The translations under genes were made by a program, and so were the position numbers. A model generated the notes under the pieces. The model saw nothing but the letters and a program-made list of their open reading frames with translations, was not told the DNA's origin and did not search any database. DNA of 63,208 nucleotides, filler included, from Folioceros fuciformis (Eukaryota): the NCBI GenBank assembly GCA_049999805.1. It is 33 parts of 33 records of this genome, joined end to end, with 100 filler letters (N's around TTAATTAATTAA, not from the genome) between each part and the next. Parts side by side here need not be neighbours in the genome. Positions count along the whole stretch, not along the records: positions 6,449 to 8,428 come from JBNGIO010004233.1; 32 more parts are not named here. The stretch is one strand, 5' to 3'. Shown here piece by piece: positions 1 through 63,208 of this stretch. Each line of letters opens with the position of its first letter. Position 1 is the stretch's first letter.

Positions 1-550
1 TGCTTGCCCTCAGTCCCATCACCCGATCTACCTGCAATGTGGATCCAAAAGAAGAAGCAGGACAAAGAGATGGAGAGGGAAGGGGAAGAAGACAAAGCGG
101 GACAAGAAGGGAATGGAGGAGGAAGGGAGAAAGGGGGAGGGGGGCGGCCGCAACCCTGCCTGTAGCCCTAGCTAGGGCACGGCCTCTATGACCATTCAGG
201 CCAGCCAAGCAATCAGCCAGCCTGACGTCAGACCCTGACATACCCCACATATTCCCGTTCCTATGTTCAGACCATTATTTTATTATTTAATATTATTATT
301 TTATTATTTAATATTATATATCTTTAATTAATATTAAACTAATCACTAGACCTAGACTCAAACTTTCCCAACCCTATGGCCCGATACCGGACCTAAACTT
401 TCTCAGGTCTGGGACCAGACCTATACCCACTTTAATAACCAAACCAACTATTTCCTAATCAATTAACGTAATTAGCACAAAGAAAAATAGGAAAAATGAC
501 CAGAAAATAAAGAAAAATTAGGAAAAAGAAGTAGAAAAAGAAAACCATAC

Positions 551-581
<31 letters not shown>

Positions 582-613
582 CAAACTACTACCCCAAACT
601 TTGGAGGTTCACA
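1..613. mobile_element. Terminal part of an abundant LTR-like repeat family (family A) ending ...CCAAACTTTGGAGGTTCACA; duplicate at 991-1603
   Basis: Homologous to 8529-9010, 14390-14860 and (reverse strand) 49296 onward. The same sharp terminus is seen at 9010, 22529, 24858, 36137 and 49296 with different flanks; TG/CA end. Confidence 0.75.
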
Positions 614-980
614 AGCTCCCTAGCAATATAGAGTGAGACAGAGTGCGAGACCTCACTTTCTCTTCTCCTCCTTTCTTTCTCCTCTCCTACTTCACCATGT
701 GGCTCCCCTAGTGCCCCTTCAACTGGTATCAGAGCTTGGTTGTGGAGCAAGATGGTGATGTTTGTACGTGCTGTGGACAAGGTGCACAAAGGCGCGACGA
801 AGGCACCGGAGTGAGTGAAGGCAACATCTTGGGGGCCCGTGTGCGTCATCCCGGGGTGCAGGGGTCTCCAGCCCCTCCGTGCTCAGGCCGTGGCAGCGCA
901 GGGCACCCAGGAGGGTGCCGCCGTGCCACCCTGCAGTGCGGGGCGCCAGACGCGGCGCGCCAAGCCACTCGGGGCGCGTG
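614..980 (+). mobile_element. LTR 3' end, tRNA-Met PBS and 5' leader of a probable Copia element interrupted by family A; duplicate 1604-1970
   Basis: ...CCTTCA-AC-TGGTATCAGAGC (PBS 724-735). Flanking sequence resembles 17237-17310, where the leader leads into a Copia-type gag. Confidence 0.7.
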
Positions 981-1540
981 NNNNNNNNNNTGCTTGCCCT
1001 CAGTCCCATCACCCGATCTACCTGCAATGTGGATCCAAAAGAAGAAGCAGGACAAAGAGATGGAGAGGGAAGGGGAAGAAGACAAAGCGGGACAAGAAGG
1101 GAATGGAGGAGGAAGGGAGAAAGGGGGAGGGGGGCGGCCGCAACCCTGCCTGTAGCCCTAGCTAGGGCACGGCCTCTATGACCATTCAGGCCAGCCAAGC
1201 AATCAGCCAGCCTGACGTCAGACCCTGACATACCCCACATATTCCCGTTCCTATGTTCAGACCATTATTTTATTATTTAATATTATTATTTTATTATTTA
1301 ATATTATATATCTTTAATTAATATTAAACTAATCACTAGACCTAGACTCAAACTTTCCCAACCCTATGGCCCGATACCGGACCTAAACTTTCTCAGGTCT
1401 GGGACCAGACCTATACCCACTTTAATAACCAAACCAACTATTTCCTAATCAATTAACGTAATTAGCACAAAGAAAAATAGGAAAAATGACCAGAAAATAA
1501 AGAAAAATTAGGAAAAAGAAGTAGAAAAAGAAAACCATAC

Positions 1541-1571
<31 letters not shown>

Positions 1572-1970
1572 CAAACTACTACCCCAAACTTTGGAGGTTC
1601 ACAAGCTCCCTAGCAATATAGAGTGAGACAGAGTGCGAGACCTCACTTTCTCTTCTCCTCCTTTCTTTCTCCTCTCCTACTTCACCATGTGGCTCCCCTA
1701 GTGCCCCTTCAACTGGTATCAGAGCTTGGTTGTGGAGCAAGATGGTGATGTTTGTACGTGCTGTGGACAAGGTGCACAAAGGCGCGACGAAGGCACCGGA
1801 GTGAGTGAAGGCAACATCTTGGGGGCCCGTGTGCGTCATCCCGGGGTGCAGGGGTCTCCAGCCCCTCCGTGCTCAGGCCGTGGCAGCGCAGGGCACCCAG
1901 GAGGGTGCCGCCGTGCCACCCTGCAGTGCGGGGCGCCAGACGCGGCGCGCCAAGCCACTCGGGGCGCGTG

Positions 1971-2070
1971 NNNNNNNNNNNNNNNNNNNNNNNNNNNNNN
2001 NNNNNNNNNNNNNNTTAATTAATTAANNNNNNNNNNNNNNNNNNNNNNNNNNNNNNNNNNNNNNNNNNNN
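1971..2070. other. Artificial scaffold linker (N44-TTAATTAATTAA-N44); first of 32 such linkers
   Basis: The same 100-nt spacer recurs between all scaffolds (e.g. 6349-6448, 8429-8528, 61300-61399). TTAATTAATTAA gives stops in all six frames. Confidence 0.98.
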
Positions 2071-2628
2071 TTTCTTGGGCACTACCACGATGGGAGCCAC
2101 CCAATCACTGGTGCAGACGGGGTAAATTACTCCCGCCTCCAGATACTGGTCTAGTTGCTCTTTCACCACCATTGAATACTTTGGATTCAACCGATATTGC
2201 TTCACCCTCACCGGAGTACTTCCTTCCTTCAGGTCGATACGATGGATTGCCAACTCTTCTGGTATTCCAGTCATGTCGGTTACTTTGAACGCGAATACAT
2301 CAATGTATTCCTGTAGGAGGGCCTTCAGTCCCTCTCGCTCCTCGGGCCGCAAATGTTTGGACACTTTGACACACTTACCAGGCTCAAGTTCCATTTCTTC
2401 CACCGCATCGGGATCGACATAGACCCCCTCGGGACTGCTGCCTACACTCGTCCCGGATCCCCATTCAAGAAAATCCCGATCAAAAGCTCGCCCCTTCCAA
2501 AAAGCGAGCCTTCCCTCCGACCTTCGTCTTCCTCCCCGGGGCTCTCCTTCCAGACGATGGGTGTTTCCGCGAGCGGAGGCGGGCCCTCCTTGGTTCTGTC
2601 CTCCACGATCGCATCCACCCGATAGCAC
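2071..2628 (-). pseudogene. pol: Gypsy reverse transcriptase N-terminal region, truncated at the contig end
   Basis: LLQEYIDVFAF...MTGIPEELAIHRIDL...PVRVKQYRLNPKY...LEAGVIYPV..SDWVAPIVVVPKK, the typical Gypsy RT start. Confidence 0.9.
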
Positions 2629-2756
2629 CGTGGGTCGTCTGCATGCCTCTCCTCCGCATAGAGTCCTTGATATGCCCCCGAGGAGCTGTCGCCTGTTCCT
2701 CCGGAAGTGTAACCTGCTGTGGGCGGTTCAGTCTCCCCTCCGTAGGGCGCTCTGCT

Positions 2757-3521
2757 CTAGGAGACGAAAGCGGTTCCCTTGGCCCCTGCTTGTCGAGTTG
2801 TAAAGGTGACGCCTCGCCTCCCGAAATCGAAGACACAAGCGGTGCCGTACAGCCATGGCCTTCCCAGGAGAATCTTATACCCCAAATCAGACACAGGTCG
2901 CATAACGATGTAGGTCAGATAGAAGGTGACTCCTCCAGTCACTGTGGGCACATCCCGAAGTACTCCCAAGGGTTTCCTCTTGGTTTGATCAGCCATGCGT
3001 AGATAAACTCGGGTTGGTGTGAACTCCATAAAACCCAGACGATGCATTGTTTATTCAGTCATCAAGTTGACCCCAGACCCGGTATCCAGTGGTACCTCCG
3101 AGATTAGGCAGCCTACCACCTCAATCTCGATTTCAAGTGCCCCGCGATCCACCAACTCCACTAGATTGACCTCTGCGAACGCGTTCTTCGCAGTTAAGGG
3201 GTCCGGAATTCCACGAATTGTCTCCTTCACAATCTTGTGAGATCTTGGGCTGACTGCCAATAGTTGCCGCAGGCTAATCACGAACTCATGGTCGAGAAGG
3301 GCGTCTGCAAAGTTTGCGATCTGGTCCGAGAGGGTTGGTCGCCCTGACCTGCCGTCGTCGTTTCCTTGATCCCCATGCAACCTTGAAACCACTTCCGAGT
3401 GAGCGGGGCTCGAAGGCTGGGCAAGTTCACCTCCATTCGTCCCTTCGGGTAGTTCCCCGAAACTCACTTGCCGCGGCTGGTGTGTTAGCCCCCGTAACTC
3501 CTCCTCCAACATCGTCGCCAC
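2757..3521 (-). pseudogene. pol: Gypsy aspartic protease (retropepsin) with an in-frame stop
   Basis: PLDTGSGVNLM active-site motif and ILLGRPWL motif in the same frame, separated by TAA at 3051-3053. Confidence 0.88.
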
Positions 3522-3694
3522 CTCGCGACTGATGTCGCGGGAAATCCTCGATCTTCTTCTGGCAACGCGGCTGGGCTAGCTTCTGAAGCCCCCGTGCCCC
3601 TTGCCTCGGGCTCCCCAGATGCTCCGGCGTCTTCCGTTGGCGCGATCTCACCCTCCCGAGGACTGCTATGAATCTCGGGTGGCCAAGGGGAATC

Positions 3695-5654
3695 TTACCT
3701 GACCTTTCGCTTCTTCTTCTCCCCTTTTTCGCGACGCCTCTCCCGGTACTGCAGCTCCCACGCTCTTCTCCCAGAGCGCGTGGTGACTCTCACCACGTCC
3801 AATCCTTCCCCATCACTGACCTCGCCAACGTAGCCTTCTTCCACGATTCCCGAGTAGACATGGGTATCCTTCATCGTGTCAAACTCTGCCGCAACCTGCA
3901 TAGCAGGAGTCACGGTGATAGCTGTCTCGGTGTTCACGGGAGATCCGTCCGCCGCAGAGTTAGAAGCTTTGACCCCTGGTTGAGATGGGACAACACGTGG
4001 GATGCCTGAACAGCGTGGATCACCCGCTTTGTGGCCAAGTTCCTTGCACACTTGACAAAACGGAACGTACCCCATCTACCGCCTTAGCTCGAGACATTCA
4101 TGGGCATAATGACCAGGTGCACCACAATTATAGCAGCACCCGGCTGGAACTGACATCGGTCGTTGAGATGAGTCAGGCCTCCAATGGCCTGGCGTAATCG
4201 GGCGCGGCCCATACCGCATGGCTGGGGGTGCCATCGGTTGATAGGTGGCTCTCATCAATTGGGGTGGATGGGCCGCTGTGACTGCCTGCACTTGATAGGT
4301 CTCATCGACATACCAATAATCTCCAGGCGCATACGCGCCCACCTGGTTGACCACATGTCTTGGTGCCTTGGGGCACTCACGCTTGGTGTGTCCTGCTTGA
4401 TGACATATGGAACAGTACACCGACTGCCTAGCCGGAGAGGGAGATCGTCATGGAGCCTAATTTTTCACCGCCTTGACCTCCAACTCCGTCAACCGCCTGG
4501 TCAGGGCCTCCAAATGATCCGTGAGGNNNNNNNNNNNNNNNNNNNNNNNNNNNNNNNNNNNNNNNNNNNNNNNNNNNNNNNNNNNNNNNNNNNNNNNNNN
4601 NNNNNNNNNNNNNNNNNNNNNNNNNNCTCCATCCTATTAGAACTCTTGTTCTTCCTCTCCTTCTCGGCTGCTCTCTCAGAATCCTCCTAGCGCTTCCTTT
4701 TTGGGCGTTCGAGATCCTTCTTCAACCCACGTTCGTAAGCGCGGTCGGACTCGTCGTCCATCGAGTTGCCTGAGATGGTGCTTCCCTGCTCCGTGTCTGA
4801 CGTGGAAGAAGACGTAGAGGGACGCGATGGCGAAGAAGAACTGGAGTACCTCACGTCCTTGACCTTCCCCCGCTCCTTCCTCTTCTTCCGCTTCCCATAC
4901 TCAGCCAGCTCATAATCTTCGGCCGCCTTCAGACATTCTTGCAGAGTGGTGGTCCCCAGTCGGCAATGGGTGTCCATAGCATCAGGGAGTCCACTTGCAA
5001 ACCAATCCAACGCTTGCTCGTCAGAAAAACCAGGGGTGGATGGACCACTGAGAACGGCTGGCGTGCACCTTGGGACATGCTCCAAGTATCCGTAGAACCT
5101 TTCTACGTAATCGCGCAGGGACTCCTTCCTTCCCCTATGTAGGTTCTTCAAATGAGAGAGCGCATGGCTCTCGGAGTTCAAACCCATGAATCGCATGAGG
5201 AATGCTGCCTTCAAAGCATTCCAATCAGCAGGTGGCACACTTCCGTAGGTCCTGTTGTACCACTGCTGAGCACATCCTCTCAAAAGGCCTGGGAAAATCC
5301 TAAGCCTATCAGCCACCGCGTCCTCCAAATTTGCACACGACACATGCTCAAAGGTGCGAGCAAAAGCTTCTACATCATCGCTCCTCTTCTTGTCCCAAAT
5401 TTGGTGTACTGCTGACGACTGTGGAGGTGAACTGCCCCTCCCCTAGCCGTGGCTGCAGGCGTGCCTCCACTCATGCTGGAAATTCCGGCTAGATGCAAAA
5501 TCGGGGTTCCCCGCCCACGACCTGCCGTGGCGGGTTGTGCCACTATGGTTGATGCGACTGGAGTAGGTGGCATCCTTGCAAACGAAGACTCAGGCGCTGG
5601 AATAAAGAGGGCCTCTGCACGGTTCTCTCTCAGTTCTGCAATGAGTTCTTCCAA
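3695..5654 (-). pseudogene. gag: Gypsy gag (capsid-like core plus CCHC zinc knuckles), disrupted
   Basis: FPGLLRGCAQQWY...WNALKAAFLMRF...ESLRDYVERF core; knuckles CSICHQAGHTKREC, CYNCGAPGHYAHEC, CQVCKELGHKAGDPRC; 1-nt frameshift near 5396; in-frame TAG at 4076-4078. Confidence 0.88.
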
Positions 5655-5953
5655 AACGTCCCAAAACCGCGTTTAACCTTGCCTTCCTAGCGTCTCCCGT
5701 TCTTCTTCGCTGGAAACAGCAAAGTCTTCCTCCTCCTCAAGGGTATTAGGGCTGGGCGTGAAGGCAATGTCTCCCCTCCTCGCCTGTGCTTCACTCGCAG
5801 CAGCGTCTCTCAGTTGGTTTCTGCGGGCTGCTCTTCGCTCTCGATTTGATGTGGTCGGCAGTGCCCTTCCTCTACCACGTCCGCCTCTTCCTTCACCAAA
5901 CATTAGCGGTTTCTTGCACGCAAGCCATGCACACAGAACCAGGGACAAAATCC

Positions 5954-5972
5954 CTCCCCGGCAACGGTGCCA
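5954..5972 (-). promoter_or_regulatory. Primer-binding site complementary to the tRNA-Asp 3' end
   Basis: TGGCACCGTTGCCGGGGA is complementary (1 mismatch) to the plant tRNA-Asp(GUC) end ...UCCCCGGCAACGGCGCCA and lies 4 nt after the LTR-terminal CA. Confidence 0.85.
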
Positions 5973-6448
5973 AAAATGTGGTGGAAAAAACCCTGGGACA
6001 CCCAGGGGCTTCCCTTTAGCAGCCACACCTATCCCGCTGTCGTGTAGTCTAGCAGGTTTCGTTCCCTCGAAGGAGGGCCTGCCCCAGTTGTGTGTGAACG
6101 ACTCTACTCGTACCTCTCTTCTACCACGACCCTCGTGAGCTTGAATACACCTCCTGCCTCCCAACCATGCCTCTGCTGTCGGCGACTCACTCCGGTAGGA
6201 CACCCACGTTTCTCACTCTCTTCCCCGGTTACTTCCTTGTGTCCAGTCCAACACTTCCTCTCTTGCTCTCGTCTCTTCTTCTCCTCGATCTAATTCTCCC
6301 CAACCAGCCTTCCCTTCTCAACTCAACTCCCTCAACTCCTCTACTCCANNNNNNNNNNNNNNNNNNNNNNNNNNNNNNNNNNNNNNNNNNNNTTAATTAA
6401 TTAANNNNNNNNNNNNNNNNNNNNNNNNNNNNNNNNNNNNNNNNNNNN

Positions 6449-6960
6449 TGCATCACCCTCGCAGGAATTGCGGGGCGTCTCCAGAGCATCATTCAGACTG
6501 TCTTTAGCTGAGGAGTATTGAGCCATCTCCTCGACTTCCTCCTCTTTGTTGTGTTGTGGAACAAATGGTGCCTCCTCTTCCGAAACCTCAGGTTGCATAC
6601 GAGGCATCTTCTGCTTGTCTTTCACGAATCCCACTGCACGAGTGCTAAGGACTCTGAATTCTACTTGCACCGATTTCCGCTGCCGCTCCCTTGCAAGCCG
6701 CGCTACAAGAGCCTTGTTCTTGAGCACTGCGTCTCCTACACATCACAAAAATGTTCGACAAAATTGTTCTCCACCCTAATTAATGAAAAACCAAACACAA
6801 AAGTTAGGGTTTACGATAATTCTCGATAATGGCATTTTAACCTTTTAAGCTGCTAAGACCACTTACATCCTTCAATAAAAGACAATCTCTTAGCGCGTTT
6901 TTCATCCACAGCGGTTCGCATCGGCGAGGTATGGCTTTCGCAATATTCACAACCTCTAAA
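6449..6960 (-). pseudogene. Two-exon fragment of an unknown protein gene (91-nt GT-AG intron 6866-6776); duplicate 7444-7955
   Basis: GTAAGT donor and T-rich ...TTAG acceptor join ...RDCLLLKD to GGEQFCRTFL*CVGDAVLKNKALV... in frame with ORF 6401-6727; one TGA at 6743-6745. Confidence 0.5.
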
Positions 6961-6983
6961 TTGTGACTGTCATAGTCATCCGT

Positions 6984-7433
6984 AATGTGGCAGATTGACA
7001 GATTGAGTTTCAGCTAGATGATAAAATTCGACCTTGTACAAAGGAAGTAGTTTGTAAACTTGAACCTGTGTGTAATAAACTTATAACGTTGAGTTCGTCT
7101 GAGTATGGATTGGTTGTGGTTGAACTGTTTGCTGGAATTGCATTTGGCTGTGTTGGCTGCTGGGTATGTGGTTAAACATTACATTTATTATGATCCAGAT
7201 GAAGTTTGTTAGGCGATTACAAAGGCAAGAGTGTTCAAATTATGTAAAAAGTATCATGAACAATTAAAGGTTGAAGCTATGAAGCAAGCGTTTTCTGTTT
7301 GGCTGCAGGATGTTAGGCTTATTGGATTGATACAATTTCGAGTGGAAGAAGAAATTGATGTAATAATCGCTGGTTGGGAATGTCACGGGCATTCAATGGC
7401 AGGCAAGGGAAAGGGCATGTTAGATTATAGATC
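6984..7433 (+). pseudogene. C5-cytosine DNA methyltransferase N-terminal catalytic region (motifs I-V), disrupted and truncated
   Basis: Motif I GLVVVELFAGIA (7107-7142); after a frameshift at about 7143: LAVLAAGYVVKHYIYYDPDEVC* (motif II), QDV (III), IDVIIAGWECHGHSMAGKGKG (IV, Cys codon 7381-7383), DYRS (V). Stops at 6996-6998 and 7210-7212. Confidence 0.85.
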
Positions 7434-7978
7434 NNNNNNNNNNTGCATCACCCTCGCAGGAATTGCGGGGCGTCTCCAGAGCATCATTCAGACTGTCTTT
7501 AGCTGAGGAGTATTGAGCCATCTCCTCGACTTCCTCCTCTTTGTTGTGTTGTGGAACAAATGGTGCCTCCTCTTCCGAAACCTCAGGTTGCATACGAGGC
7601 ATCTTCTGCTTGTCTTTCACGAATCCCACTGCACGAGTGCTAAGGACTCTGAATTCTACTTGCACCGATTTCCGCTGCCGCTCCCTTGCAAGCCGCGCTA
7701 CAAGAGCCTTGTTCTTGAGCACTGCGTCTCCTACACATCACAAAAATGTTCGACAAAATTGTTCTCCACCCTAATTAATGAAAAACCAAACACAAAAGTT
7801 AGGGTTTACGATAATTCTCGATAATGGCATTTTAACCTTTTAAGCTGCTAAGACCACTTACATCCTTCAATAAAAGACAATCTCTTAGCGCGTTTTTCAT
7901 CCACAGCGGTTCGCATCGGCGAGGTATGGCTTTCGCAATATTCACAACCTCTAAATTGTGACTGTCATAGTCATCCGT

Positions 7979-8428
7979 AATGTGGCAGATTGACAGATTG
8001 AGTTTCAGCTAGATGATAAAATTCGACCTTGTACAAAGGAAGTAGTTTGTAAACTTGAACCTGTGTGTAATAAACTTATAACGTTGAGTTCGTCTGAGTA
8101 TGGATTGGTTGTGGTTGAACTGTTTGCTGGAATTGCATTTGGCTGTGTTGGCTGCTGGGTATGTGGTTAAACATTACATTTATTATGATCCAGATGAAGT
8201 TTGTTAGGCGATTACAAAGGCAAGAGTGTTCAAATTATGTAAAAAGTATCATGAACAATTAAAGGTTGAAGCTATGAAGCAAGCGTTTTCTGTTTGGCTG
8301 CAGGATGTTAGGCTTATTGGATTGATACAATTTCGAGTGGAAGAAGAAATTGATGTAATAATCGCTGGTTGGGAATGTCACGGGCATTCAATGGCAGGCA
8401 AGGGAAAGGGCATGTTAGATTATAGATC
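7979..8428 (+). pseudogene. Exact duplicate of the C5 DNA methyltransferase fragment (assembly duplication)
   Basis: Identical to 6984-7433, offset 995. Confidence 0.8.
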
Positions 8429-8528
8429 NNNNNNNNNNNNNNNNNNNNNNNNNNNNNNNNNNNNNNNNNNNNTTAATTAATTAANNNNNNNNNNNNNNNN
8501 NNNNNNNNNNNNNNNNNNNNNNNNNNNN

Positions 8529-9010
8529 CCGCAACCCCTGCCTCTAGCCCGAGCTAGGGTACAGCCTCCATGACCGTTCAGGCCAGCCAGGCAATCAGCC
8601 AGCCAGACGTAAGATCATGACCCCTGACACTGACATACCCCACATATTCCCGTTCCTATGTTCAGACCATTATTTTTTATTTTATATATTCTATTATTAT
8701 TTAATCATTTAATATTATATATCTTTAATTAATATTAAACTAATCACCAGACCTAGACTCAAACTTTCCCAACCCTATGGCCCGGTACCGGACCTAAACT
8801 TTCCCAGGTCTGGGATCAGACCTGTACCCACTTTAATAACCAAACCAACTATTTCCTAGTCAATTAACCTAATTGGTAGAAAGCAAAATAGGAAAAATGA
8901 CCAGAAAATGAAAAAAAGGAAAAAGAAGTAGAAAAAGAAAACCAAACCATACCACTATTAATCCTTTTTCAACCAAAACATACTACTATCCCAAACTTTG
9001 GAGGTTCACA
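8529..9010. mobile_element. Family A LTR-like terminus; duplicate 9491-9972
   Basis: High similarity to 148-613, same GGAGGTTCACA end. Confidence 0.75.
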
Positions 9011-9056
9011 TGTGTACTTGTACACACCTAAAAAACACCATCTACGAACACCAACC

Positions 9057-9137
9057 TCGTTGTAGTATACTGGTTCAAATATAGAATTTGGACCTTGCAA
9101 CCTTGGGGTTCAACTACGACCCGGGTTCAAATACCGA
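9057..9137 (+). repeat. tRNA-Asp-derived (SINE-like or pseudo-tRNA) unit; second unit at 9411-9480
   Basis: TCGTTGTAGTATA(C/G)TGGT matches the 5' end/A-box of plant tRNA-Asp; GACCCGGGTTC matches its T-arm/B-box. No intact anticodon arm or acceptor 3' strand. Confidence 0.6.
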
Positions 9138-9217
9138 GACTTACTTGCTTTTATGAAGCATCATCATATTGTGCAATAGCTAATTTTTTTTACTTGTGTT
9201 TAAACCTAAATAAAAGA

Positions 9218-9410
9218 TAAGTGCACATCTAGGAAACACCAACGGCGAACAACAACCTAAACAACAAATAAGTGCACATCTAGAAAACACCAATGGCAAA
9301 CAACAACCTAAACAACAAATAAGTGCACAACTAGAAAACACCAATGGCGAACAACAACCTAAACAACAGATAAGTGCACATCTAGAAAACACCAATGGTG
9401 AACAACAACC
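9218..9410. repeat. 51-bp tandem repeat, about 4 copies
   Basis: TAAGTGCACATCTAGAAAACACCAATGGCGAACAACAACCTAAACAACAAA with period 51; it produces the repetitive ORF 9180-9395. Confidence 0.9.
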
Positions 9411-10542
9411 TCGTTGTAGTATAGTGGTTCAAGTAAGGAGTTTGGACTCTATAGCCCCTAGGGTTCAACTACGACCGGGANNNNNNNNNNCCGCAACCCC
9501 TGCCTCTAGCCCGAGCTAGGGTACAGCCTCCATGACCGTTCAGGCCAGCCAGGCAATCAGCCAGCCAGACGTAAGATCATGACCCCTGACACTGACATAC
9601 CCCACATATTCCCGTTCCTATGTTCAGACCATTATTTTTTATTTTATATATTCTATTATTATTTAATCATTTAATATTATATATCTTTAATTAATATTAA
9701 ACTAATCACCAGACCTAGACTCAAACTTTCCCAACCCTATGGCCCGGTACCGGACCTAAACTTTCCCAGGTCTGGGATCAGACCTGTACCCACTTTAATA
9801 ACCAAACCAACTATTTCCTAGTCAATTAACCTAATTGGTAGAAAGCAAAATAGGAAAAATGACCAGAAAATGAAAAAAAGGAAAAAGAAGTAGAAAAAGA
9901 AAACCAAACCATACCACTATTAATCCTTTTTCAACCAAAACATACTACTATCCCAAACTTTGGAGGTTCACATGTGTACTTGTACACACCTAAAAAACAC
10001 CATCTACGAACACCAACCTCGTTGTAGTATACTGGTTCAAATATAGAATTTGGACCTTGCAACCTTGGGGTTCAACTACGACCCGGGTTCAAATACCGAG
10101 ACTTACTTGCTTTTATGAAGCATCATCATATTGTGCAATAGCTAATTTTTTTTACTTGTGTTTAAACCTAAATAAAAGATAAGTGCACATCTAGGAAACA
10201 CCAACGGCGAACAACAACCTAAACAACAAATAAGTGCACATCTAGAAAACACCAATGGCAAACAACAACCTAAACAACAAATAAGTGCACAACTAGAAAA
10301 CACCAATGGCGAACAACAACCTAAACAACAGATAAGTGCACATCTAGAAAACACCAATGGTGAACAACAACCTCGTTGTAGTATAGTGGTTCAAGTAAGG
10401 AGTTTGGACTCTATAGCCCCTAGGGTTCAACTACGACCGGGANNNNNNNNNNNNNNNNNNNNNNNNNNNNNNNNNNNNNNNNNNNNTTAATTAATTAANN
10501 NNNNNNNNNNNNNNNNNNNNNNNNNNNNNNNNNNNNNNNNNN

Positions 10543-10962
10543 AGTGTGGAGTTGGTGTGCTGAGGTGAGGAGCTTAGGTGCTAAAGTTCTCAATCAGCTG
10601 TTAAGGTGGCTAGCATTTAGGGTTGAGAGTGGAGGCCAAGGCTAGGGATGGAACCTCCTCTCAGTTGCTGAGGCGGCTGATACTTGGAGCTGTAAGTGGG
10701 AGCTGAAGATGATGGTGGAGTCCTCATTCAGCTCGAGCTGTAGTTGGCGTTGAAGACAAGGCTAAGGATTATGATCTTTTTTGCTGTAGTGAGGCTAGGG
10801 CTAGGAGCCGGCTGATAGATAGGGTTAGATTAGGGCAGTGTGGAAGATTGTAGAAAACCTTGACACTAGTTCACTCCCTTGGGAGCGAATCATAGTACTG
10901 CAACGATAATAAGGGGATGTGTGGTCCTTTGGTGGTTCTTGGGTGCAAGAAATCAATCCACA
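10543..10962 (+). mobile_element. 3' end of a Gypsy LTR (3' LTR or solo LTR) followed by AT-rich flank; duplicate 11360-11779
   Basis: Homologous to about 18930-19259 and ends ...TCCACA, but is not followed by a PBS. Confidence 0.8.
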
Positions 10963-13900
10963 ATATCAATACTAAATATTTATACAAATACAACGAGTTT
11001 ATTTGTCATGTTAGTATTTTGTTGCTGCACAATCTTTATTAAGCTACTAATGTTCAATGCTCAATGCTCTTATACATAGAGTATAGAGTGTAAGTCTTTT
11101 TTTTTGAGTTTTACTCTAATTGAGTTGGTTCTTATTTTAAGTTAAATGAGATCTTCCATCTTATTTTCAATAAATTTTATGTTCTCTACTACATCACCCA
11201 TGAATTGTTGAAATGACTCTTATTAGTTATTAGTATATTGCCTATATCAACTAGGGCTAGGTACGTTTTATAATTTTAATTCCTATATAGGTGCACCTTG
11301 TAAAAGAGTGCACCCATTGATGATAGTTATACCCCTGATTTGTTAGTAGNNNNNNNNNNAGTGTGGAGTTGGTGTGCTGAGGTGAGGAGCTTAGGTGCTA
11401 AAGTTCTCAATCAGCTGTTAAGGTGGCTAGCATTTAGGGTTGAGAGTGGAGGCCAAGGCTAGGGATGGAACCTCCTCTCAGTTGCTGAGGCGGCTGATAC
11501 TTGGAGCTGTAAGTGGGAGCTGAAGATGATGGTGGAGTCCTCATTCAGCTCGAGCTGTAGTTGGCGTTGAAGACAAGGCTAAGGATTATGATCTTTTTTG
11601 CTGTAGTGAGGCTAGGGCTAGGAGCCGGCTGATAGATAGGGTTAGATTAGGGCAGTGTGGAAGATTGTAGAAAACCTTGACACTAGTTCACTCCCTTGGG
11701 AGCGAATCATAGTACTGCAACGATAATAAGGGGATGTGTGGTCCTTTGGTGGTTCTTGGGTGCAAGAAATCAATCCACAATATCAATACTAAATATTTAT
11801 ACAAATACAACGAGTTTATTTGTCATGTTAGTATTTTGTTGCTGCACAATCTTTATTAAGCTACTAATGTTCAATGCTCAATGCTCTTATACATAGAGTA
11901 TAGAGTGTAAGTCTTTTTTTTTGAGTTTTACTCTAATTGAGTTGGTTCTTATTTTAAGTTAAATGAGATCTTCCATCTTATTTTCAATAAATTTTATGTT
12001 CTCTACTACATCACCCATGAATTGTTGAAATGACTCTTATTAGTTATTAGTATATTGCCTATATCAACTAGGGCTAGGTACGTTTTATAATTTTAATTCC
12101 TATATAGGTGCACCTTGTAAAAGAGTGCACCCATTGATGATAGTTATACCCCTGATTTGTTAGTAGNNNNNNNNNNNNNNNNNNNNNNNNNNNNNNNNNN
12201 NNNNNNNNNNTTAATTAATTAANNNNNNNNNNNNNNNNNNNNNNNNNNNNNNNNNNNNNNNNNNNNCCAGTGCCCCTCCCTCTCCTGTTCGCTCCTCCTT
12301 CGCCATCCCGCTCCCTCCTCTTAGCCCCTAATCTAATGTTTTAGGTACCGTATACGTATCCCCCCTCCTCTTATATTGTATATAGTTTAGATACGTATTT
12401 AATACATATTGATACATATACCATATACGTATCCCCATATTTCTCTTTTTTTTCCTAATTTCCCCTTTTTTTATTTTCATCCCTATTTTTCTGGATTTAA
12501 TTCCAGAAAATCCAATTCAACTCTGTTTCACCTGCTTTCTTCTCCTCCTAGTTCGGGGCCTATTCCAGCACCCCAGGGTCAGTCTTCCATGGCCAAGGAA
12601 CCATTTTGGCTGGAAGCTGATTCCGCTGAATAAGGTACTGTTTTCAGGCCCGGTTCCAGCTGCTGATCCCACTCCTTCCCACCTCTTCTCTATCTTTCCC
12701 ATTGTTCATGCTCCTCCCCTAGAAGCTGGCTCAGCCAAAAAAAAAAAAAAATTGCAAGGGAAGACTTAGCGGGCGGCCATCCAGCAAAGAAGAGGCGGCG
12801 TCCGAAAATCTTTGAAGATCAGACATCCTCCGAAGTCTCAGGATAGTCTAAGACGTGGTAGATCCTTGTGGTGGTAGGGCCAGCTCATTGGTGGCAGGAT
12901 GTGCTAGAAGTCTAAATAAGAGCTCTTGGAGGTACTCTCTTCATGAGCTCTTGTGGTCTGTCCCCGCTTGGTTTAGGACCTGCAATGTGTTGCCGGCTAT
13001 GCAATGTCTGGTAGGATCGCAAGCCGCGTGTTGCCGGTTATACAGTGTCTGGTAGGATCACAAGGTGTAATGACTAGGGTGAAGGGGCTTGCCTCTAGCT
13101 CTTGATTGTAAAGGATGTGTCTTTCTCTNNNNNNNNNNCCAGTGCCCCTCCCTCTCCTGTTCGCTCCTCCTTCGCCATCCCGCTCCCTCCTCTTAGCCCC
13201 TAATCTAATGTTTTAGGTACCGTATACGTATCCCCCCTCCTCTTATATTGTATATAGTTTAGATACGTATTTAATACATATTGATACATATACCATATAC
13301 GTATCCCCATATTTCTCTTTTTTTTCCTAATTTCCCCTTTTTTTATTTTCATCCCTATTTTTCTGGATTTAATTCCAGAAAATCCAATTCAACTCTGTTT
13401 CACCTGCTTTCTTCTCCTCCTAGTTCGGGGCCTATTCCAGCACCCCAGGGTCAGTCTTCCATGGCCAAGGAACCATTTTGGCTGGAAGCTGATTCCGCTG
13501 AATAAGGTACTGTTTTCAGGCCCGGTTCCAGCTGCTGATCCCACTCCTTCCCACCTCTTCTCTATCTTTCCCATTGTTCATGCTCCTCCCCTAGAAGCTG
13601 GCTCAGCCAAAAAAAAAAAAAAATTGCAAGGGAAGACTTAGCGGGCGGCCATCCAGCAAAGAAGAGGCGGCGTCCGAAAATCTTTGAAGATCAGACATCC
13701 TCCGAAGTCTCAGGATAGTCTAAGACGTGGTAGATCCTTGTGGTGGTAGGGCCAGCTCATTGGTGGCAGGATGTGCTAGAAGTCTAAATAAGAGCTCTTG
13801 GAGGTACTCTCTTCATGAGCTCTTGTGGTCTGTCCCCGCTTGGTTTAGGACCTGCAATGTGTTGCCGGCTATGCAATGTCTGGTAGGATCGCAAGCCGCG

Positions 13901-14100
13901 TGTTGCCGGTTATACAGTGTCTGGTAGGATCACAAGGTGTAATGACTAGGGTGAAGGGGCTTGCCTCTAGCTCTTGATTGTAAAGGATGTGTCTTTCTCT
14001 NNNNNNNNNNNNNNNNNNNNNNNNNNNNNNNNNNNNNNNNNNNNTTAATTAATTAANNNNNNNNNNNNNNNNNNNNNNNNNNNNNNNNNNNNNNNNNNNN

Positions 14101-14860
14101 GATCAGCGGGCAGCGAGGGGGGGGAAGAATAGGAGGACTGGCTGCGAGGCGAGGAAGAGAGGATGGGAGGGGAAAATGGGAGGGGAAGGGGCTAGACCAG
14201 CCCGTGGCGAGGGGAGATGGCAGCGGGGTTGGGGAAAATGGGCAGGAGAGCAAGCCAAATCTAGCAGCCCCACAGGGTAGGAGGGGGATGGGAAAAGAAA
14301 TCGGGAAGAAGACGGAGGCAAGCCTAGCCCTGCATCAGCCGAATCCTTCAGCTTGTCTCAGCCTCCTCTCCTGCACACATGTGATCCCATCACCCGTCGA
14401 TCCCTCCTCCTGCCTGCAATCTGGTTCCAAAGAAGAAGAGGCACAGAAGATGGGAAGGGAGATGAGAGGGAAGGGGAAGAAGAAGAAGAGGGGGCAAGAA
14501 GGGAATGGAGAAGGAAGGGAGAAAGGGGGAAAAGGGATGGGGACGGCCGCAACCCCTGCCTCTAGCTCTAGCTAGGGCATGGCCTCCATGGCCGTTCATG
14601 CCCGCCGAGCAATCAGCCAGCCTATCGTCAAACCCTGACCCCTAACACTGACATACCAAGATACCTGTTCCTATGTTCAAACCCTTATTTTATTAGTTTA
14701 TTATTTAATATTATTATACTATTATTTAACCATTTAATATTATGTCTTTAATTAATATTAAACTAATCACCAGACCTAGACTCAAACTTTCAAACTTTTC
14801 CAACCCTATGGCCTGGTACCGAACCTAAACCTTCCCAGGTCTGGGACCAAACCTATACCC
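14101..14860. mobile_element. More internal portion of family A repeat; duplicate 14871-15630
   Basis: 14385-14860 aligns by eye with 14-428; extends the family about 290 nt further inward. Confidence 0.75.
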
Positions 14861-15730
14861 NNNNNNNNNNGATCAGCGGGCAGCGAGGGGGGGGAAGAAT
14901 AGGAGGACTGGCTGCGAGGCGAGGAAGAGAGGATGGGAGGGGAAAATGGGAGGGGAAGGGGCTAGACCAGCCCGTGGCGAGGGGAGATGGCAGCGGGGTT
15001 GGGGAAAATGGGCAGGAGAGCAAGCCAAATCTAGCAGCCCCACAGGGTAGGAGGGGGATGGGAAAAGAAATCGGGAAGAAGACGGAGGCAAGCCTAGCCC
15101 TGCATCAGCCGAATCCTTCAGCTTGTCTCAGCCTCCTCTCCTGCACACATGTGATCCCATCACCCGTCGATCCCTCCTCCTGCCTGCAATCTGGTTCCAA
15201 AGAAGAAGAGGCACAGAAGATGGGAAGGGAGATGAGAGGGAAGGGGAAGAAGAAGAAGAGGGGGCAAGAAGGGAATGGAGAAGGAAGGGAGAAAGGGGGA
15301 AAAGGGATGGGGACGGCCGCAACCCCTGCCTCTAGCTCTAGCTAGGGCATGGCCTCCATGGCCGTTCATGCCCGCCGAGCAATCAGCCAGCCTATCGTCA
15401 AACCCTGACCCCTAACACTGACATACCAAGATACCTGTTCCTATGTTCAAACCCTTATTTTATTAGTTTATTATTTAATATTATTATACTATTATTTAAC
15501 CATTTAATATTATGTCTTTAATTAATATTAAACTAATCACCAGACCTAGACTCAAACTTTCAAACTTTTCCAACCCTATGGCCTGGTACCGAACCTAAAC
15601 CTTCCCAGGTCTGGGACCAAACCTATACCCNNNNNNNNNNNNNNNNNNNNNNNNNNNNNNNNNNNNNNNNNNNNTTAATTAATTAANNNNNNNNNNNNNN
15701 NNNNNNNNNNNNNNNNNNNNNNNNNNNNNN

Positions 15731-16428
15731 TCAGCATCCTCCCCTCTTCTCTTGTCTCCAAACTTCACGTATTGCTGTCGACTGTGAATAGGAGCAGCCA
15801 TCCTTGCAGCAACTCCTCCACCCACTTGGCTGATACTTGACGTAGGAAGTACAGCCCCTACTGAAACCACTACGGGGGGTGACAATGGAACAATGGCCAG
15901 CAAGGGGGCTGACTGACCAACAACAAGTGACTGCAAGCTATCCAGCAATGATACCACGACTAAAGTATCACCTAGAGTTGACTGCACAACACTCGGCTGT
16001 AACACAGACTCCCTCTCAACACGACCGACTCGCTGGCTATAAGACTCCTTCCTGCAAACAGATGTAATACCAACCTCCTGGATGTCACGCTCTCCAGCAA
16101 TCGACCCTTCAGATTCGTGCTCTCCACTTAACCAAGGCAGCTCCTCCTGCACAAGGGTGCTAGCCTTAGGGGTCTAGCTACTCTCTCCTCTCAGCAAATT
16201 CCTCCTTGTCGCACGCAGATCCCTTGGTGAAGGGATTACAACTGCTCTCCCTCTACCGGTTCTGCGATCACCTCTTCCACCAGACATCTACAGGACAACT
16301 TAGACTCTCCATCCGATCAGCAAAAGAAACTCCCAAGCCGCTCCCCGGCAACGGCGCCAAAAATGTGGAGGCAAAACCCCAGGCACTGATTGCCGACGGG
16401 TTCCACCTTTAGTGGCCACACTTATCCC
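15731..16428 (-). mobile_element. Gypsy element: LTR end (16364-16428), tRNA-Asp PBS (16341-16359), leader and gag start; duplicate 16439-17136
   Basis: TGGCGCCGTTGCCGGGGAG after ...CCACA; HSRQQYVKFGDKRRGEDA matches HSRQQYTKFG of the element at 2071-6348. Confidence 0.85.
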
Positions 16429-17236
16429 NNNNNNNNNNTCAGCATCCTCCCCTCTTCTCTTGTCTCCAAACTTCACGTATTGCTGTCGACTGTGAATAGG
16501 AGCAGCCATCCTTGCAGCAACTCCTCCACCCACTTGGCTGATACTTGACGTAGGAAGTACAGCCCCTACTGAAACCACTACGGGGGGTGACAATGGAACA
16601 ATGGCCAGCAAGGGGGCTGACTGACCAACAACAAGTGACTGCAAGCTATCCAGCAATGATACCACGACTAAAGTATCACCTAGAGTTGACTGCACAACAC
16701 TCGGCTGTAACACAGACTCCCTCTCAACACGACCGACTCGCTGGCTATAAGACTCCTTCCTGCAAACAGATGTAATACCAACCTCCTGGATGTCACGCTC
16801 TCCAGCAATCGACCCTTCAGATTCGTGCTCTCCACTTAACCAAGGCAGCTCCTCCTGCACAAGGGTGCTAGCCTTAGGGGTCTAGCTACTCTCTCCTCTC
16901 AGCAAATTCCTCCTTGTCGCACGCAGATCCCTTGGTGAAGGGATTACAACTGCTCTCCCTCTACCGGTTCTGCGATCACCTCTTCCACCAGACATCTACA
17001 GGACAACTTAGACTCTCCATCCGATCAGCAAAAGAAACTCCCAAGCCGCTCCCCGGCAACGGCGCCAAAAATGTGGAGGCAAAACCCCAGGCACTGATTG
17101 CCGACGGGTTCCACCTTTAGTGGCCACACTTATCCCNNNNNNNNNNNNNNNNNNNNNNNNNNNNNNNNNNNNNNNNNNNNTTAATTAATTAANNNNNNNN
17201 NNNNNNNNNNNNNNNNNNNNNNNNNNNNNNNNNNNN

Positions 17237-17944
17237 CCTCCACCATGCTCCTCTAGTGATCCTACAAGTGGTATCAGAGCAGGTTGTGGAGCAGGTTGTG
17301 GAGCAAGACCATGAAGATGGCCATCTAGGAGGGGGAGGGGCGCCACGCAGGTGCCACCTCGATGCCATGCAGGCGCCACTTAGGCGCCATGTGAGAGCCA
17401 CTTGGGCGCCATGTGAGAGCCACTTGGGCGCCACATCAGCGCCATACGGGCACCACCTAGGCGCCATCACCACGCGGGCGCCACCCAAGCGACCCTTGGG
17501 CGCCATGCGGGCTCCACCTGGGCGCCATCAGAGCGCCATGCAGGCGCCACTTGGGCACCACTTAGGCGCCACGCAGGTGCCACCTATGCGCCACTTGGAC
17601 GCCACCTAGGCACCACCGGGCACCACGTGGGCGCCCGTGATGCGCGAAACGAGCGTGCCAGTGAAACGAGGACCTGATTGACGAGCGCCGGAAAGTGAAC
17701 AAATCGCAGACACCGGGAGCGAGAGTGTGGGCGCCGTATTGACCCCGGCTGAGGAAGTCAGGATCTGTAAGTTGTGAGGGTAACTTGTAGAATCTAAATT
17801 TCATTTCGACCAATTTCAAACTAGCCTTTTGGTTGATTTGGATCGATTTTGAAGCATGACGTCCTCAGAAAATGTCATGTTCAATATCGAGAAGTTAGAT
17901 GGTACTAACTTCCCGTTCTGGAAAGAACAAGTGTATAATGTTCT
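17237..17944 (+). mobile_element. Ty1/Copia element: LTR end, tRNA-Met PBS (17269-17280), repetitive leader, gag start at 17856; duplicate 17955-18662
   Basis: TGGTATCAGAGC; MTSSENVMFNIEKLDGTNFPFWKEQVYNVL is the typical Copia gag N-terminal KLDGxNxxxWK motif. Confidence 0.88.
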
Positions 17945-18762
17945 NNNNNNNNNNCCTCCACCATGCTCCTCTAGTGATCCTACAAGTGGTATCAGAGCAG
18001 GTTGTGGAGCAGGTTGTGGAGCAAGACCATGAAGATGGCCATCTAGGAGGGGGAGGGGCGCCACGCAGGTGCCACCTCGATGCCATGCAGGCGCCACTTA
18101 GGCGCCATGTGAGAGCCACTTGGGCGCCATGTGAGAGCCACTTGGGCGCCACATCAGCGCCATACGGGCACCACCTAGGCGCCATCACCACGCGGGCGCC
18201 ACCCAAGCGACCCTTGGGCGCCATGCGGGCTCCACCTGGGCGCCATCAGAGCGCCATGCAGGCGCCACTTGGGCACCACTTAGGCGCCACGCAGGTGCCA
18301 CCTATGCGCCACTTGGACGCCACCTAGGCACCACCGGGCACCACGTGGGCGCCCGTGATGCGCGAAACGAGCGTGCCAGTGAAACGAGGACCTGATTGAC
18401 GAGCGCCGGAAAGTGAACAAATCGCAGACACCGGGAGCGAGAGTGTGGGCGCCGTATTGACCCCGGCTGAGGAAGTCAGGATCTGTAAGTTGTGAGGGTA
18501 ACTTGTAGAATCTAAATTTCATTTCGACCAATTTCAAACTAGCCTTTTGGTTGATTTGGATCGATTTTGAAGCATGACGTCCTCAGAAAATGTCATGTTC
18601 AATATCGAGAAGTTAGATGGTACTAACTTCCCGTTCTGGAAAGAACAAGTGTATAATGTTCTNNNNNNNNNNNNNNNNNNNNNNNNNNNNNNNNNNNNNN
18701 NNNNNNTTAATTAATTAANNNNNNNNNNNNNNNNNNNNNNNNNNNNNNNNNNNNNNNNNNNN

Positions 18763-19731
18763 GTCCCTAAGGGGTTTCCAAGGCAACGGATTGCAGGGCT
18801 GTGAGCCGAGGGGGCCATCCAATCTAGGTCTGCACATCCCTGCCTCAAGGACTGCAAGTGAGGGGCTACTGTGTACAAAATCTAGGAGTGAGACGTGACG
18901 GCGAAGAATTGAAGAGTTGGAGTGCTGGAGTAGAGAGTTGTTGTGCTGAGGGCTGGAACCTCCTCTCAACTGCTAAGGCAGCTAATACCCGGAGCTAGGA
19001 GTGGGGGATGAAGATGCTGCTGAGTCTTCATTCAATTGGGGTTGTAGTTGGTGTTGAAGACATGATTCTTATCTTTTTGCTGTAGTGTGGTTAGGTCTAG
19101 GAGCTGGCTAATAGATAGAACTAGATGAGGGCAGGGTGGGAAAAATTGTAGGAAATCTTGACACTAGTTCACTCCCTTGGGAGCGAATCTTAGTACTGCG
19201 ACGATAATAAGGGGGAAGTGTGGCCCTTGGTGGTTCTTGGGGGCAAGATCCATTCCACATTTTGGCGCCGTTGCCGGGGAGTGACATTGCTGTCAAGGTT
19301 GGAGAGGACTGACCTGGATAGGGGACTGTACAAGGGAGTGTGGCAAGGCTGATGAATGCCCCGTATAGGTGCTGAAGATTTCAACTCCAGCTGTGAAGGG
19401 GGAGCTCAAGCTCAAGCAAGGAGGCAGCAGCAAGCATTTGAGCGTGGGCAAAGAGCAGTAGGCATACACCAGCAAGGAGGAGGAGAGGGGCAATCAACCA
19501 GCCGGCCGTGGGGGATTCAGTCACGTTGGGGCAAGACCCCCAACTTTTTGCTGCGGGGGAGGGGCTTAAGAGTGTAGGAGCTGAAGGATTCAACCACATC
19601 AGCCAAATTCCAGGGACTGGAGTTGCTGAAACTGCAACTGCAGGGGGAAGTACAAGCACCATGGCGACACCAGCTGTTGCAATGTCCACCAAGCAGCCGT
19701 ACCCCTTGTATGGGGAGAAGAAGGGGTATGA
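18763..19731 (+). mobile_element. Gypsy element: 5' LTR (to 19259), tRNA-Asp PBS (19263-19281), leader and probable gag start; duplicate 19742-20710
   Basis: ...TTCCACA-TTT-TGGCGCCGTTGCCGGGGAG; KQPYPLYGEKKGY resembles RQQYTKFGDKKRS of the other Gypsy gags. Confidence 0.85.
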
Positions 19732-22468
19732 NNNNNNNNNNGTCCCTAAGGGGTTTCCAAGGCAACGGATTGCAGGGCTGTGAGCCGAGGGGGCCATCCA
19801 ATCTAGGTCTGCACATCCCTGCCTCAAGGACTGCAAGTGAGGGGCTACTGTGTACAAAATCTAGGAGTGAGACGTGACGGCGAAGAATTGAAGAGTTGGA
19901 GTGCTGGAGTAGAGAGTTGTTGTGCTGAGGGCTGGAACCTCCTCTCAACTGCTAAGGCAGCTAATACCCGGAGCTAGGAGTGGGGGATGAAGATGCTGCT
20001 GAGTCTTCATTCAATTGGGGTTGTAGTTGGTGTTGAAGACATGATTCTTATCTTTTTGCTGTAGTGTGGTTAGGTCTAGGAGCTGGCTAATAGATAGAAC
20101 TAGATGAGGGCAGGGTGGGAAAAATTGTAGGAAATCTTGACACTAGTTCACTCCCTTGGGAGCGAATCTTAGTACTGCGACGATAATAAGGGGGAAGTGT
20201 GGCCCTTGGTGGTTCTTGGGGGCAAGATCCATTCCACATTTTGGCGCCGTTGCCGGGGAGTGACATTGCTGTCAAGGTTGGAGAGGACTGACCTGGATAG
20301 GGGACTGTACAAGGGAGTGTGGCAAGGCTGATGAATGCCCCGTATAGGTGCTGAAGATTTCAACTCCAGCTGTGAAGGGGGAGCTCAAGCTCAAGCAAGG
20401 AGGCAGCAGCAAGCATTTGAGCGTGGGCAAAGAGCAGTAGGCATACACCAGCAAGGAGGAGGAGAGGGGCAATCAACCAGCCGGCCGTGGGGGATTCAGT
20501 CACGTTGGGGCAAGACCCCCAACTTTTTGCTGCGGGGGAGGGGCTTAAGAGTGTAGGAGCTGAAGGATTCAACCACATCAGCCAAATTCCAGGGACTGGA
20601 GTTGCTGAAACTGCAACTGCAGGGGGAAGTACAAGCACCATGGCGACACCAGCTGTTGCAATGTCCACCAAGCAGCCGTACCCCTTGTATGGGGAGAAGA
20701 AGGGGTATGANNNNNNNNNNNNNNNNNNNNNNNNNNNNNNNNNNNNNNNNNNNNTTAATTAATTAANNNNNNNNNNNNNNNNNNNNNNNNNNNNNNNNNN
20801 NNNNNNNNNNGTGGCAGAAGGTAGACCCAACCACAACAGGTGCCAAATCAGCGGCTGCTGTGGAGGGGTCAACCAGGCCGGGCCATGGCGACTTTGGAGC
20901 TAGCCGTTGGTGGCCGATCCAGGCCGGTGTAGGCCGGGAATGGGCAGCCAGCGTGGGTCGGTGGAAGGTGCGGGGCTGCATGTGGTGCAGTCGGTTTCAT
21001 GGTTCTTGCGGAAAGCTGCAGCCTGTTTTCTATGCTCGCTATGGGGGAAAGAGCTGGACCATGGCGAGAAGCACCAGGCAGTGGCGGCGCTGGATCCGCC
21101 GGCCTGGCTGGCCGATCTAAAGCAAGCCAAGCTGCTGCACGTGAACAAGGTAGGCCGGATCGGGGACACACGTGCCTGGCGGGGGCAGACCATGCAGGTT
21201 GAATAGATCGGTGGCTGGAGGCAGGCTGAGACGCGAGGCTGGGGTGGATCAGCCAGGAGGGGTGACAACATCCGGGCGCGGCCAGGCAGCAATAAGACGT
21301 GGGCTGATCCAGCTCGGTGTGGTTTAGACGGGCAGGCGAGCTGCTGAAGCGCGGGCTAAAGCCGAGTTGGGCAACTGGATTGGTCGGAGTCGAGGGGAAG
21401 GCGTTGGCGGTCGGGGTCGGGTCCTGAAGCTAGTCAGGCAACCCGGGCTCTCGTGAAGCGATCAGTCGGGTTGGCTGTAGCAGCTCGGGGTCGGAACCAG
21501 GCCGAGTAGGCACCGGATCTGGCCAGGAGTGAGCTAGGGAAGTTGGTGGCTGGTGAAACGGCTAGCCACGGCTGGAGCCAGGCANNNNNNNNNNGTGGCA
21601 GAAGGTAGACCCAACCACAACAGGTGCCAAATCAGCGGCTGCTGTGGAGGGGTCAACCAGGCCGGGCCATGGCGACTTTGGAGCTAGCCGTTGGTGGCCG
21701 ATCCAGGCCGGTGTAGGCCGGGAATGGGCAGCCAGCGTGGGTCGGTGGAAGGTGCGGGGCTGCATGTGGTGCAGTCGGTTTCATGGTTCTTGCGGAAAGC
21801 TGCAGCCTGTTTTCTATGCTCGCTATGGGGGAAAGAGCTGGACCATGGCGAGAAGCACCAGGCAGTGGCGGCGCTGGATCCGCCGGCCTGGCTGGCCGAT
21901 CTAAAGCAAGCCAAGCTGCTGCACGTGAACAAGGTAGGCCGGATCGGGGACACACGTGCCTGGCGGGGGCAGACCATGCAGGTTGAATAGATCGGTGGCT
22001 GGAGGCAGGCTGAGACGCGAGGCTGGGGTGGATCAGCCAGGAGGGGTGACAACATCCGGGCGCGGCCAGGCAGCAATAAGACGTGGGCTGATCCAGCTCG
22101 GTGTGGTTTAGACGGGCAGGCGAGCTGCTGAAGCGCGGGCTAAAGCCGAGTTGGGCAACTGGATTGGTCGGAGTCGAGGGGAAGGCGTTGGCGGTCGGGG
22201 TCGGGTCCTGAAGCTAGTCAGGCAACCCGGGCTCTCGTGAAGCGATCAGTCGGGTTGGCTGTAGCAGCTCGGGGTCGGAACCAGGCCGAGTAGGCACCGG
22301 ATCTGGCCAGGAGTGAGCTAGGGAAGTTGGTGGCTGGTGAAACGGCTAGCCACGGCTGGAGCCAGGCANNNNNNNNNNNNNNNNNNNNNNNNNNNNNNNN
22401 NNNNNNNNNNNNTTAATTAATTAANNNNNNNNNNNNNNNNNNNNNNNNNNNNNNNNNNNNNNNNNNNN

Positions 22469-22529
22469 TACCACTATTAACCCTTTTTCAACCAAAACAA
22501 ACTACTACCCCAAACTTTGGAGGTTCACA
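22469..22529. mobile_element. Family A terminus inserted into a Gypsy gag; duplicate 23270-23330
   Basis: ...GGAGGTTCACA directly abuts codons for (T)YQVQAVT of gag. Confidence 0.8.
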
Positions 22530-22978
22530 CCTACCAAGTTCAAGCTGTGACAGGAGGGAGACCGCCCCAGTCGATGTGACCTACCTACCAACCAGCTGCA
22601 CCTCTTGCCATGAGGTATGGGAACCGGCCCAGTTCACCAGGGCCATGGAGACCAGATTCATTGCAACGACCTCTCTCGGTGCCAGCAGGATGTTGCTATA
22701 ACTGCGGGGTACCCGGACATTATGCAGGTGATTGTACTGAGCCTCGGCAGCAAATGGGATATGTTCCCTTCTGCCAAGTCTGCAAGGAATTGGGACATAA
22801 GGTTGGGGATGCACGATGTAGTGGTGTCAATCGAACAGTCCCTACGAGACCAAGGGTCCGTTTTGCGGAGCCACCAGTAGACACACAACCCGCTAAAATA
22901 GAGACGACCATCACGGTCACATCCACTCCAGTCCTTATGGTGGAGATGGAGACATTGGGGACCTTAAGCCTTCGGTAG
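22530..22978 (+). pseudogene. gag: Gypsy gag zinc-knuckle region, paralog of about 3890-4303; duplicate 23331-23779
   Basis: SVPAGCCYNCGVPGHYAGDCTEPRQQMGYVPFCQVCKELGHKVGDARCSG, nearly identical to the minus-strand copy. Confidence 0.88.
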
Positions 22979-24857
22979 CATCTGCTGAACCTGGATACGA
23001 AGGGGAAAAGAGCAATGGGGAGGAGGAAATGGTAGCCCGAGTAACCACCCGTGCCGAACGTCGGGAGTGTCAATAGGATCGACTCCAGTCTACGTGCAAG
23101 TGTAGGAGAGGAGAGGAGAGAAGAGCGGGTGGTATTGGTGATCACAACCATGAAAACAATACACATCACCACTGTCTTACTATGGAGGTCCGAGGTCTCC
23201 ATTTAAGTAGTACATTTAGGGCTACACAACTTCCAGGTTCAATATGGGATAATCTACACNNNNNNNNNNTACCACTATTAACCCTTTTTCAACCAAAACA
23301 AACTACTACCCCAAACTTTGGAGGTTCACACCTACCAAGTTCAAGCTGTGACAGGAGGGAGACCGCCCCAGTCGATGTGACCTACCTACCAACCAGCTGC
23401 ACCTCTTGCCATGAGGTATGGGAACCGGCCCAGTTCACCAGGGCCATGGAGACCAGATTCATTGCAACGACCTCTCTCGGTGCCAGCAGGATGTTGCTAT
23501 AACTGCGGGGTACCCGGACATTATGCAGGTGATTGTACTGAGCCTCGGCAGCAAATGGGATATGTTCCCTTCTGCCAAGTCTGCAAGGAATTGGGACATA
23601 AGGTTGGGGATGCACGATGTAGTGGTGTCAATCGAACAGTCCCTACGAGACCAAGGGTCCGTTTTGCGGAGCCACCAGTAGACACACAACCCGCTAAAAT
23701 AGAGACGACCATCACGGTCACATCCACTCCAGTCCTTATGGTGGAGATGGAGACATTGGGGACCTTAAGCCTTCGGTAGCATCTGCTGAACCTGGATACG
23801 AAGGGGAAAAGAGCAATGGGGAGGAGGAAATGGTAGCCCGAGTAACCACCCGTGCCGAACGTCGGGAGTGTCAATAGGATCGACTCCAGTCTACGTGCAA
23901 GTGTAGGAGAGGAGAGGAGAGAAGAGCGGGTGGTATTGGTGATCACAACCATGAAAACAATACACATCACCACTGTCTTACTATGGAGGTCCGAGGTCTC
24001 CATTTAAGTAGTACATTTAGGGCTACACAACTTCCAGGTTCAATATGGGATAATCTACACNNNNNNNNNNNNNNNNNNNNNNNNNNNNNNNNNNNNNNNN
24101 NNNNTTAATTAATTAANNNNNNNNNNNNNNNNNNNNNNNNNNNNNNNNNNNNNNNNNNNNGCCTCGATCCAAGCCAGCCAGGGGGATCCAATCTGGGGCC
24201 GGGGGGAAATCTTGGCTAGATCATGGCCAGCATGCAGGCAGCCTAGCCGAGGCGAAAACTAGGTTGGCGGGATCCGACTGGGTCTAGGTAGGTAGGAAGC
24301 AAGCGGAGACGGTCCAGTTGCCCAGACGGATCGGGGAGTGGCGAATCAGTGCAACATCAGGCTGATGTCCCCGAGGGGTAGGATCATGAGGAGGAGTCTG
24401 CTTCCATTGCAAACCGGGGGGTTGTGGAAGAACATCCTGGAAAACCAAAGTGAAGGTGGCTTTGAGAGTTACATGGGCGAGGGGTTCTCTCTGAAGAGTT
24501 TCTCCTTCAACGAGCACAGGAAGGAAAGGCAGCTGCTCAGAAGCAAGTTGAGCCAGTTATCTGTGCGTTGATAGATCTCTGTAGAAGTTAAGGGAAGAAC
24601 ATGCGCCCGAACTGAAAAATGCTCATGCAAAGGAGCTGATGAAGGCCGAAGCCGCATACCTTCTACATAAGGAGATTATTAAGGAGCAACGGGAAGCTGA
24701 CGAGAGGATGAGGTCATTGCAACAGGCAGCAGAGGAGAGACTGAAGAGTGAACTCAGGCGAAGGCATAAAAACAGCTCGACTCTGGCTTCGAGCAAAGGG
24801 GTTACGGTGGCCTGGACAAGGGTCGGAGGCGTAGGTTGCTAGAAGAATGTGTACAGG

Positions 24858-24896
24858 TGTGAACCTCCAAAGTTTGGGGTAGTAGTTTGTTTTGGT
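24858..24896. mobile_element. Family A terminus, reverse orientation; duplicate 25604-25642
   Basis: TGTGAACCTCCAAAGTTTGGGGTAGTAGTTTGTTTTGGT. Confidence 0.8.
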
Positions 24897-25742
24897 NNNN
24901 NNNNNNGCCTCGATCCAAGCCAGCCAGGGGGATCCAATCTGGGGCCGGGGGGAAATCTTGGCTAGATCATGGCCAGCATGCAGGCAGCCTAGCCGAGGCG
25001 AAAACTAGGTTGGCGGGATCCGACTGGGTCTAGGTAGGTAGGAAGCAAGCGGAGACGGTCCAGTTGCCCAGACGGATCGGGGAGTGGCGAATCAGTGCAA
25101 CATCAGGCTGATGTCCCCGAGGGGTAGGATCATGAGGAGGAGTCTGCTTCCATTGCAAACCGGGGGGTTGTGGAAGAACATCCTGGAAAACCAAAGTGAA
25201 GGTGGCTTTGAGAGTTACATGGGCGAGGGGTTCTCTCTGAAGAGTTTCTCCTTCAACGAGCACAGGAAGGAAAGGCAGCTGCTCAGAAGCAAGTTGAGCC
25301 AGTTATCTGTGCGTTGATAGATCTCTGTAGAAGTTAAGGGAAGAACATGCGCCCGAACTGAAAAATGCTCATGCAAAGGAGCTGATGAAGGCCGAAGCCG
25401 CATACCTTCTACATAAGGAGATTATTAAGGAGCAACGGGAAGCTGACGAGAGGATGAGGTCATTGCAACAGGCAGCAGAGGAGAGACTGAAGAGTGAACT
25501 CAGGCGAAGGCATAAAAACAGCTCGACTCTGGCTTCGAGCAAAGGGGTTACGGTGGCCTGGACAAGGGTCGGAGGCGTAGGTTGCTAGAAGAATGTGTAC
25601 AGGTGTGAACCTCCAAAGTTTGGGGTAGTAGTTTGTTTTGGTNNNNNNNNNNNNNNNNNNNNNNNNNNNNNNNNNNNNNNNNNNNNTTAATTAATTAANN
25701 NNNNNNNNNNNNNNNNNNNNNNNNNNNNNNNNNNNNNNNNNN

Positions 25743-25900
25743 AATATATATATAACAATAGATATAAATTATATACAAACCCAAGAAAATCCAGCTGATT
25801 TATTAACAAAGTTATTGGGCAGGGATTTACATCTTAAGCAGATGAAAAGTTTAGGAATATGTAAAGTTACCACTAATCTAACTAGTTGTCAAGTTTATCT
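25743..25900 (+). pseudogene. pol: Ty1/Copia RNase H C-terminus; duplicate 26389-26546
   Basis: IDINYIQTQENPADLLTKLLGRDLHLKQMKSLGI contains the conserved N-x-ADxxTK motif at the end of Copia pol. Confidence 0.8.
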
Positions 25901-27124
25901 AATTATAAACCACATAGATCATCTAGGATTTCAAGTTCAGCTTCTAACTCTAAGTAGTCTTCACTATACTCCTTATTCTCTCTCTAATGCCCAAAAGGAT
26001 CCTACATCAAAGTCCATTGGTTAAGTGACAAAAATGATGTGAATAACTTAGTTAAGTGGTTAGGACACTTACTATATAGGTGTTTAGTATGTCCTCCATA
26101 TTCTTCACATAGGGATGTACCTAACTTGATCATTTTTATTCCTTTCTTGTCACATGTATGCTCCATGGGAGCCTCATGGTCATCTGGTTCCCCTGGAAAT
26201 ATCATGTAGGTAGCCTTAAATAGATTCCCAGTTGGTACTTTCTTTTTTGTACTTGTTTTTCCTTGGGTCACTTGTAGTGGTATGGCAAAGCTTACATGGC
26301 TTGTGCCTACACATTTATCTACACCTACAATAGAAGTAGATTTTTATTAGGAAAAATGCTAGCTTTTTAGCTTACATANNNNNNNNNNAATATATATATA
26401 ACAATAGATATAAATTATATACAAACCCAAGAAAATCCAGCTGATTTATTAACAAAGTTATTGGGCAGGGATTTACATCTTAAGCAGATGAAAAGTTTAG
26501 GAATATGTAAAGTTACCACTAATCTAACTAGTTGTCAAGTTTATCTAATTATAAACCACATAGATCATCTAGGATTTCAAGTTCAGCTTCTAACTCTAAG
26601 TAGTCTTCACTATACTCCTTATTCTCTCTCTAATGCCCAAAAGGATCCTACATCAAAGTCCATTGGTTAAGTGACAAAAATGATGTGAATAACTTAGTTA
26701 AGTGGTTAGGACACTTACTATATAGGTGTTTAGTATGTCCTCCATATTCTTCACATAGGGATGTACCTAACTTGATCATTTTTATTCCTTTCTTGTCACA
26801 TGTATGCTCCATGGGAGCCTCATGGTCATCTGGTTCCCCTGGAAATATCATGTAGGTAGCCTTAAATAGATTCCCAGTTGGTACTTTCTTTTTTGTACTT
26901 GTTTTTCCTTGGGTCACTTGTAGTGGTATGGCAAAGCTTACATGGCTTGTGCCTACACATTTATCTACACCTACAATAGAAGTAGATTTTTATTAGGAAA
27001 AATGCTAGCTTTTTAGCTTACATANNNNNNNNNNNNNNNNNNNNNNNNNNNNNNNNNNNNNNNNNNNNTTAATTAATTAANNNNNNNNNNNNNNNNNNNN
27101 NNNNNNNNNNNNNNNNNNNNNNNN

Positions 27125-27560
27125 GATAATCTACACTATCCTAAGTGTTGTATGCTCTTAATAACAATTTAGTTAGAGCTTGATTTCTAACAAAATATTG
27201 TCTTGATGTCAAGTTGCATTAATTCATAGTCATGGTGAGATGCTGAAGCTACAAGAATCCTAAGTGAGGTTATCTTAAGTATAGGACTAAAAGTTTCATC
27301 ATAATCAAATCCGTACTTTTGAGAATATCCCTTGCCACTAGTTTAGCTTTATATCTTTCTATGCTACCATCAGCATTTAACTTAATTTTAAAAGTCCACT
27401 TAGAGCCTACTAATTCTCTATCCTTAGGTAGACTAGTTAGGGTCCAAGTCTTATTAACTTGTAGGGATTCTAATTCTGATTAAATTGCCTTTTTCCAATG
27501 TTCCTTTTATGTGCATGTCATGTCTTCGTGATAATTGACTGGAATAAATTGATCTATGGC
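27125..27560 (-). pseudogene. pol: Ty1/Copia reverse transcriptase N-terminal region, degenerate; duplicate 28076-28511
   Basis: Manual translation: HWKKAI*SELESLQVNKTWTLTSLPKDRELVGSKWTFKIKLNADGSIERYKAKLVA/GYSQKYGFDYDETFSP...ELMQLDIKT, with a stop and a frameshift. Confidence 0.88.
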
Positions 27561-29495
27561 TGCATGGAGGCAATAGGCTAAAGTGTTCTTAGGGTCCCGC
27601 CAATTAGTGGGGGAATATCTATTAATTTTACCTGCATTATGTCTTTGAGGACGCCTGCCTCCTGTGTCAACGAGGTTGTCTTGTTGTGGAGTGTCCTCAA
27701 TGTCCTCGTGAGGAGGATCTTCAACAGCTTGAGTATATGTAGGTTGAATGATGGAGTTAGGATCATGTTTAAATTCAAATACAATTTCCTATTTGCTTTT
27801 GGGGTCCTCGGTCGAGGGTGAGAGCCGGGCATCAAGTTGTGTGGCCGAGAGTCGCCCCGCGTGTCTATCTCAAATGCTTGGTCAAAAATACTCGTATCTG
27901 CCGGTTCATGATGGCCGTGAGGGCACGCTCACGAGGATGTGCCGCCGTTGTGCAGATCTGGATGGCTAATTGGTTGCTGGGTGTGTGCTCCTTGCCGTGT
28001 GTAGACACGTGGGCCTGCTGCTGATGAATGCGTGCCTGTTGAGTGCCCTCCGTGCTGGAAATGTCNNNNNNNNNNGATAATCTACACTATCCTAAGTGTT
28101 GTATGCTCTTAATAACAATTTAGTTAGAGCTTGATTTCTAACAAAATATTGTCTTGATGTCAAGTTGCATTAATTCATAGTCATGGTGAGATGCTGAAGC
28201 TACAAGAATCCTAAGTGAGGTTATCTTAAGTATAGGACTAAAAGTTTCATCATAATCAAATCCGTACTTTTGAGAATATCCCTTGCCACTAGTTTAGCTT
28301 TATATCTTTCTATGCTACCATCAGCATTTAACTTAATTTTAAAAGTCCACTTAGAGCCTACTAATTCTCTATCCTTAGGTAGACTAGTTAGGGTCCAAGT
28401 CTTATTAACTTGTAGGGATTCTAATTCTGATTAAATTGCCTTTTTCCAATGTTCCTTTTATGTGCATGTCATGTCTTCGTGATAATTGACTGGAATAAAT
28501 TGATCTATGGCTGCATGGAGGCAATAGGCTAAAGTGTTCTTAGGGTCCCGCCAATTAGTGGGGGAATATCTATTAATTTTACCTGCATTATGTCTTTGAG
28601 GACGCCTGCCTCCTGTGTCAACGAGGTTGTCTTGTTGTGGAGTGTCCTCAATGTCCTCGTGAGGAGGATCTTCAACAGCTTGAGTATATGTAGGTTGAAT
28701 GATGGAGTTAGGATCATGTTTAAATTCAAATACAATTTCCTATTTGCTTTTGGGGTCCTCGGTCGAGGGTGAGAGCCGGGCATCAAGTTGTGTGGCCGAG
28801 AGTCGCCCCGCGTGTCTATCTCAAATGCTTGGTCAAAAATACTCGTATCTGCCGGTTCATGATGGCCGTGAGGGCACGCTCACGAGGATGTGCCGCCGTT
28901 GTGCAGATCTGGATGGCTAATTGGTTGCTGGGTGTGTGCTCCTTGCCGTGTGTAGACACGTGGGCCTGCTGCTGATGAATGCGTGCCTGTTGAGTGCCCT
29001 CCGTGCTGGAAATGTCNNNNNNNNNNNNNNNNNNNNNNNNNNNNNNNNNNNNNNNNNNNNTTAATTAATTAANNNNNNNNNNNNNNNNNNNNNNNNNNNN
29101 NNNNNNNNNNNNNNNNTGTGGACTTAGGCAAAAGTAAGGGCCGAGACGACGGGGCGACGGTAGTCGGCAGGGCAACCGTCGCCGGAGGGACGACTGGCGG
29201 GCGGTAAGGATAGAAAGCAGGCAGGGCATAAAAACCCTAGAGAAAGGGGAGCTTTGTCCAGCATCCAAAAGCGCGGGGAGCGGGAGTAACTTGAAGCGTG
29301 AAGCGGTTGAAGGAGGAGAAAACGCCAGGACGACGGGGCAGACGGCGTAGGGCGTGAGGGTTGAGCAGGCACAGGGGAGTGGGAGACCTCCAAGGCCCAA
29401 GCGGTGGAGAGAGCTGGGTGAACAGAGGAAGAGCCAGAGCGTGACCAAGACAGAAGAGTTCCGAGCCCAAGCGTGAGGGGAGGAGGACAGCCAGG

Positions 29496-30166
29496 ATGAG
29501 GTCACGGCCTGAACTGATCCCTGGAGCAGCAGCCTCTAGACAGGAGGGGGGACCTCCTGTCCCCCGAATCGACCTACTCCTGTGGCCCAATATGGAGCAC
29601 TGGAGGGTCAGGGCAGGAAAGTTGATGGCAGAGCTGGGTCTGAACTTTATGACCCAGAAGTGGAACCATGCAGCACCCCAACTGGTCAGGGAGTGCGCCC
29701 TGAGGCTGATAGAGCCTGTACGCGAGGAGGGGATCAGAGGCAGACCCCAGGAATGGAACCTGGAGTTGATCAGGAGGGTCTACGGGCGCGACCAACAGGA
29801 GGAATGGGGACTAGTGCTGGAGTCCCTGAAGAGGCGTGGCAGAACGGGAGCCGCGGAAACGCTGCTCAAGGCAGGCACGAGAAAGGAAGCGAACGGGTGG
29901 CTGGTGCGCGACATGGCAAGTCCCTAGCTGTTGGGATTGGCTAGGTGGTTCATGAGCTTCTTCCAGGTACGCAAACAGGATTATCTGTCCGATCAGATGC
30001 TCCTGTTTGTGCATGAAGTAGTGAAGGGTACCAGGATCGATTGGGGGAGGATTTTATACACCCGGATGGATGAGGAGAGGTAGAACGTGATCTGACCCAC
30101 CCCTGAACCTTCTATGATTTCCCCGTTTGTAATCCATGTGTACAGTTACTCTAATCTGGTCACTGA
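29496..30166 (+). pseudogene. Disrupted ORF resembling accessory ORFs of plant LTR retrotransposons; duplicate 30556-31226
   Basis: Frame continues past TAG 29925-29927 into LLGLARWFMSFFQVRKQDYLS...RIDWGRILY...MISPFVIHVY. Resemblance judged by eye only. Confidence 0.4.
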
Positions 30167-31326
30167 NNNNNNNNNNTGTGGACTTAGGCAAAAGTAAGGG
30201 CCGAGACGACGGGGCGACGGTAGTCGGCAGGGCAACCGTCGCCGGAGGGACGACTGGCGGGCGGTAAGGATAGAAAGCAGGCAGGGCATAAAAACCCTAG
30301 AGAAAGGGGAGCTTTGTCCAGCATCCAAAAGCGCGGGGAGCGGGAGTAACTTGAAGCGTGAAGCGGTTGAAGGAGGAGAAAACGCCAGGACGACGGGGCA
30401 GACGGCGTAGGGCGTGAGGGTTGAGCAGGCACAGGGGAGTGGGAGACCTCCAAGGCCCAAGCGGTGGAGAGAGCTGGGTGAACAGAGGAAGAGCCAGAGC
30501 GTGACCAAGACAGAAGAGTTCCGAGCCCAAGCGTGAGGGGAGGAGGACAGCCAGGATGAGGTCACGGCCTGAACTGATCCCTGGAGCAGCAGCCTCTAGA
30601 CAGGAGGGGGGACCTCCTGTCCCCCGAATCGACCTACTCCTGTGGCCCAATATGGAGCACTGGAGGGTCAGGGCAGGAAAGTTGATGGCAGAGCTGGGTC
30701 TGAACTTTATGACCCAGAAGTGGAACCATGCAGCACCCCAACTGGTCAGGGAGTGCGCCCTGAGGCTGATAGAGCCTGTACGCGAGGAGGGGATCAGAGG
30801 CAGACCCCAGGAATGGAACCTGGAGTTGATCAGGAGGGTCTACGGGCGCGACCAACAGGAGGAATGGGGACTAGTGCTGGAGTCCCTGAAGAGGCGTGGC
30901 AGAACGGGAGCCGCGGAAACGCTGCTCAAGGCAGGCACGAGAAAGGAAGCGAACGGGTGGCTGGTGCGCGACATGGCAAGTCCCTAGCTGTTGGGATTGG
31001 CTAGGTGGTTCATGAGCTTCTTCCAGGTACGCAAACAGGATTATCTGTCCGATCAGATGCTCCTGTTTGTGCATGAAGTAGTGAAGGGTACCAGGATCGA
31101 TTGGGGGAGGATTTTATACACCCGGATGGATGAGGAGAGGTAGAACGTGATCTGACCCACCCCTGAACCTTCTATGATTTCCCCGTTTGTAATCCATGTG
31201 TACAGTTACTCTAATCTGGTCACTGANNNNNNNNNNNNNNNNNNNNNNNNNNNNNNNNNNNNNNNNNNNNTTAATTAATTAANNNNNNNNNNNNNNNNNN
31301 NNNNNNNNNNNNNNNNNNNNNNNNNN

Positions 31327-31869
31327 AAAAATATCCTGAGGCTCGTATCCTCGCATGATACTTTTAATGTCTTTCATTCTATCTTGGACCACCTGCGATG
31401 TATCAGCACTTGCAGCTTCTCCATGCTTCGCAAAACCTTTGATGCCATGTCGATGTTTAAACTTTGCTATCCAACCATGAGAAAATGTTAGTGGTTTTTC
31501 CAACCTTTCTGCTTCTGGTAACCTATTAAAGAACTGTTTTCCCATTTCACACAACATATCGTCAGAGATAGTGACATTTCCTTCCATCGTCACAAACCAT
31601 GAAAACAAAGCCTCCTCAACCTTTGGATGAAATGTATCCTTACTTCGTTTAGAGTTAGCTTCATGATCCTTGACGTTTTGAAACTCATTTCCCTTCTTGA
31701 AAATTCGACCTATAGTCATAGCAGAAACTGGCATGCTGAATTGATGAGAAGCCCAAGCACTAACCTCTCGATTAGTAGCTCCACTATGAGCATCTTTGTA
31801 TAATATTATTTCTTTCTTTTGCCCCATCGTCAAAGATAATTTCTTCTTACTACTTGGTTCTCGCGGCAT
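31327..31869 (-). CDS. pogo/Tigger-family transposase N-terminus (Psq-type HTH plus CENP-B-type HTH), 3'-truncated
   Basis: LSLTMGQKKEII...TIGRIFKK...HPKVEEALFSWF...ISDDMLCEMG...FSHGWIAKFKHRHGI...HGEAASAD...YEPQDIF, ending just before the expected first catalytic Asp; no stops. Confidence 0.92.
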
Positions 31870-32335
31870 ATTGAATTCACCCTAAGAAAAGCAAAAGTTG
31901 CAAACATACAATTTAATAATTGAGTACTCAAAATAATGAAATACAAAGTATCCCAAATCTAATATAGAAACATACCTCCAAATATGTGATTTTAGAAGCT
32001 TTTTTGTATAACGATGTCCTAGCCGCATTTCACGTTAACAAGCATAACGTACCTGGATGGAGAACACATGTTAGATCAAAAGCCTTCAACAATAAATACA
32101 AGAATTACCAAAACCTATTACAATTTGAATGTGGTAACATTTTCCTTCCCAAGCCACATGAAAGCGTAAAAAAAAAAGAAACTACCAAGATAGATAGTTA
32201 TAGGATTTCCGAGGCCTAAAACCATCATGAAATAAGAAAAAATAATGAAAAATAATGCATGAAATAATAAATATTAAACCAAGTTTAAAAAAATTATTAT
32301 TTTTTACTTCATACACTCCTATATACATAAATACA

Positions 32336-33060
32336 TACTTACTTCTCTCTTGGTCTCCTTCTCTTGTCTTCTCCTTCTTCTCCCTTCCCTTCTCCCTCGC
32401 TCTTCTTCTCTCTCTTGTGCCTTGTACCCTCTTGCTCCTTGGTCCCTCTTGCTCCTTGCTCTCTCTTNNNNNNNNNNNNNNNNNNNNNNNNNNNNNNNNN
32501 NNNNNNNNNNNNNNNNNNNNNNNNNNNNNNNNNNNNNNNNNNNNNNNNNNNNNNNNNNNNNNNNNNNTACTTACTTCTCTCTTGGTCCTCCTTCTCTTGC
32601 CTTCTCCTTCTTCTCCCTTGCCTTCTCCCTCCTTCTCCTTCTCTCTTGTGCCTTGTACCCTCTTGCTCCTTGCTCTCTCCTTCCACCTTCGCTTAGGCCT
32701 CCTTGCTTCCTCTTGCTCCTTGCTCCCCCTTGCTTCTTGTTCCCTCTTGCTCTCTCCTTCTACTTTTGCTTGGGTCTCCTTGCTTGCTCTCGCTCCTTGC
32801 TCCCTTGCTCCCCCTTGCTCCTTGTTCCTTCTTGCTCTCTCCTTCCACCTTTGCTTGGGCCTCCTTGCTTCCTCTTGCTCCTTACTCCCTTGCTTCCTCT
32901 TGCTCCTTACTCCCTTGCTTCCTCTTGCTCCTTACTCCCTTGCTTCCTCTTGCTCCTTACTCCCTTGCTCCCTCTTACTCCTTGCTCCCTTGCTCCCTCT
33001 TGCTCTCTCCTTCCACCTTTGCTTAGGCCTCCTTGCTCCCTCCTCCTTCTCTTGCTTTGG
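32336..33060. repeat. CT-rich low-complexity/minisatellite tract (includes 25-bp unit CTTGCTTCCTCTTGCTCCTTACTCC)
   Basis: Directly visible reiteration of CTCTTGCTCCTT motifs. Confidence 0.9.
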
Positions 33061-33360
33061 GCCCATCCAAGTCCTACATTGTGATTGACCTTCTCTTGCT
33101 TTGGGCCCATCCAAGTCTCGCATTGTGATTGGATGAATTAAATATTAATATTATTCATACTATTTTAAGCATAATATATATATATATTTAAAAAATAACA
33201 TTTATAGAATTGGACTATAGTGATTGGGAGTGCCTATTTTCCTAAAACAAGTAACATATAACATTTATAGAAAAATAACATTTAGCCTTACTCCCCAAAT
33301 AGGGAGTACCCAAACCTCTAACATTTATAGAGGTATAATATTTAGGGAGGTCACATTTAC

Positions 33361-33522
33361 AGAGGGCGGACTGTATAGAGGCTAAAATTGCAATGTTTGA
33401 GACTCTAATATGACAGAGGGCGGACTGTATAGAGGCTAAAATTGCAATGTTTGAGACTCTAATATGACAGAGGGCGGACTATATAGAGGCTAAAATTGCA
33501 ATGTTTGAGACTCTAATATGAC
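33361..33522. repeat. 54-bp tandem repeat x3 spanning the transposon end and flank
   Basis: AGAGGGCGGACT(G/A)TATAGAGGCTAAAATTGCAATGTTTGAGACTCTAATATGAC at 33361, 33415 and 33469. Confidence 0.92.
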
Positions 33523-34032
33523 GGAGACAAATAAGAAAATGGTAGAGAAGAAAATGATACTTTTGAGGATGTAGAGACTACAAAGCTGCATATAATGTAG
33601 TAGTAGTTTTGGNNNNNNNNNNNNNNNNNNNNNNNNNNNNNNNNNNNNNNNNNNNNTTAATTAATTAANNNNNNNNNNNNNNNNNNNNNNNNNNNNNNNN
33701 NNNNNNNNNNNNTGATAAATTTTGATTATGATGTCAATTTCATGCAAGTATGACAACCCGTACATGTTCGAGGGATGTTAAGCGAAAGAAGAAGATGTAG
33801 AAGATTGAGAAAACTTTATGAATTGGATCCAAATAGTCGTAATCGATGGTATGTTCGGGCTATATTTAAGCAACTAATTTTTGGAAGTAATTTGCGTGAT
33901 TTTAAAAATTTGGAAAACTCTTAGTACTTATAAATAAAAAGTATTTTAAGACTAAAAGAAATAAAGATTAATTATACATTAATAATGTTTTAGATAAAAG
34001 AACTCATAGAAAAAAAAAAGAGTCCTTCCATG

Positions 34033-34093
34033 AGAGAGAGAGAGGGAGAGAGGGAGAGAGGGAGAGAGGGAGAGAGGGAGAGAGAGAGAGAGA
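34033..34093. repeat. GA/GAGAGAGG microsatellite; duplicate 34828-34888
   Basis: Directly visible. Confidence 0.9.
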
Positions 34094-35674
34094 AGAATAG
34101 GATTTTATAAGATATTGTTTTAAATTTGCATGGATCCGAATTTTGAAATGAAGTCCTCAACTACACGACTTGCTATTACATCATGACGTTGCAGGTCGAC
34201 AGCATTGCATCTTGTCTTCTTACAACAGTGCTCTTCATCGATGAAGTCCATATCATTTGATTTTTTTTTCTTTGCATTTAGGATTTCATGCATACGCCGA
34301 TCGTCACGGCAACCTCATAAAATGCCAGAAGGCTCCTCTTTTTGTTTTTTGTGTGGTGCCACACTCTCATTTACATCAATTTTGTGAACTTTGAAGTGCA
34401 AACATGTGCAATCTGTGAGTTGCAGGAGGCATGGAGGCTACCACAGTGGAGAGGCAACAAGTTTGGACAGTGGAGGAGGGCTGTGAGCAAAGGGGGTNNN
34501 NNNNNNNTGATAAATTTTGATTATGATGTCAATTTCATGCAAGTATGACAACCCGTACATGTTCGAGGGATGTTAAGCGAAAGAAGAAGATGTAGAAGAT
34601 TGAGAAAACTTTATGAATTGGATCCAAATAGTCGTAATCGATGGTATGTTCGGGCTATATTTAAGCAACTAATTTTTGGAAGTAATTTGCGTGATTTTAA
34701 AAATTTGGAAAACTCTTAGTACTTATAAATAAAAAGTATTTTAAGACTAAAAGAAATAAAGATTAATTATACATTAATAATGTTTTAGATAAAAGAACTC
34801 ATAGAAAAAAAAAAGAGTCCTTCCATGAGAGAGAGAGAGGGAGAGAGGGAGAGAGGGAGAGAGGGAGAGAGGGAGAGAGAGAGAGAGAAGAATAGGATTT
34901 TATAAGATATTGTTTTAAATTTGCATGGATCCGAATTTTGAAATGAAGTCCTCAACTACACGACTTGCTATTACATCATGACGTTGCAGGTCGACAGCAT
35001 TGCATCTTGTCTTCTTACAACAGTGCTCTTCATCGATGAAGTCCATATCATTTGATTTTTTTTTCTTTGCATTTAGGATTTCATGCATACGCCGATCGTC
35101 ACGGCAACCTCATAAAATGCCAGAAGGCTCCTCTTTTTGTTTTTTGTGTGGTGCCACACTCTCATTTACATCAATTTTGTGAACTTTGAAGTGCAAACAT
35201 GTGCAATCTGTGAGTTGCAGGAGGCATGGAGGCTACCACAGTGGAGAGGCAACAAGTTTGGACAGTGGAGGAGGGCTGTGAGCAAAGGGGGTNNNNNNNN
35301 NNNNNNNNNNNNNNNNNNNNNNNNNNNNNNNNNNNNTTAATTAATTAANNNNNNNNNNNNNNNNNNNNNNNNNNNNNNNNNNNNNNNNNNNNGTATAAGG
35401 TCTCTTTACCAGAAATCCGCTCATCTCCAGAACGCTTCTTTGTATCACTTGATATTTCGTTTTTTGGTTGCTGTTGGGGACCCTGAACTCTGACAAACCA
35501 GCATCCATATTGGCATCCGCAAGTTTCTGCTTCTCCTCTTCTAACCGTTTCGAGTTCCTTGTTGAGTACATGTAATCCTGGAACGGCTTGGGCAACAATT
35601 CCAGGTCGTTTATATCTCCAGGTTTCTGCCAACAAATATCTTTATCAGCAAACTATGTTACTTTCATTAGTTAA

Positions 35675-36082
35675 AGTGGTTGGAGTGCGCCGGTCGACCG
35701 GCGCACTCTAACCACTGAACCACAGAAGTTGGACAGTCCGGAGGTTGGCTTGGCTAGTGGCCGGAGTGCGCCGGTAGACCGGCGCACTCCAGCCCTAATG
35801 AAAGACTGAGGCCAGACTCAGGCTGGAGTGCGCCCGTAGACCGGCGCCCTCCAGGCACCGTGTAGTCTGTATGACAGTATTTGGCTGGAGTGCGCTGGTC
35901 TGCCGTAGACCAACGCACTCCAGCCAAATACTGCTTAGAAGCAGCCACTCAGGCTAGAGTGCGCCGGTAGACCGACACACTCCAGACAAAGACTCTACCC
36001 TCAGTCTTTCATTAGGGCTGGAAAGCGCCGGTAGACCGGCGCACTCCAGCTATTGACCAAGCCTACCTGTCGACAGTCCAAC
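35675..36082. repeat. Array of six GAGTGCGCCGGT(C/A)GACCGGCGCACTC-type palindromes, five of them inside a ~355-bp inverted repeat; duplicate 36478-36885
   Basis: Units near 35683, 35763, 35824, 35886, 35957 and 36020; arms of 35728-36082 are reverse-complementary around ~35904. Confidence 0.88.
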
Positions 36083-36136
36083 ATTAGCTGAGATTCATGA
36101 AGCAACTGAAAGAAAACTTACCACTTTTGCAAAGGC

Positions 36137-36185
36137 TGTGAACCTCCAAAGTTTGGGGTAGTAGTTTGTTTTGGTTGAAAAAGGG
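36137..36185. mobile_element. Family A terminus, reverse orientation; duplicate 36940-36988
   Basis: TGTGAACCTCCAAAGTTTGGGGTAGTAG...GGTTGAAAAAGGG. Confidence 0.8.
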
Positions 36186-37088
36186 NNNNNNNNNNGTATA
36201 AGGTCTCTTTACCAGAAATCCGCTCATCTCCAGAACGCTTCTTTGTATCACTTGATATTTCGTTTTTTGGTTGCTGTTGGGGACCCTGAACTCTGACAAA
36301 CCAGCATCCATATTGGCATCCGCAAGTTTCTGCTTCTCCTCTTCTAACCGTTTCGAGTTCCTTGTTGAGTACATGTAATCCTGGAACGGCTTGGGCAACA
36401 ATTCCAGGTCGTTTATATCTCCAGGTTTCTGCCAACAAATATCTTTATCAGCAAACTATGTTACTTTCATTAGTTAAAGTGGTTGGAGTGCGCCGGTCGA
36501 CCGGCGCACTCTAACCACTGAACCACAGAAGTTGGACAGTCCGGAGGTTGGCTTGGCTAGTGGCCGGAGTGCGCCGGTAGACCGGCGCACTCCAGCCCTA
36601 ATGAAAGACTGAGGCCAGACTCAGGCTGGAGTGCGCCCGTAGACCGGCGCCCTCCAGGCACCGTGTAGTCTGTATGACAGTATTTGGCTGGAGTGCGCTG
36701 GTCTGCCGTAGACCAACGCACTCCAGCCAAATACTGCTTAGAAGCAGCCACTCAGGCTAGAGTGCGCCGGTAGACCGACACACTCCAGACAAAGACTCTA
36801 CCCTCAGTCTTTCATTAGGGCTGGAAAGCGCCGGTAGACCGGCGCACTCCAGCTATTGACCAAGCCTACCTGTCGACAGTCCAACATTAGCTGAGATTCA
36901 TGAAGCAACTGAAAGAAAACTTACCACTTTTGCAAAGGCTGTGAACCTCCAAAGTTTGGGGTAGTAGTTTGTTTTGGTTGAAAAAGGGNNNNNNNNNNNN
37001 NNNNNNNNNNNNNNNNNNNNNNNNNNNNNNNNTTAATTAATTAANNNNNNNNNNNNNNNNNNNNNNNNNNNNNNNNNNNNNNNNNNNN

Positions 37089-37993
37089 TTATTCTAATAT
37101 TATAGAGTTCTTAGGTACTAAAGTATATTCTTCTAAGTCTTTTAGCTTATTATTAGTTTCTAGTCTTATAGAGCTTAGTTTATTTAACTATATAATTTAT
37201 TCTAAAAAAGTTTTATTATTAAATCTATTTTTAATCTTCTAGTCTAGATATTTTATATATAGCTAGTATATATATATCTACTAATTAAAATTCTAGTAGT
37301 TTCTATTAATTATAATATACTAATATATATCTTATTTAGATATTTATTTTAAAAAGAAATCTATATTTCTTTTATTCTATAGGTACTATCTATACTTATT
37401 ATTATAATAGTTATATTATTACTATTTATATCTTTCTCTAGATATTAGAAAGTAGCTACTATTCTACTTAGTCTAGTAGTAGGTTTTATATATATTATAG
37501 TAGTAAAACTAGTAATTTAAAGAATTATAAGTTAAGTTTTAGTAATTATTATTATAGTAAGAGTATTCTATATAGTAAATTAGTTTATATATTTATTATA
37601 AACTTAGAGTAAGATAGTATAGTAAGTTATTTATAAAGAAATAACAGCTAGTTAACTCTACGTATAAGTAACGCGAGAATAGTTATATAACTCTCTCGGA
37701 CTCTTATATACGAGAAAAAACTTAGTATTAGTCCTCTATATAGAATATACAAGAAATTCTCGAACTTCTCTAAGTAAGAAAAGTAAGAGATATAAGTATA
37801 TAAATCTTATAATTTAATATTAGTAGAATATTATAATTAACTTAGTTATTTAACTTAAGTACTATACTTAAGACTACTTAGTTATTTTAACTCTTATTTA
37901 TTAAATTTACTCTATCTATAAAACTTAACTTAAGTACTACTATACTTAATACCTATATTTATTATATATCTTAAGTACTTTATATATTCTTAG
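37089..37993. other. AT-rich contig with a repeat-induced point mutation (RIP) signature, probably ascomycete; duplicate 38004-38908
   Basis: By-eye count over 905 nt: no TG, 2 CA and 6 CG dinucleotides, with abundant TA, TAG and CTA. Confidence 0.8.
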
Positions 37994-40900
37994 NNNNNNN
38001 NNNTTATTCTAATATTATAGAGTTCTTAGGTACTAAAGTATATTCTTCTAAGTCTTTTAGCTTATTATTAGTTTCTAGTCTTATAGAGCTTAGTTTATTT
38101 AACTATATAATTTATTCTAAAAAAGTTTTATTATTAAATCTATTTTTAATCTTCTAGTCTAGATATTTTATATATAGCTAGTATATATATATCTACTAAT
38201 TAAAATTCTAGTAGTTTCTATTAATTATAATATACTAATATATATCTTATTTAGATATTTATTTTAAAAAGAAATCTATATTTCTTTTATTCTATAGGTA
38301 CTATCTATACTTATTATTATAATAGTTATATTATTACTATTTATATCTTTCTCTAGATATTAGAAAGTAGCTACTATTCTACTTAGTCTAGTAGTAGGTT
38401 TTATATATATTATAGTAGTAAAACTAGTAATTTAAAGAATTATAAGTTAAGTTTTAGTAATTATTATTATAGTAAGAGTATTCTATATAGTAAATTAGTT
38501 TATATATTTATTATAAACTTAGAGTAAGATAGTATAGTAAGTTATTTATAAAGAAATAACAGCTAGTTAACTCTACGTATAAGTAACGCGAGAATAGTTA
38601 TATAACTCTCTCGGACTCTTATATACGAGAAAAAACTTAGTATTAGTCCTCTATATAGAATATACAAGAAATTCTCGAACTTCTCTAAGTAAGAAAAGTA
38701 AGAGATATAAGTATATAAATCTTATAATTTAATATTAGTAGAATATTATAATTAACTTAGTTATTTAACTTAAGTACTATACTTAAGACTACTTAGTTAT
38801 TTTAACTCTTATTTATTAAATTTACTCTATCTATAAAACTTAACTTAAGTACTACTATACTTAATACCTATATTTATTATATATCTTAAGTACTTTATAT
38901 ATTCTTAGNNNNNNNNNNNNNNNNNNNNNNNNNNNNNNNNNNNNNNNNNNNNTTAATTAATTAANNNNNNNNNNNNNNNNNNNNNNNNNNNNNNNNNNNN
39001 NNNNNNNNACCTGAATGCTCAGCTGGGAGTACTTTTCCGCCGCTTCCACCACAACACTCCCATCCCGCCCTCCAGTGAGCACCTCCTCCTAAGCAGACTC
39101 AGGAGTCGTGGCCTCCCCGTCCATGATTTCAGTCCCAACCAGCATTCACAATGTGTGATGTAGCCAAGCGCTTGGCACTCCTGAGGTGAGGGAGGTCCTT
39201 GCACAACGTCGGAGACCTTCCGATCGAAACACCAGCGCTAGCGCGAAGTCAGGATTGGACTCCGTTTGCTAGGGCGCGCATTGAAGCAAAATACACAGGT
39301 CCCGTCCTCATCATGATGATCACCCTGCAACAGCGTTCAACACCTGGCACTCTTGATGCCAGACTCCACAACAAAATCACACATCCAAGTCCAAACACGC
39401 TTGCTGTGATCAAGTTCTGGCACGATCATAAGTCGTGGAAATGAGCTTAGCCGTGGCATTCTGCAGCCGTCCTAGCAAGAAATCGCTCTTCCCGACTTTC
39501 CGGCAGCAGCTGTCGGCAGGAACAGAAAAGGAGACAAGAGGAAGCCCGCTCGTGCTCGCGCAAAGCACTATTGCTGAGCTCAGTCGATTCCAGAGGTTTC
39601 ACAGGTGAAGCCCTACTTTCTTAGAGGCAAAAGAAACCATCTCCACCACAAACCAACACGAATTATGTTAGCAGAGAGGATTAGTTGGACAGGCCAGGAG
39701 TCTAAACTCACATCTGCCTGTCCCCCACTCGCCGATGCTTAGCAATGCTCAATTAGGGGTAGGCTCAGAGGGTAACCCCTTTTATTTCAACCTGTTATTT
39801 ATTTGTCCCAAGGGCAAAGTGTAGGCAAATGATGGGATGAGTGGTAGTCGATTGCGTGTTNNNNNNNNNNNNNNNNNNNNNNNNNNNNNNNNNNNNNNNN
39901 NNNNNNNNNNNNNNNNNNNNNNNNNNNNNNNNNNNNNNNNNNNNNNNNNNNNNNNNNNNNGAACGCAGACACTGGTGAGGAGACATTTGATTGCACGGCT
40001 AAAGCAATGCAAAACAAGGTGAGTGTCTGCACCTATACGTTTCTTACACAGCAGGATGCGAGTGTTCGAAGAAAACGTGTCTGGCAAGCACAGCCTGTTG
40101 CAGGAGGCGAAACCTTCAGCCTCCGATGTGGCAAGGCGGTTCAGGTTCAAGTCGTAGGCAGAGCCTGCCAGCAGGGTGTCAGTCAGCTCGCTCCCACTCG
40201 TTGAGTAGGATAAGGACGAGGAGGGTGGAAGAGGCGTGATCTTTTCCCAAGGCCCAGATCTTGACTGACGTCTTTGTATATAATATTATGCATTGTCCTG
40301 CTGCAAGGAAGGTGGTGCCAGCACTAGGTATCATAACCTTTTGTTTCCACCCAATCTTGTGTGTAGATTGATGGAACCTGCAATGCATTGTATATGATTG
40401 TGAGATTCCTGGTCCTTGTACACTTGTCGTATGCGAGAGGAGAAGGTAATTTCGAAGTCGTGGTGCAGTGTACGATGAAGGCCACCATGTCAAATAGCAC
40501 TTACTGATCACCACATTGTGGGCGAGGGATGAAGTTGCTGGGTTCTCAGGGCATGTGGTGCAGGCGCAGGAAAGCGTTTTGCAGACGTCATCATTTGGTA
40601 GCCATGTCATTCACACGCACTGTGCTAAGGTGAGTGCATGACTGTGAAGTCACCGACGATCTCAAGTTGGAACAGAGTTGTGCAAGCGTTAATAGCCTGA
40701 AGCTGGTGAGGTGATGGTAAGTTTAGGGTGATGGAGGAAGGTGGTGGGATAGTGTAGCTCTCCCTCTCCACACCCCGCTCACTTGTCGACCACGGGTGGA
40801 GAAAGTCAGTAAATTTTTTCTATCGTGGACGACTCCGATGTGCTGTCAGATGCACAGGCGCCGTACCGGCGAATGGGTCCAGGAAGTTGATGAAAAGATG

Positions 40901-41026
40901 CCAAGACGCGTGGCAGGGCCTGGGGANNNNNNNNNNNNNNNNNNNNNNNNNNNNNNNNNNNNNNNNNNNNTTAATTAATTAANNNNNNNNNNNNNNNNNN
41001 NNNNNNNNNNNNNNNNNNNNNNNNNN

Positions 41027-41923
41027 GTGTCGCAGACCGTGAGCAATGCCGACATGGCCCAGGTCTCCGGCGTCGAGGTTCTGCGCTTCCACTACGCTGT
41101 TTCGATAACACAGGATGCGAGCCTGACATCGCTTGCGGGCTATGACTATGCGCTCGGCGACACCAGCAGCGCTTCGTTGACGGGACTGGCGAATGGCACC
41201 TCTATCGAAATGGTCGATAGTGTCAGAAGCGTTGCGCTTGCCTTGGCTTCCTCTTCCGGCAACGATGACAGCCTGACCCTTAAGATGTCAGCAGCAGGCG
41301 CTCTTGTCGGAACTCTGCAGGATATCGTCGGCCTTGAAACCCTCAACATTGTCACAGAGGCTGCTACGTCCTCTTCCTCCACTTTGTCCGCTTTGGCTTA
41401 CGACAATGTTACCGCCAGGCATGTTATCAGCGGCAGCGGAATGCTGTCCATCAGAACTACGCATGGCGGTAGTTTCGACGCTTCCGCCATGACCGGAGAT
41501 TTTAATCTATCCGGCGATTTTTCAGCTGCCGTTAACGTCAAGGGCAGCTCGGGCGTCGACACCATCACCCTCGGCGCCTATGCGGATACCGTAGATACAG
41601 GCAGCGGCAATGACTTCATTCTCCTGAGCGAGCGTGGCTACGCAAATAGGCCCTCCGGTGGCGATATCATTACCACCGGCGAGGGCAATGATCGGATCTA
41701 TTTTTTCAGCAGCGACGCGAACGGAACCGGAGCGGCGGCGGATTATTCCAACTTTGCCCGTATCACCGATTTCCATGTCGGAACCCCGGAAACCGGCCAG
41801 GATGTCCTCGTCTTAAGTTCTGGTACCGTTTATTCCCTGACCTCGGCGAATGGAACCGGCACGCGGCAGGATTATCTGTCCCAAGGAAACAACGACGTCA
41901 TATCCATTGGCAGTGGGATCGTC
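41027..41923 (+). CDS. Internal fragment of a bacterial S-layer/RTX-like calcium-binding secreted protein
   Basis: 299 open codons; S/T/A/G/D rich; FDASAMTG, KGSSGVDTITLG, DTVDTGSGNDFI, DIITTGEGNDRI repeats followed by ITDF...DVLVLS. Confidence 0.8.
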
Positions 41924-41933
41924 NNNNNNNNNN

Positions 41934-42830
41934 GTGTCGCAGACCGTGAGCAATGCCGACATGGCCCAGGTCTCCGGCGTCGAGGTTCTGCGCTTCCACT
42001 ACGCTGTTTCGATAACACAGGATGCGAGCCTGACATCGCTTGCGGGCTATGACTATGCGCTCGGCGACACCAGCAGCGCTTCGTTGACGGGACTGGCGAA
42101 TGGCACCTCTATCGAAATGGTCGATAGTGTCAGAAGCGTTGCGCTTGCCTTGGCTTCCTCTTCCGGCAACGATGACAGCCTGACCCTTAAGATGTCAGCA
42201 GCAGGCGCTCTTGTCGGAACTCTGCAGGATATCGTCGGCCTTGAAACCCTCAACATTGTCACAGAGGCTGCTACGTCCTCTTCCTCCACTTTGTCCGCTT
42301 TGGCTTACGACAATGTTACCGCCAGGCATGTTATCAGCGGCAGCGGAATGCTGTCCATCAGAACTACGCATGGCGGTAGTTTCGACGCTTCCGCCATGAC
42401 CGGAGATTTTAATCTATCCGGCGATTTTTCAGCTGCCGTTAACGTCAAGGGCAGCTCGGGCGTCGACACCATCACCCTCGGCGCCTATGCGGATACCGTA
42501 GATACAGGCAGCGGCAATGACTTCATTCTCCTGAGCGAGCGTGGCTACGCAAATAGGCCCTCCGGTGGCGATATCATTACCACCGGCGAGGGCAATGATC
42601 GGATCTATTTTTTCAGCAGCGACGCGAACGGAACCGGAGCGGCGGCGGATTATTCCAACTTTGCCCGTATCACCGATTTCCATGTCGGAACCCCGGAAAC
42701 CGGCCAGGATGTCCTCGTCTTAAGTTCTGGTACCGTTTATTCCCTGACCTCGGCGAATGGAACCGGCACGCGGCAGGATTATCTGTCCCAAGGAAACAAC
42801 GACGTCATATCCATTGGCAGTGGGATCGTC
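41934..42830 (+). CDS. Exact duplicate of the S-layer/RTX-like fragment
   Basis: Identical to 41027-41923. Confidence 0.75.
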
Positions 42831-45800
42831 NNNNNNNNNNNNNNNNNNNNNNNNNNNNNNNNNNNNNNNNNNNNTTAATTAATTAANNNNNNNNNNNNNN
42901 NNNNNNNNNNNNNNNNNNNNNNNNNNNNNNTCTGGTTTAATAAATATTTTATCTATATTAATGTATATATATTTATATAAATAAATATATATTTTTTGTA
43001 TTTTAAAATTTATTTGGATGATGTTAGTAATCTTTGGCCAAATAGACACATATTCAAAAGAACTGTAGGATTGAGCATCTTGCATTCTAATAGTTACTTA
43101 GATGGATTTGTAAAGGGAAAGATCCATTTTAGAGTAGTTTGTTAAGTATAACATGGTGCAAGTTGTTAAAGTACTAAATCTTGTGACGGAAATATGTCTT
43201 TTGCATATTCTAGTAGAATCCTTCTTCTTCTCACTCACAGATTAAGATAAAATATCAATCATTTTGATTTAAAATATGTCTTATAAATGAAAAAAAACAA
43301 AGTTTATCTAGGTAGCATTCGTAAAGTATTGTTGTATATTTATTTATGTTGGAATTTTATCATTTCATTTAATCTTCCAAGGCATAATATAAAGAGTATT
43401 TTAATAAAAATTAAAACTCCATTTGATCGTGGACAAATTGATATAGGCTTTATCAAGCTAAAGAAACTAGATACAAAAACCTTGAAACTGGGTTGGAAAT
43501 TACTACATAAAAAGAAACAATTTAAGGCAATCTGACAACTATTGCCAACTCTTTATTTTAAAAAAATTAATTTATAGTTATCTTCAAAAATAGTTAAAAT
43601 AGAATAAAATAAATAAAAATCGAAGATAGGGTTCGATAAATACATTGGGTCGGATATAGTTTAGGTCGGTTCCAGAATAGTTCAGGCCTGGCCCAATGTA
43701 GTNNNNNNNNNNTCTGGTTTAATAAATATTTTATCTATATTAATGTATATATATTTATATAAATAAATATATATTTTTTGTATTTTAAAATTTATTTGGA
43801 TGATGTTAGTAATCTTTGGCCAAATAGACACATATTCAAAAGAACTGTAGGATTGAGCATCTTGCATTCTAATAGTTACTTAGATGGATTTGTAAAGGGA
43901 AAGATCCATTTTAGAGTAGTTTGTTAAGTATAACATGGTGCAAGTTGTTAAAGTACTAAATCTTGTGACGGAAATATGTCTTTTGCATATTCTAGTAGAA
44001 TCCTTCTTCTTCTCACTCACAGATTAAGATAAAATATCAATCATTTTGATTTAAAATATGTCTTATAAATGAAAAAAAACAAAGTTTATCTAGGTAGCAT
44101 TCGTAAAGTATTGTTGTATATTTATTTATGTTGGAATTTTATCATTTCATTTAATCTTCCAAGGCATAATATAAAGAGTATTTTAATAAAAATTAAAACT
44201 CCATTTGATCGTGGACAAATTGATATAGGCTTTATCAAGCTAAAGAAACTAGATACAAAAACCTTGAAACTGGGTTGGAAATTACTACATAAAAAGAAAC
44301 AATTTAAGGCAATCTGACAACTATTGCCAACTCTTTATTTTAAAAAAATTAATTTATAGTTATCTTCAAAAATAGTTAAAATAGAATAAAATAAATAAAA
44401 ATCGAAGATAGGGTTCGATAAATACATTGGGTCGGATATAGTTTAGGTCGGTTCCAGAATAGTTCAGGCCTGGCCCAATGTAGTNNNNNNNNNNNNNNNN
44501 NNNNNNNNNNNNNNNNNNNNNNNNNNNNTTAATTAATTAANNNNNNNNNNNNNNNNNNNNNNNNNNNNNNNNNNNNNNNNNNNNGACGATGGTGATGATG
44601 ACATGGGGCTGGTGCCGGCCTGGGGCTGGCTGGGGCTGGGGCTGGGGCTGGAGCTGGGGCTCGGCTTGAGATGGGGCCAGGACGGGCCCAGGACGGAAGG
44701 AGGGGCAGGGGCTTGGGAGAGAGACACAAAAGGGGAAGAAGCGCAAGGAAAGGGTAGGGGAGGCCCGAAAGTGGGAAAAGGAAAGGGAAAGGGAAGGGAG
44801 AGAAAGAGCGGGGCAAAGCAAGCAGCAGCAGTCAGTGGGGACTCGGGACGCGACTCGAGTCGGAGTCGGAGCCGGGCTCGGCCCAGCCCAGAGGAGAGAG
44901 CCGGATCACTCGCGCGCGCTTGCGCCCTGCGCTCTGCGCTGCGTCCTTGGAGAGGGGAAGGGAGCCCAGTGGTGGCGAGCAGGGTCGAGGGCAAGGCAAG
45001 ACGAGGGGAAGGCGGAAGGGAGGAAGCACGGACGGACGGACAGAAGGAAGGAAGGAAGGAAAGCTTGTCAAGGGAAAAAGGAGGAGAAGAAGCTCGCAAG
45101 GCGCGCTGGCTATGGCGTCCGCGGCAGCAGCAGCAGCGGCGTCCATGGCTACCACTCTGCCTCCTTCCCAACAGCTCCTGCCGCCGGCAGCCTGACGCCG
45201 CCTCCTCCCGCACGCACACGGACAGAGGCTCACGCCACGCTCTGCTGCCGCTGCCGCGGCCGCTGCCTCCATCGTTGTGCATTTCAGGACCAGCTGCCGC
45301 CGCTGCGCAATTTGGAGCAGATACGAGTAGGCCTGGCAGCGGGGAGCAGCCGCTGCCGGGGTTGCCCGGGGATGATGTTGCTGCACATCGCCGGATGGTG
45401 TGGTAGGGGAGGGCAAGGGAAGGGAAGGGGAGGACAGGGAAAGGGAAAGGGAAGGTAGGAAGGGAGGGAAAGGGGAAAGGAGAAAGGGAACATTGGCCTT
45501 GGGAGGAGGAGGAGGAGGCAGTTGCTGGATGAGGTCGGGGCNNNNNNNNNNGACGATGGTGATGATGACATGGGGCTGGTGCCGGCCTGGGGCTGGCTGG
45601 GGCTGGGGCTGGGGCTGGAGCTGGGGCTCGGCTTGAGATGGGGCCAGGACGGGCCCAGGACGGAAGGAGGGGCAGGGGCTTGGGAGAGAGACACAAAAGG
45701 GGAAGAAGCGCAAGGAAAGGGTAGGGGAGGCCCGAAAGTGGGAAAAGGAAAGGGAAAGGGAAGGGAGAGAAAGAGCGGGGCAAAGCAAGCAGCAGCAGTC

Positions 45801-48330
45801 AGTGGGGACTCGGGACGCGACTCGAGTCGGAGTCGGAGCCGGGCTCGGCCCAGCCCAGAGGAGAGAGCCGGATCACTCGCGCGCGCTTGCGCCCTGCGCT
45901 CTGCGCTGCGTCCTTGGAGAGGGGAAGGGAGCCCAGTGGTGGCGAGCAGGGTCGAGGGCAAGGCAAGACGAGGGGAAGGCGGAAGGGAGGAAGCACGGAC
46001 GGACGGACAGAAGGAAGGAAGGAAGGAAAGCTTGTCAAGGGAAAAAGGAGGAGAAGAAGCTCGCAAGGCGCGCTGGCTATGGCGTCCGCGGCAGCAGCAG
46101 CAGCGGCGTCCATGGCTACCACTCTGCCTCCTTCCCAACAGCTCCTGCCGCCGGCAGCCTGACGCCGCCTCCTCCCGCACGCACACGGACAGAGGCTCAC
46201 GCCACGCTCTGCTGCCGCTGCCGCGGCCGCTGCCTCCATCGTTGTGCATTTCAGGACCAGCTGCCGCCGCTGCGCAATTTGGAGCAGATACGAGTAGGCC
46301 TGGCAGCGGGGAGCAGCCGCTGCCGGGGTTGCCCGGGGATGATGTTGCTGCACATCGCCGGATGGTGTGGTAGGGGAGGGCAAGGGAAGGGAAGGGGAGG
46401 ACAGGGAAAGGGAAAGGGAAGGTAGGAAGGGAGGGAAAGGGGAAAGGAGAAAGGGAACATTGGCCTTGGGAGGAGGAGGAGGAGGCAGTTGCTGGATGAG
46501 GTCGGGGCNNNNNNNNNNNNNNNNNNNNNNNNNNNNNNNNNNNNNNNNNNNNTTAATTAATTAANNNNNNNNNNNNNNNNNNNNNNNNNNNNNNNNNNNN
46601 NNNNNNNNGTTGCCTTTTGACGTTGTCTTACTTTCTGCAAGTGAACCAAACAAAGGTAAATATCCGCCACTTGAAAGGTAAAGAAGAATTGAGAGCTCTC
46701 CTCTTAGCCACCTGGTTGCTTAGGCCATCTAAGAAGATTAGGTTGCAAAGTCAATTACCAATTCTCCATCAAGCGGAACGAGCAATGTGTTAGAGGCTTG
46801 CTTATGGAAACCAATTGAGCATTTTGCTCTTCCTAGATAAGCCACTGTCTTGCTTGTGAGGATCTTGTCAAGACTGTGATGGGGTGCAAGGATTGTTTCC
46901 TTCTGCCCTACTCTTGTGCCTCCAAGAGTCCCTCTGGCGAAGGAACCCGAACTAACCCTAAAAGACCAAGATACTCCATTGTCTGCTTATATGGAAACCT
47001 ACATTGTCCGGATCAAGAGATACTCCTCACCCTCCATGTCAAAAATTCCCTCCTAGTTATCCATGCCATAGGCACCCCATAAGCACCCCATGACTCCTCA
47101 ACAACATTTCATGTTCAAGTTTGATTCTATTAAAATACATATATTACTATATTTCATTACACTTCATCGAGGTATTTTCTATGATTGAAAAAGAGATGGA
47201 AAGTCCCATCTACTCCGAAGATTGGAGGAACAACCCCATTAGGGCCAAAGGGAAAAAACAGAGGTACTCTCCCCTGTGAATATCATTTTCAAAAACTACC
47301 TACTGCTCCCAAAATGTCATGATGTGGAATAACAAAAAGCCTACCTACCACCGGTGCCGAAGAAGTTGCTTGACCTGCGCTTGTTGCTGTTCTAAAAACT
47401 GCATTGGCCAATGCNNNNNNNNNNGTTGCCTTTTGACGTTGTCTTACTTTCTGCAAGTGAACCAAACAAAGGTAAATATCCGCCACTTGAAAGGTAAAGA
47501 AGAATTGAGAGCTCTCCTCTTAGCCACCTGGTTGCTTAGGCCATCTAAGAAGATTAGGTTGCAAAGTCAATTACCAATTCTCCATCAAGCGGAACGAGCA
47601 ATGTGTTAGAGGCTTGCTTATGGAAACCAATTGAGCATTTTGCTCTTCCTAGATAAGCCACTGTCTTGCTTGTGAGGATCTTGTCAAGACTGTGATGGGG
47701 TGCAAGGATTGTTTCCTTCTGCCCTACTCTTGTGCCTCCAAGAGTCCCTCTGGCGAAGGAACCCGAACTAACCCTAAAAGACCAAGATACTCCATTGTCT
47801 GCTTATATGGAAACCTACATTGTCCGGATCAAGAGATACTCCTCACCCTCCATGTCAAAAATTCCCTCCTAGTTATCCATGCCATAGGCACCCCATAAGC
47901 ACCCCATGACTCCTCAACAACATTTCATGTTCAAGTTTGATTCTATTAAAATACATATATTACTATATTTCATTACACTTCATCGAGGTATTTTCTATGA
48001 TTGAAAAAGAGATGGAAAGTCCCATCTACTCCGAAGATTGGAGGAACAACCCCATTAGGGCCAAAGGGAAAAAACAGAGGTACTCTCCCCTGTGAATATC
48101 ATTTTCAAAAACTACCTACTGCTCCCAAAATGTCATGATGTGGAATAACAAAAAGCCTACCTACCACCGGTGCCGAAGAAGTTGCTTGACCTGCGCTTGT
48201 TGCTGTTCTAAAAACTGCATTGGCCAATGCNNNNNNNNNNNNNNNNNNNNNNNNNNNNNNNNNNNNNNNNNNNNTTAATTAATTAANNNNNNNNNNNNNN
48301 NNNNNNNNNNNNNNNNNNNNNNNNNNNNNN

Positions 48331-48881
48331 GGGTTATGGCCACACTCTATAGTGTTGTGGTGACTAGATAAGCATCAGTGTTTGAGCTGATTGAGCTCTT
48401 GCATGTTGTTCACCTTCCCGTGTCTTGTAAAATATTTCCTCAATAAAGGCTAGATCCATATATTTCTAACATGGTATCGAAGCCAAATTTTAGAGCCTAG
48501 TAGTTTTCTCTTGGTCATTATAGTTGTGTACTCGTGTCAACACTTCTTTTGCATAGTTCTTAGCGAAGTGCTAGAAAGAACTCGTGTGCAAATTGTGAAG
48601 GTATTGATAATATTCATTCTATAGCAAGAGGTTGAAATTTCAAGAGGTTATAATCGATGGCGTCAACAAGCATGGAGACATGTTTCATTGAGACACGCTC
48701 GGTGGAGAAGTTTGGAGGCAAGAACTTCATACTATGGAAGTTAAAGATGAAGATGCTTCAAATTGAGAGAGGAGTATGGAAATTCATCGACAAAGGCCTC
48801 TAAGACACACCTACCGAAGGAGACCTTGATAAGGATGGATGATCATTAGCTGCAATTCTTCTTAATGTGTCTGATGACATA
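48331..48881 (+). mobile_element. Degenerate Ty1/Copia element: LTR end, Met-type PBS (48472-48484), gag start at 48657
   Basis: ...CTAACA-TGGTATCGAAGCC; MASTS...VEKFGGKNFILWKLKMKMLQIERGVWKFID, then stops, then SLAAILLNVSDDI. Confidence 0.82.
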
Positions 48882-49295
48882 TGTGGAACGGAAAGGTTTG
48901 GTAGTCGGTCTAGGAAAGTCTAACTTGGCTTCTTCTTGTTCAGAATAGTTCGAAGGGAGGCATGTGAAAGGTACGTTTCTGGGCAAGTGCCCTTGGTAGG
49001 TAGTGAAGGTTTTTATGGATTTTTTTTAGTTCCATTCTGGTAGGTTAGGATAAGAAAATCATTACGTAGTAGGATGTGTACCTGCATACGTAGAGAGAGT
49101 ACCTACGTAGTGAAAATGGAAGATACCTACGTAGGTAGGAAAGGTACATTTCAAAAATCAATGCATTGTGGAGGGTATCAACNNNNNNNNNNNNNNNNNN
49201 NNNNNNNNNNNNNNNNNNNNNNNNNNNNNNNNNNNNNNNNNNNNNNNNNNNNNNNNNNNNNNNNNNNNNNNNNNNNNNNNNNATATATATCAATG

Positions 49296-49700
49296 TGTGA
49301 ACCTCCAAAGTTTGAGGTGGTGGTTTGTTTTGGTTAAAAAAAAGGTTAATAATGGTTTGGTTTGGTTTGGTTTTTTTTTTCTACTTATTTTATCTGATTC
49401 TCCTTTTATTTTTTGGTCTTTTTTCTAATTTTTTTTCTTGGTGTTAATTAAGTTAGTTGACAAGTAAATAATTGATTTGGTTATTATAGTGGGTATAGAT
49501 TTGGTCCCATGCTTGGAAAAGTTTAGGTCTGGTATCGGACCATACGGTCGAGAAGATTTGAATTTAGGTTTGGTCTTTAGTTTGGTAATAAGATTAACTT
49601 AAGTCAAATAGAATTAAATAATTAAATAATATTAAATAAGATATAAAAAATTAAATAATTATTTGAACTGTTTGCCTAGGAAGGGGAATATGGAGATGGC
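49296..49700. mobile_element. Diverged family A copy, reverse orientation (right boundary approximate)
   Basis: TGTGAACCTCCAAAGTTTGAGGTGGTGGTTTG... is collinear with the reverse complement of 8650-9010, with many substitutions. Confidence 0.75.
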
Positions 49701-50109
49701 AGGGATATGTAGGGTGTGGCAAAGTCTGGCTGGCAAGGGTGCAATATTAAGTAAGCAGCCATGAGGGTGTGGCAAAGTCTGGCTGGCATGGTTGCAATAT
49801 TGAGTAAGCAGCCATGAGGGTTACATCCTGGCTAGGGCAGAAATGTGGCCCAATCCCATCCTCATTCCTCAATTCCTCTTCCTTCCTCCATTTTCCTCTT
49901 GTCCCGTTTCCCGCTTCCTTTCCTCCTCTTCATTCTCAATCTTTCAGTCCCATTTCAAAACAGGCAAATATCTCACTTACTTCAAAAACAAGTCCAATGG
50001 GCCAATGGAATAGCACTCTGGTGATTATTTTTGGGCCGGACAACACCCTTGTGCATAACTATTTTTAATGAGTAGCTTACTGGCAGGCATTGACATGCCA
50101 ATGCTGCCT

Positions 50110-50153
50110 TGTGGAGGCAAAACCCCGGGCACTGATTGCCAACGGGTTCCACC
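50110..50153 (-). mobile_element. Gypsy LTR end of the family at 16364-16428, without PBS
   Basis: TGTGGAGGCAAAACCCCGGGCACTGATTGCCAACGGGTTCCACC matches 16364-16407 with 2 differences. Confidence 0.8.
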
Positions 50154-50903
50154 NNNNNNNNNNNNNNNNNNNNNNNNNNNNNNNNNNNNNNNNNNNNTTA
50201 ATTAATTAANNNNNNNNNNNNNNNNNNNNNNNNNNNNNNNNNNNNNNNNNNNNCTACGAGGCCCTGCCCAGTCGGGATTTCCCCGAGAGGCCAAGGACCC
50301 TGTGCTAAGCCCATGGAATTTTCCGGGTTTCGGATCCGACCACGCCCAGGGCGCAAGGATTGCCGACATCGGCGCGCAAGGATTGCTGAAGGATCGAGGA
50401 TCCTATCTGACGGCCATAAACCCATGCCGGAACTGGGATTTCTGCGATTCGGGGGGCTTCCCAAACGCTCCGAGGCAGGGCAGACCAGGGGGGACGGCGC
50501 CGGCCACGACACGGTCGGCACCGGCCGGGACCTTCCTCCGATGCGGGGACCCCGGAACGAGAAACGCCCCGGCGGATGAACACCGGGGCGCCGCGGGCTC
50601 GCGCCCGTAAAACCGCCGGTCGGGCCCGTGTTGTCGAGGCACACCCGGCCGGCTCCCCACCCACCGTCAGGAACGGAGAGGTGAATGAGACAGGCGTAAT
50701 CGATCGTCGAGTCGCGATCAACCCGGCGCCCGGCCGCCCGTCGTCAGGGCCGATAACGGGCCGCCGGTCGGCGACAGGCCGGACCCCGTCCGCGGGTGCG
50801 CGACGACCTCCACAGACAAGACGGAACCGATGCCTGGCGCGGCGTCCGTCGCGCCCGGTCCTCCAGCCATGCCCGGAGACGGGCGACACGGGACATTCCC
50901 ATC

Positions 50904-51282
50904 ATGACCGACGACATCAGCCGCGGCTCCCCCCGGGAGCCCGATCATCCCCCCATGCCCGAAACGGCCCCGGCCGCATCCCGGGCCGGGTGCCCGGCGG
51001 ACGGGTCCGTCCACGTATCCAGGTCGCGGAGCGCGAGGTACCACGTGATGGAGTTCCAGGCCGGCGGGCTGGCCTTCCGGGGCACGATTTACACCCCCGA
51101 TAGGGAACGGGCCGTGGAGATGGCCACCGTGGCCCACGCCGAGGCCAAGGCCCTCGCTGAGCGTCACACGCCCGACCGGTTCCGGCGGCTCTGCCGCCTC
51201 CTCGGTCGCGGCCGCTCGCCCGCCCGGGCCGAGAAGGCCGCCCTGTTGCGCCGGAACCGGGCGGCCTCGAAGCACCCCGACC
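50904..51282 (+). CDS. Hypothetical protein, 3'-truncated, on a high-GC bacterial-like contig (50254-51282; duplicate 51293-52321)
   Basis: MTDDISRG...YHVMEFQAGGLAFRGTIYTPDRERAVEMATVAHAEAKALAE has strong GC third-position bias; no recognisable family. Confidence 0.4.
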
Positions 51283-52622
51283 NNNNNNNNNNCTACGAGG
51301 CCCTGCCCAGTCGGGATTTCCCCGAGAGGCCAAGGACCCTGTGCTAAGCCCATGGAATTTTCCGGGTTTCGGATCCGACCACGCCCAGGGCGCAAGGATT
51401 GCCGACATCGGCGCGCAAGGATTGCTGAAGGATCGAGGATCCTATCTGACGGCCATAAACCCATGCCGGAACTGGGATTTCTGCGATTCGGGGGGCTTCC
51501 CAAACGCTCCGAGGCAGGGCAGACCAGGGGGGACGGCGCCGGCCACGACACGGTCGGCACCGGCCGGGACCTTCCTCCGATGCGGGGACCCCGGAACGAG
51601 AAACGCCCCGGCGGATGAACACCGGGGCGCCGCGGGCTCGCGCCCGTAAAACCGCCGGTCGGGCCCGTGTTGTCGAGGCACACCCGGCCGGCTCCCCACC
51701 CACCGTCAGGAACGGAGAGGTGAATGAGACAGGCGTAATCGATCGTCGAGTCGCGATCAACCCGGCGCCCGGCCGCCCGTCGTCAGGGCCGATAACGGGC
51801 CGCCGGTCGGCGACAGGCCGGACCCCGTCCGCGGGTGCGCGACGACCTCCACAGACAAGACGGAACCGATGCCTGGCGCGGCGTCCGTCGCGCCCGGTCC
51901 TCCAGCCATGCCCGGAGACGGGCGACACGGGACATTCCCATCATGACCGACGACATCAGCCGCGGCTCCCCCCGGGAGCCCGATCATCCCCCCATGCCCG
52001 AAACGGCCCCGGCCGCATCCCGGGCCGGGTGCCCGGCGGACGGGTCCGTCCACGTATCCAGGTCGCGGAGCGCGAGGTACCACGTGATGGAGTTCCAGGC
52101 CGGCGGGCTGGCCTTCCGGGGCACGATTTACACCCCCGATAGGGAACGGGCCGTGGAGATGGCCACCGTGGCCCACGCCGAGGCCAAGGCCCTCGCTGAG
52201 CGTCACACGCCCGACCGGTTCCGGCGGCTCTGCCGCCTCCTCGGTCGCGGCCGCTCGCCCGCCCGGGCCGAGAAGGCCGCCCTGTTGCGCCGGAACCGGG
52301 CGGCCTCGAAGCACCCCGACCNNNNNNNNNNNNNNNNNNNNNNNNNNNNNNNNNNNNNNNNNNNNTTAATTAATTAANNNNNNNNNNNNNNNNNNNNNNN
52401 NNNNNNNNNNNNNNNNNNNNNACACGTTTCTACACGAAATATATGTATGATAATACACCTTTTTATTATTCATATTATTAGTTATTTTGTGCTCTTGTCT
52501 TATAATTTAATAATTTTCATTTTTAAAAATTTATTCCGTTTTATTAATTATTAAATTAATTAATAAATTAAAAATGAAGACTCTACTCTACAGCTCTACT
52601 TAATCTAAGTTTGATTCAAAAT

Positions 52623-53346
52623 CTAAGTTTGATTCAAAGGAAAGAAGGCATGTAGCCGAAATAATTCACTCAGAACGCCCTTTAAAGGATTACGTGGTAC
52701 GATTGGATCGAATAAGCCCTTATGGAATAAATATTCAGCCACTTGTGAATCCTCGGGTACTGTCTTATTCAATGTTTGTTCAATTACTCTTTTACCCGCA
52801 AATGCAATGTAAGCGTTGGGTTCAGCAATAATGATATCTCCCAACATACCAAAACTAGCCGTCACCCCACCTGTGGTAGGGGATGTAAGGACTGCGACAT
52901 AAAATAACTTTTTATTTGATTGATAATCGTATAAAGCGGAAGATATTTTAGCCATTTGCATCAAGCTCAAACTTCCTTCTTGCATGCGTGCTCCTCCGGA
53001 AGCACACACTAGAATAAGAGGTAAAAGTTTATTGGTAGCATACTCAGCCAAACGTGTGATTTTTTCACCTACTACGGATCCCATACTACCCCCCATAAAC
53101 TGAAAATCCATAACCCCAATTGCTACGGGAATGCCATTTAATTGACCTGTGCCTGTTTGAACAGCCTCAGTTAATCCTGTATTTTTTTGATAAGAATCAA
53201 TACGATCCTTATAAGGTTCCTCCTCCGAATGAAATTGAATGGGATCCAGAGAGACCATGTCTTCATTCATAGGATCCCAAGTACCTGGATCAATCGAACT
53301 TTCGATTCTATCGAAACTACTCATTTTCAAATGACATCCACACTGT
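52623..53346 (-). CDS. accD: Plastid acetyl-CoA carboxylase carboxyltransferase beta subunit, 3' part
   Basis: [69 protein letters not shown]; intact to the stop. Confidence 0.97.
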
Positions 53347-53557
53347 NNNNNNNNNNACACGTTTCTACACGAAATATATGTATGATAATACACCTTTTTA
53401 TTATTCATATTATTAGTTATTTTGTGCTCTTGTCTTATAATTTAATAATTTTCATTTTTAAAAATTTATTCCGTTTTATTAATTATTAAATTAATTAATA
53501 AATTAAAAATGAAGACTCTACTCTACAGCTCTACTTAATCTAAGTTTGATTCAAAAT

Positions 53558-54281
53558 CTAAGTTTGATTCAAAGGAAAGAAGGCATGTAGCCGAAATAAT
53601 TCACTCAGAACGCCCTTTAAAGGATTACGTGGTACGATTGGATCGAATAAGCCCTTATGGAATAAATATTCAGCCACTTGTGAATCCTCGGGTACTGTCT
53701 TATTCAATGTTTGTTCAATTACTCTTTTACCCGCAAATGCAATGTAAGCGTTGGGTTCAGCAATAATGATATCTCCCAACATACCAAAACTAGCCGTCAC
53801 CCCACCTGTGGTAGGGGATGTAAGGACTGCGACATAAAATAACTTTTTATTTGATTGATAATCGTATAAAGCGGAAGATATTTTAGCCATTTGCATCAAG
53901 CTCAAACTTCCTTCTTGCATGCGTGCTCCTCCGGAAGCACACACTAGAATAAGAGGTAAAAGTTTATTGGTAGCATACTCAGCCAAACGTGTGATTTTTT
54001 CACCTACTACGGATCCCATACTACCCCCCATAAACTGAAAATCCATAACCCCAATTGCTACGGGAATGCCATTTAATTGACCTGTGCCTGTTTGAACAGC
54101 CTCAGTTAATCCTGTATTTTTTTGATAAGAATCAATACGATCCTTATAAGGTTCCTCCTCCGAATGAAATTGAATGGGATCCAGAGAGACCATGTCTTCA
54201 TTCATAGGATCCCAAGTACCTGGATCAATCGAACTTTCGATTCTATCGAAACTACTCATTTTCAAATGACATCCACACTGT
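53558..54281 (-). CDS. accD: Exact duplicate of the accD fragment
   Basis: Identical to 52623-53346. Confidence 0.93.
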
Positions 54282-54381
54282 NNNNNNNNNNNNNNNNNNN
54301 NNNNNNNNNNNNNNNNNNNNNNNNNTTAATTAATTAANNNNNNNNNNNNNNNNNNNNNNNNNNNNNNNNNNNNNNNNNNNN

Positions 54382-54448
54382 TAAGTGGGTATAGGAAGTC
54401 ATGTTGCTGAGATCTATATAATTCTAAATATCCTTGAAATTCTTCCAT
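54382..54448 (-). CDS. matK: Plastid maturase K, first 22 codons; duplicate 55177-55243
   Basis: ATG at 54448 reads MEEFQGYLELYRSQQHDFLYPL, the angiosperm matK N-terminus. Confidence 0.92.
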
Positions 54449-55166
54449 TTAAAATTCAATTTGAATCAGAAAAGAAATAGGTGATTTATTGGGTTATCAA
54501 ATGATCCGTAGTACGATACAGTCAAAACAAGGTATTTATATTATAGTAAGAAAAAATTAGATACCTCGGAAACAAGTCAAACTCATCAACGGACTCTCCA
54601 GACCCTCCCTTTCCATATAATAGATTTATGTTCATTTATAGGATAACAAGATAGTTAGAAGCCCTTTATTTTATCAATCCAATCGCTCTTTTGATTTTGA
54701 AAAAAAAAAATCTCTTTATCAATATACTGCCTTCTTCTACACATTTATCTCTACCCCATAAAGGGGAATAGCTAATAGTTAGGATTCATAAGAAATTTCT
54801 AATCCACTCATCGGAAAAGCTTTTCCCGCATCAAGCACTAATATATTTTTAACGTCTAATTAGATGGGGTAATCATTCAAAAATGAAGAACAGAAGCTCG
54901 TTACTTTTTATTTCCCTAGAATTGGAACCTCTAGTAAGGCTCTACCCATTTATTCATTCGACCCCCCCAAAAAATTCTTTTTTTTTTTTTATTGAATTTA
55001 AACAATTGAAATAAGATTTTGGACCTATTCAGTAAGAATGAAATATTCTCAGAATTATCCTACGACATGCTGCTTTTTCCATTCATTCCTTTCAGGATCA
55101 GTCGTGGTCTTACAAACTCTACCGATGGTATGGACGAATCTGTTGCTTCATACAAATGTGTAAAAG
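54449..55166 (-). other. trnK: 5' part of the plastid trnK-UUU group II intron; duplicate 55244-55961
   Basis: Conserved GATTCGTCCATACCATCGGTAGAGTTTGTAAGACCACGACTGATCCTGAAAGG block directly upstream of matK. Confidence 0.88.
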
Positions 55167-57647
55167 NNNNNNNNNNTAAGTGGGTATAGGAAGTCATGTT
55201 GCTGAGATCTATATAATTCTAAATATCCTTGAAATTCTTCCATTTAAAATTCAATTTGAATCAGAAAAGAAATAGGTGATTTATTGGGTTATCAAATGAT
55301 CCGTAGTACGATACAGTCAAAACAAGGTATTTATATTATAGTAAGAAAAAATTAGATACCTCGGAAACAAGTCAAACTCATCAACGGACTCTCCAGACCC
55401 TCCCTTTCCATATAATAGATTTATGTTCATTTATAGGATAACAAGATAGTTAGAAGCCCTTTATTTTATCAATCCAATCGCTCTTTTGATTTTGAAAAAA
55501 AAAAATCTCTTTATCAATATACTGCCTTCTTCTACACATTTATCTCTACCCCATAAAGGGGAATAGCTAATAGTTAGGATTCATAAGAAATTTCTAATCC
55601 ACTCATCGGAAAAGCTTTTCCCGCATCAAGCACTAATATATTTTTAACGTCTAATTAGATGGGGTAATCATTCAAAAATGAAGAACAGAAGCTCGTTACT
55701 TTTTATTTCCCTAGAATTGGAACCTCTAGTAAGGCTCTACCCATTTATTCATTCGACCCCCCCAAAAAATTCTTTTTTTTTTTTTATTGAATTTAAACAA
55801 TTGAAATAAGATTTTGGACCTATTCAGTAAGAATGAAATATTCTCAGAATTATCCTACGACATGCTGCTTTTTCCATTCATTCCTTTCAGGATCAGTCGT
55901 GGTCTTACAAACTCTACCGATGGTATGGACGAATCTGTTGCTTCATACAAATGTGTAAAAGNNNNNNNNNNNNNNNNNNNNNNNNNNNNNNNNNNNNNNN
56001 NNNNNTTAATTAATTAANNNNNNNNNNNNNNNNNNNNNNNNNNNNNNNNNNNNNNNNNNNNTAGCTAAGCTAAGAGGCTCTTAATGTTAGAGGGCTTTTT
56101 ATTAAAATTCATTTTTAATGTAATAAATATTAGTTATAAATTATATGTATTTTATTATTTTTATATGAGATAATATATCTCTTCACAGTATTTAACTCAT
56201 ATGATATAGTATGAAATATTCTCACCCGAGTTTGAAACAAATCTCTCTACTATTTAAAGTGTGCCATATAAATACGAGAAAGAAACTCTTTACTACCTGG
56301 GGCTAGTCCCCTATGTTCTCCATTCCTTTGTAGTTATTCCTCCTCATCTATTTTTGTAGTGGATAGATTTTCTATTTCTTTTTCAAATGAATAACATAAA
56401 TTCGAATCAATTTGGTCGATCCTTGTATTTAGTGATTAATAAAGATGTTAGGCATACCGATCTACCCTAGTTAATATAGCTACTACACTCTCTATTGCTT
56501 AGCAAGGTGTTTTTTGCTTATCGGTTGGCCATTAAGAAATGATAACTAAGTTATAAAATTATATAATTCAAACAACTATATAAATTGCCAAAAAAAAAAT
56601 ATTTATGAGACATCAATTCTACCAACATAATTTATTTCAAAAATAACTAAATAGAGAATTCATGATAAACCCATATTAGAGGATCAATGTTATAAGTATA
56701 ATCAAGCAAAAAAAAAAAAGTAGTAGTATAAAGTTTTGATATAGCATTTCATATTATATTTGAAAGCATGAGCTACTCTAGTTCGGTTCTCATCTCTTTN
56801 NNNNNNNNNTAGCTAAGCTAAGAGGCTCTTAATGTTAGAGGGCTTTTTATTAAAATTCATTTTTAATGTAATAAATATTAGTTATAAATTATATGTATTT
56901 TATTATTTTTATATGAGATAATATATCTCTTCACAGTATTTAACTCATATGATATAGTATGAAATATTCTCACCCGAGTTTGAAACAAATCTCTCTACTA
57001 TTTAAAGTGTGCCATATAAATACGAGAAAGAAACTCTTTACTACCTGGGGCTAGTCCCCTATGTTCTCCATTCCTTTGTAGTTATTCCTCCTCATCTATT
57101 TTTGTAGTGGATAGATTTTCTATTTCTTTTTCAAATGAATAACATAAATTCGAATCAATTTGGTCGATCCTTGTATTTAGTGATTAATAAAGATGTTAGG
57201 CATACCGATCTACCCTAGTTAATATAGCTACTACACTCTCTATTGCTTAGCAAGGTGTTTTTTGCTTATCGGTTGGCCATTAAGAAATGATAACTAAGTT
57301 ATAAAATTATATAATTCAAACAACTATATAAATTGCCAAAAAAAAAATATTTATGAGACATCAATTCTACCAACATAATTTATTTCAAAAATAACTAAAT
57401 AGAGAATTCATGATAAACCCATATTAGAGGATCAATGTTATAAGTATAATCAAGCAAAAAAAAAAAAGTAGTAGTATAAAGTTTTGATATAGCATTTCAT
57501 ATTATATTTGAAAGCATGAGCTACTCTAGTTCGGTTCTCATCTCTTTNNNNNNNNNNNNNNNNNNNNNNNNNNNNNNNNNNNNNNNNNNNNTTAATTAAT
57601 TAANNNNNNNNNNNNNNNNNNNNNNNNNNNNNNNNNNNNNNNNNNNN

Positions 57648-58360
57648 GTCCCAGGACCAATCGCCAAGGTCCGGCGTGGGTGCCCCTATCTCGACTATGC
57701 CGGCGGCGTTCAGGGGTAGCATCGCCCCCTCGCGACGGACAAGGGAAGAGAGAACGAAGGCGGTCTCTGTGCCGTCGAAGTCGAGCCGGCTCCAGACGTC
57801 GCCTTTATCGAGGAGGGCGAGGTCATAGGACTTGACGAGCGCTCGGATCTCGAAGGCCGTGAAGCCATCGGAGACCGTCTCGACCAATGCCGTAGTTCCC
57901 GACAACGGAAGCGAGGCCGTAAAGTCGGCCAGGGAGGCATCGGCCCCGGGCGACCGGCGGTCCGGAGATACGCCGTCCCATGCCGGCGTCCGTCGCTCGA
58001 TCGGATCCCCGACGATCCCGAAAACGCCGTAGGCGGTACGCACGGCCCGGTCGTCCTCGGCGACGATGCCCCGCAGCCGGTGGCGGATCTCGGCATCGGC
58101 ACGCTGGCGGCGGCGCTCCTCGGGCGTCCGGTCGGCCTCGGCCGCAGGATCGCGCTGGCGGGTCAGAAGGCCATCGGCGATGGATACCGCGAAAGCGGGC
58201 GGGACTGCGTCTTTAAGGGGAGCGAGCGTCGCGTCGAAGGCCGCACGGAGCATCGCGACGGTCCGCTCCGGATCGCCGGCATGGCGCAGGGCGAAGCAGA
58301 TCCGCTGCTCCTTGGAGTCGACGATCGCCGGCTTCGCGCGCAGGGTCAGGGGCGCAGCCG
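57648..58360 (-). CDS. Internal fragment of a high-GC bacterial hypothetical protein; duplicate 58371-59083
   Basis: Open across the whole 713-nt contig with a protein-like composition; no family recognised. Confidence 0.65.
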
Positions 58361-59281
58361 NNNNNNNNNNGTCCCAGGACCAATCGCCAAGGTCCGGCGT
58401 GGGTGCCCCTATCTCGACTATGCCGGCGGCGTTCAGGGGTAGCATCGCCCCCTCGCGACGGACAAGGGAAGAGAGAACGAAGGCGGTCTCTGTGCCGTCG
58501 AAGTCGAGCCGGCTCCAGACGTCGCCTTTATCGAGGAGGGCGAGGTCATAGGACTTGACGAGCGCTCGGATCTCGAAGGCCGTGAAGCCATCGGAGACCG
58601 TCTCGACCAATGCCGTAGTTCCCGACAACGGAAGCGAGGCCGTAAAGTCGGCCAGGGAGGCATCGGCCCCGGGCGACCGGCGGTCCGGAGATACGCCGTC
58701 CCATGCCGGCGTCCGTCGCTCGATCGGATCCCCGACGATCCCGAAAACGCCGTAGGCGGTACGCACGGCCCGGTCGTCCTCGGCGACGATGCCCCGCAGC
58801 CGGTGGCGGATCTCGGCATCGGCACGCTGGCGGCGGCGCTCCTCGGGCGTCCGGTCGGCCTCGGCCGCAGGATCGCGCTGGCGGGTCAGAAGGCCATCGG
58901 CGATGGATACCGCGAAAGCGGGCGGGACTGCGTCTTTAAGGGGAGCGAGCGTCGCGTCGAAGGCCGCACGGAGCATCGCGACGGTCCGCTCCGGATCGCC
59001 GGCATGGCGCAGGGCGAAGCAGATCCGCTGCTCCTTGGAGTCGACGATCGCCGGCTTCGCGCGCAGGGTCAGGGGCGCAGCCGNNNNNNNNNNNNNNNNN
59101 NNNNNNNNNNNNNNNNNNNNNNNNNNNTTAATTAATTAANNNNNNNNNNNNNNNNNNNNNNNNNNNNNNNNNNNNNNNNNNNNTAGCCTGTAGACACGAC
59201 TTGGTGGCAGCTTGCACGATTGGAATACTAACATCCTAAACTAAGAGTTGATTTATACTAAAAATTTGAAAAGTCCTTACT

Positions 59282-60236
59282 TCACACCTTGTATTCCTTG
59301 CATCGGCTCCCATTGGTCCGGGTTGGAAAATCTATGCCGTTGATTGTTTTCAACTGTACCGAATTGTTGGGGAAGACCTCCTTAATAATGTAGGGTCCAG
59401 TCCATAATGCATCAAACTTGGCGGGGAACTCCAACCTCCGCGCATCTTGCACCATTACCCACATGCCGGGGAAAAGAGTGCGCGCCTTGTTGCGTTTGTC
59501 AAAGGTAACCTTGCGACGCCTCTGAATGACTTCCACATGTTGAGAGGCCATCTGACGTGCCTCATCGAGAGCCTCCAATCGCGCTAAGCGGTCTTTAAGT
59601 GATTGAGATGTATCCAACCGCTCATCGATAGCAATGCGTAACGACATGACCTCAAATTCAATGGGTAAGATTGCCTCCACTCCATACATGAGGGCAAAGG
59701 GTGTTGCCCGGGTGGTCACCTTGTATGTAGTTCGGTATGCCCACAATGCTGCAGTTAGCTTGATGTCCCAATCGCGCTTAGAGTCTACTACTGTCTTGCG
59801 AAGGATGCGCACTAACGTTTGGTTGACACGTTCTGTCATCCCATTTGTTTGAGGGTGATAAGGAGTGGTCTTCCGATGGTTGATCCTGAATAACTCTGTC
59901 ATCTCCTCTATGGTGTCATTCAAAAAGTGGGTGCCCCTATCGCTGATTAGTATTTTTGGGCATCCAAATCGAGCAATGATGTTTTCATACAGGAAGATAG
60001 CAGTCTGCTTAGCATCTGCCTGTTTCAAAGCCTTGGCTTCTGCCCACTTGGTCAAGTATTCTGTGGCAACTATGATATATTGGTTTTGCCTTGAAGAAGC
60101 AGGGTTGATCGGTCCAACATAGTCAATGCCCCATTTTTCTAAGGGTGCTATAGGCAAAGAAGGATTTAAGGGTAAATCCATGTGAAGGTCATTTCGAGCA
60201 TACCTCTGACATGCGTCACATTTCTTCACATGTGCC
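59282..60236 (-). CDS. pol: Ty3/Gypsy integrase (pol C-terminus), uninterrupted
   Basis: CDACQ Zn motif, WGIDYVGP / LISDRGTHF / NGMTERVN (D,D35E), WTGPYII (GPY/F); no chromodomain; stop at 59282. Confidence 0.95.
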
Positions 60237-60344
60237 NNNNNNNNNNTAGCCTGTAGACACGACTTGGTGGCAGCTTGCACGATTGGAATACTAACATCCT
60301 AAACTAAGAGTTGATTTATACTAAAAATTTGAAAAGTCCTTACT

Positions 60345-61299
60345 TCACACCTTGTATTCCTTGCATCGGCTCCCATTGGTCCGGGTTGGAAAATCTATGC
60401 CGTTGATTGTTTTCAACTGTACCGAATTGTTGGGGAAGACCTCCTTAATAATGTAGGGTCCAGTCCATAATGCATCAAACTTGGCGGGGAACTCCAACCT
60501 CCGCGCATCTTGCACCATTACCCACATGCCGGGGAAAAGAGTGCGCGCCTTGTTGCGTTTGTCAAAGGTAACCTTGCGACGCCTCTGAATGACTTCCACA
60601 TGTTGAGAGGCCATCTGACGTGCCTCATCGAGAGCCTCCAATCGCGCTAAGCGGTCTTTAAGTGATTGAGATGTATCCAACCGCTCATCGATAGCAATGC
60701 GTAACGACATGACCTCAAATTCAATGGGTAAGATTGCCTCCACTCCATACATGAGGGCAAAGGGTGTTGCCCGGGTGGTCACCTTGTATGTAGTTCGGTA
60801 TGCCCACAATGCTGCAGTTAGCTTGATGTCCCAATCGCGCTTAGAGTCTACTACTGTCTTGCGAAGGATGCGCACTAACGTTTGGTTGACACGTTCTGTC
60901 ATCCCATTTGTTTGAGGGTGATAAGGAGTGGTCTTCCGATGGTTGATCCTGAATAACTCTGTCATCTCCTCTATGGTGTCATTCAAAAAGTGGGTGCCCC
61001 TATCGCTGATTAGTATTTTTGGGCATCCAAATCGAGCAATGATGTTTTCATACAGGAAGATAGCAGTCTGCTTAGCATCTGCCTGTTTCAAAGCCTTGGC
61101 TTCTGCCCACTTGGTCAAGTATTCTGTGGCAACTATGATATATTGGTTTTGCCTTGAAGAAGCAGGGTTGATCGGTCCAACATAGTCAATGCCCCATTTT
61201 TCTAAGGGTGCTATAGGCAAAGAAGGATTTAAGGGTAAATCCATGTGAAGGTCATTTCGAGCATACCTCTGACATGCGTCACATTTCTTCACATGTGCC
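60345..61299 (-). CDS. pol: Exact duplicate of the integrase fragment
   Basis: Identical to 59282-60236. Confidence 0.9.
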
Positions 61300-63208
61300 N
61301 NNNNNNNNNNNNNNNNNNNNNNNNNNNNNNNNNNNNNNNNNNNTTAATTAATTAANNNNNNNNNNNNNNNNNNNNNNNNNNNNNNNNNNNNNNNNNNNNT
61401 TGCTGTACTTTGTTTTTTTCTAGCATAAAATTCAAAGATTTGTGCTCCCCATGGACATTTAACTTACTTTTTCAATTTGATAAGATAAACTTTAACTTTG
61501 TAAATCAAAATGGTGAAAGCTATGAAACCCTTAAGCTTCATGATACACCAATTTCCCATGTGGAAAATTAATGATATATCAAGATATATTCCGAATTTGG
61601 TTCAATAAAATTTATTTTACTCATGAACAAATCATGTCTCAATTTTGGATAATGATAATAACAACGAAGCAAATGATGATCTTGTATAGAAAATATCACA
61701 TGGGACAGGCTAGTGTGCATACAAAACTAGGATAAACTTGTTGTCAAAAGGCATAAAAAAAAATTCTTTGGAAAAATCATTTTAGCTAACCAAACATATT
61801 TGATCTTTAGAGCATCAATATCTTCAGTAAATGAGTCTTTAACGTGCTCATGAATTGGATATATATATATAAAATATATAATATATATATCATAGATAAT
61901 ATATAATAATTACTACACCTTATTACACCCGATATTATTACTTTCATGTTTAAATTTAAGTATATATTTAAAGTAAAAATCTTTAAATTTTAATTTAAAT
62001 ATATAAAACAACAGACACACTTTCTCTCTATATATATACATATAGTGTCTGTTGTTATAGTTGTATAACTAGCCTTTGAACATTATATTTTTGGAACAAT
62101 GATCTTTTATTTATTTTAGAAAAACAATATGAGAAAACCATGTATCCTTTGGGAGGGAACCATGAAGCCTAATGACTAGCAATAGCACCTAAAATATCAT
62201 GGTCTAGGAGGGGATAATATTTAAGTAAGATCTTTTTCAAACATTAAGAAACATATATCATAAACCAATGAAAGACTAAAATGTAAAGATGTAGATTGTT
62301 ATTGTAAGCTGATTAAAAACTAATTTTAACATTCTTACAAAACCATATAATATTTGTTTATGATTTTTNNNNNNNNNNNNNNNNNNNNNNNNNNNNNNNN
62401 NNNNNNNNNNNNNNNNNNNNNNNNNNNNNNNNNNNNNNNNNNNNNNNNNNNNNNNNNNNNNNNNNNNNTCAATAAATAATTTGGGCTATTTTTTACATTT
62501 ACCTACCGTTTGAAATATAATCTATTTTATTTTACTGAAATATATTCAACTCATAGAAGGTCTATGATTTAGTGGAAAACATAATTTTATCTAATTTGAA
62601 ACTATGATTTTAACTGCATCATAAATCTATGATCTATGACTACATCATAGGTTTATGATGTAGTCGAAATTATAATGATTTTAACTACATCATTCTAATT
62701 CTATCTAGTTTCAAACTAAATTGGAACATGGCTTTTAAGAAACTTATCACATAAGAGAACATAGTTTACATATAGATGCTATTGTAAAAATGTTGAAACT
62801 TATTAGAAGAATTAGTGTAATAATAAAATTATTAAAATAAAAAATAAATTTTATATCTAACTATGATTCAAATTTTTATCAATTTTTTTAGGAAAAAAAG
62901 TGTAAAATTCAAAATAACTCCTAATCTAGGCTACATACAATTGTTCATGGCAATGGAATTCAAATTTTATAATGTATTTTATTTATAATAGTGAAGTAGG
63001 TAAAATAAAGTATATTATAATCCACTAAAAATAAGATGACATATTGTAGGACAAAACTATGGAACACACATGCATCATTACCTTGGGTAGATCTTCATCT
63101 TCAATTTGAAAAATATCAAATGACCATGAATCTAAATTTTTGTTGATTTGTATTGTTTGGTCCTCATCAAAATTAGCCATGAGTTATGTGAAGCTTCAAC
63201 TTTGGAAG

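Follow-up and report, generated by a model that had tools for sequence, protein, structure and literature searches.

In the window, by which we mean the whole stretch of 63,208 bases analysed here, positions 6999–7433 of the plus strand encode a C5 DNA methyltransferase from motif I as far as motif IV, which amounts to its N-terminal third, and this fragment very probably represents a decayed, 5'-truncated DNMT3-type domain from the Pol polyprotein of a Ty3/gypsy element (the "Gypsy-DNMT3" kind), one of many diverged repeat copies that most likely belong to a plant nuclear genome. Retrotransposons with a cytosine methyltransferase of their own have been described in dinoflagellates and in one charophyte, and the fragment, which we regard as a new but decayed representative of the known Gypsy-DNMT3 kind, points to a large and little-described Gypsy family with a DNMT3-type domain, two Pol architectures and a labile position before the catalytic cysteine (Glu, Pro or Ser). 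The interpretation put forward in the initial annotation of this DNA is, with the corrections given below, essentially right.

In the explanation that we favour, a Ty3/gypsy lineage with a DNMT3-type methyltransferase inside its Pol polyprotein would have left this decayed copy, which is truncated on its 5' side and cut on its 3' side by the contig end, and the domain may serve to methylate the new DNA copy of the element or nearby DNA.

The methyltransferase contig within the window

Far from being one locus, the window strings together 33 tiny scaffolds, which are separated by spacers of the form N44-TTAATTAATTAA-N44, with stops in all six frames. Twenty-eight of the 33 consist of one contig (636–1053 bases) repeated identically around N10, the remaining five of two differing contigs around N100, and the GC content of the contigs ranges from 0.19 to 0.71. 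The methyltransferase fragment lies on an unplaced contig of 985 bp (6449–7433; GC 0.42, CpG observed/expected 0.75), an identical second writing of which follows after N10, at 7444–8428. A tandem duplication was considered for this second copy and rejected, given that so many scaffolds share the same layout of contig, N10 and identical contig; it is an assembly artefact and, because contigs are written twice around N10, so is any apparent tandem duplication in the window. What had been described as a hidden gene sits on a short contig written twice and not in a long locus. An Rfam scan of the whole window gave no match.

Reading frames, motifs and damage

The coding sequence is read in two pieces. 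Frame 1 (6999–7142, plus strand), which reads ...SSEYGLVVVELFAGIA and ends in ...EYGLVVVELFAGIA, provides an N-terminal lead of about 36 residues followed by motif I (LVVVELFAGIA, 7110–7142). A frame break at approximately 7143 removes the second glycine region of this motif, and frame 2 (7144–7431, plus strand) then reads LAVLAAGYVVKHYIYYDPDEVC*AITKARV...IDVIIAGWECHGHSMAGKGKGMLDYR and ends in ...VIIAGWECHGHSMAGKGKGMLDYR. Frame 2 comprises the motif II region (YIYYDPD, 7180–7200), a long helix segment between motifs II and III (about 7213–7293), motif III (QDVR, 7306–7317) and the motif IV core G-W-E-C-H (7372–7386), in which the catalytic Cys codon occupies 7381–7383. The fragment stops at ...DYRS, where the contig ends (7433), just short of a helix that its relatives have after motif IV.

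Motif I (ELFAGIA, 7122–7142) precedes motif IV (GWEC, 7372–7383), as in the canonical order of C5 methyltransferases. The order I-II-III-IV at the N-terminus of the domain is not that of the DRM permutation, in which motifs VI–X come before I–V, and the arrangement is not that of a CMT either, with about 85 residues between motifs I and IV and no match to the Chromo domain in Pfam. Motifs I to V had been proposed to occur in order; this is what we observed for I to IV, and motif V is absent from the contig. The insert between motifs II and III, estimated earlier at about 40 residues, amounts to about 17 residues beyond DNMT3A, as judged from alignment gaps.

The frameshift is supported by two relatives, P0031 and P0048, which give collinear tblastn matches in both frames, and by the gain of about 10 bits in phmmer when the frame-1 piece is added with an X at the break (P0001, from 73.1 to 83.3 bits; P0002, from 69.1 to 79.6 bits). 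We read the frameshift near 7143 as real, and the earlier proposal of a C5-cytosine methyltransferase interrupted at this place is borne out by these comparisons. Of the two stops claimed previously, a single one was seen in frame (TAG, 7210–7212), in addition to the frameshift. With a frameshift, a stop, a change from Gln to His in motif IV and at most the first third of the domain present, the window copy is dead and without function.

Relatives of the fragment

We searched 1.84 billion proteins exhaustively by phmmer with the 96-residue read-through of frame 2, written with X at the stop, and obtained 91 proteins at E ≤ 1e-3, six of which reach E ≤ 1e-10, with alignments that span the whole query; the closest match has an E-value of 1.7e-15 and 43% identity. 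An alignment of the fragment by hhalign to a family profile built from 12 relatives gave a probability of 99.7% and an E-value of 1.3e-25, over profile positions 23–120 of 330. The Pfam check that had been proposed for the repaired peptide came out in part: the fragment alone matches PF00145 weakly (E 0.0046, profile positions 44–86 of 324), and its 16.9 bits are below the gathering cut-off of 22 bits for a piece that covers less than one third of the domain. Most of the relatives pass this cut-off (e.g. P0069 with 46.1 bits and P0032 with 54.3 bits).

The nearest relative is 43–45% identical to the fragment, and a search of 15 billion proteins, many angiosperm proteomes included, gave no relative above 45% identity. 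In the family tree the fragment is placed on a long end branch (1.08), with no starred clade containing it; it pairs with P0125 at an SH-aLRT of 89, a pairing that is not starred. When longer proteins related to the 96-residue read-through were sought by word matching, 19 candidates came up, none of them significant. In metagenomes, an exact DNA pattern over motif IV matched 0 stretches, and a protein scan gave 137 pattern matches, 0 of which were confirmed by tblastn. The ESM Atlas, queried with P0001, returned generic DNA_methylase clusters of bacterial or viral origin (score 0.91), which we treat as a lead only.

Ty3/gypsy Pol polyproteins carrying the domain

The resemblance to transposon-borne methyltransferases, noticed already in the initial annotation, is supported by the domain content of the relatives. 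Among 22 relatives scanned with Pfam, 16 bear retroelement domains (RVT_1, RT_RNaseH, Integrase_H2C2, rve, aspartyl protease or zf-CCHC), one of these, P0033, weakly (E 0.006); the six proteins for which Pfam found none are P0001, P0002, P0008, P0018, P0032 and P0048, and P0008 still resembles the gag and protease regions of P0069 in BLASTP. A profile search for long proteins identified 45 at E ≤ 1e-10, and in 43 of these precomputed retroelement Pfam domains are present, counting RT, RNase H, integrase or protease.

Two domain orders were observed. In P0069, P0060 and P0008 the order is gag-protease-DNMT-RT-RNaseH-integrase, and P0010 presents DNMT-RT; in P0034, P0066, P0083, P0084 and P0064 it is RT-RNaseH-DNMT-integrase, often with a PHD finger after. 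A PHD finger ends many of the DNMT-bearing gypsy polyproteins (P0034, P0066, P0083, P0084 and others), following the integrase, where it occupies the place that the chromodomain has in chromoviruses and brings together a chromatin reader and a DNA methyltransferase in one Pol.

The named sources of the relatives are Closterium sp. NIES-65 and NIES-53, Haematococcus lacustris, Hariotina reticulata and Tetradesmus deserticola, all of them green algae and none a land plant, and the remaining relatives are metagenome or read-assembly proteins. Across the 12 divergent full domains of the profile that we call A1, the catalytic cysteine (C97), the glutamate of ENV (E139) and the two arginines of the Arg-x-Arg motif (R179 and R181) are invariant; motif VI (ENV) and motif VIII (RxR) of the relatives correspond to sequence beyond the contig end at 7433.

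A glutamate before the catalytic cysteine

The motif IV of the window has Glu-Cys and not Pro-Cys, and this WEC motif, with Glu for the usual Pro, had been singled out in the initial annotation. With the window counted in, the alignment has 109 distinct rows; the catalytic cysteine is preceded by Glu in 55 of them, by Pro in 37, by Ser in 11 and by Ala in 1, and in the other five the motif is missing. By regular expression the motif was found in 131 of 163 family proteins (WECQ 66, WPCQ 50, WSCE 9, WSCQ 3 and three others), counts that include near-identical cluster members and miss P0001, which reads SGWECQ. Polyproteins of at least 1000 residues have WECQ in 23 cases, WPCQ in 29 and WSCE in 8, and the family tree demands at least 11 changes of state at this position.

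That WEC arose from PC by decay was considered and dismissed, since Glu is the commonest residue in the aligned rows and is also present in the polyproteins of the relatives. Glutamate at this position is a trait of the family and not damage. The relatives have GW(E/P/S)CQ; the His that the window presents instead of Gln after the cysteine is private to this copy or to a minority, as most other copies in the sequencing reads differ at this codon (place 7386).

Assignment to the DNMT3 class

Profile A1 was searched against all solved structures, and the best matches are DNMT3A (E 2e-23) and DNMT3B/DNMT3C (E about 3e-20), followed by NtDRM/DRM2 (E 2e-12 to 8e-11), M.HhaI (E 4e-9) and DNMT2 (E about 1e-6), with 0 DNMT1 or CMT chains among the 58 structure matches at E ≤ 1. 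A model of the P0069 domain was obtained by AlphaFold (pLDDT 91.9, pTM 0.91), and its top matches in Foldseek are all DNMT3B, DNMT3A and DNMT3C, with E-values of about 3e-19, TM-scores of 0.72–0.84 and about 20% identity. As to the METHYLTRANSFERASE question, these comparisons argue for a family with a non-permuted DNMT3-type domain, an assignment to the DNMT3 clade made on the family profile and on the model of a relative as queries, and not on the fragment alone.

The animal enzymes DNMT3A/3B/3C are among the closest known systems, being the best match both in sequence (E 2e-23) and in structure (TM 0.72–0.84) and sharing the motif order, the motif IV cysteine, ENV, the motif VIII "AHRxRxxWxN" and the C-terminus "ERxxGFP...LLG". 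They differ from the family in that identity is about 20%, in having GSPCN where the family has GW(E/P/S)CQ, and in the absence from them of the approximately 17 extra residues and the longer II–III helix; the family, in turn, is without PWWP or ADD domain and is embedded in a retroelement Pol. Plant DRM2 and NtDRM, the second-best solved matches (2e-12 to 8e-11), are plant de novo methyltransferases derived from DNMT3, but they are circularly permuted: motifs I–IV of the family align to residues 229–352 of the 357-residue DRM chain, and since N-terminal motifs of the family align to the C-terminal part of that chain, DRM is permuted relative to the family.

Known retrotransposons with a cytosine methyltransferase

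In its accessible part, de Mendoza et al. (2018; PMC5890265) describes three such elements, SymbioDIRS-Dnmt3, SymbioLINE-Dnmt and KnitGypsy-Dnmt3, the last being a Dnmt3-type domain in the Gypsy Pol of the charophyte Klebsormidium nitens. According to the same portion of that paper, the DIRS-borne Dnmt3 of Symbiodinium performs CG de novo methylation in yeast, and the single Klebsormidium domain tested gave no methylation in yeast, a result that its authors consider inconclusive. Members of DNMT3 inside retrotransposons of streptophytes and dinoflagellates are also mentioned in the accessible text of PMC12344493, and a 2026 preprint, as far as its available text goes, lists the above three elements as the known TE-borne DNMTs and adds the DNMT4-like "EpiLTRs" (10.64898/2026.05.21.726589).

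By its published description, to which the likeness refers, KnitGypsy-Dnmt3 resembles the relatives of the fragment in having an intronless, non-permuted Dnmt3-type domain in a Gypsy Pol ORF. It differs in that the window copy is without a visible Pol and has a flowering plant as its apparent host, and in that the relatives occur in two domain orders, many of them with a C-terminal PHD finger, features not mentioned in the accessible text on it. SymbioDIRS-Dnmt3 and SymbioLINE-Dnmt, as described in the accessible text, are also retrotransposon-borne C5 methyltransferases, those of DIRS being Dnmt3-type, but they belong to DIRS elements with a tyrosine recombinase or to a LINE, whereas the relatives have a DDE integrase and a Gypsy RT/RNase H. 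The EpiLTRs of Cymbomonas and Euglena are, in the available text of the preprint, Ty3/gypsy-like algal elements with a cytosine methyltransferase; theirs is a DNMT sister to DNMT4, accompanied by a Dam-like adenine methylase and a chromodomain, whereas the relatives appear DNMT3-type and no Dam or chromodomain match was seen in them with Pfam. In the openly accessible main texts that were searched, we found neither this family in chlorophytes or angiosperms nor the Glu-Cys motif.

Copies in sequencing reads and structure of the contig

Three DNA runs of one coded sample carry 43%, 16% and 6% of the sampled words of the contig, and contigs from these runs were aligned to 6449–7433 at no less than 85% identity. 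The pieces that fit number 250, 200 and 246 per run, most of them 90–95% alike (range 85–99%), with a depth of about 3–22 for a single piece. As all 30 bins of the contig are covered by these hundreds of pieces, the whole of 6449–7433 belongs to a multi-copy, diverged repeat. The differences between copies are rich in transitions.

Of the other copies in the first two runs, most have a different base where the stop codon begins (7210). Loose ends at 7146/7147 (2–3 pieces per run) reveal that some copies have a longer stretch at the frame break, with one frame kept, and loose ends, likewise from 2–3 pieces per run, belong to copies that continue in the same frame past 7433. These observations, with the stop replaced and the frame kept in some other copies, argue for intact copies elsewhere.

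Further loose ends were located at 6991 and at 6996–6999; they show that, in other copies, the parts on either side of about 6995 have different neighbours, and some of these neighbours extend the open frame upstream. The upstream part (6449–6991) is without similarity to the Pol of the relatives, and we take it as a hint, with one to three contigs per loose end, that the contig is the junction of an unrelated repeat (6449–6991) and a 5'-truncated methyltransferase element. Such a junction of two repeats would explain why the upstream sequence does not resemble a protease or RNase H: tblastn of the 163 family proteins against 6449–7020, at E ≤ 50, gave noise (best E 0.01) and neither of these domains. 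The upstream repeat contains a minus-strand open frame of 98 codons (6449–6742) that has a high content of Glu and Lys and runs off the left end of the contig; Pfam had no match for it or for two other upstream frames. The initial annotation had noted that no linkage to a pol gene is visible, and indeed the 985-bp contig shows neither an RT, an integrase or a protease nor an LTR, an absence that follows largely from contig size.

One of the runs, X3, presents full-depth G-to-A changes in the left half of the contig and C-to-T changes in the right half, which are absent from X1 and X2. The pattern looks like that of bisulfite-converted reads and, if this is what it is, the run could give the methylation of the copies.

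Origin of the contig and alternative explanations

We consider it probable, to a lesser degree than the domain assignment itself, that the methyltransferase contig comes from the plant nuclear genome. Another contig of the window, with angiosperm chloroplast accD (52422–53346), speaks for a plant, and so does, as a lead only, the gag ORF at 4690–5442, whose nearest clusters are from Streptophyta. In the explanation that competes best with this one, which we regard as possible but less credible, the contig would derive from another eukaryote in the sample, such as a green alga or a bryophyte living on the plant, and would carry the same kind of element. The named relatives are all green algae, the 15 billion proteins searched, with their many angiosperm proteomes, hold no relative above 45% identity, and a low-abundance contaminant would be expected to assemble only its high-copy repeats, as tiny contigs. 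The bin, moreover, does not seem to be clean, because three contigs in it look bacterial (41027–41923, 50254–51282 and 57648–58360, with their copies): their GC content is 0.56–0.71, their CpG observed/expected ratio 1.1–1.3, their open frames are long, and one of them has a weak match to RTX calcium-binding repeats (E 2e-4, below the cut-off), so that they are probably bacterial contamination of an assembly that was not cleaned.

Several observations are difficult to reconcile with such a second eukaryote. Hundreds of pieces, at a depth of about 3–22 each, call for a genome whose sequencing depth is close to that of the main one, and the methyltransferase contig has the depletion of CpG and the excess of TpG/CpA that characterize most contigs of the window. 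The share of contig words in the best run (43%) hints at another data set, in which case the family would recur independently, and the absence of matches among plant proteins is accounted for by the fact that transposons are masked prior to annotation.

An origin in the plant has consequences for the distribution of DNMT3, and here we are tentative. One possible, though doubtful, reading is that a Ty3/gypsy lineage present in many copies in the nuclear genome of a flowering plant codes, or did so until recently, for a Glu-Cys DNMT3-type methyltransferase; the plant would have retained it from the time of the streptophyte algae or acquired it from green algae by horizontal transposon transfer. 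If true, the lineage would span Chlorophyceae, Zygnematophyceae and angiosperms, a range wider than the single charophyte case in print. Angiosperms are reported, in the accessible text of PMC6453930, to be without DNMT3; copies that truly belonged to a flowering plant would be the first DNMT3-type sequences in angiosperms and would bear on the loss of DNMT3 in this group.

A pseudogene of a host DNMT3 or DRM gene, outside any transposon, is very unlikely. Such an origin would agree with the best solved matches, which are DNMT3A/B and then DRM, and with a contig that has no Pol, but it is hard to combine with the hundreds of diverged copies in the reads, with well-aligning relatives that are all embedded in Pol or fragments, with a motif order I-II-III-IV in place of the DRM permutation, and with the GW(E/P)CQ signature and long II–III helix that the fragment has in common with the Pol-embedded family.

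Chance resemblance, or a fragment of a bacterial or phage restriction-modification methylase, as the Pfam score below the cut-off and the bacterial and viral DNA_methylase clusters of the ESM Atlas (a lead only) might suggest, has a negligible probability and is refuted by the phmmer match (E 1.7e-15 in 1.84 billion proteins), by the structure search, in which the family profile favours DNMT3A over M.HhaI by 14 orders of magnitude, and by hhalign (99.7%).

Other elements of the window

The methyltransferase fragment is accompanied in the window by pieces of other mobile elements, all without linkage to its own contig. The minus strand at 59285–60235 encodes the core of a gypsy-type integrase (rve, E 1.8e-10) that shares 25–35% identity with the integrases found in DNMT-bearing polyproteins; a retrotransposon gag is present at 4690–5442 (minus strand), an ORF whose nearest ESM Atlas clusters are from Streptophyta (a lead only), and the helix-turn-helix of a Tc5/pogo transposase at 31327–31881 (minus strand). 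The sequence 2071–2367 (minus strand) weakly matches (E 2.4e-5) residues 890–984 of the Closterium polyprotein P0092.

A fragment of chloroplast accD (TIGR00515, E 1.5e-94) is encoded on the minus strand of the contig 52422–53346, with its copy at 53357–54281. It is 94% identical to that of Pilea cavernicola and 98% identical to a metagenome protein, with a long list of angiosperms next, and its sequence suggests, for this unplaced contig, plastid DNA or else an insertion of such DNA in the nuclear genome.

The contig 37089–37993 (copy at 38004–38908) has a GC content of 0.19 and observed/expected ratios of 0.0 and 0.06 for TG/CA; Tandem Repeats Finder detected no array in it at score 100. Short tandem arrays occur on other contigs, at 9203–9411 (copy at 10165–10373), with a period of 51 bases and open in one frame, at 17339–17635 (period of 22/33 bases), at 32669–33037 (period of 85/25 bases) and at 33359–33526 (period of 54 bases).
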